Assembly (NCBI GenBank): GCA_010405405.1
Contig: MU004234.1
Coordinates: 602,993 to 666,992, forward strand
Source: Microthyrium microscopicum
Lineage: Eukaryota
Direction of reading: 5' to 3'
Length of the DNA stretch: 64,000 nucleotides
The position numbers and the translations under genes were made by a program. The notes under the pieces were generated by a model. That model was not told the origin of the DNA and made no database searches. It saw nothing but the letters and a program-made list of their open reading frames with translations. Positions 1-64,000 of this stretch are shown here, in pieces (positions within the stretch are counted from its first letter, which is position 1; every line of letters starts with the position of its first letter).

Positions 1-1766
1 CGATTCCTTTCCTGAGGATTAGGAGAAGTGATTCTTTATGGGATATGCTACCACCATCCATCACCTTCTGGGATATACTTGGCTTGGCACCTATAAACGG
101 GCCCAAGAATATTTCTTTCTACACCATCTATCCATTTAGCGCGACTCTGGAGAGCATCACAGACCGATTTATGCAGGAACTCGGACAATGTTATGAATCA
201 TCAAAGTTAGGAGCTCATGCACCTGGACCACCAATTTTAGATCAGCCCAAAAGCTTCATTCCGTGGAGTCTGGGAGCGGAATCATCTTTGGCTGATATTG
301 AGGAGTCCTTGAAAAAGCTTTGCAGTGTCATCGGCTCTAAGCTAGCACTGGTTGATCACGAAAGCAAGCCCATTCCACAATCAAGGCAACATATCAACAA
401 GAACAACGTCGAGAGCTTCGTTATTTACGTTATCAATCCCTTTGAGGATATTGCTGCATTATCGGCTATATCATCAGCATTTGTGGCTCTATGTAACTCT
501 TATCGGCTGGCGAAAACACCATCGTTCCGAACTCGTAAAGCCGATGTTGTCCTACAAATCGTACCAATGTCTGTCATGGCAAAGCTTGGACATTATGTCT
601 TGCTTGACAGCGATAGACTTCGAAATCTAGCGCGGGAAGTCTATGATCGATGTCCAGTGGCTTCCTCTGAAGATGTCGGAGCACTGCCCATCTGTAGTGG
701 GTCTTCAATTCAACTTACAGAGTCATTACCTCGCAAGATTGCTTTTGAGCTCACGGGAGACCCGCCATCGAACATCATGCACAATCCATCTCAATTTTAT
801 CTTGGATATGCAAGAAGCGAAAGTGGAAACTGGGTGACGGCTGCGTTTACAGACAACGCTGGCCGGTATCAGGCAGTTGTCTCTTACTGCCTAACTGGAT
901 CTCGGACCTTCTTGGATATCGCAAAAGAGCTATGGGAAACCTGTATAGACATAATGCGACATCGCAAAGTCAATTGGCGACTATGTATCTCCCGAGCCCA
1001 TGCTATGCCCCCAGAGGAATTGGAGGCATGGGCAAGTGTAGCAGCACCACAACAAGCTCTGCCTTTGATTGCTCTTCTATGCTCTGTCGACATCAATCCC
1101 CCAATTGCTCTCATCCCTTCTATCACACTGCCATCAACACCTCCGCCAAGCGGCGCAAGCCGTCCATACACTCAAACACCTATAGGAACCCCTATTACTC
1201 AACAAGTGGTATCACCAGATCCAGGTGCCAACACACCGACTGGCACACCTTCAGATAATGTAGCAGCTGAAGCATTGAACGATCCAGATTCACACTTGGT
1301 CGACACAACCGACGAAACATATAGTATAATAATCTCCCACCGACTCAACCTCCAAACACCCGGTACCCAAACATTCCATCAAGCACTTTCCAGTGCCTAC
1401 TTAATCCACGTGCCGCCCTCTCAACCCACAGTCAACCCATTCAATCATCAAGAAGTCCTTGACCCATCAACAGCACATTGCATTGCCGTCCACCTCCTCT
1501 TTGCCAACAACTCTGGCAAGGCTCCGGACAATGCCAACGCCGCTGTGGTCCTTAACAGTTCGTCCAATGTCCCTAAAGTCGCATCCGATAACATCATGCG
1601 CGAAATCCTCGGCCCCTTCCGCAATCTTGCACTGCTCGCAAAAGTCAGAGGCCTCAAGGACGGCAAAGGAGGTATAATCCCCTGGCACATCCTTGCGGCA
1701 CTCAAAGGCGTCGAAGGCCTGGATGCAGTATATGGAATGGAGAGATGGACACCCAGCGGTACATAA
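1..1766 (+). CDS. MED13: Mediator kinase-module subunit 13, C-terminal part (5'-truncated by window edge)
   Basis: Open frame from nt 3 (IPFLRIRRSDSLWDMLPPS...) to TAA 1766. Med13 C-terminal features: FWDILGLAP..GPK, FVIYVINPF, VVLQIVP, LAREVYDRCP, YLGYARS..GNWVTAAFTD, TPxxTP region, IIPWHI. Confidence 0.9.
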   Translation, partial: IPFLRIRRSDSLWDMLPPSITFWDILGLAPINGPKNISFYTIYPFSATLESITDRFMQELGQCYESSKLGAHAPGPPILDQPKSFIPWSLGAESSLADIEESLKKLCSVIGSKLALVDHESKPIPQSRQHINKNNVESFVIYVINPFEDIAALSAISSAFVALCNSYRLAKTPSFRTRKADVVLQIVPMSVMAKLGHYVLLDSDRLRNLAREVYDRCPVASSEDVGALPICSGSSIQLTESLPRKIAFELTGDPPSNIMHNPSQFYLGYARSESGNWVTAAFTDNAGRYQAVVSYCLTGSRTFLDIAKELWETCIDIMRHRKVNWRLCISRAHAMPPEELEAWASVAAPQQALPLIALLCSVDINPPIALIPSITLPSTPPPSGASRPYTQTPIGTPITQQVVSPDPGANTPTGTPSDNVAAEALNDPDSHLVDTTDETYSIIISHRLNLQTPGTQTFHQALSSAYLIHVPPSQPTVNPFNHQEVLDPSTAHCIAVHLLFANNSGKAPDNANAAVVLNSSSNVPKVASDNIMREILGPFRNLALLAKVRGLKDGKGGIIPWHILAALKGVEGLDAVYGMERWTPSGT

Positions 1767-3788
1767 ATTACATTACCCAATACAATTATAAACATCATAT
1801 CTCATATCCAGTCTGTTAATATATTCTCGGCCAATAACTCACCTCTCGGCTACGTTCCGGATCTTACAAGGGCATTTCTGCTCTGAGACGTGACTGTCCG
1901 GGTGTTCGGTACGTGAACTGGCTATATGCATACTACTATCGCGACGTGTCAAACTCTTCAGATCCATCGCAAGACACTGACTAGCTATTCCTCTTTCCCA
2001 TAACCGATCACCGTCTACTTACTTACCCAGAACTTGAACTCTTTACACCAGATATAAGATATGCTTTGTCGTCCACACCCTCATCTTCCCAGTCCTCACC
2101 TCCACACTCCAGTCAATCTTCCCATTACCCTATTCCAATTTTTGCACTGCGGCTCCCTTCATTATCTCTACCCGACAACCCGGGGAAGCCCACGCGGTCT
2201 TTCGCACGAGCCTGTCTTATATTAACTGTGTGCTGCGAACTCGCAAACCCTATGGAAGCTCGAGCGCGGCATTTCGCAGCCGCGGTTTAAGATGGCAGCT
2301 ATAGACGGTTCGTCGTGACACAGACTGCTGACGTAGGGCGGTTGCCGTGGAATCGGAGCGGTGTAGTTGAGTGAGCAGTTTGTTGTGGGGCGGTGGCTAC
2401 TTTTGGATATTGTGGTTCGGGAGTTTTATAGTGGAGGAATAGTTGTATTGATCGGTGACTCCCGTGAGGGATGAGATTGTTTGTTTGTATATCTTTTGTA
2501 CAAGGAGTCGATAGTGTGCGGACCAAATTCATCGCTACTATTTTCATTGAGATATTATCACATAGGGACTTGATGATAGGCGATATCTCTTCATTGAGCA
2601 ATAGCATAGAATCAGCAAGCACATACCTTACTTTTTCAAAAGAAGAAGATGGAGCAGTAAATCAAATTAAGGATGTTAGAGATCACTCCGACGTCTTCTC
2701 CACAACAAACTCGTTAAAATTCTATTGAGTACAAAGGAAGTCGAACTCGAGCCCTGCTCTCTCATTCCCGATGGATCAAGAAATGAGGCTCGCTACTGAT
2801 CCAACTACTCCTCATAGGGCATCTCCAGCCTACCCATCCCCTTGCGCAAGGTCTCGAGGAAGATAGTTTCAAATCCCGACTCTAAACCTAGAGTCAATCT
2901 CTTATGTGCCCGGGTTCAGGAACCTTGGTGTTGGAACGATAGCAAACAAGAAAGCGGGAGCTAAAGCACGAGTCACGACTCCTTGCATTTGTTTGCTAGA
3001 TCCAAAGCTTAACAACAAAACGCACAACAAGATTAACCAGGACTGCCTATGCCCTCGTGTCCGCTTCCTAGCAGGCATCACAGATCACTTCAAGGTTTCT
3101 CTTCAGACCTAGGAAAGGCTACTTGCCCTCGTTCAGATCAGTCAGATCAACCAGATCCTATGAGTCAAAGGTTGCCAACTGCTTGGAAAGGCAGGCGGAC
3201 GCGTTGGATCCCTCTTATAAGCACTTAATGACTAGAAAGGGGAACTGAATGCCTGCTGATGAAGTGAACTCTTAGCGAGGCTGAAAGTACAGTAGCACAA
3301 AGCACCAGGCTAGAATATGCGTCTCCAAACAGCGGTATTCGGGCCTTTGAAGCACGACCTTAATTCTTCATGGTACACGTCATTTCCTGTTGTGATACTC
3401 GAACATGGGAGAGCCGGGATGCCGTGGTCAAAATGACTTGTATTTCACCAATCAAATGTGTAAATTGTGGATTTGTTATTATTATTGACTTCGGGTATGT
3501 TGTTGTGTTGTGTGACTTCCAGGGCTGCAGTAATGAAATGAATGTAGCGGTTTCCATCAAAAACAATGAACGGTGTAATGATCTAAATGACGGTAGTTTC
3601 TAAAAAGCTGGATATACTAGAGGCAATTTGTTGATCGTTCCATCAGGCAGTTCTCCGAGACAATGATGGTGACACTACTACAGCGCATATCATACTGGTT
3701 AGAATGTCATATTGAGAATCAGTGGAGTTCGAGATTTTCATACCGTATTAGCTTTAGAACTAAATAATATTCGACTACAAACAACTCG

Positions 3789-5591
3789 CTAACCACCACT
3801 TCCACAAGAAGACGTATAATTAGATACAGGAGCTTTACCACACATCATATGTGCACCACACCTCAAACCACCAGCCGATTCACCTACACTCTGATTTCCA
3901 AACACAGAGCTCGCATATTCATAAGGCCCCAAAGAGCCCGAAGAATACCAATTCGCCGCATACAATGGAAAGCTCACTGGATGAACCGCAGGAATGGTCT
4001 TATGAAACCCAAATATAACCTCCTCCTTTCTCGACGGTATCCCCACTCCCCCAGTCCGGCTCAAAATCGGCCATCTCTGCTTCCGCCATTCTGTTCTATA
4101 GTAATCCAGAGATCGGAGTATGTTGCTATGCGGTTCTTTTATCCCATCAATCTGTCTCTGTAGCTGGTTCACCACTCGTGTCTGTTGTTCAGTCGCTTGT
4201 GTCTTTCTTCGCTCCTTGTCTGCCATTATAGGCGCCAGATGTTTAGGCGATGCCATAAGTCTACTTAATGTCCCCTTGCGCTCCCATCCTCGTGGCAAGT
4301 CTGGGTGAATCCCTGGTCTGCCCATGGCTGCTGCGCGAGCATCTGTATCTGCTTTGTAGGCGCGTTCAAACGCATTCTGGACAGCACGCAGTTCGGCGCG
4401 TGCAATTGCGATGTCTCGTTCTGGTTCAAGGAGTAGCAGGTCTTGCATTTCACGTGTTTGCACTAGTTCATACTGCATCTTATCGAGCTGTTGTTGTCGG
4501 CCTAGGTCGAAGGTCCATAGTTCTTGTTGGGCAGGCGTCATGCCAGGCGGTGGTCGGGTGAGCCGTGGATCCTTCTGAGGTGCCAGACCGGCGGCGTCGG
4601 TTCCTGGAGCGAGGTAATCTTCTCGATATATTTGGGTCCATAACTGCTTAGTGTGCTCGAGTCCACTGCTCAGGTTGGGCGTATCTATGGTATCATCGTG
4701 GTTGATGGCACGGCCAACGTTCATGATGCACCACTCTTCGTATTTGTTGGAGCTCAGTTGATGCGTGTGCCAGACTAGATCGATGTCGAGTGTTGGTACG
4801 ATCATCTGGCCTTGTAGTCGTATAAGGTTCATGAACTTGACGTATCGAAGCCTCATGTGGTCGAGCATTGGCCGAGGGACTGGGTCTTGAGGGTACATAG
4901 CGGTTATCTTCTTTGAGAAATGCCATTGTCGAATCACAGCTTCTGCAAGGTTCAGTCCAAATCTAGAGGTTCTTGTTGCTGTAGGTGAAGTTTGAGCTGG
5001 TGCCTGGATCAATCTTGCAAAGAAGGGATTGTTTCCGCGATAGATATCTTGGGCAACCTCGAAGATCTGGAATGGCTCAGACGGATACATGGCAGACCAT
5101 GCTCTGAAAGAGTGTTCATCTCCAAACTGCAAATGCTGAAGTCGTGCAGCATATCGAAATAAAGAGATATCCAATCTGCCGGCCAGTGGTGCATATTGAG
5201 GTTTATCAAGGTCGCCTTTATAGTGAAAAGGAGATAACAGATGCGCGTGTAGAATTAATGCGACATCCCTAGAGAATATTTAGAATTGACTTTTAAAACT
5301 AAGCTCCTTAACTGACCAAGGTGGAAGAGGCAAAGACTCCTGTTTAGTATTGTTGTGTGCGAGAAGGAGTTCAAGATACAAAACATATCTATCTTCTGCA
5401 GCGTTGAGAATATTTATCAAAGTACCAGCAGGTCCGGCATCACAAGCATCCAAGATAGCGCAAAAGAATCGCAGCAGGGTTAAATGTGCCTATATAACTT
5501 AGCATTTGACCAACTGGGTTATCAATGCTCTTACTTGTGTTCTGAGTGCGTTGAACTCAATTGCATCTGTATACACCTTTTTGATATCCAT
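3789..5591 (-). CDS. Glycine-rich domain-containing protein (GRDP/DUF1399 family), 3 exons
   Basis: Spliced model: ATG 5591 (MDIKKVYTDAIEF), introns 5490-5534 and 5269-5316 (GT..AG). Gives LPPWDVALILHAHLLSP and RYVKFMNL...VPTLDIDLVWHTHQLS...INHDD, typical of GRDP; ends in a Gly/Cys tail (GGLRCG..CG..SSCGSGG). Confidence 0.8.
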
Positions 5592-6538
5592 TTCAGAAAT
5601 GGATGTCGAAAAATAAATACAAGAGCTATGTCAATCATTTCCCGAGGTATGCGGATCTTTACAACTTTTTCATTAGACTTATCGGGCATGAGGTTGTCCC
5701 AGGCCGCTGTAGTTGGGATAGCTGCGCCTCCTTCACCAACCCTTTTCTAGGACAGCTTCTTTTTCTTTTCGCTTAAATTGAGCAAATGACTGAAGAGCTA
5801 GACACTGATAAGGGTGAACTAACAATCCTCAGCCTCGAAGAAGAATATTGTTCTGCGCTACCGTCTCCAACTCAGCCACGACTCCTGTTTAAATGGCTGT
5901 GACAATGACATGCCTTGAAAGTAGAGAATCCTAACCTAAGCTCTGCAACTAATCGAAAGGCGGTTTTAGATATATTCGCCTGTATCAAAGTTCCGTATGA
6001 TCTTTGTTATGAATGTTAATTGAATGGTATTGGTAGTTTTGCTCTACTTTGTAAAGAGTAGCGACCAGCTACTTGAAGCTATATAATAATACATTTGATT
6101 TCAGATGAATGAACCCCGATGACCATGCGGGCAGATGCGAAATTTATCAATGGCAAGTGACAAATGTGGTGTCAAGTCAAATATGTTCGCCATGAGACAA
6201 CATGAACAAGACGATGCAAAGCATCGTCAGATCGCAAGCAATGCGCTCCAATGCGCAGAACCGGAAAAGGACCTCCCGTCTCATCTTTTAATCCCAGCCT
6301 CGTCCTCTCATCCCATCAATCCATCCTTCATCCCAATCATATTTCGTTCGCGAGAACTCCAGGTCCCTAGCCAACTCCAACCTCATGCGCTCCAGCACCA
6401 TAAGAACGTTTAACGGGGGAATCATAGTACAGTGTGAATGGTATCCAAGTAGTAAGAAAAAAAGACCCTCCAATCCTCGCATCGTTCAAGTTCGTAAGAA
6501 AGAAAAATAGAATGAAATATGTTTGTGCGCGCGCGCGG

Positions 6539-6808
6539 CTATATGACCAGAGCAGCGACACCAGCAACGGCTGCGAGACCGAATGCGCCGGCAGCGTTAT
6601 GCGCTGCGCTGTTCGTCTTGGAGACTGCTGGCGCAGAGGTGACGGAGCTGGCTTTGACGGTTGCGCTGGATGAGGTGGTGGATGTTGGTCGGTTTGTGTA
6701 GGCGGTGGAGACCATTACTACGGTGCGGGTTGAGGTGGTGGTGGTGGTGTCGGTGCTGGCGTAGGCGGCCAGTGGGAGGATGGCGAAGAGAAGAGTGGAT
6801 AGACGCAT
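6539..6808 (-). CDS. Small secreted Ser/Thr-rich, probably GPI-anchored protein (89 aa)
   Basis: ATG 6808 after AAA context. Signal peptide MRLSTLLFAILPLAAYA, Thr/Ser-rich middle, NSAA omega-like site and hydrophobic tail AFGLAAVAGVAALVI. Confidence 0.8.
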   Translation of the reverse strand: MRLSTLLFAILPLAAYASTDTTTTTSTRTVVMVSTAYTNRPTSTTSSSATVKASSVTSAPAVSKTNSAAHNAAGAFGLAAVAGVAALVI

Positions 6809-9800
6809 TTTGGTAGTGTTGATTTTGAGAATTGGTATGTGGTTTTGTGGTTGCAGTGTTTGTTTAGCAATATTCAAATTGCGCCTTAAAAGTATATGAT
6901 TTGGAGAAGCGGAAGAGTGTTTCCAAAAGTGAAAGGAGTTGTGTTGGTATTGGATATGGACTGAGCAAGCAGTCGCAATGCGATATACGCCCCAGCAAAA
7001 GAGTGTCAGGAATCAAATGTTTCAACTTTGAATAAAGAGTGAGAGTAAAAAAGCGAGAGCAAAATGCAGGGGGTCTAGTCGGGGGTTATAAGAATATGGA
7101 TGAGTGGAAGGTTAACAAGAGCGCAAGCACGAGAGAGAGAGAGTAATTTGAGCAAGCCGACTAGACGGTAACCAGTTACCAAGGGCCCAGACCAGCAGTA
7201 ATAACCAATATGGATAATGAGTAGAGTTACGACTACACCTCCCACGAACAACGCACGGTACGGAGTCGATTCTGGGGTTTGCCCAGAAAAGAGCTAGCCT
7301 AGAAAAGATGGTCTGCGATAGGCCTTGTAGGCTTTAGCTTTCAAGCCAGCACAGGCCTTGGCCGAACGGTTGAACAAGAGGAAGGTTTGGAGGTTTGGGC
7401 CCTTGGGTGAGGGTGCTGCAGAAATCAAACCCCCAAATTGAGCAACTGCTGCGATCATGAGCGCCAACACCCTGGTTGTGCTCACTGCTCATGGGCGAAT
7501 GATGCCAGAGTCTAACCTGAGTTACCTGACGATACGCCTACGACTCGCCAGCACTTGAAACTCCTGTTGTTTGTTGGATTGAATTTGCTGACCGCCTGTA
7601 TCACCAGCATACGTGGTTTACAGATCCGCGCACTCTAATATTCACCATCAACATCGATACAACAGTAAAGACAATCCCGAAAATCCAACTGCATTCGCTG
7701 GCAGCAGCGCTGTCAAAAGACAGTAAAAAGGGGCATCGTGAGATTTCGCCAAAGTGCCCCAAATCTCCAAGCCCACCAGAAACCATCGTGCCTTTCCCAA
7801 CTAGGAAATCAAAAGGCGTGAGAGGCACCAAAGGCCAATTTCCCAAGTGGTGTGCCAAGTTGAGCCCGCCGCGGCACCGCCCTGTGGTGCACAGCAACCA
7901 GGTGCCGACGGCCCAATCCCAAACTGTCAACAGCAATCTAGCCAGGCACACCCGCAAACCTACCCTCGTGCTTATGCCATATTAAGCCTAGGGTCAGGTA
8001 CCGTACACATTGGATGGATGGATGTTGGATGAATCAAGATCGTGGGATTTTTAGTTGGCTTCCTTATTTGTTGCTGGCTATGCTGATGATTGCCGCCCTT
8101 TGTAGTGTTTGGTCATATCCTTTGCAACAAGGTTCTATTCTTATCACTAACCTAATTTCCACCGGGCGACCCATGAGCATTTGAAGCGAAACTATCTCTT
8201 CATAAGTTCTCGCCCCATCACACGAACTGCGCATCGTGAACCTGTGAATTTACCCCTTTTGGTGCTTATTGAGACTTCTTGGGGCCTTGGGTTCTTGGTA
8301 TGTTGGGAAGGGTAAGCGCGTGGGATCACGGCGCTTTGCGACACGATGGTTCTTCAGCTTTGGCTTGGATCGTGAAGAATTTATTGTTTGGTTTGGGAGG
8401 TCGTGTGCCTCCATGCTCAGACTACTAATTTCCTTCTCCCAGAAGAAGAGATTTGTTCGTGTTGGGAATGAGCACATGACGGGATTTGAGATTTGATTGC
8501 GGCGGCCAATACGGACAAAAAGTATTATCTGTCGCACGCTGGTAACGTATCCTGTATTTTGTGATATGTCAAATTTCTTGTTGAACAAAGACTACCAACG
8601 GAGCGGGTATTTTGTGTTGATTGCGCCCAGAAATGTTTGCCTGGCTAACGGGATATCGTGAACACTGAATCTGGGAGGATTGTCTTTATTTTGTTGCTTG
8701 GTAAAGTATTTCCAGAGTCTGGATATATTGCGTTTAGTTTATTCTAGAACGTTTTCATCCGCAGAGGCCAATTGATGGCCTGTTAAGCGGATCATATTTC
8801 GAGATGGCGCAAGCGTTGTCGATATTCGAATTGCACGTAAATAGCCTGTCATAATCAATGTCGTGGAAGGTTATTCCGTGAGTTATTCGTGCGAATTCTG
8901 CTATGGAAAAGAGTACAAGATAGTTGCTGCGGCGGTACATAGACATTTTGTTGGAAAGGTACACCACATGTCGCCTCGTGGTATCGTGGATGCCAGACGG
9001 ACGATCTGAGAACGCACGTGGGAATCCAACTTCATTTCGCAGTTTGAACCTTGCATCCTACCTACAAATGATAAAGTCCTATATCGAACCACCGTTTCTT
9101 GGATATCAACAGATCTATCCACTGCAACTCAGTTCCCTGCCTTCCTCATCTTTAACAAGAACATTGGTGTTGAAAGGCGACCTGAACATCAAGCATACTT
9201 ACGCGGCGACCTGACTGACCAGCCATCCTTCGATATATCCATAACTTTCGAAGAATATTCGCAGCGCAAATACATTTCCAGCAAAATGAATGGACAATAA
9301 TACCCCAACTATAGGAAACCGAAGAGCCGCATATCCGCAACCTGCACGATCTTCCTGCCACTCGCATTTAGATCTTGATCACCACAGATCTCAACAAAAT
9401 TCTCCGCCCCAGACTCCACTGTCCAGTACCTGCCACCCAATTCCAATCGATCGTGAACGCACAACAACGGTGAGTTAAAATAATTCTCCGCATTATCCTG
9501 CCACATAATTATTTTCAGCAATTGTATGCACAGCTGTAAACAGAAATAAGCGAACTATGTATCCACCTAGTTCGCTGCATAGAATTTGCGGAGAATATTC
9601 TTCTAGTGATGTTTAGAAACGCGCAAGGTTGGAAAACACGGTTGATCGGTCCAAGCCGGTCATGAACGTGTTTGTTTCGTTTGGCAGAAACGATCTCGTT
9701 TCGTTTCAACAGAGAATGTAAACGACAGTGCCTGTGATCCACCGAGCCGCTCAAGCGAATATGCACGATGCGAAAGAAATCCACTTCCTACCAAACGACA

Positions 9801-11767
9801 CAGCGCTTCCAGCATGTTGGCATTTTGCAACTTCCAAGCATAAGGATGAGCAATGTTGCTTGTCTCATAGCCAACAATGTAGAACTCCACTTCCCAGCTT
9901 ACTTTCCTTGAAATCCTGGATATAAAATTGTAAGGGGTTGTGAAGTGTAGAATAAACTCTAAAGCTGGCTAGAACAGTGGTTACCGGTCCTGCGGGCAGC
10001 GGGAGAGTGTCCGAAAATCCAAAGAACACCTTCCTGGATTGTTCGATGATCTCCCATGAACCCTAGCTGTCGATCTTCTAAACATAAACGTCCCTTTCGT
10101 CTTTAATAGGCAAGTAACTACACCCAGACGACACATAACATTTACAGTTACACTACTCATTCGGTGCGGGGCATAATCGCACAGTTTCAAGGCAAGCGTG
10201 GCAAGCATGGCAAGTCAAAGGTACGAAATGGCGAAATAAAAATGGTGCATGTCGCGAAATGTTCGATATCGGACGTGGTGTTACTCTACGAATGCCATGT
10301 CGAGAAATCCGATTATTAGACAAAACACGTGGATGTATCACAGCCTTTGTCTATTACTCATGATATACTCCTAGCGTTGTTGGTTTTCGCAATATTGACT
10401 TTTGATATCGTAAGAACTCCAACTTTGAGGCTCCGCTAAATTAGATTTCCTAAAACGGTCGGTTCTTCTTGGACTCTTGGAAGGTTAGTGAAAAGTTTTC
10501 TGGAACAATTCTCCCTCGCTTCGCACAGGCAGGTTGCACATGTTCCACGTTCCGACAAACCCAATTTGGCAGTCGCACGAAAGTGGGAAATCTAACTTTG
10601 CGACAGGAGGTTTGATGGATTCATGGAAGTTGGAAGATGGTCCCTTTTCCCTTGCGTTGGTTCGGGGAATTAATTTTGGGTCCCAACAGGAACTTTAATC
10701 TTACGCATGTTTCGTCAGGTACTTTCTAGCCTGGAAGCAAAAGAAAAACACCAGCGATTCGCCTGGGATTCTGCCTGACAGTGAGATCTGTATGCCTGCG
10801 GGGGGTTTGCAACATTCTGGGCCGGAATGTTGGCCGCAAATTCCCAAAGTGGAGACGTAACAACAACCAGGGGGTCTGGGAGACCGAAAGGGGAGGCGCC
10901 GCGTAGGCTTTCGGTCAAATGTAAAAGTGATTAAAGTTTCAAAAGAGGCTGGATTCGGTCACGGAAAGTGAGAAATTGGCAGAGATTTGGAAGGGAGAAG
11001 GAAGTGGTTTGGTAAGAAGATGGCTGCAGGGGCGTTGTTGGTGGCGTGCGTGAAATGCAGGAACGAAGCAGGCCTTGGCAGCAATTGAAGCAGGAACGAG
11101 CGGTTAGCTCCATACACTAGACTACTTTTGGGTACGGCTAGGCTGAATAGCGCCTTCCTAAGAGTTGTTGAGTCTGAGAGCAACAAGCCAAAGCTCCACC
11201 ATCAACACACTGACAAGTCGTACACCCTTCTTTTCCTCCTGCTTGAGTCTGGCAATGTGCTTTGCCTGTGTGCTTGCGCCCGCTGCTGCGCTGCCCCCAA
11301 AGGTCACCAAATGTCGCGACGCCATCTCACATCTCACACCTGTCAGTTCAGCCTCTGAGCTTGTTCAAGATGGAGCCCGTTTGAAACTCCAACAACTGAT
11401 TAATCTATGAGGCAGGGGCGGTGGATCTCATTACTTGCCATCTCTAATGCAATTACTGCTTGGCCGCAGACTGCTCCAATTCATCCCAAATCGGCCATAT
11501 GTGAGAGAAATGTAGACTGTGGAAATTAGTGATATAAGACCAGGGGGGAACGCAGTGAAAAAGAAGAATTGCAAAGTGGCTTTCTTCGCTACACAGTCTA
11601 CACCAGTCAAATCAACGTCTTTTTTACGAGGCCTATTTCACAACTTGACCTTGCTTGTCAACGCTTAAACGCCATCCATTACATATATCCTCCCACCCCT
11701 TCCCCGTCTGAGCACCTTTCCTCTCCCCCAAGCTGCTCACACTCTTTTTTACTACCTACCTATCATC

Positions 11768-13012
11768 ATGCACGCTTCAACATTCTTCGTCTCCTGGCTT
11801 GCAGGCAGTGCCCTCGCCGTCCCAGCTTATCGCCATCATTCAAGATCTTCGAAATCTGCAAATTCTACGACGGCGGTGGCAAATGCTTTTTCTTCCTCTT
11901 CGACTTCTAGCTGTTCTTCGTCAACAACTACTGTCTACACCACCTCAATCGTATATGCAACAGCAACATCATCTCCCAGCACTGTAGAATCTGGAAGTGG
12001 CTCTGGCAGCGGCTCTGGATCAGGCAGTGGATCATCTCCAAGCGCTCCAGTCGCTGCTGTAAGCTCCAAGAAGTCATCACCTTCTGCTGCTGTAAGCTCC
12101 AAGAAGTCATCACCATCTGCTGCGGCCTCGTCATCAACACCTGTCGCAAGCTCAGTACCAGCTGCCCCAGTCAGCAGTGGAACCACCACCTCCGGCACCG
12201 GCGCTCTAGACGTCGCAGTTGGAGCCAAATGGCAAATCATTCTCTCCAAGGACGTCAACGTTGCCGCGCCTGTCGCGCCAATGGACGCTGATGTCTGGGA
12301 TTTGGATCTCTTCGATACACCCGCCGCGACCATCGCCGCTCTCAAAGCAACTGGAAAGAAGGTTCTCTGCTACTTGAGCGCCGGCACATATGAGCCAGGT
12401 CGTCCAGATTCTACTCAATTGGCCGCAACCACCCTCGGTGCTGCTCTCCCAGCCTGGCCCGATGAGAAGTGGCTCGACGTTCGCGACCCAGCAGTCTTGA
12501 CCATCATGCAAGCTCGTATCGCGCTGGCCGCATCAAAGGGTTGTGATGGCATTGATCCCGACAACATGGGTAAGTTTTCTCCAAAAGGTGTATCGTACCA
12601 CGAGGAATACTAACCTGATATAGATGCGTACAACAACCAGAATGGTGGCGGGTTCTCAACCCCACTTACCCAAGCAGATGCCGTGACATACACACAAGCT
12701 CTCTCTGCTGCTGCCAAATCCGCCGGCCTAGCCATTGGCCTCAAGAACGCTGGAGAGATCTTGCCCCAAGTCACCGACCACGTCGACTTTGCCGTCAACG
12801 AATCCTGCGTGCAATTCAACGAGTGCGAACTCTACGACTCCTTCGTAGGCGGCGGAAAGCCCGTCTTCCACATTGAGTACTCAAGCTCAACATCAGTGTG
12901 TACCCAGGGCGGCGCAACATCCGCACTATCCACCGTGCTCAAGAACGACGCTCTCGACGGAACAGTAACATACTGCGACGGCACAAAGGTCACCACCTCG
13001 ACAACAAGCTAA
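11768..13012 (+). CDS. Secreted glycoside hydrolase family 114 (endo-alpha-1,4-polygalactosaminidase-like) with Ser-rich linker
   Basis: Signal peptide and Ser/Gly/Ala linker, then WQIIL, VWDLDLFD, VLCYLSAGTYEPGRPD, DGIDPDNM-DAY (intron 12570-12623), GLKNA, FAVNESCVQFNEC, KPVFHIEY, all characteristic of GH114. Confidence 0.9.
12052..12125 (+). repeat. 33-nt coding tandem duplication (AAVSSKKSSPS x2) in the GH114 linker
   Basis: gctgctgtaagctccaagaagtcatcacc occurs twice in tandem, preceded by a (GS)n repeat. Confidence 0.8.
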
Positions 13013-14110
13013 ACCCATCACAAGATCTGAACGACAGGCTCGCGCAGAAGAGGAACACACATGCAAATCCATTTGACGAATAATGCCCATTATGAACTTT
13101 CGACACCTTCTATCGATACACACACAACTTACATTTCTACGAAACCCACCCTTCACAAAAGCTGTTTTTTGTACTCATCCCACTTTCTGCAGTTGGACCT
13201 GTTGATGGCCGACCCTTTTCAAAAACATCCCTTTTTGCACTTCACTTCTCAAAAACACCTTGTGGGACAAGCCAGAGTTTCTTTTTTGACCTGGTGTTGC
13301 TCCTGTATTTTTACTATATCCTTGCTCTTGTAACATTACCATAGCATATGGAATCAGGTACCCTGCATAGTCAAATATCACAATTACAAAAATCTATCAT
13401 TGTACTCACTTACTACCAGTGCCATTTTGTAACAAGACATGTCTGTTTCTGTGAAGCCTTACGTTGTGATCCCGTGTATATGCATGCAGACACACAACTG
13501 CGATATCGCCAAACTTACTAGCGTCACTTTGTCCATCTTTGAGCTTTGTACTACAATCATAAAACAGCCGAATGATAACCTACCCCTCTGTAACTTCTTG
13601 TTTACAGGAATGAAGTGACGTTGTGATCGCAGGACATCATGAGGGCACATTGTGGGCTGTGCAACCAATCTACAATATCCCAAAATGGAGGGCAAGATCT
13701 GCGATGACGTCAGGGATATATCCAAGCAAGGCATTCGGGATGCAAACGGGGAGGGGCGTATGATTGGTTTTTCTCCTTGATAGATTCGCTTGATAGGTTT
13801 CCTGATAGGTTCCCTAAGGTTCGCTAAATGACTTGTTGCCGTTCATGCGCGTTTGGAGGTGTGGTCAAAACAGGATCTGTAGATTGGATTACGTCGGTGG
13901 TGATCGGCCCTGGGATGAGAGCTGTAATGATGTATGTTCATGTGTAGGGATTTACTTAAGGTCGGACTCAGCCTGATATATCGTAACTTTTTACTACTTC
14001 ACAATTATACAAACACACAAGTTCTCATAAAATAAACCAATCCCCTTCATACCAACATCTCCAACAACAACCACATATACCACCACCACCAACAACCAAA
14101 TACCACAACC

Positions 14111-14692
14111 ATGCCTCTCTTCGGCCGCAAAAACAGACAAGTCGTCGAACCCGTCCCCCAACAACAATCAAGCGGTCTCTTCCACCGCAACGCCGCCCAC
14201 CCCCAAGCAACCTACGCCGAACCCACCCGCTCCTCCGGCGGCCTCTTCCACTCCTCCAACAACCACACCACCGCCACCGCCCCCATCGCCACCAACACAT
14301 CACCCACCCGCTCCTCCGGCGGCATCTTCAGCTCACGCCGACGCTCCGCCGAAGTCGCCCCCGTCGTCCACGAAAAGCGCAGCCTCTTCGGAGGATCCAA
14401 ATCGCGCCGCTCCGGCTCCCACTCGCCCAACCGCAATGGAGGCCTATTACACAGAAACGAAGACAGAAGCATCACGAACGCACGGAACCACGTGAGCGCA
14501 GCAGAGCGAGCGGAGATGGAGGCGAAGCGCGCGGAGCAGGCGGCGAAAGTGCAGGTAGCGACGGCACGGCGGGAGGCGAAGAATTTGGAGCGGGAGGCGG
14601 AGATGGAGGCGAAGATGGCGAGGCATAAGCAGAAGGAAAGTCATAATATTAACAAGAGGGCGGGACCGTTGGGGAAACATTTACATGTTTAG
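14111..14692 (+). CDS. Hydrophilic hypothetical protein (193 aa) with C-terminal Ala/Glu/Arg coiled coil
   Basis: Good ATG context (caaccATG) after a CA-rich leader. Repeated PTRSSGG(L/I)F units. C-terminus LHRNED.SI..AR..V..AE.AE.EA...LEREA..EA..A..KQ......KRA.PLG.H resembles an uncharacterised Pezizomycotina family (from memory). Confidence 0.8.
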   Translation: MPLFGRKNRQVVEPVPQQQSSGLFHRNAAHPQATYAEPTRSSGGLFHSSNNHTTATAPIATNTSPTRSSGGIFSSRRRSAEVAPVVHEKRSLFGGSKSRRSGSHSPNRNGGLLHRNEDRSITNARNHVSAAERAEMEAKRAEQAAKVQVATARREAKNLEREAEMEAKMARHKQKESHNINKRAGPLGKHLHV

Positions 14693-15535
14693 AGAATGAG
14701 GCGTGGATAGAGGTTGTATGATTATTGGCGTGTGGGTGGGTGTGAGCGGGATGGATTGTGGGTGGAATTGTATTTTTATGTATGATGTTATGAGGTTATG
14801 AGATTGAGCTATTGTTTATTGTAGTAAACTCCAGTTTCTGATATATTTAATCTGCTTTCAAAAAAGTATTCACACGTTACATAGCCGATGAAGACAATTG
14901 GACTTACTATCAACGTGGATTAGAGTATGTCATTCTCAACAAAGCCACTGGGAACGATTATGCCGCCTCAAACATCTACTCAAATACTCAACGCAGATGG
15001 GTTATCTGCTATTATCTTATCGAAATATATATTGATCTCTTCTAGAAAACCCTACATTTGAAGAAAAATTGAAAAGATATATGAGCATGTCTTTGATCCA
15101 AAAAGAGATTCGATCGCATGAACATATTTATACTTCTATACCTGAACACGTACAATACTAATCCGGATACTATGATTCCGTGGAGTCTACCAGATATATC
15201 GATCGACTTCAGCTTCGACGCCTTGATCTAAATAAAGGCTTAGCATAGCACAGAAAATGGGTCTAGAAGGTTACACTTTCAGCCCATATCTCATGCACCT
15301 TATCTTCCTTATCTGCCCCCTACCGCAGCAGTTTTGATATCAAACCACAAGGCTGAAAAAAGGCGTAAAACCAAGATTCTCAGCATTTCGCAACTGCGCA
15401 GCCCCCAAAATTGGAACCTGATAACAGATCATTAAAGGTGTACATACGCTCCAGATTTCCTTTGATATCACAAAATACCTGTCGTTACCATTTCGTCAAA
15501 CTTCGCCCTAATTTTATATATACACTCATTCCAAA

Positions 15536-16184
15536 ATGCGTCTATCAGTCATCACCCCATTCCTGGCCCTGGCCGCTTCAGTCACTGGTATATTTCACCT
15601 CCTATGCAAACAGATTTTGAAGTACTAACAGCCTCTAAGCTATTATGATAACTTCCCCTGCCTCTGGAACGGACACCACGCAAACCATCTCCCTCGACCT
15701 CTCCACCTCGCAAGATATAACCTGGACATCCGTCTCCACCGATCCCACCTCCTTCGAACTCCTACTCGTCAGCGTAAACGCATACCCAGTTACATCCACT
15801 GTCATCGCAACTTCCGTCTCAACTTCTGATGGAAAGTATAGCTTGAAGCCACAGACTGATGTGACTGTTGGAGGCATGTATCGGATCAATTTTGTGAATG
15901 CGACGTCCGGTGCGATCATGGCGCAGTCCGGGCAGTTTACTGTGTCAAAGAAGGCTGGTAGTTCGAGCTCGAGTGCGTCAAGCTCTGCTACGTCGTCGAC
16001 TTCGTCTGGATCGTCAAAGGCAACTGGGGCATCTAGCACTATGTCGACTGCGACTGGATCTTCGGCTTCGGCGTCGGCTTCTGCGAGTTCGACGAGTGCT
16101 ACTAGCAAGTCTGCTGGTTCTATGGTTAAGGGGTGTGGTGAAGCGGGATTGATTGCTGTTGTGTTTGCCGCTTTCCTATTCTGA
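15536..16184 (+). CDS. GPI-anchored Ser/Thr-rich cell-wall protein with Kre9/KNH-like N-terminal Ig-like domain
   Basis: ATG 15536, signal MRLSVITPFLALAASVTA (intron 15588-15639, AAG acceptor). Then IMITSP..ITWTSVSTDPTSFELLLV..YRINFV..IMAQSGQFTV, a Ser/Thr stalk and a hydrophobic C-terminus. Confidence 0.85.
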
Positions 16185-16486
16185 TAGAAGATTTTCTGGG
16201 CTCAACTGCATCCTTTGTATAGCGATGTCTTGAAGATTCGATTTGATGAGGTTGTCTACAAAGTAACCTGCTGTGTTTCTCAACGTTTGAAGGACATGTC
16301 CACATCAAAATTTTCTTCGTGGTATGGATATTGGGTCACTCTTATTCTTGTTATAATAATACTCCACTTGCGATCTGTTAGTTTTTGTTTTTGGCTTGAA
16401 TGATAAATACATTGGGGGCATATAGAAATCTTCTTCTTCTGTAGAATATACCACATCTTATAGATTCGTTCCACTGCCTGCTACGA

Positions 16487-17965
16487 TTAGTATTCCATCG
16501 CCTGCTCAAACAGCCTCGTAACCTGTTGTCTCTCCTCATCCTTATCCGTCTGTTCCAAATTCGGCGCAAGATTCAACACTCTCCGTTGCGGCAACGTCCC
16601 CTCGACCAACGTCTCTACATGCTCCGGCCCAAAGCCCAACGCTTTAAGGCCACGCGGTTGATCACCCAACTTGACCAAGAACGCCGCAATAGCTTCGCTT
16701 AGTACTTCACCTGCACTTTCGCGCTTGACATTACTCACATCCACACCAAAACACTCCGCAGCTGCTAAATGTCGCTCTGGATTACTCGCCGCCGTGAATC
16801 TGAATACCGCTGGCGCCGTCACCGCAACACTGACTCCATGTGGGATAATGGGCTTGTGCTCTGCGTACCCGGCATGCTTGTACCCTGGATTTTGGCCACT
16901 GATCGGATAGCTCATGCCATGGCATAGATGAACGCCTGCGTTGCCGAATCCGACACCTGCGAGTGTGGCTGCCAGCAACATCTGCTCTTGCGCCTCAAAG
17001 TCTTCTGGATCTTTGACAGCGCGCGGGAGATATTGGATCGTGCTCTTGAGCGCCTGCAGGCTGAAAATATCAGATATTGGATTCGCGCCCTGATATGCCG
17101 GCCTAAGTATCGGATTTGTTGGTCGTGGCACGCGCTCGTTGAATGGAATTGCTGTCCAGCTTTCTAGACTGTGGCAGAGGACGTCGAGTCCGCTGGATGC
17201 TGCGACGGCGGATGGCATACTGCGTGTGTTGAGTGGATCGCATAAGCCCAGTGTGGGTTTTAGTGCCCGGTGCGCGACGCCTGTTTTCGCTTTCGCGGAC
17301 ACTAGGTCGAAGATTGCGGTGCCCGTTGTCTCCGAACCTGTACCAGCGGTCGTTGGGATCGCGATGAGTGGAAGGAGGGGTTTATCAATTGGCAGGCCTT
17401 TGCCAAGCGGGGCGTTTACAAAATCGAGAAAGTGCGCGTCCGGATAACACGTATAGAGATTCATGAGTTTCGCGGTATCCATTACAGATCCACCGCCGAC
17501 TGCGAGGAAGAGATCTGGTTTCAACGGTCTCGAAAAGGCAATGGCGGCTTGCACAGAGGTATCTTTAGGTTCCACTGAGACGGCGTCGAAGATATGGAAA
17601 TTCACACCAACGCTATCAAGAGCTTCGCGGACCTGTTGCATGGCAGGAAGTCTGGAGATATTAGGATCTGTGACGACGATTACGTTTTTGGCGCCCATGT
17701 TTTGAACGTCCATGCCGACTTCTTTGGTGCATCCGGGACCGAAGCGGATGCTGGAGGCGGCCATTTCAAAGGCATATTCTTTTTGCTGTGAGCGGTCCAT
17801 TGGTGTGGCTAGTCGCCGTTTGGGGGTAAGTCCTGTGAGGCCATTGTGATGGTGATGGCCTGGATTGCTGTGGCAGGGACAGGTTGGTGGGTGGGATTGG
17901 ATTGTGCGGAGGAGGTTGAGTGCTCGCACTGCGCGGCTTGGTGCTATTCGTATACCAAAAGACAT
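16487..17965 (-). CDS. ADHFE1: Mitochondrial hydroxyacid-oxoacid transhydrogenase (iron-containing alcohol dehydrogenase family)
   Basis: Arg-rich presequence, CPCH motif, EYAFEMAASSIRFGPG, GGGSVMDTAK, IPTTAGTGSE, DVLCHSLES, GVHLCHGMSYPI, PHG. True ATG is 17965; the track ORF starts at an upstream TTG. Confidence 0.93.
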   Translation of the reverse strand: MSFGIRIAPSRAVRALNLLRTIQSHPPTCPCHSNPGHHHHNGLTGLTPKRRLATPMDRSQQKEYAFEMAASSIRFGPGCTKEVGMDVQNMGAKNVIVVTDPNISRLPAMQQVREALDSVGVNFHIFDAVSVEPKDTSVQAAIAFSRPLKPDLFLAVGGGSVMDTAKLMNLYTCYPDAHFLDFVNAPLGKGLPIDKPLLPLIAIPTTAGTGSETTGTAIFDLVSAKAKTGVAHRALKPTLGLCDPLNTRSMPSAVAASSGLDVLCHSLESWTAIPFNERVPRPTNPILRPAYQGANPISDIFSLQALKSTIQYLPRAVKDPEDFEAQEQMLLAATLAGVGFGNAGVHLCHGMSYPISGQNPGYKHAGYAEHKPIIPHGVSVAVTAPAVFRFTAASNPERHLAAAECFGVDVSNVKRESAGEVLSEAIAAFLVKLGDQPRGLKALGFGPEHVETLVEGTLPQRRVLNLAPNLEQTDKDEERQQVTRLFEQAMEY

Positions 17966-18485
17966 GATTGTTGGAGGCAAGGCATGTAGTAAGGAGGTCC
18001 TCAGGAAAGGAGAGTCGGTAAGTGATGTTTTAGCTCACAGCTTTAGCGTCATTCCCGATGATGAGCGGGGAAGGTGGAAATAATTCCATTGTAATGCCGC
18101 TCCGCGTCCTGATTTGACATTTGGAAGGTATAGTACATGAAACATGACCTAATCGGAGATGTTACTCCAGACCCAGCATTTCCGCATGTTACAACCCAAC
18201 TTCATTGTAGCACCCGTAGATGGGAAGAGATGTTGAAGAACTTGAAGATAAGTCCCAAAAAGGAAAGCAGACACGAGGCCACGATCCCCACGTGTGACAA
18301 GGATCTTCAACCGATCAAAGCTCCATCGACGTCAGTTCCTGACTCACGAGATTTCGCGTCAGCCTCGTGTCTTGTCTACTTCTTCACTTCTTAACGATCT
18401 AATATACGCGACTTGAAGCATCATCTTAGCGTTTCATAGTTCTTCGATGAGCTTATGATGTCTTGATGTTCACCAACTACGTCTC

Positions 18486-21400
18486 ATGATGGCTCGAGGC
18501 GGCGTAAGAGCTGTGACCAAGGGGGGCAAAGCTAAAGGCAAACAGCCTGCGAAGAAAGATGATGGAGTTCCTCAAGAATACAAAGACATGCTTGAGGAGC
18601 TTGGGACTAGCTCCAGAAGTGAACCTCCCGCTAAAAGGCGCCGGGTGGGAGATTACATAAAACCTCCAGCGTTTAACCCAGCGAACGCATCTTTCATTCC
18701 AACAAGTAGGAGCGTGCCTGTGCACGAGGAAGTCGAAAATGAAGAAGAGTCAGAAGGTGAACTGGTGGACATGCCGAAACTTCAGACAGTTGAGGATGAT
18801 TCAGAGGACAGTGACGACTTTGAATGGGAAGACGTTGAAGTTGATCAATTCGATGACGATACTCCACTGCTACCTAGCGAGCGCAAGATGGACTTTGATG
18901 GAGACTCCATTTCAATCACCCTCAGTGGTCCAATAGTTCCGATTCCATCAAGTAAACGTCGGGCAGCTCGAAAACCAATGAGCAAAGTGGAGAAAACTCG
19001 CCGACTTGAAGCTCACAAAGCTCACGTACTATGCCTGCTATACCATAGCTTCATTCGCAACTCATGGTGCAATGATGACCTCCTGCAAAAGACCGTCAGG
19101 AAAGGGATACCATTGACTGCGAAACTGGTAACTCATCTCGTCCCTGATCCTTCAGCAATCCAGCTCCAAAGGTCCAAGTTTTTCAAAGAATCCTTGAAAC
19201 AGATACTAGAGCTATGGAGATCTGCCTTTTCAATCACTGAATATGGCATATCGCGACCGCACTGGCGAGACCCACCTCGGACGTTTGGATTGAATGATGT
19301 CGAGGCTTTCTTGGATCTAGAGGACTTCAGATCCAAGGCAAAACAGATGAGTGGCTCAGCAGATTATGGAGCTCAACTATTTTGTGCTCTGCTTCGAGGT
19401 ATGGGAGTTGAAACTAGGCTTGTGTGTTCACTACAGCCTCTTCCTTTCGCGGCAACATCTACGACTCCTGTCAAGCCGCCCTCTGTTATTACCATTTACG
19501 CAGTGGACTCGGATGAAGAAATGGATAACAACGGGAATCATGAGCAAGACAGTCCATCTGCACCACGTCGGATATCGAGATTGGGCGGAGGTCGAAGAGG
19601 TCGGCAAAATGCTACTGTTGCTAGTTCCGCTTCCAAGATTGTGACCAACAGGAGGAGAAGCGTTGCCCGTCCAAGGCATCCCGTCTTCTGGGTCGAGGCA
19701 TTTGACGAGGCCTATCAAACGTGGATACCAATCGATCCCATGGCGCTTGGAAACATGGGGAAGCCTTTTTCATTAGAGCCCGCCCAGAACGACCCCGACA
19801 ACACCTTGTCTTATGTAATCGCCTTTGAAGAAAATGGCGTCGCACGCGATGTCACTAGACGCTACGCAAAAACCTACAACGCCAAAACACGAAAACTAAG
19901 AGTAGAAGTCACAGAGCGCGGCATAGAATGGTTCAAGAAGGCAATGCGCATCTTCCGACGCAAAAACCCTCTCGTTCGTTCATTCCCACCTCCCCATCCA
20001 GACCCAGCAAAACTGATATACTTTATATAGGACCGCGATCAACTAGAAGACGCAGCATTCATCCAACGCGACATCTCAGAAGGCATGCCCCGCAACATCG
20101 AAGACTTCAAAGGCCACCCCATCTACGTCCTAGAACGCCATCTCTACCGCGACCAAGTCATCCACCCCAAACGCGAAGTCGGCAAAGTCGGCCAAAATAA
20201 CAAAGTCGGCAACTCATCGAACCTTGAGCCCGTATATCGTCGCCAGGATGTGCAGACCGTTAAGACTGCTGAGAAGTGGTTTCGGCTAGGTCGAAAGCTG
20301 AAGGAGGGCGAGATGCCGCTGAAGCAAATCAAAGCTAGACGCGGCAATGATGTGCCGCCAGATGATGAAGCGGCGATGGCGGAACCGTCCGTAGGCGTGT
20401 TTGCGCAGTTTCAGACGGAGGTTTATGTTCCGCCGCCAGTGAAGGATGGCAGAATATTCAAGAATGTGTTTGGGAATATTGACGTTTACGTCCGCAGTAT
20501 GATTCCTGCTGGCGCTGTGCTCGTGCGCTCACAGTATGGCAAGCAAGCCGCACGCTTACTTGGCGTTGACTATGCGGAGGCTGTTACAGGCTTCAAATTC
20601 AAAGGGCGGCACGGCACAGCCGTCATCGCAGGTGTCGTGGTCGCCGCTGAATACCGCGATGCCATAGCAGCCGTGTTAGAAGGTCTTGCGTATATGCGGG
20701 AAACTGAGCTTGAAAAAGCACGCTTATCACGCGTACTCGCTCTATGGCGCAAATTCGTGATCGGTCTACGGATCATTGAGCGTGTCAAAGAGTATCGCGG
20801 AGTGGATGAAGATGTAGATGATGAGACGGCGGATGCAAAGATTAGAGATGAGGTTGAAAAGGAGATGAGGCATTATCATGAGGAGGAACAGAAGGCACCT
20901 GAATCTGCACTCTTACCTGATATGGGTGATTTTGAGATTGTGGAGTCGATACATCGATTGCCTACGCCGGAGCCTGTGGTGCGGAGACAAGCATCGGAAG
21001 CGCTGTCAGACCTGTTCGAGGAGCCGGAGGAGGGCGGATTTATGAGAAATGATGTGCCTTCACGCCCAGGACCAAGCAAACCTACCATCAAGCAACGAGA
21101 GCCTCCGGCTCAGGAAGTCGACCAGGGCGATGGAGGTGGCGGATTTATCATGGATGATGAGCCAGATCATCCCCACGATGTTGAAATGGCAGAACCAGAT
21201 ACAGAGCCCGAGGGCGGTGGTTTCATGGTCAACGAGCATGACGATGGTGGCGGCTTCATTCTTGATAACCAAGTGGAAGGCGGCGGATTCATGATTGGTG
21301 ATCCTCCAGAGGATGAAGGAGTCAAGAGGGATGAACCACCGGAACACAATCATCAGAATATACCAGAACCTACTCGCGATACCTTCCAGACTCAACAAGA

Positions 21401-21527
21401 AACTCGAGCGCCTTCTGTTCCCAAGAGCGTTGAGCCTCCAAAGGAACTATCCGATCACGATGACAACGACTCTTTACTTTCTCACGATCCTAACGAAGAT
21501 GAAGAAGAGCCAGACTGGTTGGATTAG
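18486..21527 (+). CDS. RAD4: Nucleotide excision repair protein Rad4/XPC
   Basis: FEWEDV acidic motif, HKAHVLCLLYH..IRNSWCND, GSADYGAQLFCALLR..RLVCSLQP, PVFWVEAFD, DVTRRYA. Intron 19974-20030, then DRDQLED..MPRNIEDFKGHPIYVLERHL and KNVFGNIDVY..MIPAGAV..AVTGFKF (BHD1-3). Confidence 0.95.
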
Positions 21528-21867
21528 ATTTCAAGTGTATAACAGATGGATTTAGTCATGGTATTGGATCGCTTGAAGGTTTGACATAGTTAGATGCTCA
21601 TCAACGTCAAGGAGTACACGATAATTTACGAACTGTCTGTAAAAGTCAGGTGTACTTGTTATACGCAATACAATGAGTGTAGCAGCTGAAAAGACTTGAT
21701 ATGCGATCCTTACATACCAGCACTGCTCGATGAAAATGTACCATCTGTTCGTGATACAAGGATTAAGCTTCGCCAGTGAAGTGTGAAGCTAAATTTTATA
21801 CTGAGGGGTTGTATCAAATTGTGTTTTCTAAAAAGACTCCTCATCATCCTATCTAATTGAATCCACA

Positions 21868-22316
21868 ATGGCACCAAGCGACCCTCCAAATCCCCTTCCA
21901 GAATTCATATATAAGATCCATCTACCAGCTGAGGATTTCAATTATAAGCTGTCCGACTTTGATCGTGTCTCCGGCTTCATCCATCTCAGTGTCTGGGAAC
22001 AAGCAAGTCTCCAACCCCGTTGATCTTATTCCATATACTGACATTACAATAGGTCTTCAAGACGGCTGACCGATTCTTCGCAAATGACACAAGTCTCGTA
22101 ATTCAGAGAATCCAAATCGACAAGCTAAAAGCGAAGGGCGGAAATTTGGAGTGGGAATACGTGGATGGCGCCATATTTCCTCACTGGTTCTTCGAGCCGC
22201 TTGATCAAGCATTAGTTGGGTTGGGAGATGTTGCTACTTGGACTAGGAAGTCGGATGTTTTGTGGGAAGGGGCTTTTGATGGGACTTCGCCACCATTGGC
22301 GCCAGAATCACGATAG
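21868..22316 (+). CDS. DUF952-family protein (not in ORF track; GC-AG intron 22003-22052)
   Basis: MAPSDPPNPLPEFIYKIH...LSDFDRVSGFIHLSVWEQ|VFKTADRFFANDTSLVIQRI...LEWEYVDGAIFPHWF...TAG matches the DUF952 pattern YKI..D..GFIHLS..Q...TA.RFF..WE..FPH. Donor gcaagt, branch ctgac, acceptor aatag. Confidence 0.85.
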
Positions 22317-22628
22317 CTAGAAATATAAACTGGCGAAAGTATTCAACGGGGAAGGTTGAAGCGCCAAGAATTCCTGCATATAACACTCAAATGCAAAAGA
22401 GCTTCCAAAAGCATATATATAATGAATATTGAAGATGCGCCAGAAGCCGTGGTACTGGCTCTGATGCACACATGTCATCGTCTAATTTGTAGCCATGTGT
22501 GAACAAAGTGTTCATACATTCCTTCCTCCCTCCTTCATCCTCTCAGTACTCAAACAGCACAACTTCTTCCCACCATCAAGTGTCCCATTGCTTTCATAGT
22601 CTTAAGCCAACCATTCTCTTCCAATCTT

Positions 22629-22892
22629 CTAGATCTTCAAGAATGACTTCAGCTTTTGTGCGCCCGAAGGACCAGATCCTTTGGCGGGAGCAGCGCCAGC
22701 CTTCTTCGGGTCGGGCTTCTTCGCTGGCTTCTTATATGCCTGGCCAGTGACGAAAGATATATACCAGGCGAGCAGACCGACGAAGATGATGGCGAATAGC
22801 CAACCGAGGAGGTATGCCAGGAGGACGGGGTTGGCTTGAACGGTGGCGAGGGCGTTGGGTGTGAGCACCGGCTTGAGGAATTCGAATGCCAT
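22629..22892 (-). CDS. Small single-pass membrane protein (87 aa) with Lys/Pro-rich tail
   Basis: atcATG context; one hydrophobic segment LLAYLLGWLFAIIFVGLLAWYISFV followed by AYKKPAKKPDPKK. Confidence 0.75.
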   Translation of the reverse strand: MAFEFLKPVLTPNALATVQANPVLLAYLLGWLFAIIFVGLLAWYISFVTGQAYKKPAKKPDPKKAGAAPAKGSGPSGAQKLKSFLKI

Positions 22893-23691
22893 GATGTATG
22901 AACTTTATGTATTTCGAGAGGTATTTGAGATTGGGTATATGGTTTATGCAGTTCGTAGAGTAGTATAGCGCTTCCAGGCGTATACAGCGTTGGTCGTTGG
23001 AAGTCGTTTCAGAATCGCTGGTTCAAAAAGGTAGGTTCGCACTGGGTAAATTCAGACCAGCTGGAGGGCTCGCGCGGGAGTAGAAACGGCGTGATTGTTG
23101 GAAAGATATGCAGCACAGCGCAATGCAGTAAAGTCAAAGAAGTCGCAAGTGAAGAGAAAGGGAGAAGTGGATCAGGAGGTTGTCGTGGTCTTGATACATT
23201 TGGCGCGAAGGGACTCGTGTTGGGCCTGCATGATTGGTTGACGGGCTGTTTCAGCTGTCTCAAGATCTCACCACTTTTCGACCTTGACTGCCTCCGCAAA
23301 CTTTATTTATCGTTGAAGACATGCCATGTTATCGTTAACAGCCATAGGACTCTCAATTTTCTTCAATGACTTGTTGACCGATTTACTTCGGTGAGCCCTC
23401 GATCACAACGCTGCCCCTTAACTGCGCCAAAAGGGGCGAGCATTGATCTTGACATCAACGATTACATTTCGCCTGTATCAAGGAGCGATGTTTCATTGAC
23501 CGAAAGAAGGCAGACTTTGACAGCCGAAATTGTACCTCGAGCTGACTTATTGTTGAAAGAACCATCTATCAGCTTCCACATCCGGTCTTCATCAAAAACA
23601 AATTGCCAGCTTTGAGAAGATCAAACAGAGCAATTGGAGCGCATCTGCATTCTTCTAATGAAGTGTCTATTCAGCTATTAATTACAGCACT

Positions 23692-25339
23692 CTATTCTTC
23701 ATCTCGCTTCACCCAAATGACTGGACCTTCATATTCCTTCCTGCCCTTCACGAGGTAGTAGACCAAAGCAATGATGAACACTCCCACCAACATGATACTA
23801 GACCAGTTCATAGTAGTCGCTGTCACGGGCGTGGCTATTGGCCATGTTATGAAGAATATCAACGGGGTCAGGAACATTAGTGCAGTGACATTGATCGCAA
23901 GACCAAACTTTCCAAGAGACCATTTCCGATACGGCAAGTCTGGACCAGCAATCCTCCGATAAATGATGCAGCTAATGGTAAGGAAATAGGAGCATAAGAC
24001 AGCGAGTGCTCCAAGAGATGTGATGGCGTTCAGCGCGACTGAGGAGCCAATGTTGATGCAGCAGAGAAGTATGGTGATGGTCATGGAGAGAATGACGGCT
24101 GGGAAGGGAATATTCCAGCTTGGTGAGACTTTTGATAGCCATTTCCAGCCTGGGAGACCTTGATCGCGAGCGAATGACCACACTTGACGCGAAGAGGCTG
24201 CGAGTTCTGAGATACAGCAGCCTGTCAGCATTATGATCACGATTGCGGTCAACGTATTGGTGGCTGCATAGCTGCCAGTTGCGTTATAGAAGATTTGGAT
24301 GAATGGATATCCGGTCACACCAGACGTGACGCTCGCAACATCTCCGAGGGTGAAGATCAGAGTTACGCTCATGATGAAAGCGAGCGATCCATTGAGAACG
24401 ACAGAGCCCATGATAGCGTTGGGCAGAGTTCGAGCAGCATCATTGATCTCTTCTGCCATGTGTGCGGAGCAGTCATAGCCAACGAGAACCGCAATTGGTG
24501 CAAGAAGACCTATCATTGACGATAATCCGGTACTTGACCAGCCACCAGCGTTGGTGAATTGAAGTAGCACAACGTCAGCGTTGCCAATTGGTGCCATTCT
24601 CCAGAGGGTGCCAATGATAGCAAAGAACCCGACTACGTGGATTACCAACATCGTTCCTTGGACTAGTGGCAACTGAGAAGCTAATATGGAGTTGAATAGG
24701 ACTGAGAAGACGATGGTAGCGATGGCCAGTAGAGTTCCATGCCAATTCTTCCATATATAGGTCGGATCGTTCAGAGCGATAAGGCCTTGTATCATCGTGC
24801 CGACCAAGAATGCTACGGAGGCCAGATAGACTTGCCACCCAAGACCAGTCAACCAGCCGGCGAAGTAGCTGAGCATCTTTTGATGTCGACGGGGTGCGAG
24901 CTCAGACACCCAGTGATACTGACCGCCAGCTGTCGGCGACCTACCAGCATTAGCAGGCGCATATATCTTACTACTTCAATACATACATTGACGCCAATTC
25001 CGCGATACTCGCATATACCAGAGCTTGACCGAAGGTGCACACAATAGCTCCCCAGAACAGCAAAGCTGTGCCGCCGTTCACCAACCAAAAGCCTGTATAT
25101 GCCAAAACTCCCTCCCAGCTAGCAACACATGTAGATGCAAAGGCAAGCATAGTATAGAACCCAAAGTTGCGTCGCAATACCTGCTTCTTCCCCATGACAC
25201 TCATATCATGAGCATCAGCATTAGTGCCCTTGAATTTGTCTGGAATATTGCTGATATTCGAATCAAACACATTCGACTCGGCTGGTGAATGGCCAACAGT
25301 GTTCAGGCCGAAGCCACTCTTCTCGTCGATTTCGACCAT
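23692..25339 (-). CDS. APC-superfamily amino acid/choline/GABA permease
   Basis: MGKKQVLRRNFGF..SWEG..NGG..SIAELASM|SPTAGGQYHWVSELAP (intron 24941-24986), GYDCSAHMAEEI, SSRQVWSFARDQGLP, many TM segments. Confidence 0.92.
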
Positions 25340-25984
25340 GGCGCAAAGATAGCCACCTTAGCGACTTGACGGAACGAGAATATGGTAGGATAGGAAAATT
25401 GTAGGAGAAAGAATGGTCAAAAGGACCCCGGCTGGAACGAAGACCATGATCAACGTTATACATGTACTCGTAGAGACCCTGCATCGTAGATAAGTAGCGA
25501 TAGATCTAGTGCTATCTGCATGTACTGTAAGTCTGAACGATTCAACCAACGAAGATAACCAAAGGCACGTCGTACCCACTTTTAGGTCTGGGCATCGTAT
25601 ATCCGCAGCTGTGGTAACCGTACAATCGTACATCGCGGGGAGGGCTATCACTGGACACTTTTACGCCTCTTTTGGAGGGTTTGAAGGTCCCACAGCCCAT
25701 TGACAGTTGGGTCTCTGTGACCTCACCCCACGCCTTGTGCCTCCTAGCTCATAAATTCCACTGCCTGGCAGTATCTCTCATTTTTATACATCAATCAGAA
25801 TGTTGAATTGGTTGGCTCATTTCTTTGAAGTCGGCGGAAAATGCTCTTATACTTTAGAAATCTTTCAGTCCGTATAAATACCAATGTATGACACTATCTT
25901 CCAACGATGATACAGTTGATTGTCGAGTGATATTTATGCTCCGTTTCTCATCAGAATTGACGCTGAAGTGATCGGACTATCCTC

Positions 25985-27695
25985 TCATCGCCCAACAGCT
26001 CCATACCAGCACAATCCAAGCACGGCACCCATACCAATAGCAGCCCAAGGTGGAATATCAAACCACGCGCTCTCCGCATACGTCAAGGCCGCCACAACCA
26101 ACCAGAACGTCTCTTTGCCCAGACTGAATGAGGCTGGATTATCCTTTGTCAAATAGCCAATCTCCCACAACCAATACACCGCAGTAAACACTAATCCAAC
26201 TGCAGCGGCATTCACTCCTCTCAACACACTCGTCACCGCCTTGTGTCCTCTCAACTTGCGCCATATGCTCTGGACACCCACCGCTAGCGTAATACCAGGT
26301 ACAAAGATAGAATATATGCAAGGATTGCTCCTAAGACAGTAGGTAGGTTTGTTCCACGTAACGAGAGAGCGCCCAGAAAGACGGCGAAGTTGAAGTTTGG
26401 GCCTGGAAAGGCTTGGAGCGGGCGTCTACCCAGCCCGGCTGGACGACGTATTCGCGCAGCAGCGGGATCACTACAGGACCACCGCCGAAGATGATTGTAC
26501 CCGCTAGGTACATGTTGGCGAAGAGGCCTAACGGTTGAAGAGCTGGATGGACGATACTGCGGGCTACCATGATGGCAATGAACGTCACTGAAATGGGTTT
26601 AGCGGAGGTTGAGGAATCGACAGTAGAGTTGCTGGGTACTCACAGAAGAAGACGACAATGATGATGATGCCGAGTTGAAGGGGGATGTTGTGGCGATTTG
26701 ACGTCGATCCGCAAGCTTTCTGCTCTTGTGCTGCGTGCGTGATAACAGTAGAGGGACAATTAAACACCTCCGAAGTGTCGTCACGAACACTCTCCCGGGG
26801 TTTCTTCACATTCTCAGCAGCAGATGATCCAGCAGTGGCTTGCTCAGAAGCCACAGGAGATTGGATATTTTCCAAAGCTGTGTTCTCTTCCACCAAAGCT
26901 TGAGAATCCAACCTTCGTTACTTCAGCTTAGCAGCCGCCTTCAAAAAAATTGAAAGCATCCAGCCGTCCCAAGTAACTCCACTCGTACCGCCAATAACCA
27001 TGAGCACAGGAAAGTACCAGAGAGCCGTGTAGCAAAGTCCCGCACAAGCACCAAAGATAATCAAACCTCGCGACAGTCGGTCTTTGATGGTCCTCTCCGC
27101 TAATTGAACAGCAGCGAGAGCGATGATGCCTACTGTGGCAGCATTTAAACCTGATAGCAGTGGGTATATCGGGTCAGGCAAGGTGTGTTTGATTCGTCCC
27201 ACTCCGTATCGCTAAAGCAAACATTCCAATGGCTCCTGGAAGACTCCATGTTAAGAATACGAACAGAGCCGGGAGAAAGCCGGCGTGAATGAAAACAACG
27301 CAGAAAAGCATCTTGGTGCTCCCTGGACCCGGGAGGCCCTGACATATTGCGAATAGTTCTTGATACTGTTTGCAACCTTAGCCTTGGCTCTGGGATGTTT
27401 TTCCAGATCCAAATTCCGATTTCTTCATAGTTGGCGTTATAACGATTGATTTCCTTACATTACTTACTGTTTGTTCATCAATCCACGGCGTCTTGCCACC
27501 TTTGCCTCCTACAAAGCGCTCATAAATGATCTTGAAGTGCACTGGCGGTCCTCCGAAAGCCGTGAACCCAAGATCCCAGGTTCTGAGAAAGACATCAATA
27601 AGCCGATTTGCCAACTTCGACCGGTTGGGTTGTAGCGCATTTCGCTGGTCCCGGGCTGCATCTTTGACCAGTCGATAGAGATCGAAGAAGGGCAT
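25985..27695 (-). pseudogene. Chromate ion transporter (CHR family) pseudogene
   Basis: CHR motifs LGFTAFGGPPVHF, YQELFAICQGLPGPGSTKM, GTIIFGGGPVVIPLLREYV, QAFPGPNFNFAVFLG, LRGVNAAAVGLVF. Lesions: +1 frameshift ~27209, in-frame TAA 26918-26920, frameshifting deletion at 26417/26418, -1 frameshift ~26311. Confidence 0.88.
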
Positions 27696-29532
27696 GTAGA
27701 GTGATAGATGAACGAGTCTGGTAAGGGATGCTGTTTGTAACGTCTATGTGATGTGCCTCAAGAGGCTAGAGAAGACAACAATTATACTTTGAGGATTGAA
27801 TTGATGACACAATTGTTTGGTGTGGCGCAAAGCATTTCAGTGCCCATCTACGATCAGATAATCGGATTGTATGGCATTATCCAATTGAAAGAATGGATTG
27901 CTGCATGCGAGCATGCCCGTGGTATTTCTCCGAGCATGGGACCGTATGCTTAACCAATTCATCGTCTACCATCTCTTTGACCTTACCATAGTCAGTAACA
28001 GGTAGCAAGACAGCATTGAGCATCTTTGGCGTAGAAGTGAAAGATGTCGACGATTTGTATTGAGCTGAGGGTGCAAGGTTGTAAAATGGACGAAGATCTG
28101 CTTACAGGGACTTACTGGTAATGGGTGTCCTAAAATGTGCGTACTATCGTAGCGAACTGCAAGCGAAGGCTGCGCAGCAGCCATTCAACCACTATTCGTA
28201 CCGTAGAGCGAAGTCGAGTATCCTCGGTGAGTGGTCAAAAAGCTTCACCATAGAGGTGTTCAGACTCTCAAGCTAAAATCCACTGAGCACTGCAGTCCAT
28301 CTGGATACGCGATCAATGCAGTATGCAGGATAACAACTTTGCTTTTGAACCGAGTTCGCACTATAGACTCGCATAGTATGATAGTACAACTACGTGTACA
28401 TGCAGGATCAAATACGAGCTTGTGAGCTCAGCTATTTCGTAGCCAGCCTTCGAGATTTCAATATTTCCTTGCCTTGCTTTGAAGTCCGGCATATGGTGAC
28501 ACTGTTAAGGGAGAAAGGGGGGAGGCATTGACTACTGTAATTTGAGATATCTTTTCTCATGACCCATTATATCGCGCTTAATGTAACGCGGTAAGTTCCA
28601 GATCCACTGTGATAGGCCAAGAGTACAGCATTTTACACTAATATTGAGGCGTTCACTATTGAAATGTTCTCACCATCTGAAAGTTAATGAGATTTGAATG
28701 TAAAATTGGCTAGACGGTCACCGTCATACAATAAACTAGAATCGTCGAGACTGGAGACAGCAACCTCCTATTTCTGAGTACATCTTATTGCGATGTCGCG
28801 ACATTGTTACGATTGTATACATGGCCGGGAAACAATAGTTGGCGAACATGCATAAAGCAAAATTCAGACTTCATTTACAATTTGCAAATTTTAGCTTATG
28901 CGAATGCGCTCACTAAACGTAGTTCTTCCTTGCTGCCGCATAACACTAGGATACAGTTTCCGCATTACCAGTAACTGTATGTGTGTTCGCAGGTGTGGTA
29001 CCGTGGTGATGGTTCATATGATCCAACTCCAAAGTTGGCCCCATGTCGGAGTTGATCTCGATTACCCCAAAAAACACCACAGCAATAGCCGCCAGAATGA
29101 GGCTGGAAATCGCCCTCTCGTGATGCTTTTAGAACGCCGGCAGCCATTCTCAGCCTTCTGGAGCTGATCAATGCACGGTTTAATCCTGCTTTTTCTCAAG
29201 CCATCCCCGCTCGCTACCGTTGCTGGTTGGCCAAACCTTCAACGAACGCCACTAATGCTCCAAAATAGGAACTAGTTCTTGACCATCCTGCAAACCATGG
29301 ATGAGTGGCTTTTCATGACAGTCTGCATTGACTCTTCTCCACCTGCCCGCTCTTGAAGACTGAGTTGTGGCCCAGCACACAATCATGTCTGTGCTTGCAG
29401 CACCACGGTAGTCTTACTGTCGGGTCTTCCTAAAGACAGATCCTGCTACTCCTCTCTTTCTTACCTACTATCCTCTATTCACATCGTGAACTTTACTACC
29501 TATGAGTTGCGAACCCACTCGTCGCAGCCGAG

Positions 29533-32025
29533 ATGTATCGTCTTAGTTCGTCGAAGAAAGTGGCTGAACAGCCCATCGACGCACAGTTTCAAAACATAAC
29601 CGGAGTTCTCGAGGATATACAACGAAACAAGGCCAAGAGCGAATCAATCACCAAATCCATCGCACATTGTTCTCGAGAACTACAACACCTCGAACGAATA
29701 CACTCAAACCGACATCGCTTTCATGGCCCCGATGGATCCGATGACCCATTTGCCTTGAGAGACATACTTCAACGATTCTACACCTCGTGTAATGCCCTGG
29801 CTTATGTTGGCTCGCCTATCGAGGATTTCGACAACTTTGATGGGTGCATCCAGTTTCCCTCAACCCCAAAGCGGGGTTGGAAGAAGAAACAATTGAAGAC
29901 CATAGAAGCGGATTATTCCGAGCATGAACGGAGCCTGTCGTTGGCCTTATCAAATGCAGTCTAGTAAGTTTATATGTTCTGATATACCCTCCTTTTCATC
30001 GGCTCGTCTCCTCATTCGATCATCGACCCCGACTTTCGGTCACCGGTTCTAATCTCAACTCCACATCACCTATATCAGACGGTGATAAAGAATCTTTCTA
30101 GATAGGAATGACGTGTTTTGGTGTTGAAGGGAGCCTCGATGATTGATCGATGCAAAAAGAATGTGCGAGGAAGGATATATCCGAAAGTGATTCTAACACA
30201 GCGTTATAGTACCACGACCCAGAAGATGCACCGATCGAAAATGTCAACGGATTCGGGATTGACTCTGATTTTACAACAAGCTGAACGGAGACATGCATTC
30301 TACGAAAAGCAAACAACCGATTCGAAAGACGCCAACAAGCAAAGAATCAGCACTTTGAAAATTGAGGCGCTAAAAGTTGAGGAGACGGACTGGGAAAAGA
30401 GTCTTCGACGTTATTTCGAAGCACTAGAGTGCTGGACCTGGGAGTCGGAGAACGAAGTTGAAACGCAAATGCCAGCACCTTCGTCGCGCACGTCGACATT
30501 CACTGAATCCAGGTATCCTCAGCTTGTACAAAGGCAAAGTACCACGTCATTGGTTCGAAGCAACTATGGCGAGTTTAGACGCGGAGAAGAGCTGGATACC
30601 GGAAATGTGGAGTATTTCCGTCAACCAAGAAGACCATCAGTCACCAATCGTGCATCGATGATCATACCATCAGAGAGCAATACCAACAATCGACATAGCC
30701 TCAACAGCAACTTTTCCAGGTCTTCCAATGCTCTGGTACTTTATAGCCCGACAAGCCCCACTGAGGACTCAACTGCCGTAGTTCGGTCCAGACCAATTAG
30801 GAGAGCTTCGATATCTAGAGACTTCCACTGGGAGTATGTTGGTAACAGCTCTTCTCTGCCACTTCTTGCGCCTCTTACTGCTCGCTGGCCGGAACTCAAG
30901 GATGCACAAGTGGATATATACACGCAAACTCAAGGAATGTCCGCAAAAGAAGCAAGGGCATATGCTCAAGGTCGTTTAGCCTGCCTTGATCCTGAAATAA
31001 CCAACGAGGTTCGCCGGGTATTGAGCGGAACTCCCACAAGTCCGACAGCATCACAACCCGCACTTGAAGCCGCTGAGGTTCGTAGAGTTATGCCTCCGCC
31101 AGTTAAAACCGCAACACAGAGCGCGCTTGTAGCCACTGAAGCTCGTAGAGCTAGACCAATGCTCAGAGACACTACATCGGAAAGACGGCGCTCTGTCAGT
31201 CTAGATCCTCCCACAGATAGACGCAAAACTCTTCCAGCTGCAAATCCACGAGCGGCAAAGTCGCAACTACATCTCAACAGCCAAAATGTAGTACCAAAAC
31301 TCGTATCAAAACCAAAGCAAAGTCGTAGCATACGCAACTCCCTACCAAACCTAGAAGTGCAAAGACGTACATTCCTATCCTCATTATCAGACCTACGACC
31401 ACTCACCGCCATATCCGAACGACCTAGCACCAGCAAATCGCGAGCATCAATGAAATCAATGAAATCACGCGCCTCCTCCCTAGAAAAGCCACCAAGCAGA
31501 TCTCTCATGCAAGCCTTCAAAAACAACCGCTCCAATCTCTCGCAAACCACCATCCTCGAAACCGTCCCCGACAAAGGCGAAGGACGCAGTAGTTCTGGCT
31601 CCGATACACTTACCCCCGAAAAAGACCACGACGTTGAGACAAAAAGCACGCTCTCCGCATCCACAAACGCACACTCCTACAAATCACGCTCCACACACCG
31701 CAAACGGGCAAAACCAAATACCGAAAAACCACTCCCTCCAAGCCCCGGCAAAACCTCAAAACTACTTGGTCTCTTCAAGAGCAAAGTAAAAAACGGCGAC
31801 TCTCACCTAAAGGTCCCAGTCCCTCGTTCCGTCCTGACGTCCCATTCAACATCATCCTTCTCCCATTCACGCGACAGTCTTCGCGTATCCATGGAGCTTC
31901 TGCGCAAGAAAGATAGTCGCGCGACACTCCTTTCTATGGGCGAACAACCCGACATGCATTTCGACGTATGGCTCAGAGCACTGCCCTACATAGAAGGACG
32001 ATGCACCACGCCTGGGAATCTCTAA
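29533..32025 (+). CDS. Hypothetical protein: helical N-terminus plus long Ser/Arg/Pro-rich disordered region
   Basis: The two track ORFs join in frame through intron 29964-30209 (gtaagt ... ctaac ... ttatag), giving SNAV-Y-TTTQKMHR. Ends FDVWLRALPYIEGR. No family recognised. Confidence 0.7.
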
Positions 32026-32725
32026 TGTTTTCTACGTTCTCTCCACATCGTATTATTTCGCAGGACGATTCCGTTTCTTCTAGTTTTCTTTTTCTTTTTG
32101 ATACCCAGCGCTACCTAGTAGTAGCGCGATTTGCTCTTCTGTTGGAATTGATGAATAAGATTATGACTTTTCATAGTGTTTTTTAAAATGTATAATAGTT
32201 TATGATGAGCTCAAGAATATGATGGTTGATTCGACAGGATCATGAAAATAACGTAAATTCAAGTATTGTGATCGTATCTATTCTTAGTTGATTGCCTTAT
32301 CGTGGAGTTGCTTGTTCGTGCATGCTGTCAAAGTCTGGCCTCACCGCTTGCATCGAGGCCCTGCGTCGAGCTGAAGAGCTGCATATGCGAGTCTTCTAGA
32401 AATGCGTTGGAGGAAATTTAGTTATATGTAGCTGAAGATCCCCTCAAATTTGAGAATCTCGTATACTTCCTCTCGCTATGTCTCTCGGTCAGACTGAATC
32501 TGGTCGATCTCCCCACGCTCTTAACCGGAATGTTATCACGTAAACTGTTGTTTATCTGTAAGGAGTTCGATGCAAAAGCAGAATAAGAGTTTGGAATATA
32601 CTTAAGTTGTATTTGGATAACTTACAGCGTTCAAGGATATTGTTACGAGTCATTGAGCCTCAAGCTGGGAAGATATATCTACAATCTGGACCTTATCGAG
32701 GAAGAGATCACTACCTACAGCCAAA

Positions 32726-34760
32726 ATGTCAAAATTAAAGAGTATCGATGATCCTGCCGTTCAGCAGGTAATCGCAGCAGAAAACAAAACATTTCACCCG
32801 TCACCCTCAGCTTGGGAAGACCAATTAATGTAAGTCCTAATGAAATTCCTTATCATACGAGTACTACGACTATAACAGAGAACAGAAACTAGATGCTAAC
32901 ACCTCTGTAGATATTTCCTCCTATGTGACCGTTTTTCCAACGGCAAAGAAAACTTGTACATCGACAACAACGGCAACCAAGTAACAAATGGCACAACCGC
33001 ACCATACACCGACGCAGACAATGGCAACGCTCTAGGCGCGAATACAGAAACTTGGCTGGATGCAGGTGCTAAATTCTGCGGTGGCACGATATCTGGCGTG
33101 ATAACAAAGCTAGGATATCTAAAACGTATGGGCATTACAGCAATATGGCTAGGTCCAATCTTCAAACAAGTTGCCGCACTAGAAACATACCACGGCTACG
33201 GCGTACAGAACTTCTTGGAAGTTGATCCAAGATTCGGCACAAAAGATGAATTGAAAGAGCTCGTTGGAACCGCACATGCTATGGGGTTTTACGTGATTCT
33301 CGATATAATCATGTTAGTTCCCAAGCCACTTTCCATCGTCCAAGTACTAACGATGTGAATAGGAATCACTCGGGCGATGTCTTTGAATACATCGCTAACA
33401 GCCCAACTTACAATGCCGGCCAGAAATATCCAGTCAAAGGCTTCTACAACGCTCAACATACCGCGGACGTTCCATTCCCAACACCAGATCCAAACACTCC
33501 GCCAGATATATATCCCGACGGCGCGATATGGCCGCAAGAGCTTCAAGCTGCAGGGGTCTTTACCTGCGAAGGACAAATCAACGCCAACGGCTGGGATGCA
33601 TTGCCCGAATATCTTGACGGCGATTTCTTCGACCTCAAGGACTTCAATCTTGGTCCCAACCAGCCCGATGGCTTTAGTCCAACGCCTGCGCTGCGGACTC
33701 TGACGGCGGCGTATAAATACTGGATAGCGTATTTGGATATTGATGGGTATAGATTAGATACAGTGAAACACATGGGTTTTGGACCAACACGCTACTTCTG
33801 CGGCGCGATCCATGAATTTGCAACGCGCATAGGGAAAGGGAATTTTATGGTGGTGGGTGAAATTACGGGCGGTTTAATGTATGAGACTGTGGAAGCGACG
33901 GGGTTGGATGCGGCGTTGGGGATTCAAAATGTTATGCAGACGTTGTGGCAGGTGCCGCGTGGGGAGGCTGATGCTGATGTAAGTGGAAACATACTCCTTG
34001 GTGAGAAGACACTGATGATGATGGATAGGACTACTTTGATCATTTTCGGAATGCGAGGTACCTACAAAAGGGTAGTCATAGCTGGCTGAGGAACAAGATT
34101 CTTACCATGGTGGATGATCATGATCAAGTTTGGAGGGGGGATTATAAGGCGAGGTTCTCGGCTTGGAGTCCTGGGGCGAGTCTTATGTTTGCGGCGTTGG
34201 CTCTGAATGTGTGTACGTTGGGGATACCGTGCATCTACTATGGATCTGAGCAGCGGTTTGATGGGCAGGGTGGGAGTGGCAGTCCTGGGCATGGGGCTGA
34301 TCAGTTCATTCGTGAAGCCATGTTTGGTGGAGAGTTTGGCGCATTTCGCAGTAAAGATGCTCACTGCTTCAATGAGGAGAGTCCGGTGTACAAAGGCATA
34401 GCGGCATTGTCCAAAATAAGAGCAAAAGAGTTGACGCTGCGCAGGGGAAGACAGTATTTACGAGAAATATCTGGCGATGAAAGTAGTTGGGGATATCCTA
34501 CGAAAGTTGGCGCGAGGATGATGAGCATTGTTGCTTGGTCTCGTATTTTTGACACCGAGGAGATTCTTTGCGCTATCAATACGGACGAGGTCAATGAGAG
34601 AACTGCTTGGGTGACACTTGACAGCGGGATTCAGTCGGTAGGAAAAGTACTGAAGTGCCTGTTCCCATTGGATGGAAATGAGTTGAATGTGGTTAGCCAA
34701 GATGGGAGGATGGTGGTCTCATTGACAGTTCCGCCGGCAGGATTTGCTTTGTTCAAGTAA
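32726..34760 (+). CDS. Intracellular alpha-amylase-family glycoside hydrolase (GH13), 4 exons
   Basis: Introns 32830-32910, 33313-33362, 33979-34028. WEDQLIYFLLCDRFSNG, GGTISG..KLGYLKRMGITAIWLGP, YHGYG, DIIMNHSG; catalytic regions DGYRLDTVKH, GEI, VDDHD; GIPCIYYGSEQ. No signal peptide. Confidence 0.92.
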
Positions 34761-35161
34761 CTGTCAGAATAGTAGACATACAGGAGCGAGTGCTTAGAAT
34801 ATTGGAGATGGAGTATTTTTGGCAATTATTTTGAAGAAGGGATGAAGTTGCGAAGAAGAGACGATAGAAATAAGGTTTAAGTGCCAAGACTTCGTTCGGG
34901 AAGGCACGAGCACGCGAGGGGAGCTCTTTCCCTTTGACGATCTGATCCAGAGCTTCAACATCTTTGATTCTTAACCTTCACCTCCACTCTTCTGCTCTAA
35001 CTCCACCAGCTGTAGCATACAACTTCTTATGTATGCTCCATATGGCAAGCTCTCCCGACTAAAACTCTACTCCCAGTCAGCAGAATGTACGCCGCTCCCG
35101 CTGTTCTGCTGCCTACTTCAAACGTCGAGTCGCACTACCCCAGATAGCTTACCACAACACC

Positions 35162-37179
35162 ATGGCTCCCGCAGCCCACGATGACGATACCCTCAATCGC
35201 GACCTACGACGTGGTCCTTCTTGGATCCTAGCATGTGTATGAGCATTCTGCCTCCCATGCGATATCTACTTACTGACATACTCCAGAATCGACGACTTCG
35301 ACATCTCAATGGCATCACCATCCGAAACCTCGCGACCGGCGATCCGCATTCCTCCCGACGGCCAGGTGTATACGACGATGAAGCACTACCGCAGAGTCTT
35401 AATTCGCCTGCCAAGCTTCTCGCCCAACGCGAACAACGTCAGCTCGAACATTCCCGCTCATCCTCCGATCTTGCCAGTCTACAAGCCATTAGCGAATCTA
35501 CAAAACGAGTTACGGAAGATACAAACAAGGAAAATAAAGTTAAAATCAAGACACCCGTCCGTCCAGGATCTAAGCGACCTAGGCGGCGCAGTACATTGGA
35601 TTGGGCAACTGCGAGTTCGGCTTCACGCCAGCGCAGACTTGAAGATGTGACAATATTACGAATGATGGATATATTCTTCAGTATACATGTCGACGGTCAA
35701 GAAGATCCAGTTTATGTCAGTGAGACGGCCAGCCAAACTATGAACCCAATCTTTCAATTCTTTACGCTAGCGGATGCGCCGCCGGACATTTCACGACAAC
35801 ATAATATAACACTCAAAGTCTGGGTCCGACCGGAAGGTAAACAGGCCTTTGAATTTCTTCTGCAAATTCAGGCAGACTTCAGGTACATGAGATTCGTTGG
35901 AAAAGACTTGGAAAGCTTCCGACATCCATTACCATTGAACTGTGTGATGTTCCATATGACAGATGGTATCTATACCATTCCTTCAGAGAATGTGATTGCG
36001 CCGCCGCAGGCACTTAATGATTCACGCCATATGAGTAGTACTCGCGTACTGCCAACATCTAGTTATGACACCTTAATGCGCCTATCAACTCTAGACGTCT
36101 GTATACAAGATGCCTTGGCAACAAGAGAAAGACTCGAAGCCGAAATCAACGACGTTTTGAAAGAACACTACTCCGACATTCAAGACACCCAAGCTCTCCC
36201 GGCCGCCGAAGACTGCATACATTCCGTCCTCCACGCCGTCGATCTCGAGCGTCGCCGTCTTGCTAACGTCACAAAGCACCGCAATTCCCTCAAAGCCACC
36301 ATTTCAACCCGCGAGGCATTCATGAGCGACTCTCGCGCCAGGCAAGCTCAAGAACTCACCGATATGGAGTCCCAACAAGCCCACATTTCCGCAATGGCCG
36401 AAGCTCTCAAACAAACCGCTCATGACAGCCAAACCCAGCGCGCGCGCATCATATCTGAACTTTCAAGCATCTACCCTATCGTACGTGCGACCAACGCACC
36501 TGTCACCGCCTTCACCATTCGTGGTCTTCCACTTCCCAATTCAATCTTTGATGATGCCGCCGCGCCCACCACCGCCGCCGCGCTTGGACATGTCGCCCAC
36601 TTACTACATCTCCTCGCCTTCTATCTCTCCATTCCGCTGCCATACCCGCTCACTCCGCGCGGCAGTGCCAGTGTCGTCACGGATGTACTTAGTGCATCCA
36701 CGGGTCAGGCTGTTTATCCGCTATACGCGCGGGGTGTGCCCAGATTTCGCTTTGAGTACGGCGTATTTTTGCTGAACAAAGATATTGAGCTTGCGAGCAA
36801 CCGACTGGGCATACGAGTGGGTGATGTGAGACAGACGTTGCCAAACCTGCTATTTCTGCTACACGTCGCCGGCGCAAAGGCGGGCGACGAGTCCAAGGCA
36901 AAGATGGGAGGACTTCGGGCGTTTCTGAGAGACAGTAGACGAGGCAGTCTGGTGGATAGTCTGGACGGCGTTGGTGGTCACATGTCGCCTCCGCAGGCTC
37001 CGATGCGGGGAGGTGGCATTGCGGAAGATGTTGAGAGAACGTCGGATGGAGAGAGGCCGGCGGCAGGAATATCACGAGGAGATCAAGATGCTCTGCAGTT
37101 GCCGGTGCGGACGAAAGAGAATGGCCATGCTAAAAGCCATGTTGCGCTCATGGCGACGAAGCTGCGTAGCGTATCGTGA
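35162..37179 (+). CDS. VPS38: UVRAG/Vps38 (PI3-kinase complex II subunit)
   Basis: ATG 35162, intron 35237-35286. NRRLRHLNGITIRNL, C2-like FFSIHV..PVYVSE..MNP.F, TSSYDTLMRL, coiled coil, FTIRGLPLPNS..AAALGHVAHL..PLPYP..FEYGVFLLNKDIE..DVRQTLPNL. Confidence 0.88.
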
Positions 37180-37257
37180 GCACTTCAATGCATGGTCTTG
37201 CTGATGCGCAGATGGACAGGCAGTACTTTTGGTCGAGAGTACACTGATCATCCAGCA

Positions 37258-37340
37258 TTGGTGTCAGAATCCAATGGAACCTTATATCAATAGTACCCTC
37301 TTTCCTACCACAAAAGAAACTCGGTTGTACCCCAACATTC
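37258..37340 (+). promoter_or_regulatory. Conserved upstream module, copy 1 (before secreted paralog 1)
   Basis: ttggtgtcag..ggaaccttatatcaatagtaccctctttcctaccaca..aaactcggttgtacc aligns with copies at 38112 and 39270. Regulatory role is inferred. Confidence 0.6.
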
Positions 37341-37444
37341 CGTCCGCTAGACAAGAACTTCCCTAAGGCCATTTCAGAAATACACGAATTGTCAAGCTGC
37401 AACGAAATCTACTGCATCATCAATCACCAACATCGAATACCATC

Positions 37445-38086
37445 ATGAAACTCTCCAATCTCATCACCTTCACCATCTTATCCCCCCTCGTTACCAGTCA
37501 TGGCCTTCAGTGTATACACAGCACCGACGACTTCTCAACGAAACTCGCCCGGAATGACCCCAAAGTTACAAAACAGTGCTGCCTCGCCCAGCCAGGTCTA
37601 GTCTTCGCCAGCAGCGAGCAAGGATGCATTCTAGGTCCTTCACGCTTCCGACTACGTTCAAGCCTTGAGCTCGCCGGCAAGGATTTCAAAGCTTGCTGCG
37701 AAGAGCATTTACTGGGCATGGCTATGTGGGATGAGGACGAGGCATTTGAGAGGGAGATACGTGCCGATTCATTCCATATCAAACCTAGTACCCTCTGTCA
37801 ACGTATCCGTCAACGTAGCCATGTCCGTCAACACGAGGACGTCCGTCAACTTAAAGATGCCCGTCAACGTAGGGACGTCCGTCAGCTAGAGGAGCGTTTA
37901 CTGGGCATGGCTATATGGGATAAAGAGGAGAAGGAGATAACTGGCATGTTCAAGGATATAAGTCGCGCAATCCAACGTCACTTTCGACAATTAGAGGACA
38001 TGGGTCGACGACAGGAGCACGGGCTTATTAGTCGAATTTTGGCGACAATGGTGTTGGAGGATTTTCTGATGAGATTAATGGCATAG
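37445..38086 (+). CDS. Secreted cysteine-rich effector-like protein, paralog 1 (C-CC-C-CC core plus repeat-expanded tail)
   Basis: Signal MKLSNLITFTILSPLVTS; core QC..PKVTKQCCLAQPGLVF..GC..DFKACCEEHLLGMAMWD; tail with hexapeptide repeats. Confidence 0.8.
   Translation: MKLSNLITFTILSPLVTSHGLQCIHSTDDFSTKLARNDPKVTKQCCLAQPGLVFASSEQGCILGPSRFRLRSSLELAGKDFKACCEEHLLGMAMWDEDEAFEREIRADSFHIKPSTLCQRIRQRSHVRQHEDVRQLKDARQRRDVRQLEERLLGMAIWDKEEKEITGMFKDISRAIQRHFRQLEDMGRRQEHGLISRILATMVLEDFLMRLMA
37807..37896 (+). repeat. Five 18-nt coding tandem repeats (ccgtca[ag]c-N10)
   Basis: Units start at 37807, 37825, 37843, 37861, 37879 and encode RQRSHV/RQHEDV/RQLKDA/RQRRDV/RQLEER. Confidence 0.85.
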
Positions 38087-38111
38087 CTTGGAACCGTCCA
38101 CCAGACAACTT

Positions 38112-38176
38112 GGAACCGCATATCGATAGTTATCATCGATCCCACCACAGAAAGTTTGGTCCTGCCACGTATAAGA
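38112..38176 (+). promoter_or_regulatory. Conserved upstream module, copy 2, ending in a TATA-like box
   Basis: ggaaccgcatatcgatagttatcatcgatcccaccacagaaagtttggtcctgccacgtataaga. Confidence 0.6.
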
Positions 38177-38307
38177 AGCACCTTGTTTCAAACAATGCCA
38201 CGTCCCCAACTCTTTGCCAACTTCATACACTCACATCACATAATCACATTACTACATCACACCATCATATCACCACCACAAAACGATCGACCCCAACCAC
38301 CACCACC

Positions 38308-38691
38308 ATGATCTTCCCCACAACCATCCTCCTCTCCCTCTCCCTTCTCTCCCCCCTCGCCCAAGCAGCAATGGGCGTCCACTGCGTCGAAACCGCCATC
38401 CCCAACTGGCAACTCAGCCCCCCCTACACACTCTACCCGAACAAAACCCGCGCGTGCTGCGAGCTCTCGCCCGCCCTCCACTATCTTGACGATTACCACG
38501 GATGCACGCGCAAGCCAGGGGTAAGAGGGTTCCGCCCGGCGCTGTTTGCGGACGTGAGGAAATGCTGTTTCGAGCGTGAGGCGGATATTGCGTTTTGGGA
38601 TAATGGGGAGGGAGCTTATCAAGTTTGCGGAGAAGGGCTCAAGGTCTGGGATGCTAAGAGGGGGGGGTTTGTTAAGGCGAGTAAGAAGTAA
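38308..38691 (+). CDS. Secreted cysteine-rich effector-like protein, paralog 2 (127 aa)
   Basis: ATG 38308 after a CA-rich leader. Signal MIFPTTILLSLSLLSPLAQA; HC..PNKTRACCELSPALHY..GC..DVRKCCFEREADIAFWD. Confidence 0.82.
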   Translation: MIFPTTILLSLSLLSPLAQAAMGVHCVETAIPNWQLSPPYTLYPNKTRACCELSPALHYLDDYHGCTRKPGVRGFRPALFADVRKCCFEREADIAFWDNGEGAYQVCGEGLKVWDAKRGGFVKASKK

Positions 38692-39269
38692 AGAAAATGC
38701 TTGGTTTTCGAGTAGGTAGGCTTGGTGGTTGAAATGAAATGTGTTTTCTATATTCATGTTTTTACTATTTGAATGATTCTTGACCTACCAACCAGCCCAT
38801 ATACATATTGGATATGATTCGATTATATATCAATATTATCATCTTTCCACCATGCACCAGTCCACGTTCAATTTTGCGAGACTGCCATGTATGACAAGTC
38901 CTGCACTTGTCAAATGAGTTTAACAGCATATACCTTAGTACTTGCTTGCTAGTATGGGTTACCAGGGGAAGAGATTTGACATCATGAACAGCATGACAAT
39001 AGTCTGCAACCAAAGAAGTAGTCTCTGCGAGGTTCAAGATACTCTTCACCGCTATAATCCAATCATACGAAGTTGGTAAGAGCTAAAGTAGAATTCTAGT
39101 ATGGTTAGCAAGAGAATAGGTTAACATTATAGGTAGCATGGCAATAGTTTACAAACTAGGAAGAAATTTCTGTAAGATTCAAGATATTCTTCACTGCCGG
39201 GCATTAATCAAACGACAGATCGGCAAGTACTAGAGTAGAAATGAAGAGTCCACATACGATAGGCAGCTT

Positions 39270-39355
39270 TTGGTGTCAGTGAAGGGCCGAACCTGATATC
39301 AATAGTACCATCCTTTCTCACCACACATAAATTTGTTTCTGCCACATATATATAG
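39270..39355 (+). promoter_or_regulatory. Conserved upstream module, copy 3, ending in a TATA box
   Basis: ttggtgtcag..gaacctgatatcaatagtaccatcctttctcaccacacataaatttgtttctgccacatatatata. Confidence 0.6.
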
Positions 39356-39440
39356 CGCTCCCTGGCCTCCCAATAATGAAATGTAACCATCACCCTTTCA
39401 CAAAACCATATACACACAAACATCTTGAACAACCACCACC

Positions 39441-39816
39441 ATGAAGTTCTCCAACCTCATCTCTCTATCAGTCCTCTCCACCCTCACCGCCGCCGCCACT
39501 CTCAACACCGCCAAAACCTATCCAGTGGGCGGAATGATGTTTTGCGCAAAAGCCGGCAAAAACCCAGAACGAATCCTAGGCATAGGACATCCCCAACATC
39601 ACCAGAAAATGCTGTGAGGCGCAGCTCGGGCTAAAATACAACCCTTATCCTAAGTATATGCCCCAGTCATGCGGCTCATATCAAGAACTCACTCCCCGAC
39701 TCGAGCAAAGTTTCAGAGATTTCGACACGTGCTGCAAAGATCATCAGCTGGAGTACGCACAGTGGACTCGCAAGGAGCTGATCGATTTGTATTGGAATGT
39801 GCCAAATAACAAGTAA
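39441..39816 (+). pseudogene. Secreted cysteine-rich paralog 3 with a +1 frameshift (pseudogene or sequence error)
   Basis: MKFSNLISLSVLSTLTAAA..MFCAKAG..GH continues in the +1 frame (C-run 39591-39594) as PNITRKCCEAQLGLKY..SC..DFDTCCKDHQLEYAQW..NNK*, homologous to paralogs 1 and 2. Confidence 0.78.
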
Positions 39817-40379
39817 TCGCTCGAGTTGTTAGGGTCGACGCTCTGTTTCTACCATCACTGAGCAATGCTGTCTTGAGCTACCTGTTACTATGGCATAAGA
39901 TTCGCTCTTGATGCTATCGAATTCCCTGCCGAGTGAGTCCGTGGGCTTTCTGGGGATCTTATTTGGAAGACATGACGAAGTGCTGCGAGGAACATAAACT
40001 GGAGTCTAGTGCGTAGGATCATTATGGATAGCCCAGCAAAGGAGAACAGTTGGAGCATCTGGCTAGGAAATGTTTGTTTTTGAGATTTTACGTCTGACTT
40101 GATAGGGATACGGATGTAAAGGTACCTCGTATGATCGACAAGTAGGACGATATATTCCAATCTAGAAACGTCTTGCTCATAATCAAAAAGATATGAACAC
40201 GAGAACATGTTCAATCATAACATTTTCGTAACCTAGTACAAACGATTCTTGTGGTAACATGCAGCTGGGACGTTGTATAAATCCAGCCTGATATGAAATA
40301 AGCCCCCTGCCCCTGGTCTTGGTCCACCACCCGCATTGACATTCGCAAGGTCAAGACTGAGTACTCACCAATAAAAAGC

Positions 40380-40386
40380 AAAAAAA
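40380..40386 (-). terminator. RNA polymerase III oligo-T terminator of the 5S gene
   Basis: T7 run 2 nt downstream of the 5S 3' end, followed by a T5 run. Confidence 0.8.
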
Positions 40387-40388
40387 GA

Positions 40389-40507
40389 ATGTACAGCAGT
40401 CGGGGTTCCTGTGCGGTCACCCATCACAGTACTAATCAACCGGTTCGAAGCTTAAATAGGGCGGAGCGGACGGGACGCCTTGTATTCTTCGACCTATGGC
40501 CGTACAT
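40389..40507 (-). rRNA. 5S rRNA gene (dispersed copy, 119 nt)
   Basis: ATGTACGGCCATAGGTCGAAGAATACAAGGCGTCCCGTCCGCTCCGCCCTATTTAAGCTTCGAACCGGTTGATTAGTACTGTGATGGGTGACCGCACAGGAACCCCGACTGCTGTACAT. Conserved CCATA, TCCCGTCCGCTC, TTAAGC, TTAGTA, TGGGTGACC blocks; helix I ends pair; followed by oligo-T. Confidence 0.92.
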
Positions 40508-40615
40508 GAAAGAAGATCGTAAACTTTGAGTACATATATGCATACTCAAGATCATGTTCACTAGCTAGGCTTCTTTCCCCATCCACCGTCCATCAAGCAA
40601 TGCACAATTAGGTTA

Positions 40616-42575
40616 TTAAAAAGCCAATCCTGCACCATCCACTTGACTTGGATCATGAGCAGGTTGAAATGTCCCATTCCACAACTGCCGCACCGCCTGC
40701 GCTGTCGACCCACCAGGCGCCGTCCAAGAAACGTTACTCCCCAAACTTTTGATATAGGCCACAGTGCTATTATCAAAGCTGTAGTCAAAAGACACAACCG
40801 GCGGCACCAACTGGTCGTGGAAGCGCGGCTGGTCTAGGGCCTCTTGTGGAGTCATGTTCCAGTCGAGCACGTACCAAAGGCTCTCAAAGATAGCAGTGAT
40901 GATCCGCGAGCCTCCGGCGGCTCCAGTTGCAAAGTAGAAGGTTGAGTTGTCGAGGTGTTCGACAATAGTAGGGGTCATGGAGGAGAGAGGTGTTTTGCCC
41001 GGCTTGATGTAGTTCTCTGGGGACGAGATGTAGCCGAATTCGTTGGATGTGCCTGGAATGGAGAAGTCATTCATTTCGTCGTTGAGAACGATGCCGGTTT
41101 CGGGGACCATGACTGTGGAACCAAAGTAGGCGTTAACTGTGGATGTCATGGAGACAACCATTCCGTTGCTGTCGGCGGCGACCATGTGTGAAGTTCCAGA
41201 GCTAGTGAGCTTGTCAGTACTGAAATTGATGATAGAGGGTTAGTGCGTACTCTACTGGAAGCACGAGACCGGCGGGATCGTAGTATGATATGTTTTGGGT
41301 TTGAGTGTCTGATATCTTTGCTCGATTTGCCGCTGCTGTGGTCGCATTGATCATTTCGTCCTCAAATTCAGGCATACCGGCAACGAAATATGGGTCAGCA
41401 AGATATAATCGCTATATTCACGAATTTTAGCTCACCGCATCATCCAACTATCGGATTCGAGTAGCTTACCTGACCATATGCGAATTTCAAAGCTTCGTCT
41501 GCTCTATGTGTGCTCAAGTTCTTCAGTGATGGCTCTCCGATGTCCGAGTATCCTTCGATAAGTTTCATCGCACTTAACACAACAGGACCAGAGGAAGGCG
41601 CGGTACAAGAAGTAACTTTGAAACCTCGATATGTGATCTCTATGGTTGGCCGGATTTTCACTTTATAGTCGTTGAGATCTTCCACGACCATTGTTCCATT
41701 GTGTGCTTGGGTGGCGGCGACAGTCGTCTCTGCAATTGATCCGGCGTAAAACGCATCTGCTCCTTCTAATGCTATTGTCTCTAGCGTGTCTGCAAACCTC
41801 GTCCTTTTCAAAGTGTCTCCAAGTCCTAGGAGCGTGCCATTTGGAGCGAAATCAGCTGCCCATGCAGGATCTGTTTGCAGAAAGGTTGCACCTTGCATTC
41901 TTGAGTACAAGTCCTGATCGATAATGAAGCCGTCTTTAGCCAGTTTTATGGATGGGGTAAACAGATCTCTCCATTCTAGGTTGCCATATTTGTTGCTCAT
42001 GTATTCAAAGCCGCGAAGTTCTCCAGGGACACCACTATTTTCAGTCATTATAAAATTCGAGACGTTTCTTGCAAAATATGCTCACACTGCTAGACCACCA
42101 ATAAGCGATCCATTGTAGTTACCATCATACATATCCTGATAGGCGGCCGCTGGTGCGATTTCACGAAAGTCGACCATTTCGTAGGAACCATTAGATCCTC
42201 GCACCAATGCAAAGCCACCACCACCAATACCACTATGGTACATTGCTTATGTATAATTAGCCATCGTTGGTTTTTTAGAGTTCGAAACACTTACCAACTG
42301 TGCCTGTGCATAATTGAGTTCCTATTGCCTATCTCAAATCAGATATCACACCAGACATTACAAATTTGGAAAATGCTTACCGCATCTACAGCATTGCCTC
42401 CTGCCTTCATTAGATCGATGCCAATCTGACTACATAGTTTGTTTTCCGAAGCTACCGCCCCGGACTTGACCCATCGCTGGCCAATTATCGCTGCTCCGCA
42501 TAGGTCTGCCTCCCATACGAGGCAATGGAGAGCTAGCAGAACAAATACGTTCCGGATATTAATCATTATGAACAT
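40616..42575 (-). CDS. ggt: Gamma-glutamyltranspeptidase (multi-exon)
   Basis: GAVASENKLCSQIG..GGNAVDA|AIGTQLC..|MYHSGIGGGGF..DFREIAP, GVPGELRG, APSSGPV, RLYLADP, catalytic DSG-TSH, STVNAYFGS, LNDEMNDFS, PLSSMTP, GAAGGSRII, PRFHDQL. Frame intact at the introns checked; start may be 42566. Confidence 0.93.
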
Positions 42576-43552
42576 GCAAACAAATTATATGTATTAAACT
42601 TCGAGGTGAAGTATTTCGGTTACTCAAAAATGCAAACCCGGGTACCCGCCATGGTTATCAAGGAACGACCCAGTATGCCGGATGACGTCCGTGAGGCCAT
42701 GGTACATGTGTGGAGGTGTAGGTATCCAGATTTCCAGTAGTTTACTCATCTGTAGTAGTGGCATGTACGAGGTCGATCTTCAGAGTGCCGTTATCAACGT
42801 TCACTTGCGGCGTGAGATTGCAGATCCATGCAGTAGCTTCGCTGAGCTGAAGCTGCAATTGGTGGTTGAAAGCGGAGATGCCAGGGAGCTTTCAGAGTTC
42901 GTGGTCACTTTCCTACTTTGGACTAATCCTCGGATATCAATCAAATGTTGGTTGGTAGACGGCCTAGGCGAAAATCAGTTTAGTGTGTTGTTGTGCCGAC
43001 TTCATACAGATATCGGGGTTATGATTCCTAAGCCAGCACGGCCGGCATCTTGATGGGTGTTTTTCTACATAGCAAGGGCTGCGGCGAAAACAAAACCAAA
43101 AATGCTGAGAGTTATATTGATTCTAATTTCTGCACGACACGGAGGGCAAGTCTCAAGCATTGAGATATTGCATCGAAGGTGACTGGCGTTTTTGCGTGGA
43201 TTTGTCCGCTGCGTATCCTATAAGGCTGAAGGTCGTAGAGTACAACCTGTTATAGGACTCCAACGACGAAATGACATGTTAAACGCGAATATTTAGGATT
43301 TCGCATCGTTACGAAGGCACAAGATGGCACATATGAAGAAGATGTTCAAGTGCGATGGATCCCGCCGAATAATGCGATGGGTATTTCCCGATTTCACCAC
43401 GAAATTACCAGCCTTGCCAGGCGTGCTGGCTCTTAGCAGTAAGATGTTTTATAGACAGAGCATTTTGACAATCTGCTGATGGTATAATTAGGCCGATACT
43501 ATTACTTCATATGTGAAATCTCATTCTAGCACCAAAGCCTAGTCCATTTCAG

Positions 43553-44834
43553 TCATATTACCACAACTGTAGGCTCGTTTTTAAGCTCGTTGTCTGAACC
43601 TCCAACTATTGACGCATTCACAAATGTAGTCACTTGTGCGCGATTCTGGACTTTCTGTAATCCTAGAAGCAGGACTTGAAGCTTCAAGATGAGTATCACT
43701 GCCGCCAACTTGGCCAGAGTCCAATAGCCTCCCCATCGGTTGACTATGTCGTCATGAAGCTCTCTGGCTGAGTCGAGAACGGTCTCCTGTCGACCGTGAG
43801 CAACATGGATATGTCCAAAGACAACAAGTCGTGGTCGAACTTTATGGATTCTTTTGGCAAGAAACACGCAACCTGCATTTTGGATAGCGGTAGCATCGAG
43901 ATAGAGCCTTGGAGGACCTATATGTGGTCAGTAACTCTGTGCGGTGGAGTGTTTCTACAAAATCAAGCATCCGCCGAACATCTGGGTAAGATGGTTGTTT
44001 ATAAAAGCTCCTTATCGCAATTCATGCCAGCAATAGTGAAGTATGGGAGCATTCGAACGTAATGGGGTCCACCAGGTGTTTTCAATTTTCGCCGGTCGGA
44101 AATAAAGCTGTTTTGCGCAAAGAGGATCTTACCATGTGTGACTAAAATGTCGACATCATACGGTATACGATGAGCCCTGCACGCTGTCAATATGACAGGA
44201 CTTCTGGATGGCAGAGAGGCACATCTCACCAAATATCTTCCTCGCCGGGATATTGAAATGCTGAGTTGCCGTACTTGGGCGTGTATGGACTTCCGAACAC
44301 TGTAAGCTTACGAGATGATCCGCCAAGATCAATTGTCAAGGTTGTGGAAGTGTCTTGCAGATATTTCACACTTTTCCAATCCAAATCGGCTGCGCTCTGT
44401 GTTTTCCCATATCTTCGCTCTGGGAATTTGCGTAGGAATGCTTCATCAAGAACTACATCATGATTTCCAGCGATCAATATCTTGTGGTTATGGGGCTGGG
44501 ATGCGAGCCAGTTTAGCTGAGTTTGAAATTCGTCAAAATTGCCTGATATTGTTAGTTTGTGTCTACAAATTCCACATGATGGAAAGCATTCAAAGGGTCG
44601 ACCAGCAGATACTAATAGCTCACCATTTTCTGTCAAATCGCCTGCATGTATGAGAACATCTCCTAACGACAGCTTCGGTTGTTTGTTATGTGAATCCGAG
44701 ATGCAGACGATAGTCACTGCTTGAGGCGGTGTCGTTGGTTTGAGGTTATGGAGCGGATGATGACGGAGAAGTGTAGCTGCCCATTTCGCCAGGCGTTGAC
44801 CTGGTATCTTGATATTTCTCGGCGTGGTAGCCAT
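43553..44834 (-). CDS. Calcineurin-like metallophosphoesterase (MPPED/239FB-like), 4 exons
   Basis: VCISDSHN, LIHAGDLT, IAGNHD, FGSPYTP..AFQY, DILVTHG|PP..LD..GC, VVFGHIH, FVNAS. First intron 44543-44623 is in frame. Confidence 0.88.
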
Positions 44835-45277
44835 CCTTGTGGTATAATATCGGTAAGTGTAGGCAGCAAGATTGACGTGAGGCTCTCAACCTTCAAGAGA
44901 AGGGCGGATTGGGTCACAGTGACTTTTTCAGGCGACAAACGTGTTGTGGCAAGGCTCGCACCTTGATACCTACCTAGGGGGTTTGCACCATTTAGGCCGA
45001 TTAGTACGATATGCAAACACAGAGTTTGCGGGTGGCGGTCCCATCGAATGCAGTCGGATGGCTAAATGTTCGATTGCCGATATTTCGTCTGACAGCTATC
45101 AGGTCACTAGCAAACATTGAAGCAGACTGAAGAAAGCCGGCAAAGGTCATAAAAGGTATGCAAGGCTTAGTCTAACTGCTACCTATCTCAAATATTATAC
45201 AAGAATGAAGCTCGACAAGACAGTCCGTCCCATCAATAATCTCAACCAACTACAATCGAACTGCTCCCACAAGGCGC

Positions 45278-45712
45278 TTAAACCGCAGGAGTAGTGCTCC
45301 ATCCAGGAATAAAGCTAAGCAAATACGATCCAATGCTGCCAAGAAGACTGTATTCCCACGACAAAATCCCAGAAACACCACCATAAATGCTGCTAAATAA
45401 CGTAGAGAACAGACTGTACGCAGTGCTGAGATAGTACGTAAGGTCCTCGACGGGACTATCTCTGATAGCCTTGACACTGATCAAGCCCTGCGCATCACTG
45501 AATTGCGGATATTCCTTGGCCAGCTGGCGGCTAAGCTCCGGTCGTGACGCAAGCAGTTTCTCAACTTGTGGCAGCAGACCGAGCATTACTTGGTGTTGTT
45601 TCTCAGCGGGGATTTTGGTGAGTGCGATGGAGAGGGGGTTGTTGAGTGTGTTTGTTGGCGCGGCGGCAACGATTGCTGCTAGAGCGGTGATGAGGAGGGC
45701 TTTGAATTGCAT
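45278..45712 (-). CDS. Small secreted cysteine-free protein (144 aa) with hydrophobic/amphipathic C-terminal third
   Basis: accATG after a CA-rich leader and upstream TATA; signal MQFKALLITALAAIVAA. Confidence 0.8.
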   Translation of the reverse strand: MQFKALLITALAAIVAAAPTNTLNNPLSIALTKIPAEKQHQVMLGLLPQVEKLLASRPELSRQLAKEYPQFSDAQGLISVKAIRDSPVEDLTYYLSTAYSLFSTLFSSIYGGVSGILSWEYSLLGSIGSYLLSFIPGWSTTPAV

Positions 45713-46512
45713 GGTGTTGGTTTTGTTGTTGTGGTTTTGATAAATGAGTGACTGGTAAAAGAATGTGATTGATTGGATGATGTCGATACTTTGGTTGGGT
45801 GGGTTTGGGGAGCGTTATATATAATAGGACCGAATGTAAGGCTTGTCGTATACCATTTGGTCTGGCTGGTGTTTACGGCCGCGAGTTAAGATCTGGTAGA
45901 CTGGCTCATCTTACTTGCCAGTGTTCTTGGATCCCTCAGTATTGCATGACAAATGTACGAAAGGCGGGCTTGGTGTACAGAACCCAGGTTTATTTTTGCC
46001 GAGTCTGCGTAAGTAATAAGGCGAACGACCATTTTTAGAGTAAAACTGGGCATTGGAAGGGTTCATTGGATGTAGCGAAAGACAAAGGCATTCGGGTATA
46101 TTAAAGTAACCCTGGTGGACATCATGGCTTGAACCAGGGTTCACAGTTATGGTGATATTCTACCTATAAAACGTTGTCCAATGTTGAGGTTTCTTGAAAC
46201 ATTCCATACGGAGGCTCCATATGCTGATGCTAGTAACTCCACATCAGAACCGGGAAACCTGATTCTGCTTTTCGTCCGAGCCTAAGAAGGCCCAACTTAT
46301 TCGTTGAATGTGGCAGTGTCGTAAATATCTGGACGGTTCGTGCGACGGAAAGGTGATATTTCCAGGTACCACTTTATAAAGGTATTGGATTGCCCTAGCA
46401 TTCTGCGCAGTCCATTAAGTTTTCGGAGGCATAGTTTTCTGTGAAGCGGAATTCTGCACTCAGTCGATGGAAGGCGTGTCTTTGAACGATGTGTCAAAGC
46501 CTGAAGGACACC

Positions 46513-47884
46513 TCATCCAAGGAATGCGGCGAACAATAGCGACAACAAGCCCACGAACGATAGGCTAGGAACCATCGAAGAAACCTCGCTCTTCTTGGTA
46601 GAACTTGTCGAGGGTGAGTTGCTGGAGCTACTCGATGAATTTCCTGTACCAGCATGGAAGTCACTGGCATTTCCAGCTGTTGGCGTAGGTACTGCGCTGG
46701 TCACATTCGTCGCTTGCTTGGCCGAGACTGCGCTGGCATTGACGGCCGAACCTGAAAGAGGATCCCGATACCAGTTGGCCGGAGGATCTCCTAAGCACTC
46801 GCCGACCGTTGCTGTGGTATATCCATATTTCTTGAGATTGGTTATCATGAATGGCACTAGCTGTGTCACTGTTTGCTGATGGATGTCGTGGGATAGAACG
46901 ATGTAAGAGCTGGTAGCCGGTTTGTTAGAGGAAATAGGGCCGAGGAAGTTATTTTGCGCTGCGTTGTAGTCACCTTGCCAGTCAAGGGTGTCAAGGTCTT
47001 GGTTGACCTGTTCTGTGTCAGCATCTATCTTGATTGTCACTGACTCAAACTTACGACATGATAGCCCAGTGTTTTGAGGTCAGAGAGAACATCCGGGTTG
47101 GTGTAAGTATATGGGGGCCTCAGATATGTCGGGAAGAACCCAAGGATGTTCGTGAGAGCAACTTCGTTCTTGGTAATCTGGTCGATTCGCTGAGCCGATG
47201 TCATTTGAGTAAGATCCTGATGAGCCCAGGTATGACTGCCAATCTGATGCCCGTCGGCGATCATTCTTTGGAGGATTGGCGAATATCCGCTTGATGAAAG
47301 ATCTATTTCACCCTTACCACCATTGATAGCCACCACGAAAAAGGTTGCCTTTACTCCCGCCGCTTTGAGAGTGTCGAGTATCTGGGTGGTGTATAAATAT
47401 GGACCGTCATCGAAAGTCAACGCTACCTTCCCAGGCGTGGTGCAATGCGTAATAACAACTCCATATGGGACGTTTCCAAACAGCGGCCGAGGGTCAGCTT
47501 TCGTTGATTTGCCCGGTGGTACTACATTTGCATCGCAAGCCGGTCCCCATTGCCATAAACAGGCCGGAGCGTCGCAGTAATATCCTCCCGTACCACATAG
47601 TCCCTTAAGCAAGGTAAGCAGGGAGATATACCAGTCACATTGAGGAGACTTACATCTTGGGAACAACACTGGCTAGCAGGGCAAACAGCTCCTCCTCCTG
47701 ATGGACCACATTTTTGACCTTGTCGTTTTACCAGTTCTCCTTGTCCAGGCGTCCGCCACCGTGCAAAAGGGCTCGATGAATCAGCATCTCCAGGAAATCG
47801 AGCGCCTGTAAACTCGAGCTCGAAACCGCGAACTTGTGACAGTAATGTCAACCCAAATGCCAGTATGGAAGTGGCTGAAGGCAT
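46513..47884 (-). CDS. Chitin/polysaccharide deacetylase (CE4) with hevein-like CBM18 and probable GPI anchor
   Basis: Signal peptide; CGPSGGGAVCPASQCCSQD|GLCGTGGYYC (intron 47604-47653); TFDDGP, HTWAHQDL, YLRPPY, (intron 47008-47054) DTLDW, VLSHD; Ser-rich stalk and hydrophobic tail. Confidence 0.92.
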
Positions 47885-49035
47885 ACTGAAAAGAGAAGGT
47901 GTTCAGTTCGAAACGTGTCGAATGTACGACAACGCCACAATATTTTTGGTGTACCAGAGGCACACTTCAAGTCCAATGTGTAAGAAACGTGCGTGGTTCA
48001 ACGACTACAATGTTTTGATATTCCTCCTTAGCGAGCGTGTTGTACCAGAATTTTCGGCGACCAAGCTTTGATCCAAAGAAGTGTTAAGAAGAAAAGTCCA
48101 GTACCTGAATATGTCATCAGCAGCGCCAGCGAAGGACTTGGATGAAAGGTAGTTAGCAGAATGTAGTAGATACAAGTTCTTGGCGGAGGGAGATATCCTA
48201 CGCCTTTTAGCTAAAGACTGCCACAGTGGGAATAAACATTTTGGGGCCAGGCATAACCAGTATCCCTAAAATTTGATCCAAAGCGAAAGGAGTTGGGTCG
48301 GCCCACTTGATGCACGAGCCGGATCGCCATCCTGTCTATCGACATTATCCTGCGCCTCTCTACAACTGGCGATGCAGGAGCCAATGAAGGAGTTGATGAG
48401 ACAGCCTTAAGGCTCTGGCGCCCAGTGTCGTGATTTTGGCGGCGTTCAGCGAATAGCAAAAGTCCCAGCATCCCTGAAAGTTCCTGGCCCCGTCCTAGAC
48501 TTTAGTACGCACAGACAGACCTGACGATGCTTTAAAGGATGATATACAACAGGGTTGTCCAGATCCCGAGTTCCTTCGATGCTGAACATATCTCCATATA
48601 GATGATACGGATCCTACATGAGACGAATTATCCGCAGTCTCTGCAGGAGCAATTTTGCAGGTCAAATACTTGTAGAGTCTTGTTCAATGCGACTGATCCA
48701 AAGAAAGCGAAATGATCAAAGATCCAGGGTGATGAAGTTGGTTCAAAATGTTAGTGCTGAGGCCAGAAGTGAGCCACCAGATGCATGGCAGTGGACCCGT
48801 GTTTGCAGGCTTCCAACCACAAGCAGTTACCTCAGCCTTGGGGCAGGGATTTCGGGGCCAAAAGGGGAATTTGGCGGCTCTTTAGCTCAAGACAAGCTTT
48901 CTGGGAGGATCAGGTCTGGGCTGAGACCCCGACCAATCCTGACAACTCCTTTTCACACGATGTTGAATCTCACGGTGAGTCGACTGCGGCGTTGTGGTGT
49001 TCAGAAATTCTTCTGAGCGAGGTCGACTTGGAATT

Positions 49036-49790
49036 GGAGGACAAGTTTCCACACACCCTACGTCGCGGCACCCCAAGATTCCACACACCCCCCAAGGGTC
49101 GCTCAGACCCCGTCACTAAGGACGCCCCAACCGTCGCCAAAATCAAAGTCCTTAGTGGTAGCTGCACCTAAACCAATGACTTGAAATCCGACGATTCTGG
49201 GAGTTGTTACCTTGTTAAAGCGCGTTCTAAACGCGTCGAGCCTGTTCAGAAAATCAATTAAAATGGCCAAAATGTTCGTTTGAAGACGTGCCTTAAAGCG
49301 ATAAAGACAAAGATAAAAGACAAAGATAAAAGACAAAGATAAGGCTAAAGAAGAGGCCTTTTAACGGTATTAAAGAAGACGCGCGCTCGTTCTAGACGTG
49401 AATTTAAGAAAGAATCGAAAGGTAAAGTAAGGAAGAAGAACGAATTAAAGGATCGCGAGTTAAGGATAACACGCCAAGCCTTAATAATTTTGTAGCCTCT
49501 TATTGGCTAGCCATTATCGATAAGATTCGATAAGATAAGATTAAGCTTCGTTGAGTCAAATATCTAAAGACCAAAAACCAAAATCAAAAACAGATTTTCA
49601 GGAAGGATTCAAAGAGACCCATGAGCATTAGCCGTCACCAACGGGAGCCATTCCTAAAAAGGGTTGATTTCTTTGCGCTAAGGAGACGCCATACAAAGGT
49701 GAAAAGACCATTTTTGGGGCCGAGCCACCCTTGGGGGGTGCGCGGAAGCAAAGGGTGCCACTGGGTAGGGTGTGTGAAAACTTCTCCTCC
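49036..49790. mobile_element. Degenerate inverted-repeat element with RIP-like AT-rich core (probable transposon relic)
   Basis: Arms 49036-49111 and 49716-49790 are inverted copies (about 80% identical by hand count). Core has a 13-nt tandem repeat (aaaagacaaagat x3) and appears TpA-rich and CpA/TpG-poor. No transposase or target-site duplication seen. Confidence 0.5.
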
Positions 49791-50526
49791 TTGGAATTGC
49801 GGCACTCCAAAGTCTGCGCACCCTTTCCTCACAACGGTGACAATGATAACGATCCCTGTCCCACCAAGATAAACCTTATCTTGAATCTTTATGGCGGAGA
49901 AGGTCGTTTTTGTACTTGAAAGTTGAAATTCAGTTTCTGTGATCTTGACCTTGTCCAACATGCAAAAGCCATTTCATGCGGCCTGCGGGTAGGTTTTCTT
50001 CTGCCGCAACACCAAGGATTTTCTTTTCTTGCACGTTCTCGAATCCTGAGTCCTGACGCGATATTAGCCTCAAAATCGACATCTTCCCTGCGCGAGTCTC
50101 GACCACCTCGATCCTGTAGCATCTGATTTTCGGCAATAAAATCAAAAACTGGTATAAAATTGAGCATTTGGTGTAGTTCAGAGATTGGTTGGAGGAGGGT
50201 CATGTATAAAAATAGAACTTTCTGCAAGAAGCTTTTACCCAAGCTTTTCTGACCCTGTCGATCCCTGAATCCTAAATTTCCCATCCTTGGGCCCTGGGGC
50301 GAGAAATGATTGCTGTATCAGCCTCATGAGAAATGCCATTCAACGGCGTTTTCCATTATTGGGGGCCAGGTGCATTTTCGGGTAATCGGCTACGATTTGA
50401 ACTTCAAATTCCTCATTTCGAATGTCCTCTTAACAAACGAGGATTGTCCATGTCGCCAAAATCCCTACAGTCGCATTGAAACAATCAATATTCATGGCAG
50501 GATGAGTCTTTTCCATGGAAAACCGT

Positions 50527-52959
50527 TCAAGACGGCACAGTAAAAATCCTCAACGATCCATCTTCACTGGCCACAGCCATGAGGCCACTCGCCTGCTCGC
50601 CGCTCTGTGGCTGCCATGCAATTCTACTGATCCCTTTATGCGGACAAAGTTGCATTTGCATAGGTCGAACATTGACCTTCTCCAGATCTTCCATAGAAAC
50701 CTCGGCGAGAAGCAACTCTCCACTCTCCAAACCGATGGCCAAAGAGAGATGATTCTGCGGCAAACTTGGTGCAAACGCAACCGCAGTCGCAGGCTGCGAA
50801 ACAGTAATCGTGCTCTTGAGCTGCCACTCTGTGCCAATAAGTTGCCAAATCTTGACGCTCTTGTCGCGGCCAGCCGTTGCGAATATACGGCCAGCTTCGA
50901 GGGGGGCCCATGAGCAGTCAAGGATCATGCGCGAATGGCCTTTCGCTGTTGTTGTCGTAAATTTGCCATCTATAAGTTCGAAAATGGACCAGATGCGATC
51001 TCTGCCCACGGATAGGAGGTACCCGCCGTCGGGTGACCATTGAAGAGATGTGACGGTTAGGGAGTGCGCGCGCAATGGTTCTGAGAAGTCTTTCCAGTCT
51101 TTCGTGTCGTAGACACGGATTACGGCGTGATCAATGGAGCTTGCTCGACATGCTGTTGCCATGAGTGTACCATCTTGAGTTACAGCGACGGCGGAGATCT
51201 CGTAGCCATGGCCGTAGACCTTGTGGATTTCTGGCCAGAGAAGGTGACGGGCAAGTTGATCCTCGACAGGCGGATGGTCGATGTCGAGGGCGGATATGTT
51301 GACAATGAATGACGGATCGTCAGTGGTTGGCTCCTCAGTGTCTCCATTTGTGTTACTCTCCTTGTCATCAACAGCTTGAATGGCTTTATTCGACAAGCCC
51401 AGAACAGGAATGTTCGCTGCGTCAGGTAGGTCCGTATTTTCCTGTGATATATCGCATAGTTTGGATAGAAGACTTGCGACTACTGCAGGTTCCTGGAATA
51501 CTCGGAGTGGTTTCTCGTCCGCGCCAGACACAAACTGGGTGTCTGATATGACGCCAATACAGTTCAAGTCATATCCGTGGATTTGTGGGCGAGCGAATTC
51601 ATGCCAGGATGGTGTCTGCTTCCACTTTGAGTGTAGCCTTGACGTCTGATCTGAGCTAGTTGAAAGCAAGTAACCGCCGCTCTTCGACCATGCTATATCA
51701 GTGACTGATCGAACATGACCACCGCATCCGATTTGCGGTACCCATATGTGTTCCGATTCTTGCTGCCACAGCCTCCAACCTCCGGTTCTCCCTAGACTTG
51801 CTACCGCGTTTCCTTTAGGCGACCACAGTCCGATCCAGAATCCGCCCGTACTTCCAGTCGCAGTTGTAGAGCCTTTCTGAGCGCTTATCTCTCCCAATCG
51901 AGACACACATACCCATATGCCAGAGTTTGCGTCTGCTTCCCATATGGCAAGAGAATTATCCGCTGATGCGCTAAGTAGTTGTAGTTTGCCATCATGGTGA
52001 TGCCACTTATTTGAGTATATCCAGTCGTCATGTCCAAGCAATAATGCCTCAAATGTAATCGATGCTCTCTCATCCCCTATTTCAAACCGATGTGCTTTCG
52101 TTGATACTGATTTGCCCATCAATCCCAGTGATGGATCATCCACTGCTTTACTTGATGGCAGCTCCTCGCCCTTGTGTATTCTCCATAATCGAATGAACTT
52201 GTCCTGACTCGCTGATGCTAAAAGCAAGTCTGAAGAAGTATCCGTAGTTTCTCGCACGAATGAAAGAGACCGAATCCATCCAGCATGTCCTGTCAAGGTG
52301 GCTATCGGTCCGAATTTTCCAGTTGTTTGAGTCACGTAGATATGAATCGCCGCGTTTGATCCAGCAACCGCCAATATCTTATGTTTCTTGTCCAGGTCAT
52401 GCGCTGAAATTGCCAACGGCATAATCTTCACCTTGATCGTTTCCACCAATTCGACCTCTTCATTAATTCCATCCGTAGCGAAGTGTGACAGATCCCAAAC
52501 CTTGATAGTCGAATCGGCAGAGGCAGATATCAGTGTCTGAGAATCAGACAATATCTCTAGAGCCGTCACTGAAGCATCATGCTGCGCAACAACAGCACTC
52601 TCATAAGACTTGCCCTCTGATTCTCCTAGTGGTACTCTCCACGCTCTTATGCTCTTATCCACAGATCCACTGAACAGCAGTACTTCTTGGTTACCAGATC
52701 GCTGATAAAACTTTACGGCATTTGCCGCATCAGTATGCCCATTTAAGAGCGCGTACACGCCCTTGTACGCCGAGTCCTGCACCCGTAAGCTTCTCAATTT
52801 CACATCTCTTGATCCTAGGCTTACCAAAGGTCTCCAAAGCGCAATACTATTGCCTGCGCCATAAGCGAGACATCCACCATCATTATTAGCCCAGTCGGCG
52901 GCTGAAGGATGTCGGTTGCCGCCGATGCTGATATATTCCAGCTCAGCGCGATCGCCCAT
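50527..52959 (-). CDS. ELP2: Elongator complex subunit 2 (double WD40 propeller)
   Basis: YISIGGNRHP..ADW, LTGHAGWIRSL, LLASASQDKFIRLWRI, FEALLLGHDDWI, WHEFARPQIHGYDLNC, FVSGADEK.LRVF, A..PVLGLSNKA, LWPEIHKVYGHGYEI. Probable in-frame intron 52777-52824. Confidence 0.95.
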   Translation of the reverse strand: MGDRAELEYISIGGNRHPSAADWANNDGGCLAYGAGNSIALWRPLVSLGSRDVKLRSLRVQDSAYKGVYALLNGHTDAANAVKFYQRSGNQEVLLFSGSVDKSIRAWRVPLGESEGKSYESAVVAQHDASVTALEILSDSQTLISASADSTIKVWDLSHFATDGINEEVELVETIKVKIMPLAISAHDLDKKHKILAVAGSNAAIHIYVTQTTGKFGPIATLTGHAGWIRSLSFVRETTDTSSDLLLASASQDKFIRLWRIHKGEELPSSKAVDDPSLGLMGKSVSTKAHRFEIGDERASITFEALLLGHDDWIYSNKWHHHDGKLQLLSASADNSLAIWEADANSGIWVCVSRLGEISAQKGSTTATGSTGGFWIGLWSPKGNAVASLGRTGGWRLWQQESEHIWVPQIGCGGHVRSVTDIAWSKSGGYLLSTSSDQTSRLHSKWKQTPSWHEFARPQIHGYDLNCIGVISDTQFVSGADEKPLRVFQEPAVVASLLSKLCDISQENTDLPDAANIPVLGLSNKAIQAVDDKESNTNGDTEEPTTDDPSFIVNISALDIDHPPVEDQLARHLLWPEIHKVYGHGYEISAVAVTQDGTLMATACRASSIDHAVIRVYDTKDWKDFSEPLRAHSLTVTSLQWSPDGGYLLSVGRDRIWSIFELIDGKFTTTTAKGHSRMILDCSWAPLEAGRIFATAGRDKSVKIWQLIGTEWQLKSTITVSQPATAVAFAPSLPQNHLSLAIGLESGELLLAEVSMEDLEKVNVRPMQMQLCPHKGISRIAWQPQSGEQASGLMAVASEDGSLRIFTVPS

Positions 52960-53286
52960 GATGAGGAAGCTTCAAGCAGCCATTTTCGTAAATGCACTGT
53001 GCGCAAAGAATGTGGGTGGATTGGTAGTGGCTTGAAAATCAGGCTGGAATATTGAAGAAAATTTGGTGACGCACCAATCAAGCCCCACCAGAGAGAGGTT
53101 AACAATTTTACCGGATGTGAATTTGACCAGACCACTCTTGCCGGAAACTTATCGAAGATTTTTATATTTTCTTTGCAAAGTCAAAGCCTCCCATTTGCGA
53201 CCTCAGTACTGTCAGCGTCACGACGGTCAAGTGTTTGAAGCATCTCCACAAGCTCGCTCGAGTCGCTCTCTCTCACTTAGAGCCAA

Positions 53287-53715
53287 ATGGCATCGAACAC
53301 AATACCAAGCTTCCCAATCACAGTAGAGTTCACGTAAGACTTTTCCAAACTGCCCAATACTTTTCTAACTATGGTACAGAGGCGGCCTAGAACTCCTCTT
53401 CTCCAACCAACGAAAGCACAATATACAAGTACCAGAACAAGACTCATCAGGCGCAAAGACCAACATCTCATGGCTGGTGGACCATCTCTGCAACAATGTC
53501 ATGAAAGATAGTAGGAAAGACATGTTTGTTCTTCACAATTCAGTGTATGTCTAATTCATTTCATTTCTTCATGTTCTGGAAGCTAATAGATGGCAAGACG
53601 GCCGGGTATCTTGGTACTCATAAATGATGCTGATTGGGAGCTGGAGGGCGAAAGTAACTATGAGTTACAGAAGGGTGATAGCATATTGTTTGTTTCGACG
53701 CTTCATGGCGGATGA
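53287..53715 (+). CDS. URM1: Ubiquitin-related modifier 1 (sulfur carrier for tRNA 2-thiolation); not in ORF track
   Basis: Introns 53334-53379 and 53545-53597 give [29 protein letters not shown]...[36 protein letters not shown], the canonical Urm1 signature. Confidence 0.96.
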
Positions 53716-53947
53716 TTGCTGAATGCTGCTTCATACCAACCGTTCTTCTCTTGCAGAGCATATCTTGCCCTCCAGCGTAGCAGCTTTGATGAAGCCCTGG
53801 ACAAATTTCCACTAAAGGAGCGGGCTGTTCGCATGATACAAAAGACCAAAGCCTAAGTGTTCTTAAAGAGTTCATATCTCGCTGTCAGTATGACGCGCGC
53901 GAAGCTCCTCGCAATCCAGTGATCCCTCTGACGGCGCAATGAACAAC

Positions 53948-54980
53948 TCAGAGATAATCCTTCTTTCTACTTGTGCGTGTATATTGATTCAAGTGCCACT
54001 CCACATCGCCGTCCTTGTTCTCGAGAGTACCCGCACGGATTTCGAATAAGCGCTATCAAGTCAGCATCAACAATCTCACTACCAACATGGATAGACATAC
54101 CATTGTCATTCGTGGACCGACTTCTGCAAGCTCGATCGATTCGTGGCCTGTACGTACGAAAACTACAAAGATGTCAGTCGTAAAGATTACGCATGGTTCG
54201 ACCTTAATACCATGATGCCGCACTTCTATGCTATCTTCAATGTTCTTGAATGTGACAACTCGGTTGCCTACTTTTGTTCCGTACTCTCGTGGCGGGAAGA
54301 GGTGCTTGAGAATTGTGACGGCGCGTAGACCAAGTTTTGTGGTGAAACCCTCGAATATGAGATGTGGATATGACTCTGACACAGTTCCGCGAGCCGAATT
54401 CGGGATGTCAGCGCGCAAGACGACGTTATGTAGCGAGAAGGAAGCAGTGGGCCCATGAGGCATATGTGAGATAGTCAACGCGGTGGGATTGCCTCGATGT
54501 TCGTGTAGTAGTATGAGATCACTAAGATCGGCAGCTTTGGCAGAAGCAACGAGATTTGGTAGGATCAAATTTCCTCGATTCAATCGGATGGCGGTAGGTA
54601 GGAGTAGTCGGATTTCTTTAGCAAAGCTAGCCAGTCGGGAACTAGGATCGCGGGACGTGGTGACGAGACATCGTGGGTCGCGGATACCGCTGAGAGCAGC
54701 ATATTCGTCGTCAAGGGCGAGCTCTTCTTCCACAGTACGGTCCGCTCTTGACTCGTCGAATTTGTAGTTCTCTCTCAGGGATTTGTCATTTGCGATGGCA
54801 GGATCAAGCTGTTTCCCACTGGCAAGAGAAGCCTTGAGCTTGGATCGCTTGTCTGCAATTTCGGCATCGCGGAGGACGAGCGCTCTGCGGTAGAGGTAGT
54901 CTCGACGTTCTCGAGTTTGTCTTTTCTACACTGTGTCAGTTGTGCCTGCCGTGTAAGGCGAATAGGTTACATACAATCAT
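53948..54980 (-). CDS. IMP4: U3 snoRNP protein Imp4 (Brix domain)
   Basis: [87 protein letters not shown]. Introns 54926-54974, 54163-54210, 54053-54100. Confidence 0.95.
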
Positions 54981-55292
54981 GTTTGCGGTTGATTTTGCTA
55001 GAGCCAAACGTTGTCGAAAATGTTCGATGTGGTAAAGCGTAAGAAAATAATTTGTGGTTAACTCCGGGTGGGGAAAGCTTGTAAATCCGAAAAAGCAGAC
55101 TCTGCAGTCTAACCCAACCACTCACAGGCCGAGATGCCACCACTACTCCACGCGTTCCTCCACCAGAACATGGTCTTTTTCTATGTACCAAATACCTCTC
55201 TCTATCAACATCGCATCACTACCCTGACCTCGCTTTGCTGCTACAGCTTGGCGCCTGTTCCTGTTAGCTCGATATAACAGCTTTCCAGCTTG

Positions 55293-55468
55293 GTAAGTCT
55301 GAGTCTTTTTGCCACAGCTTGCCAATTTTATCTTCAAGCTCCAGATCTGCGTCGTAGTCTTACTAACGCTTCTCGACCCAGAACGCCACAGGTTGAGACT
55401 TCTACATGCCGGCGCATCACTTGCTACCAGCTTCTATACCTTGTCAGCTCCGGCCACCAAATACTTAA
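55293..55468 (+). promoter_or_regulatory. Predicted UPF1 5'-UTR intron (55293-55381) followed by a 20-codon uORF (55406-55468)
   Basis: GTAAGT donor, TACTAAC branch at 55361-55367, CAG at 55379-55381; ATG CCG GCG ... ACT TAA ends 63 nt before the UPF1 ATG. Confidence 0.55.
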
Positions 55469-55531
55469 ACCTCTATACCCCACGAACACCACCGTATCTC
55501 GGTACGACTATACACTTCTTCCGATTCCGCC

Positions 55532-58500
55532 ATGGAAGGCGCCTTTACCCATCTGGGTAACCATCTGGTCTCCAACTCGGCTTCGACTATTAACGCCGAG
55601 GACGATGAGAGTATACTAGACGGGAACTTCGGACGGCTGCCTAGCGCCGCTCGTCGACGACGACAAGATGACGAAGAGACTGATTACCTTGACGACGATG
55701 ACATTGAAAGCATGGCTAGCATGGCTGTAGATGGAACAAATGGAAAAGCACCCGTTGCAGCCGAAGAGGAGGTTGATTTGCCTGCTCATGCTTGCGCGTA
55801 AGATATATGGTACATGTGTCACTTCAAGCAAGCTAAAAGAAATATACAGATACTGCGGAATCCATAATCACCAGAGCGTCGTTCAATGCGCGGTATGCCA
55901 CAAATGGTTCTGCAGCGGACGAGGTAATACTTCGTCTACGCATATTGTCAATCATTTGGTCCGAGCCCGCCACAAGGAAATCATTCTCCATCCTCAGTCA
56001 CCATTAGGCGAAACCATACTCGAATGTTATCAGTGCGGTGTCAAGAACGTCTTTCTCTTAGGCTTTATCCCAGCAAAGGTTGAAAGCATTGTGGTTCTTC
56101 TGTGCCGTCAGCCTTGTGCTGCTGCACCATCGTCCAAAGATATGCAATGGGATACCGCAAAGTGGCAACCACTAATCGAGGACCGTTCCCTTCTTTCTTG
56201 GCTGGTTCCACCACCTTCCGAACAGGAACAGCTGCGCGCTCGTCACTTAAGCCCACAAACTATCGTCAAGCTTGAGGAATTGTGGAAAGAAAACCCAAGT
56301 GCTAGCCTGGCTGATCTGGAAAAGGGTGTGGGTGTCGACGACGATCCTGCGCCAGTCCTACTCCGTTACGATGATGCCTACCAGTATCAGAACGTCTTTG
56401 GCCCCCTCGTGAAGATTGAGGCCGACTATGATCGAAAATTGAAGGAATCGCAATCTCAGGACGGTCTCGTTGTCCGTTGGGATCTGGGTCTCAATAACAA
56501 GCATTTGGCAAGTTTCGTGCTTCCTAAGCTGGAGCTCGGGGATGTCAAACTGGCTGTGGGCGACGAAATGCGTATCCGATACAATGGCGAATTACGAACC
56601 CCATGGGAAGGTGTTGGCTATGTCATCAAAATCCCAAACAACCAGTCTGACGAGGTCACTATTGAATTGAGAACTAAGGGAGATCACAAATCAGTGCCCA
56701 CCGAATGCACCATCAACTTCACAGCAGACTATGTTTGGAAGGCCACATCTTTCGACCGCATGCAACACGCCATGAAGACTTTTGCTGTAGACGAGCTGAG
56801 TGTTTCGGGATATATCTTCCATCGTCTCCTTGGTCACGAAGTTGCCGCAGCTCCGATGAAGACACAGCTTCCTCGAAAATTCAGCGCTCCAAATTTGCCC
56901 GAACTCAATGGCAGCCAGATTGCTGCTGTTCAATCCGTTCTGACTCGGCCGTTGAGTTTGATTCAAGGTCCGCCAGGCACAGGCAAGACTGTGACGTCCG
57001 CTACGATCATCTACCACCTTGCTAAGAATAGTGGTGGACAGGTTCTAGTTTGCGCGCCTTCCAATGTCGCCGTGGATCAACTTTGCGAACGAATTCATAG
57101 AACTGGACTGAAGGTGGTTCGTGTTACCGCCAAGTCTCGAGAGGATGTTGAGTCTCCGGTTCGCTTCTTGTCTCTTCATGAGCAAGTTCGTCTCAATGAC
57201 ACCAACACTGAGCTTGTCAAACTTAACCAGCTCAAGTCCGAGCTTGGAGAATTGTCCAGCCAGGACGAGAAAAAATTCAAGCAGTTGACCCGATCTGCCG
57301 AACGCGAAATTCTCACCAATGCAGACGTTATCTGCTGCACTTGTGTTGGTGCCGGAGATCCACGTCTCTCCAAGTTCAAGTTTCGAACTGTCCTTATTGA
57401 CGAGTCGACACAATCCGCCGAACCCGAGTGTCTGATTCCGCTGGTTTTGGGCTGCAAGCAATTGGTCCTTGTCGGAGATCATCAGCAACTTGGTCCTGTT
57501 ATCATGAACAAGAAGGCAGCAAAGGCAGGACTCAGCACCTCGCTATTTGAGCGTCTCGTCCTACTCGGAACCCCTCCTATTCGTCTACAAGTCCAATATC
57601 GTATGCATCCATGTCTTTCAGAATTCCCATCCAATATGTTCTACGATGGATCGCTTCAAAACGGTGTGACTGCAAGCCAACGACTTCGTCGCGACATAGA
57701 TTTTCCATGGCCAGTGGTGGACAACCCAATGATGTTCTGGTCTAATCTTGGCAACGAGGAAATCTCCGCCTCCGGAACATCTTATCTCAACCGTACTGAG
57801 GCTTCCAACGTAGAGAAGATTGTTACTCGTTTCTTCAAAGCTGGCGTTAAGCCTGAAGACATTGGCATCATCACTCCGTATGAAGGTCAACGCAGCTATA
57901 TTGTCAGCTCTATGCAGACCACTGGCACCTTCAAAAAGGAGTTGTACAAGGAGATTGAAGTCGCATCTGTCGACGCTTTCCAGGGTCGTGAGAAAGACTT
58001 TATCGTGCTCTCTTGTGTTCGTTCCAACGATCATCAGGGCATCGGTTTCTTGAGCGACCCTCGTCGTTTGAACGTGGCTTTGACTCGTGCCAAATACGGC
58101 ATTGTCATCTTGGGAAATCCCAAGGTTCTGTCTAAGCACCCTATGTGGCATTGGCTTCTTTCTCATTTCAAGGAACGTAGCTCCCTAGTGGAAGGACCAT
58201 TGTCCAACCTTCAAGTCTCTCTTCTGCAGTTCAGTCGCCCTAAGACCAGCTTCCGTGGACCTCAGCGTTATCAGATGGGCTATCAGAGCCAAAATGGCAA
58301 CATGATGCCCGGTCGTCCAACCCGCGGTCCACGATCCGAGTACACTGACAATAGCTCTGTCGTTGGTGGATTCTCCGATGATGTTTCGACGGTGCACTCC
58401 TCTACCGTAGGAGGTGTTGGCCTTCCATCTTCAATGCCACCAATGTTTGCCAGCTTCACTGAGCAATGGCCAACTCTTCCTGGCCGCAAAGGTCGTCACA

Positions 58501-58751
58501 ATGGAACAGCCGCTAGCGTTGCTGGCGAATCTGTCGCAGCTTCAGACTACACAGACCTTAACAGCAGCAGCGTTGTCGATGGTCGCTCCGGCGGAGTCAG
58601 CCTCGCAGGCCTTTCTCTTCGCGATCTTCCGCCCATTGGATCTGCACCCTCGGACCGCCTCAAGCGCTACGTGGAAGGCGGCAAAGAAAACCGCGATGAT
58701 GATGCGCGTAGTGTGTCCACTGCATCCTATCTGCCACCTGTCTACGACTGA
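55532..58751 (+). CDS. UPF1: Nonsense-mediated decay RNA helicase Upf1
   Basis: LPAHACA|YCGIH (intron 55798-55849), CH domain [26 protein letters not shown]1 motifs [48 protein letters not shown]. Confidence 0.97.
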
Positions 58752-61622
58752 TTTGACATTCTTTGCCTCTGCAAAACTTGTTCTCATGACAGCTTGTATC
58801 ATCTTTTCTGCAGGCCAACACGAACATCAACAGACACAGAACACTGTTGTTCCACCACCAATCAGCTACGCCTCGCCATGAGCAGCTACACCGGCACTGA
58901 TCTACACATCAGCCCAATGTCATCTAGCCGCTTCTCGCGCCTGAAACAGCCGCGTAGTGAACAATAACCATTCCCTCCAAAGAGGGAGTGGAGTGGTCAT
59001 GTATCACACCCACAGTGCGAACGTTAAAAAATACGGAGTTGTTGCGAAGGATCCGGCAAACATTTTTACTAAAGCTACAACTGTTAGCCGCAGTCCCTGA
59101 TCCTCTGGTCTGGCCCGAAGAGCAATGTTGCAAGACTACTGCCCACCATCAGTCTTGTCCCATGTAACTTGACATGCTTCTGCATGGACCATCATTTCTA
59201 GAGGTTTACACTGCCCTGGCCAGTTGCTATGCTAAAGAGAAGAGGTGGAAGTATGCCAGTGGGATCAAAAATTGTACGGTTATATTGCTTATTCTGTCTT
59301 TACCTAGTTCGTGATCAATCACACTCATTTTGTCTAAATTTCTACTTGTGCTGACTACGCGTTGTCTAACTTGCCGATCGATCAGCCTGATCTCATCTGA
59401 TTCGCAGGGCCATGAATACCGTAAGACAAAAATTCTCTGTAGCCTGATCTATTCACACTCCTGGGACCCGTTTGCGCTTTTGTGAAGTCATGTTCACAAG
59501 GTCCTTGGTTATTATTACCAGAAGAAACAGTTTTTCCCTATCTGTAAGGCTTTTTGTGTGAAATTAACGAGTCTTTCGTGTTCCTTTGACGAACCTTTTG
59601 GCTCGTTTCTGCGTGGGACTGGGGTCTCGCGCTTATTCTGGGATGGGAAAGCCTCGAGAAGCATTCTACCCCATTACTTCTTTCAGAGGATGTGTCAATT
59701 TCCAATTTTTGGAAGCTGAACATAATCAGTAGGCTGTAGCTTCATAGACAGATGAGTGGGCTGTCATGTGGAGGAAGCACTTACGTGGGTGTTGTTGAGC
59801 CAACATGCGTGATTCAAGATACTGGGCAAGGAGTATAGCACAAGTACTACGGAAGTCGTTTTTTGTGACATCTACTCCTTCTGTGCCTTGTTGAGTGATA
59901 TTGAAAAACAGCCGATAGCTCCGTAGTCCGTACCGGGCGGAGAAATAACGTCGAACTGAGTACAAACTAAAAGCAAAGGCTTTAATCTCCTTTGTCGTGA
60001 GAAACCTTGTACAGACATCAGCAATACTTCGCGATCTGTACACCCAGAATATGGCATGTTCCAGATCGAATTTCGTTAATAACAAGGCTTTTGAACTCGT
60101 GGTGATGGTGTACATGTTGCTCCTATGCTTGAACGGTGAAGGGATGAAGTTGAATTGTTTGATCTTCTGCATGTGCAGATCATAGGTTTATTATTGCTAT
60201 CCAATCAGAGATAATACCCCACAACAAGATATAATTTCTGGGTCTTTGTTACTGGCATGCCCTTGAAAACGTTGACTGGCCTCCTCCTGGAGTAGAGTAG
60301 CATCAATTCCTTCCCAAGTCGTTGGAAAGCCGGAGTAATCACATTATTCGGTTCCTACCGTGTTCTAGGTCGCCTGTCCCTTGTCTCGTTCCCGTCGGAG
60401 AGAAAAATATCATTTTATCCAGTCGTTGCGAATATTCAGCATAGTTCAAGGGACGAGGTGACGTTCAAAGCTCGAGCTCCCTTCTTATCAGGACGGATGA
60501 ACCCCGTTTCAAACAAAGCTTTCCCAGCCTTTTAGCTCAAGCATATTCTTGGTGATTTTCCTTTTGTGCTTCAGATTTCGGAGCAGTCTTATGCATAATT
60601 CAGGATCCACGCATGCACCGATCGACCTAGCTAGCGAACCCGCTGTCTTCTACAACGCTTAATCTGACCTAATATGAAATCGGCCTGTCCGACATCAACA
60701 TCAAAAGCTGACATGTCTTGTCTCCGAATCTCACCATCAAGCTCGCAGACACTGGTGGCACAAAAGGACAGCACACCGAGCGTCTGAAACTTCCGGTACA
60801 TAATTTACCTTGCAGCAAGGAACGGGATGTGCTCAGACAGCGCAAAGTCCACAGGTCAAGAACATGAAATGGCAACGTTACACTGCGGGAGAAATGCCAG
60901 GTAGGAAATCCGAGTAACAAGCAAAATCCGCCTCAAAATCCTCTGGGGTCCTGCCAAAGCTGGTTAGCTTGCATGCATAGCGGACGGATGAGGCGTCGCG
61001 AACGCTTTGTGAGTGGTCCAATGGATTGTTTCCATTGAATACGGTCCCAGTTGCTGAAGTGGATACGTATATTTTGTCTTGGAGATCTTTTGTCGCAAAC
61101 ATGCAGACTAACTAGAGAACAATCCGGGCGAAGAGTTTAGAGAAGTCTTTCTAACTTGAGAGATAGTCAGATGCTTATTTTGGCAAGGCGGAACTCAAGT
61201 GGCCCCAAATTTCGGGCTAGGTGTTCGTTCTCACGGCAGTATGCATAATCGCTCGCAACGTGCAAGGAGACCAGGCTGAAGATGGATGTGATAGCCTTGT
61301 GGGTTTGTGCCGGGTTATCAGATCCAAGCTCTTTATTGACAACGGCTGCAGCCGCAGTGGTCGTGTGCACATCCTGTACGGAGTTCTATGGGTTCCTTTG
61401 GCTCATCCTCCGCTGCTTATGCTGGGCAATGTAGCCGCTCAGTGGCGGATGTACGCAAAATCCTGGACTTTATCCCAGCCTGATCGTTCGGGTATTCACA
61501 GTTGCCTTTCTTTGGGTCAGGCCTGCGTCGAATTGGAATATTTTGACCAATTGGTCGTCTTTCACTTCAGGCGCAAACAGACATCCCCGAGCGCATAACC
61601 GGAAGTTCACAACAAGTCATTA

Positions 61623-64000: not shown

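Follow-up and report, generated by a model that had tools for sequence, protein, structure and literature searches.

Introduction

Elongator and the Urm1/Uba4/Ncs2/Ncs6 pathway jointly make mcm5s2U34, the modified wobble uridine of tRNA Lys, Gln and Glu. Elongator builds the cm5/mcm5 side chain of U34, and URM1 carries the sulfur with which this same base is 2-thiolated. Both of these independent pathways are required for the complete modification, and loss of either alone leads to translational and proteostasis defects. In prokaryotes, the genes for a ubiquitin-like sulfur carrier and its tRNA thiolase can share an operon, as in TtuB-TtuA (Thermus) and SAMP2-NcsA (archaea). These are co-directional, polycistronic operons inside the thiolation arm. 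A eukaryotic example of shared control is the bidirectional yeast GAL1-GAL10 promoter, whose shared UAS has been mapped and whose two genes are demonstrably co-induced.

We analyzed 64,000 nucleotides of the Microthyrium microscopicum genome (GenBank assembly GCA_010405405.1, contig MU004234.1, positions 602,993 to 666,992, forward strand; this whole stretch is called the window below), in which ELP2 and URM1 lie head to head. As in TtuB-TtuA and SAMP2-NcsA, the gene for the s2U34 sulfur carrier is in physical linkage with a second gene that serves wobble-uridine modification. In contrast to these operons, the two genes of ELP2-URM1 are eukaryotic, monocistronic and encoded on opposite strands, and URM1 is paired with a gene of the Elongator arm. 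With GAL1-GAL10 it shares an intergenic region between two pathway genes and putative shared control, but ELP2-URM1 is known here from gene order and transcript contigs.

Conserved, functionally linked divergent pairs in fungi include H2A/H2B, H3/H4, SNZ1/SNO1, RAD16/RAD7 and ribosomal-protein pairs (Dávila López et al., 2010, PMC2871058). Like the pairs named there, ELP2-URM1 combines non-homologous genes of the same process, head to head, with a short spacer and kept across fungal classes. Unlike them, its products form no complex, but act in separate enzymatic arms, both of which modify the same nucleotide. ELP2-URM1 does not appear in the text and six supplementary files of that study, which may be because the tiny three-exon URM1 escapes gene callers. 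A preliminary description of the window had treated the arrangement as not known to be described, and our literature search, with subscription journals outside its reach, likewise found no report of ELP2-URM1 adjacency.

Structure of the ELP2-URM1 locus

The open frame of ELP2 extends over 50527..52971 on the minus strand. In a phmmer search against solved structures, ELP2 residues 8-807 aligned with yeast Elp2 (4xfv/5m2n, E about 6e-161), and mouse and human Elp2 were also matched (E about 1e-100). Similarity to characterised Elp2, with its two WD40 propellers, thus covers the full length of the protein, and Pfam reports seven WD40 stretches. A 48-nt in-frame intron (52777-52824), absent from the preliminary description, interrupts the gene. 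Because this intron is removed, the protein has 794 rather than 810 aa, which is also the length of the closest named protein, a Microthyrium microscopicum "WD40 repeat-like protein" (794 aa, 98% identity). ELP2 serves Elongator as its WD40 scaffold subunit; orthology predicts that the protein encoded here assembles into Elongator and is required for (n)cm5U34 formation.

The spliced URM1 product has 109 aa. Pfam Urm1 (PF09138, gathering cut-off 21.8 bits) is matched by exon 2 with 35.2 bits and by exon 3 with 64.9 bits, and exon 2 also matches the Chaetomium Urm1 structure 6yuc (E-values in Table 1). The C-terminal Gly-Gly of URM1, the thiocarboxylation site, is present immediately before the stop codon (...FVSTLHGG, 53692-53715 including the stop). 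The same ending occurs in 56/81 scanned sequences (the best 80 of 255 ELP2 loci described below, and the window).

Both URM1 introns are skipped in a contig of sequencing run X5, each with a GT..AG joint that is absent from the DNA run X4, and URM1 is therefore expressed and spliced. The RNA label of X5 ("RNA?") is a guess; we treated the run as RNA because its contigs carry GT..AG joints absent from X4. X5 contig depths cannot rank genes and were not used. In summary, the ELP2 start at 52959 on the minus strand, the three-exon URM1 with its start at 53287 on the plus strand and the 327-bp spacer, all as put forward in the preliminary description, are confirmed by the sequence, by Pfam and PDB matches, and by spliced contigs.

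Table 1. Features of the ELP2-URM1 locus (positions in the window)
Feature	Position	Strand	Support
ELP2 coding exon 2	50527..52776	-	stop codon 50527-50529; open frame, Elp2 structure match, RNA contig over 50067-52775
ELP2 intron, 48 nt, GT..AG	52777..52824	-	joint 52775->52824, "cut +1", X5 contig record 10; absent in DNA run X4
ELP2 coding exon 1, ATG 52959	52825..52959	-	sequence, open frame, X5 contig
ATG-to-ATG spacer, 327 bp, putative bidirectional promoter region	52960..53286	.	sequence
Stretch without transcript contig, at most 133 bp	53015..53147	.	X5 ELP2 contig to 53014; X5 URM1 contig from 53148
URM1 exon 1	53287..53333	+	ATG 53287; joint 53333->53380
URM1 intron 1, 46 nt, GT..AG	53334..53379	+	X5 joint, depth 352.5, one contig
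URM1 exon 2	53380..53544	+	Pfam Urm1 1.6e-8; PDB 6yuc 4e-15
URM1 intron 2, 53 nt, GT..AG	53545..53597	+	X5 joint
URM1 exon 3, ...HGG and stop codon	53598..53715	+	Pfam Urm1 8.9e-18
Brix-domain (IMP4-like) gene, convergent with URM1, context only	54056..54975	-	Pfam Brix 4.8e-22

Distribution of the pair in Pezizomycotina

The distribution of the pair was analyzed in metagenomic ELP2 loci, using the best 80 of 255 confirmed loci, which are 41-60% identical to ELP2 of the window. URM1 was found divergent and upstream of ELP2, within 2 kb, at 58 of these best 80 of 255 loci, and Pfam confirmed Urm1 at 12/12 loci checked. The other 22 comprise 10 loci with too little upstream sequence, 11 with at least 1.5 kb of upstream sequence but without URM1, and a single locus with URM1 at 6 kb on the same strand. 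Removal of near-duplicates from the best 80 left 64 non-redundant lineages (45 with the pair, 10 without, 9 uninformative), so that the pair is kept in 45/55 informative lineages. Judged by named ELP2 reference proteins, lineages with the pair belong to the Dothideo-, Leotio-, Sordario- and Eurotiomycetes and to further clades, whereas the Pezizomycetes are without it. The adjacency is therefore not limited to close relatives, the outcome that the preliminary description had held against its own proposal, but extends over at least four named classes.

On the ELP2 tree, the history of the pair takes a minimum of 5 changes (1 gain and 4 losses). Change counts are approximate, because the tree, a FastTree of query-anchored pseudo-proteins, has many open forks. 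The pair arose once, after the Pezizomycetes had branched off, and was then kept in most sampled Dothideo-, Leotio-, Sordario- and Eurotiomycete lineages. Four lineages lost it without obvious consequence; Pseudogymnoascus-like fungi and Trichomeriaceae-like Chaetothyriales are among those that no longer have it.

From the window alone, one might suppose a chance adjacency, peculiar to this genome or shared with close relatives only. By our estimate, some neighbours from one pathway should occur by chance in any genome. Assuming, roughly, 25 or so pathway genes among about 10,000, one such pair per genome would be unremarkable. This explanation is refuted by the spread of the arrangement over the loci, ELP2 identities and classes given above. 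Conservation of the pair, not adjacency in a single genome, is what exceeds chance.

The intergenic region

By definition, the genes of a divergent pair are head to head and their 5' ends lie within 1 kb of each other, and the 327 bp between the two ATG codons fall within this distance. Short divergent spacers are nothing unusual in a genome as compact as this one. An untranscribed stretch of no more than 133 bp separates the ELP2 and URM1 mRNAs, the contig ends being lower bounds on the transcript ends and not mapped transcription start sites. A single shared promoter region for both genes is therefore very likely. The preliminary description had proposed a bidirectional promoter, and this proposal is supported as far as a shared region is concerned; a cis-element common to the classes was not found in the spacers (see below). 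Its term "operon-like" was loose wording, because ELP2 and URM1 have two separate mRNAs on opposite strands. An operon proper, with co-directional genes and one polycistronic transcript, was rejected on the basis of the opposite strands and the separate transcript contigs.

Orthologous ATG-to-ATG spacers measure 144-540 bp (median 249.5, 34 non-redundant lineages). The longest spacer has 1582 bp and belongs to lineage L058, the clade of which also includes a loss of the pair. A motif search in the 34 spacers found no cis-motif common to all classes. AAGCGAG was present in 9/34 spacers, a number reached in 0/500 shuffles, and 7 of these 9 were from Helotiales. Neither CCAAT (12/34 spacers versus 14.1 in the null) nor TATAAA (5/34 versus 4.6) was enriched.

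These spacer data bear on the explanation that the pair formed once by chance and was then passively retained, since a tiny spacer is a small target for breakpoints and breaks would damage the promoter of an important gene. That both genes serve one pathway would, on this view, be a coincidence without regulatory benefit. The shortness of the spacers, the longest spacer in a clade that also holds a loss, and the lack of a cross-class motif in the 34 spacers are all in line with such passive retention. The identity of the partner argues against it, as only roughly 0.5% of random neighbours would come from the same narrow pathway, an estimate that carries less weight in view of how many windows and pathways were scanned.

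Pair junction and flanking junctions

The retention of the pair was compared to that of the junctions on either side. In Dothideomycetes, the pair junction was kept in 22/26 lineages, with 2 changes. By comparison, the neighbour on the ELP2 side showed 14 states in 16 scored lineages (13 changes), and that on the URM1 side showed 15 states in 18 scored lineages (15 changes). By our estimate, this contrast is larger than a 2-5-fold difference in target size would produce under passive retention, but it might still come from the spacer being so small. The other clade groups (Leotio-, Sordario-, Eurotio- and Lecanoro-like) had 1 pair change versus 0-1 at the flanks. Signs of pair-specific selection are thus confined to Dothideomycetes, because the flanks are equally stable elsewhere. 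When changes are counted on the whole tree, two each fall on the ABC ATPase beside ELP2 (present in 25/45) and on 6PF2K beside URM1 (present in 11/32), versus 5 on the pair. The high stability of these unrelated neighbours in three clade groups again agrees with passive retention, which we consider a serious possibility, somewhat short of an even chance.

In other lineages, the pair can be part of a larger block (6PF2K > < URM1 / ELP2 > < ABC ATPase, tRNA isopentenyltransferase >), and linkage of the tRNA isopentenyltransferase gene to ELP2 was seen in 13/34 lineages. The pair could have hitch-hiked as the core of this old syntenic block, without pair-specific constraint. Every Eurotio- or Lecanoro-like locus that was scored has the whole block (F1, 12/12; F3, 11/11), and the ELP2-ABC adjacency is older than the pair, because it is present in Pezizomycetes. 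However, in Dothideomycetes and in a Sordariomycete-like clade the block is gone and the pair remains, so that in two clades the pair has outlived all other junctions of the block. Moreover, of the whole block only the pair lies within the 64-kb window. Hitch-hiking is improbable in the light of these observations.

An ancient divergent ELP2-URM1 pair, with core promoters in one very short intergenic region, coupled transcription and maintenance by selection, is the explanation that we prefer, and we would put it at an even chance. A shared nucleosome-free promoter region would couple the transcription of ELP2 and URM1. Coupled transcription could help the two arms of mcm5s2U34 synthesis to stay in step, and selection against breaks in the promoter region would then hold the genes together. 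Selection for co-regulation of ELP2 and URM1 is plausible but unproven, because the flanks are equally stable outside Dothideomycetes and no cis-motif is shared across classes. A more far-reaching version can be offered only tentatively. URM1-ELP2 might have been a selected co-regulation module, coupling the thiolation and Elongator arms, since the crown ancestor of Pezizomycotina, and in Eurotio- and Lecanoro-like lineages it might be the core of an anticodon-loop modification cluster, with a tRNA isopentenyltransferase (MOD5-type) two genes off.

Kept in most sampled filamentous ascomycete lineages, the pair represents a natural experiment on the balance between the two mcm5s2U34 arms, in which lineages that keep it can be set against the four in the sample whose two genes have separated.

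Genomic neighbourhood and gene annotation

Neighbours of the pair in the window are not conserved with it. The X5 contig of URM1 continues into the Brix-domain gene, which was beside the pair at 0/80 related loci (best 80 of 255). Of 13 neighbour ORFs of the window other than URM1, none was found at any of the best 80 of 255 loci, versus 59 loci for URM1. Conversely, none of 18 flank families from the other loci is inside the 64-kb window. Pfam identified no other tRNA-modification genes among 21 further window ORFs, and Rfam and tRNA scans of 47500-56000 gave no match.

Annotation misses small genes with several exons, of which URM1 is an example. Two public gene models join ELP2 to 6PF2K, a gene that in related loci sits beyond URM1. 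With URM1 overlooked and ELP2 fused to 6PF2K in this way, such pairs would stay hidden from gene-order surveys.

ELP2 and URM1 Gene Models

The identities and splicing of ELP2 and URM1 could be established, together with a very compact 5' region shared by the two genes. The preliminary description had placed the ELP2 ATG at 52959 (minus strand) and the URM1 ATG at 53287 (plus strand), 327 bp apart, and its coordinates and arithmetic were correct. The yeast Elp2 structures 4xfv/5m2n align end to end with ELP2 residues 8-807 (E about 6e-161), and mouse and human Elp2 also match (about 1e-100). The nearest named protein is from Microthyrium microscopicum (794 aa, 98% identity), followed by Dothideomycetes at only 54-60% identity. 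Pfam Urm1 (PF09138) matches URM1 exon 2 (E 1.6e-8) and exon 3 (E 8.9e-18), Chaetomium Urm1 (6yuc) matches exon 2 (E 4e-15), and the spliced product of 109 aa ends in ...HGG.

Seven public sequencing runs cover the region, and contigs of four of them (X4-X7) were compared over 49000-56000. Run X5 was tagged "RNA?" as a guess; we took it as RNA by its behaviour, since in several genes short GT..AG segments are missing from its contigs while DNA run X4 reads through. One X5 contig (50067-52775 + 52824-53014) exposes an ELP2 intron that is stop-free and hence masked in the open frame, which reads as 810 aa; the spliced 794 aa equal the length of the named Microthyrium protein. The position of this intron (after ...ALW.PL) recurs in many related loci. 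A single contig (53148-53333 + 53380-53544 + 53598-54052) confirms both URM1 introns (46 and 53 nt) and continues across 53716-54052 into a convergent Brix-domain (IMP4-like) gene, so that the 3' ends of these two genes meet or overlap in a stretch of about 340 bp. Between ELP2 and URM1, X5 contigs leave 53015-53147 uncovered, at most 133 bp; contig ends are not mapped starts, and the true gap between transcripts is therefore the same or smaller.

Downstream of ELP2, at 49037-49720, X4 depth is 2-8 times that of the surroundings, and several variant X4 contigs differ by numerous substitutions and short indels, a pattern resembling a dispersed repeat. Rfam and tRNA scans gave no match for this segment.

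Features of the ELP2-URM1 region and of related loci (L-numbers, metagenomic ELP2 loci; IPPT, tRNA isopentenyltransferase)
Feature	Position or loci	Strand	Details
ELP2 open frame	50527..52971	minus	first ATG 52959
ELP2 intron	52777-52824	minus	48 nt, in-frame, canonical ends, X5 contig
URM1, three exons	ATG 53287	plus	Pfam and structure matches, spliced X5 contig
TAAGCGAG(G) word	spacers of L012, L015, L021, L023, L024, L033, L056 (Helotiales)		same orientation always
IPPT downstream of ELP2	L013, L018, L019, L025, L029, L032, L042, L058, L062, L077		

Distribution of the Divergent Pair

The ELP2-URM1 pair has a single origin and has been widely retained. An alignment of 18 ELP2 proteins was used to scan metagenome contigs with 10-kb flanks, and the best 80 of 255 confirmed ELP2 relatives (41-60% identity to the window ELP2) were searched by tblastn with the window's spliced URM1. 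Within these best 80 of 255, URM1 was found in 59 loci. In 58 of them the two genes are directly adjacent and head to head; the exception is L053, where URM1 shares the strand of ELP2 and lies 6 kb upstream of it. Pfam Urm1 was verified in all 12 loci checked. Among the 21 loci without URM1, ten have too short upstream sequence or a truncated ELP2, and the remaining 11 offer 1.5 kb or more on that side. The absences were borne out when the DWEL...GG* ending was sought by regular expression. With loci merged at 95% ELP2 identity, L070 left out (low coverage) and the window added, 64 lineages were obtained (pair present in 45, absent in 10, 9 uninformative).

An early sign that the arrangement extends beyond the window genome came from the DNA runs X6/X7. 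In their sample, the window's organism is present at low depth beside a second fungus. A 7.5-kb contig (record 21) from this different, more abundant fungus matches conserved parts of ELP2 and URM1 exon 3, with order and spacing as in the window.

Loci and named ELP2 references were placed on a FastTree phylogeny of query-anchored alignments, rooted on Pezizomycetes. The pair is present in Dothideomycetes, including Pleosporales (one locus 99% identical to Alternaria) and further loci near Glonium, Neodothiora and Capnodiales, in Leotiomycetes (Helotiales; one locus 96% identical to Cadophora), in the sister clade of the Sordariomycete Neoarthrinium, in Eurotiomycetes (one locus 86% identical to Thermoascus), and in two clades near Lecanoromycete and Geoglossomycete references. 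It is absent from both informative Pezizomycete lineages, from a Pseudogymnoascus-like clade (L030, L040), from L076, and from L065 and L067, whose closest named relatives are Chaetothyriales; it is also absent from a Capnodiales-like sub-clade (L051, L066, L053). The minimum number of changes is five, which, with Pezizomycetes (the most distant fungi sampled) as outgroup, corresponds to a single gain followed by four losses. In S. cerevisiae, the two genes lie on separate chromosomes.

Full-text searches of non-subscription literature returned no report of ELP2-URM1 adjacency. Functionally linked conserved divergent pairs are already known, among them H2A/H2B, SNZ1/SNO1 and RAD16/RAD7 (Dávila López et al., 2010, PMC2871058), and ELP2-URM1 resembles them in being conserved, functionally linked and divergent. 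In the text and six supplements of that article, URM1 appears nowhere and ELP2 only within unrelated pairs.

The public ELP2 gene models of Sarea resinae (P0111, 1151 aa) and Aspergillus aculeatus (P0477, 1364 aa) contain 6-phosphofructo-2-kinase (6PF2K) Pfam domains, and since 6PF2K lies beyond URM1 in many related loci, these models appear fused across URM1. The Pseudogymnoascus model P0319 (1389 aa) is fused with a neighbouring gene. URM1 thus seems, as these models suggest, to be often missed by annotation, which would conceal the pair from annotation-based surveys. The finding of the pair is directly testable.

Stability of the Pair and Its Neighbours

Flank ORFs were grouped into families and named with Pfam. 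The 13 other window ORFs lying up to about 12 kb from the pair had no match in the best 80 of 255 loci, and the 64-kb window contains none of the 18 common flank families of the related loci. A block of 6PF2K (convergent with URM1), URM1, ELP2, a convergent single-domain ABC ATPase and IPPT recurs in many lineages.

The preliminary description had proposed that a bidirectional promoter couples the two genes, and on synteny the outcome is divided: the pair outlasts its flanks in Dothideomycetes and not in the other groups. Of the 26 scored Dothideomycete lineages, 22 retain the pair (2 changes), versus 14 states in 16 scored lineages and 13 changes for the gene beyond ELP2, and 15 states in 18 and 15 changes for the gene beyond URM1. 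Leotio- and Sordariomycetes have the pair in 12/14 lineages, with 1 change for the pair and 1 for each flank; Eurotio- and Lecanoro-like lineages have it in 11/13, with 1 change and none at the flanks. Where scrambling is intense, the pair clearly outlasts its neighbours. A fair reading is that it is the sole junction surviving in every class and that elsewhere, by event counts, it is no more stable than the local block. In locus-by-locus comparisons at 55-65% ELP2 identity, which are phylogenetically non-independent, the junction is present in both loci for 84%, and a shared family within 3 kb for 41% beyond ELP2 and 26% beyond URM1.

One nucleosome-free region would drive both genes, and selection would keep the two arms of mcm5s2U34 synthesis, Elongator and thiolation, coupled. 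We give such selection-backed coupling roughly an even chance; it is favoured by the contrast of 2 versus 13-15 changes in Dothideomycetes and by the narrow pathway common to both genes. These same two observations speak against passive retention, the main rival, in which a divergent spacer of 150-350 bp is so small and fragile that a break there would seldom occur or would be lethal, irrespective of gene function. Passive retention is nevertheless quite possible, if short of probable, as junctions functionally unrelated to the pathway are also stable and the four losses of the pair were apparently tolerated. Over the whole tree, the ABC ATPase beside ELP2 shows 2 changes (25/45 scored lineages; loci L012-L067, just downstream), and 6PF2K beside URM1 also 2 (present in 11/32). 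The ABC ATPase occurs in Pezizomycetes and is thus older than the pair; it was lost in Dothideomycetes and the Sordariomycete-like clade, and its function has no evident connection with the pair.

The spacers themselves have no common motif, which again fits passive retention. Across 34 non-redundant lineages, with first exons located heuristically, ATG-to-ATG spacers measure 144-540 bp (median 249.5), with L058 as an outlier (1582 bp). The sole enriched word is AAGCGAG, in 9/34 spacers (0/500 Markov shuffles reach 9); CCAAT and TATA-like words were not enriched in the 34 spacers. Seven of the nine spacers with AAGCGAG are from Helotiales, indicating a clade-level footprint rather than a pan-class element. 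In six of the seven Helotiales lineages, a conserved word, TAAGCGAG(G), stands 92-129 nt away from the URM1 ATG; in L023 the distance is 360 nt. This word is a candidate clade-specific promoter element.

Other Neighbouring Genes

In 13 of 34 scored lineages, with 7 changes on the tree, an IPPT gene (Pfam 6e-63, MOD5 type, i6A37) is found two genes away from ELP2; it is absent from the window. Where it is linked, three anticodon-loop modification genes (URM1, ELP2 and IPPT) fall within four adjacent genes. Upstream of the pair, a Dothideomycete set (L007, L008, L016, L047, L062) carries flank families F11 (minus) and F18 (plus) and Tdp1 (tyrosyl-DNA phosphodiesterase). One Pezizomycete locus likewise has F18 and Tdp1 upstream of ELP2, which may reflect an ancestral order interrupted by the insertion of URM1.
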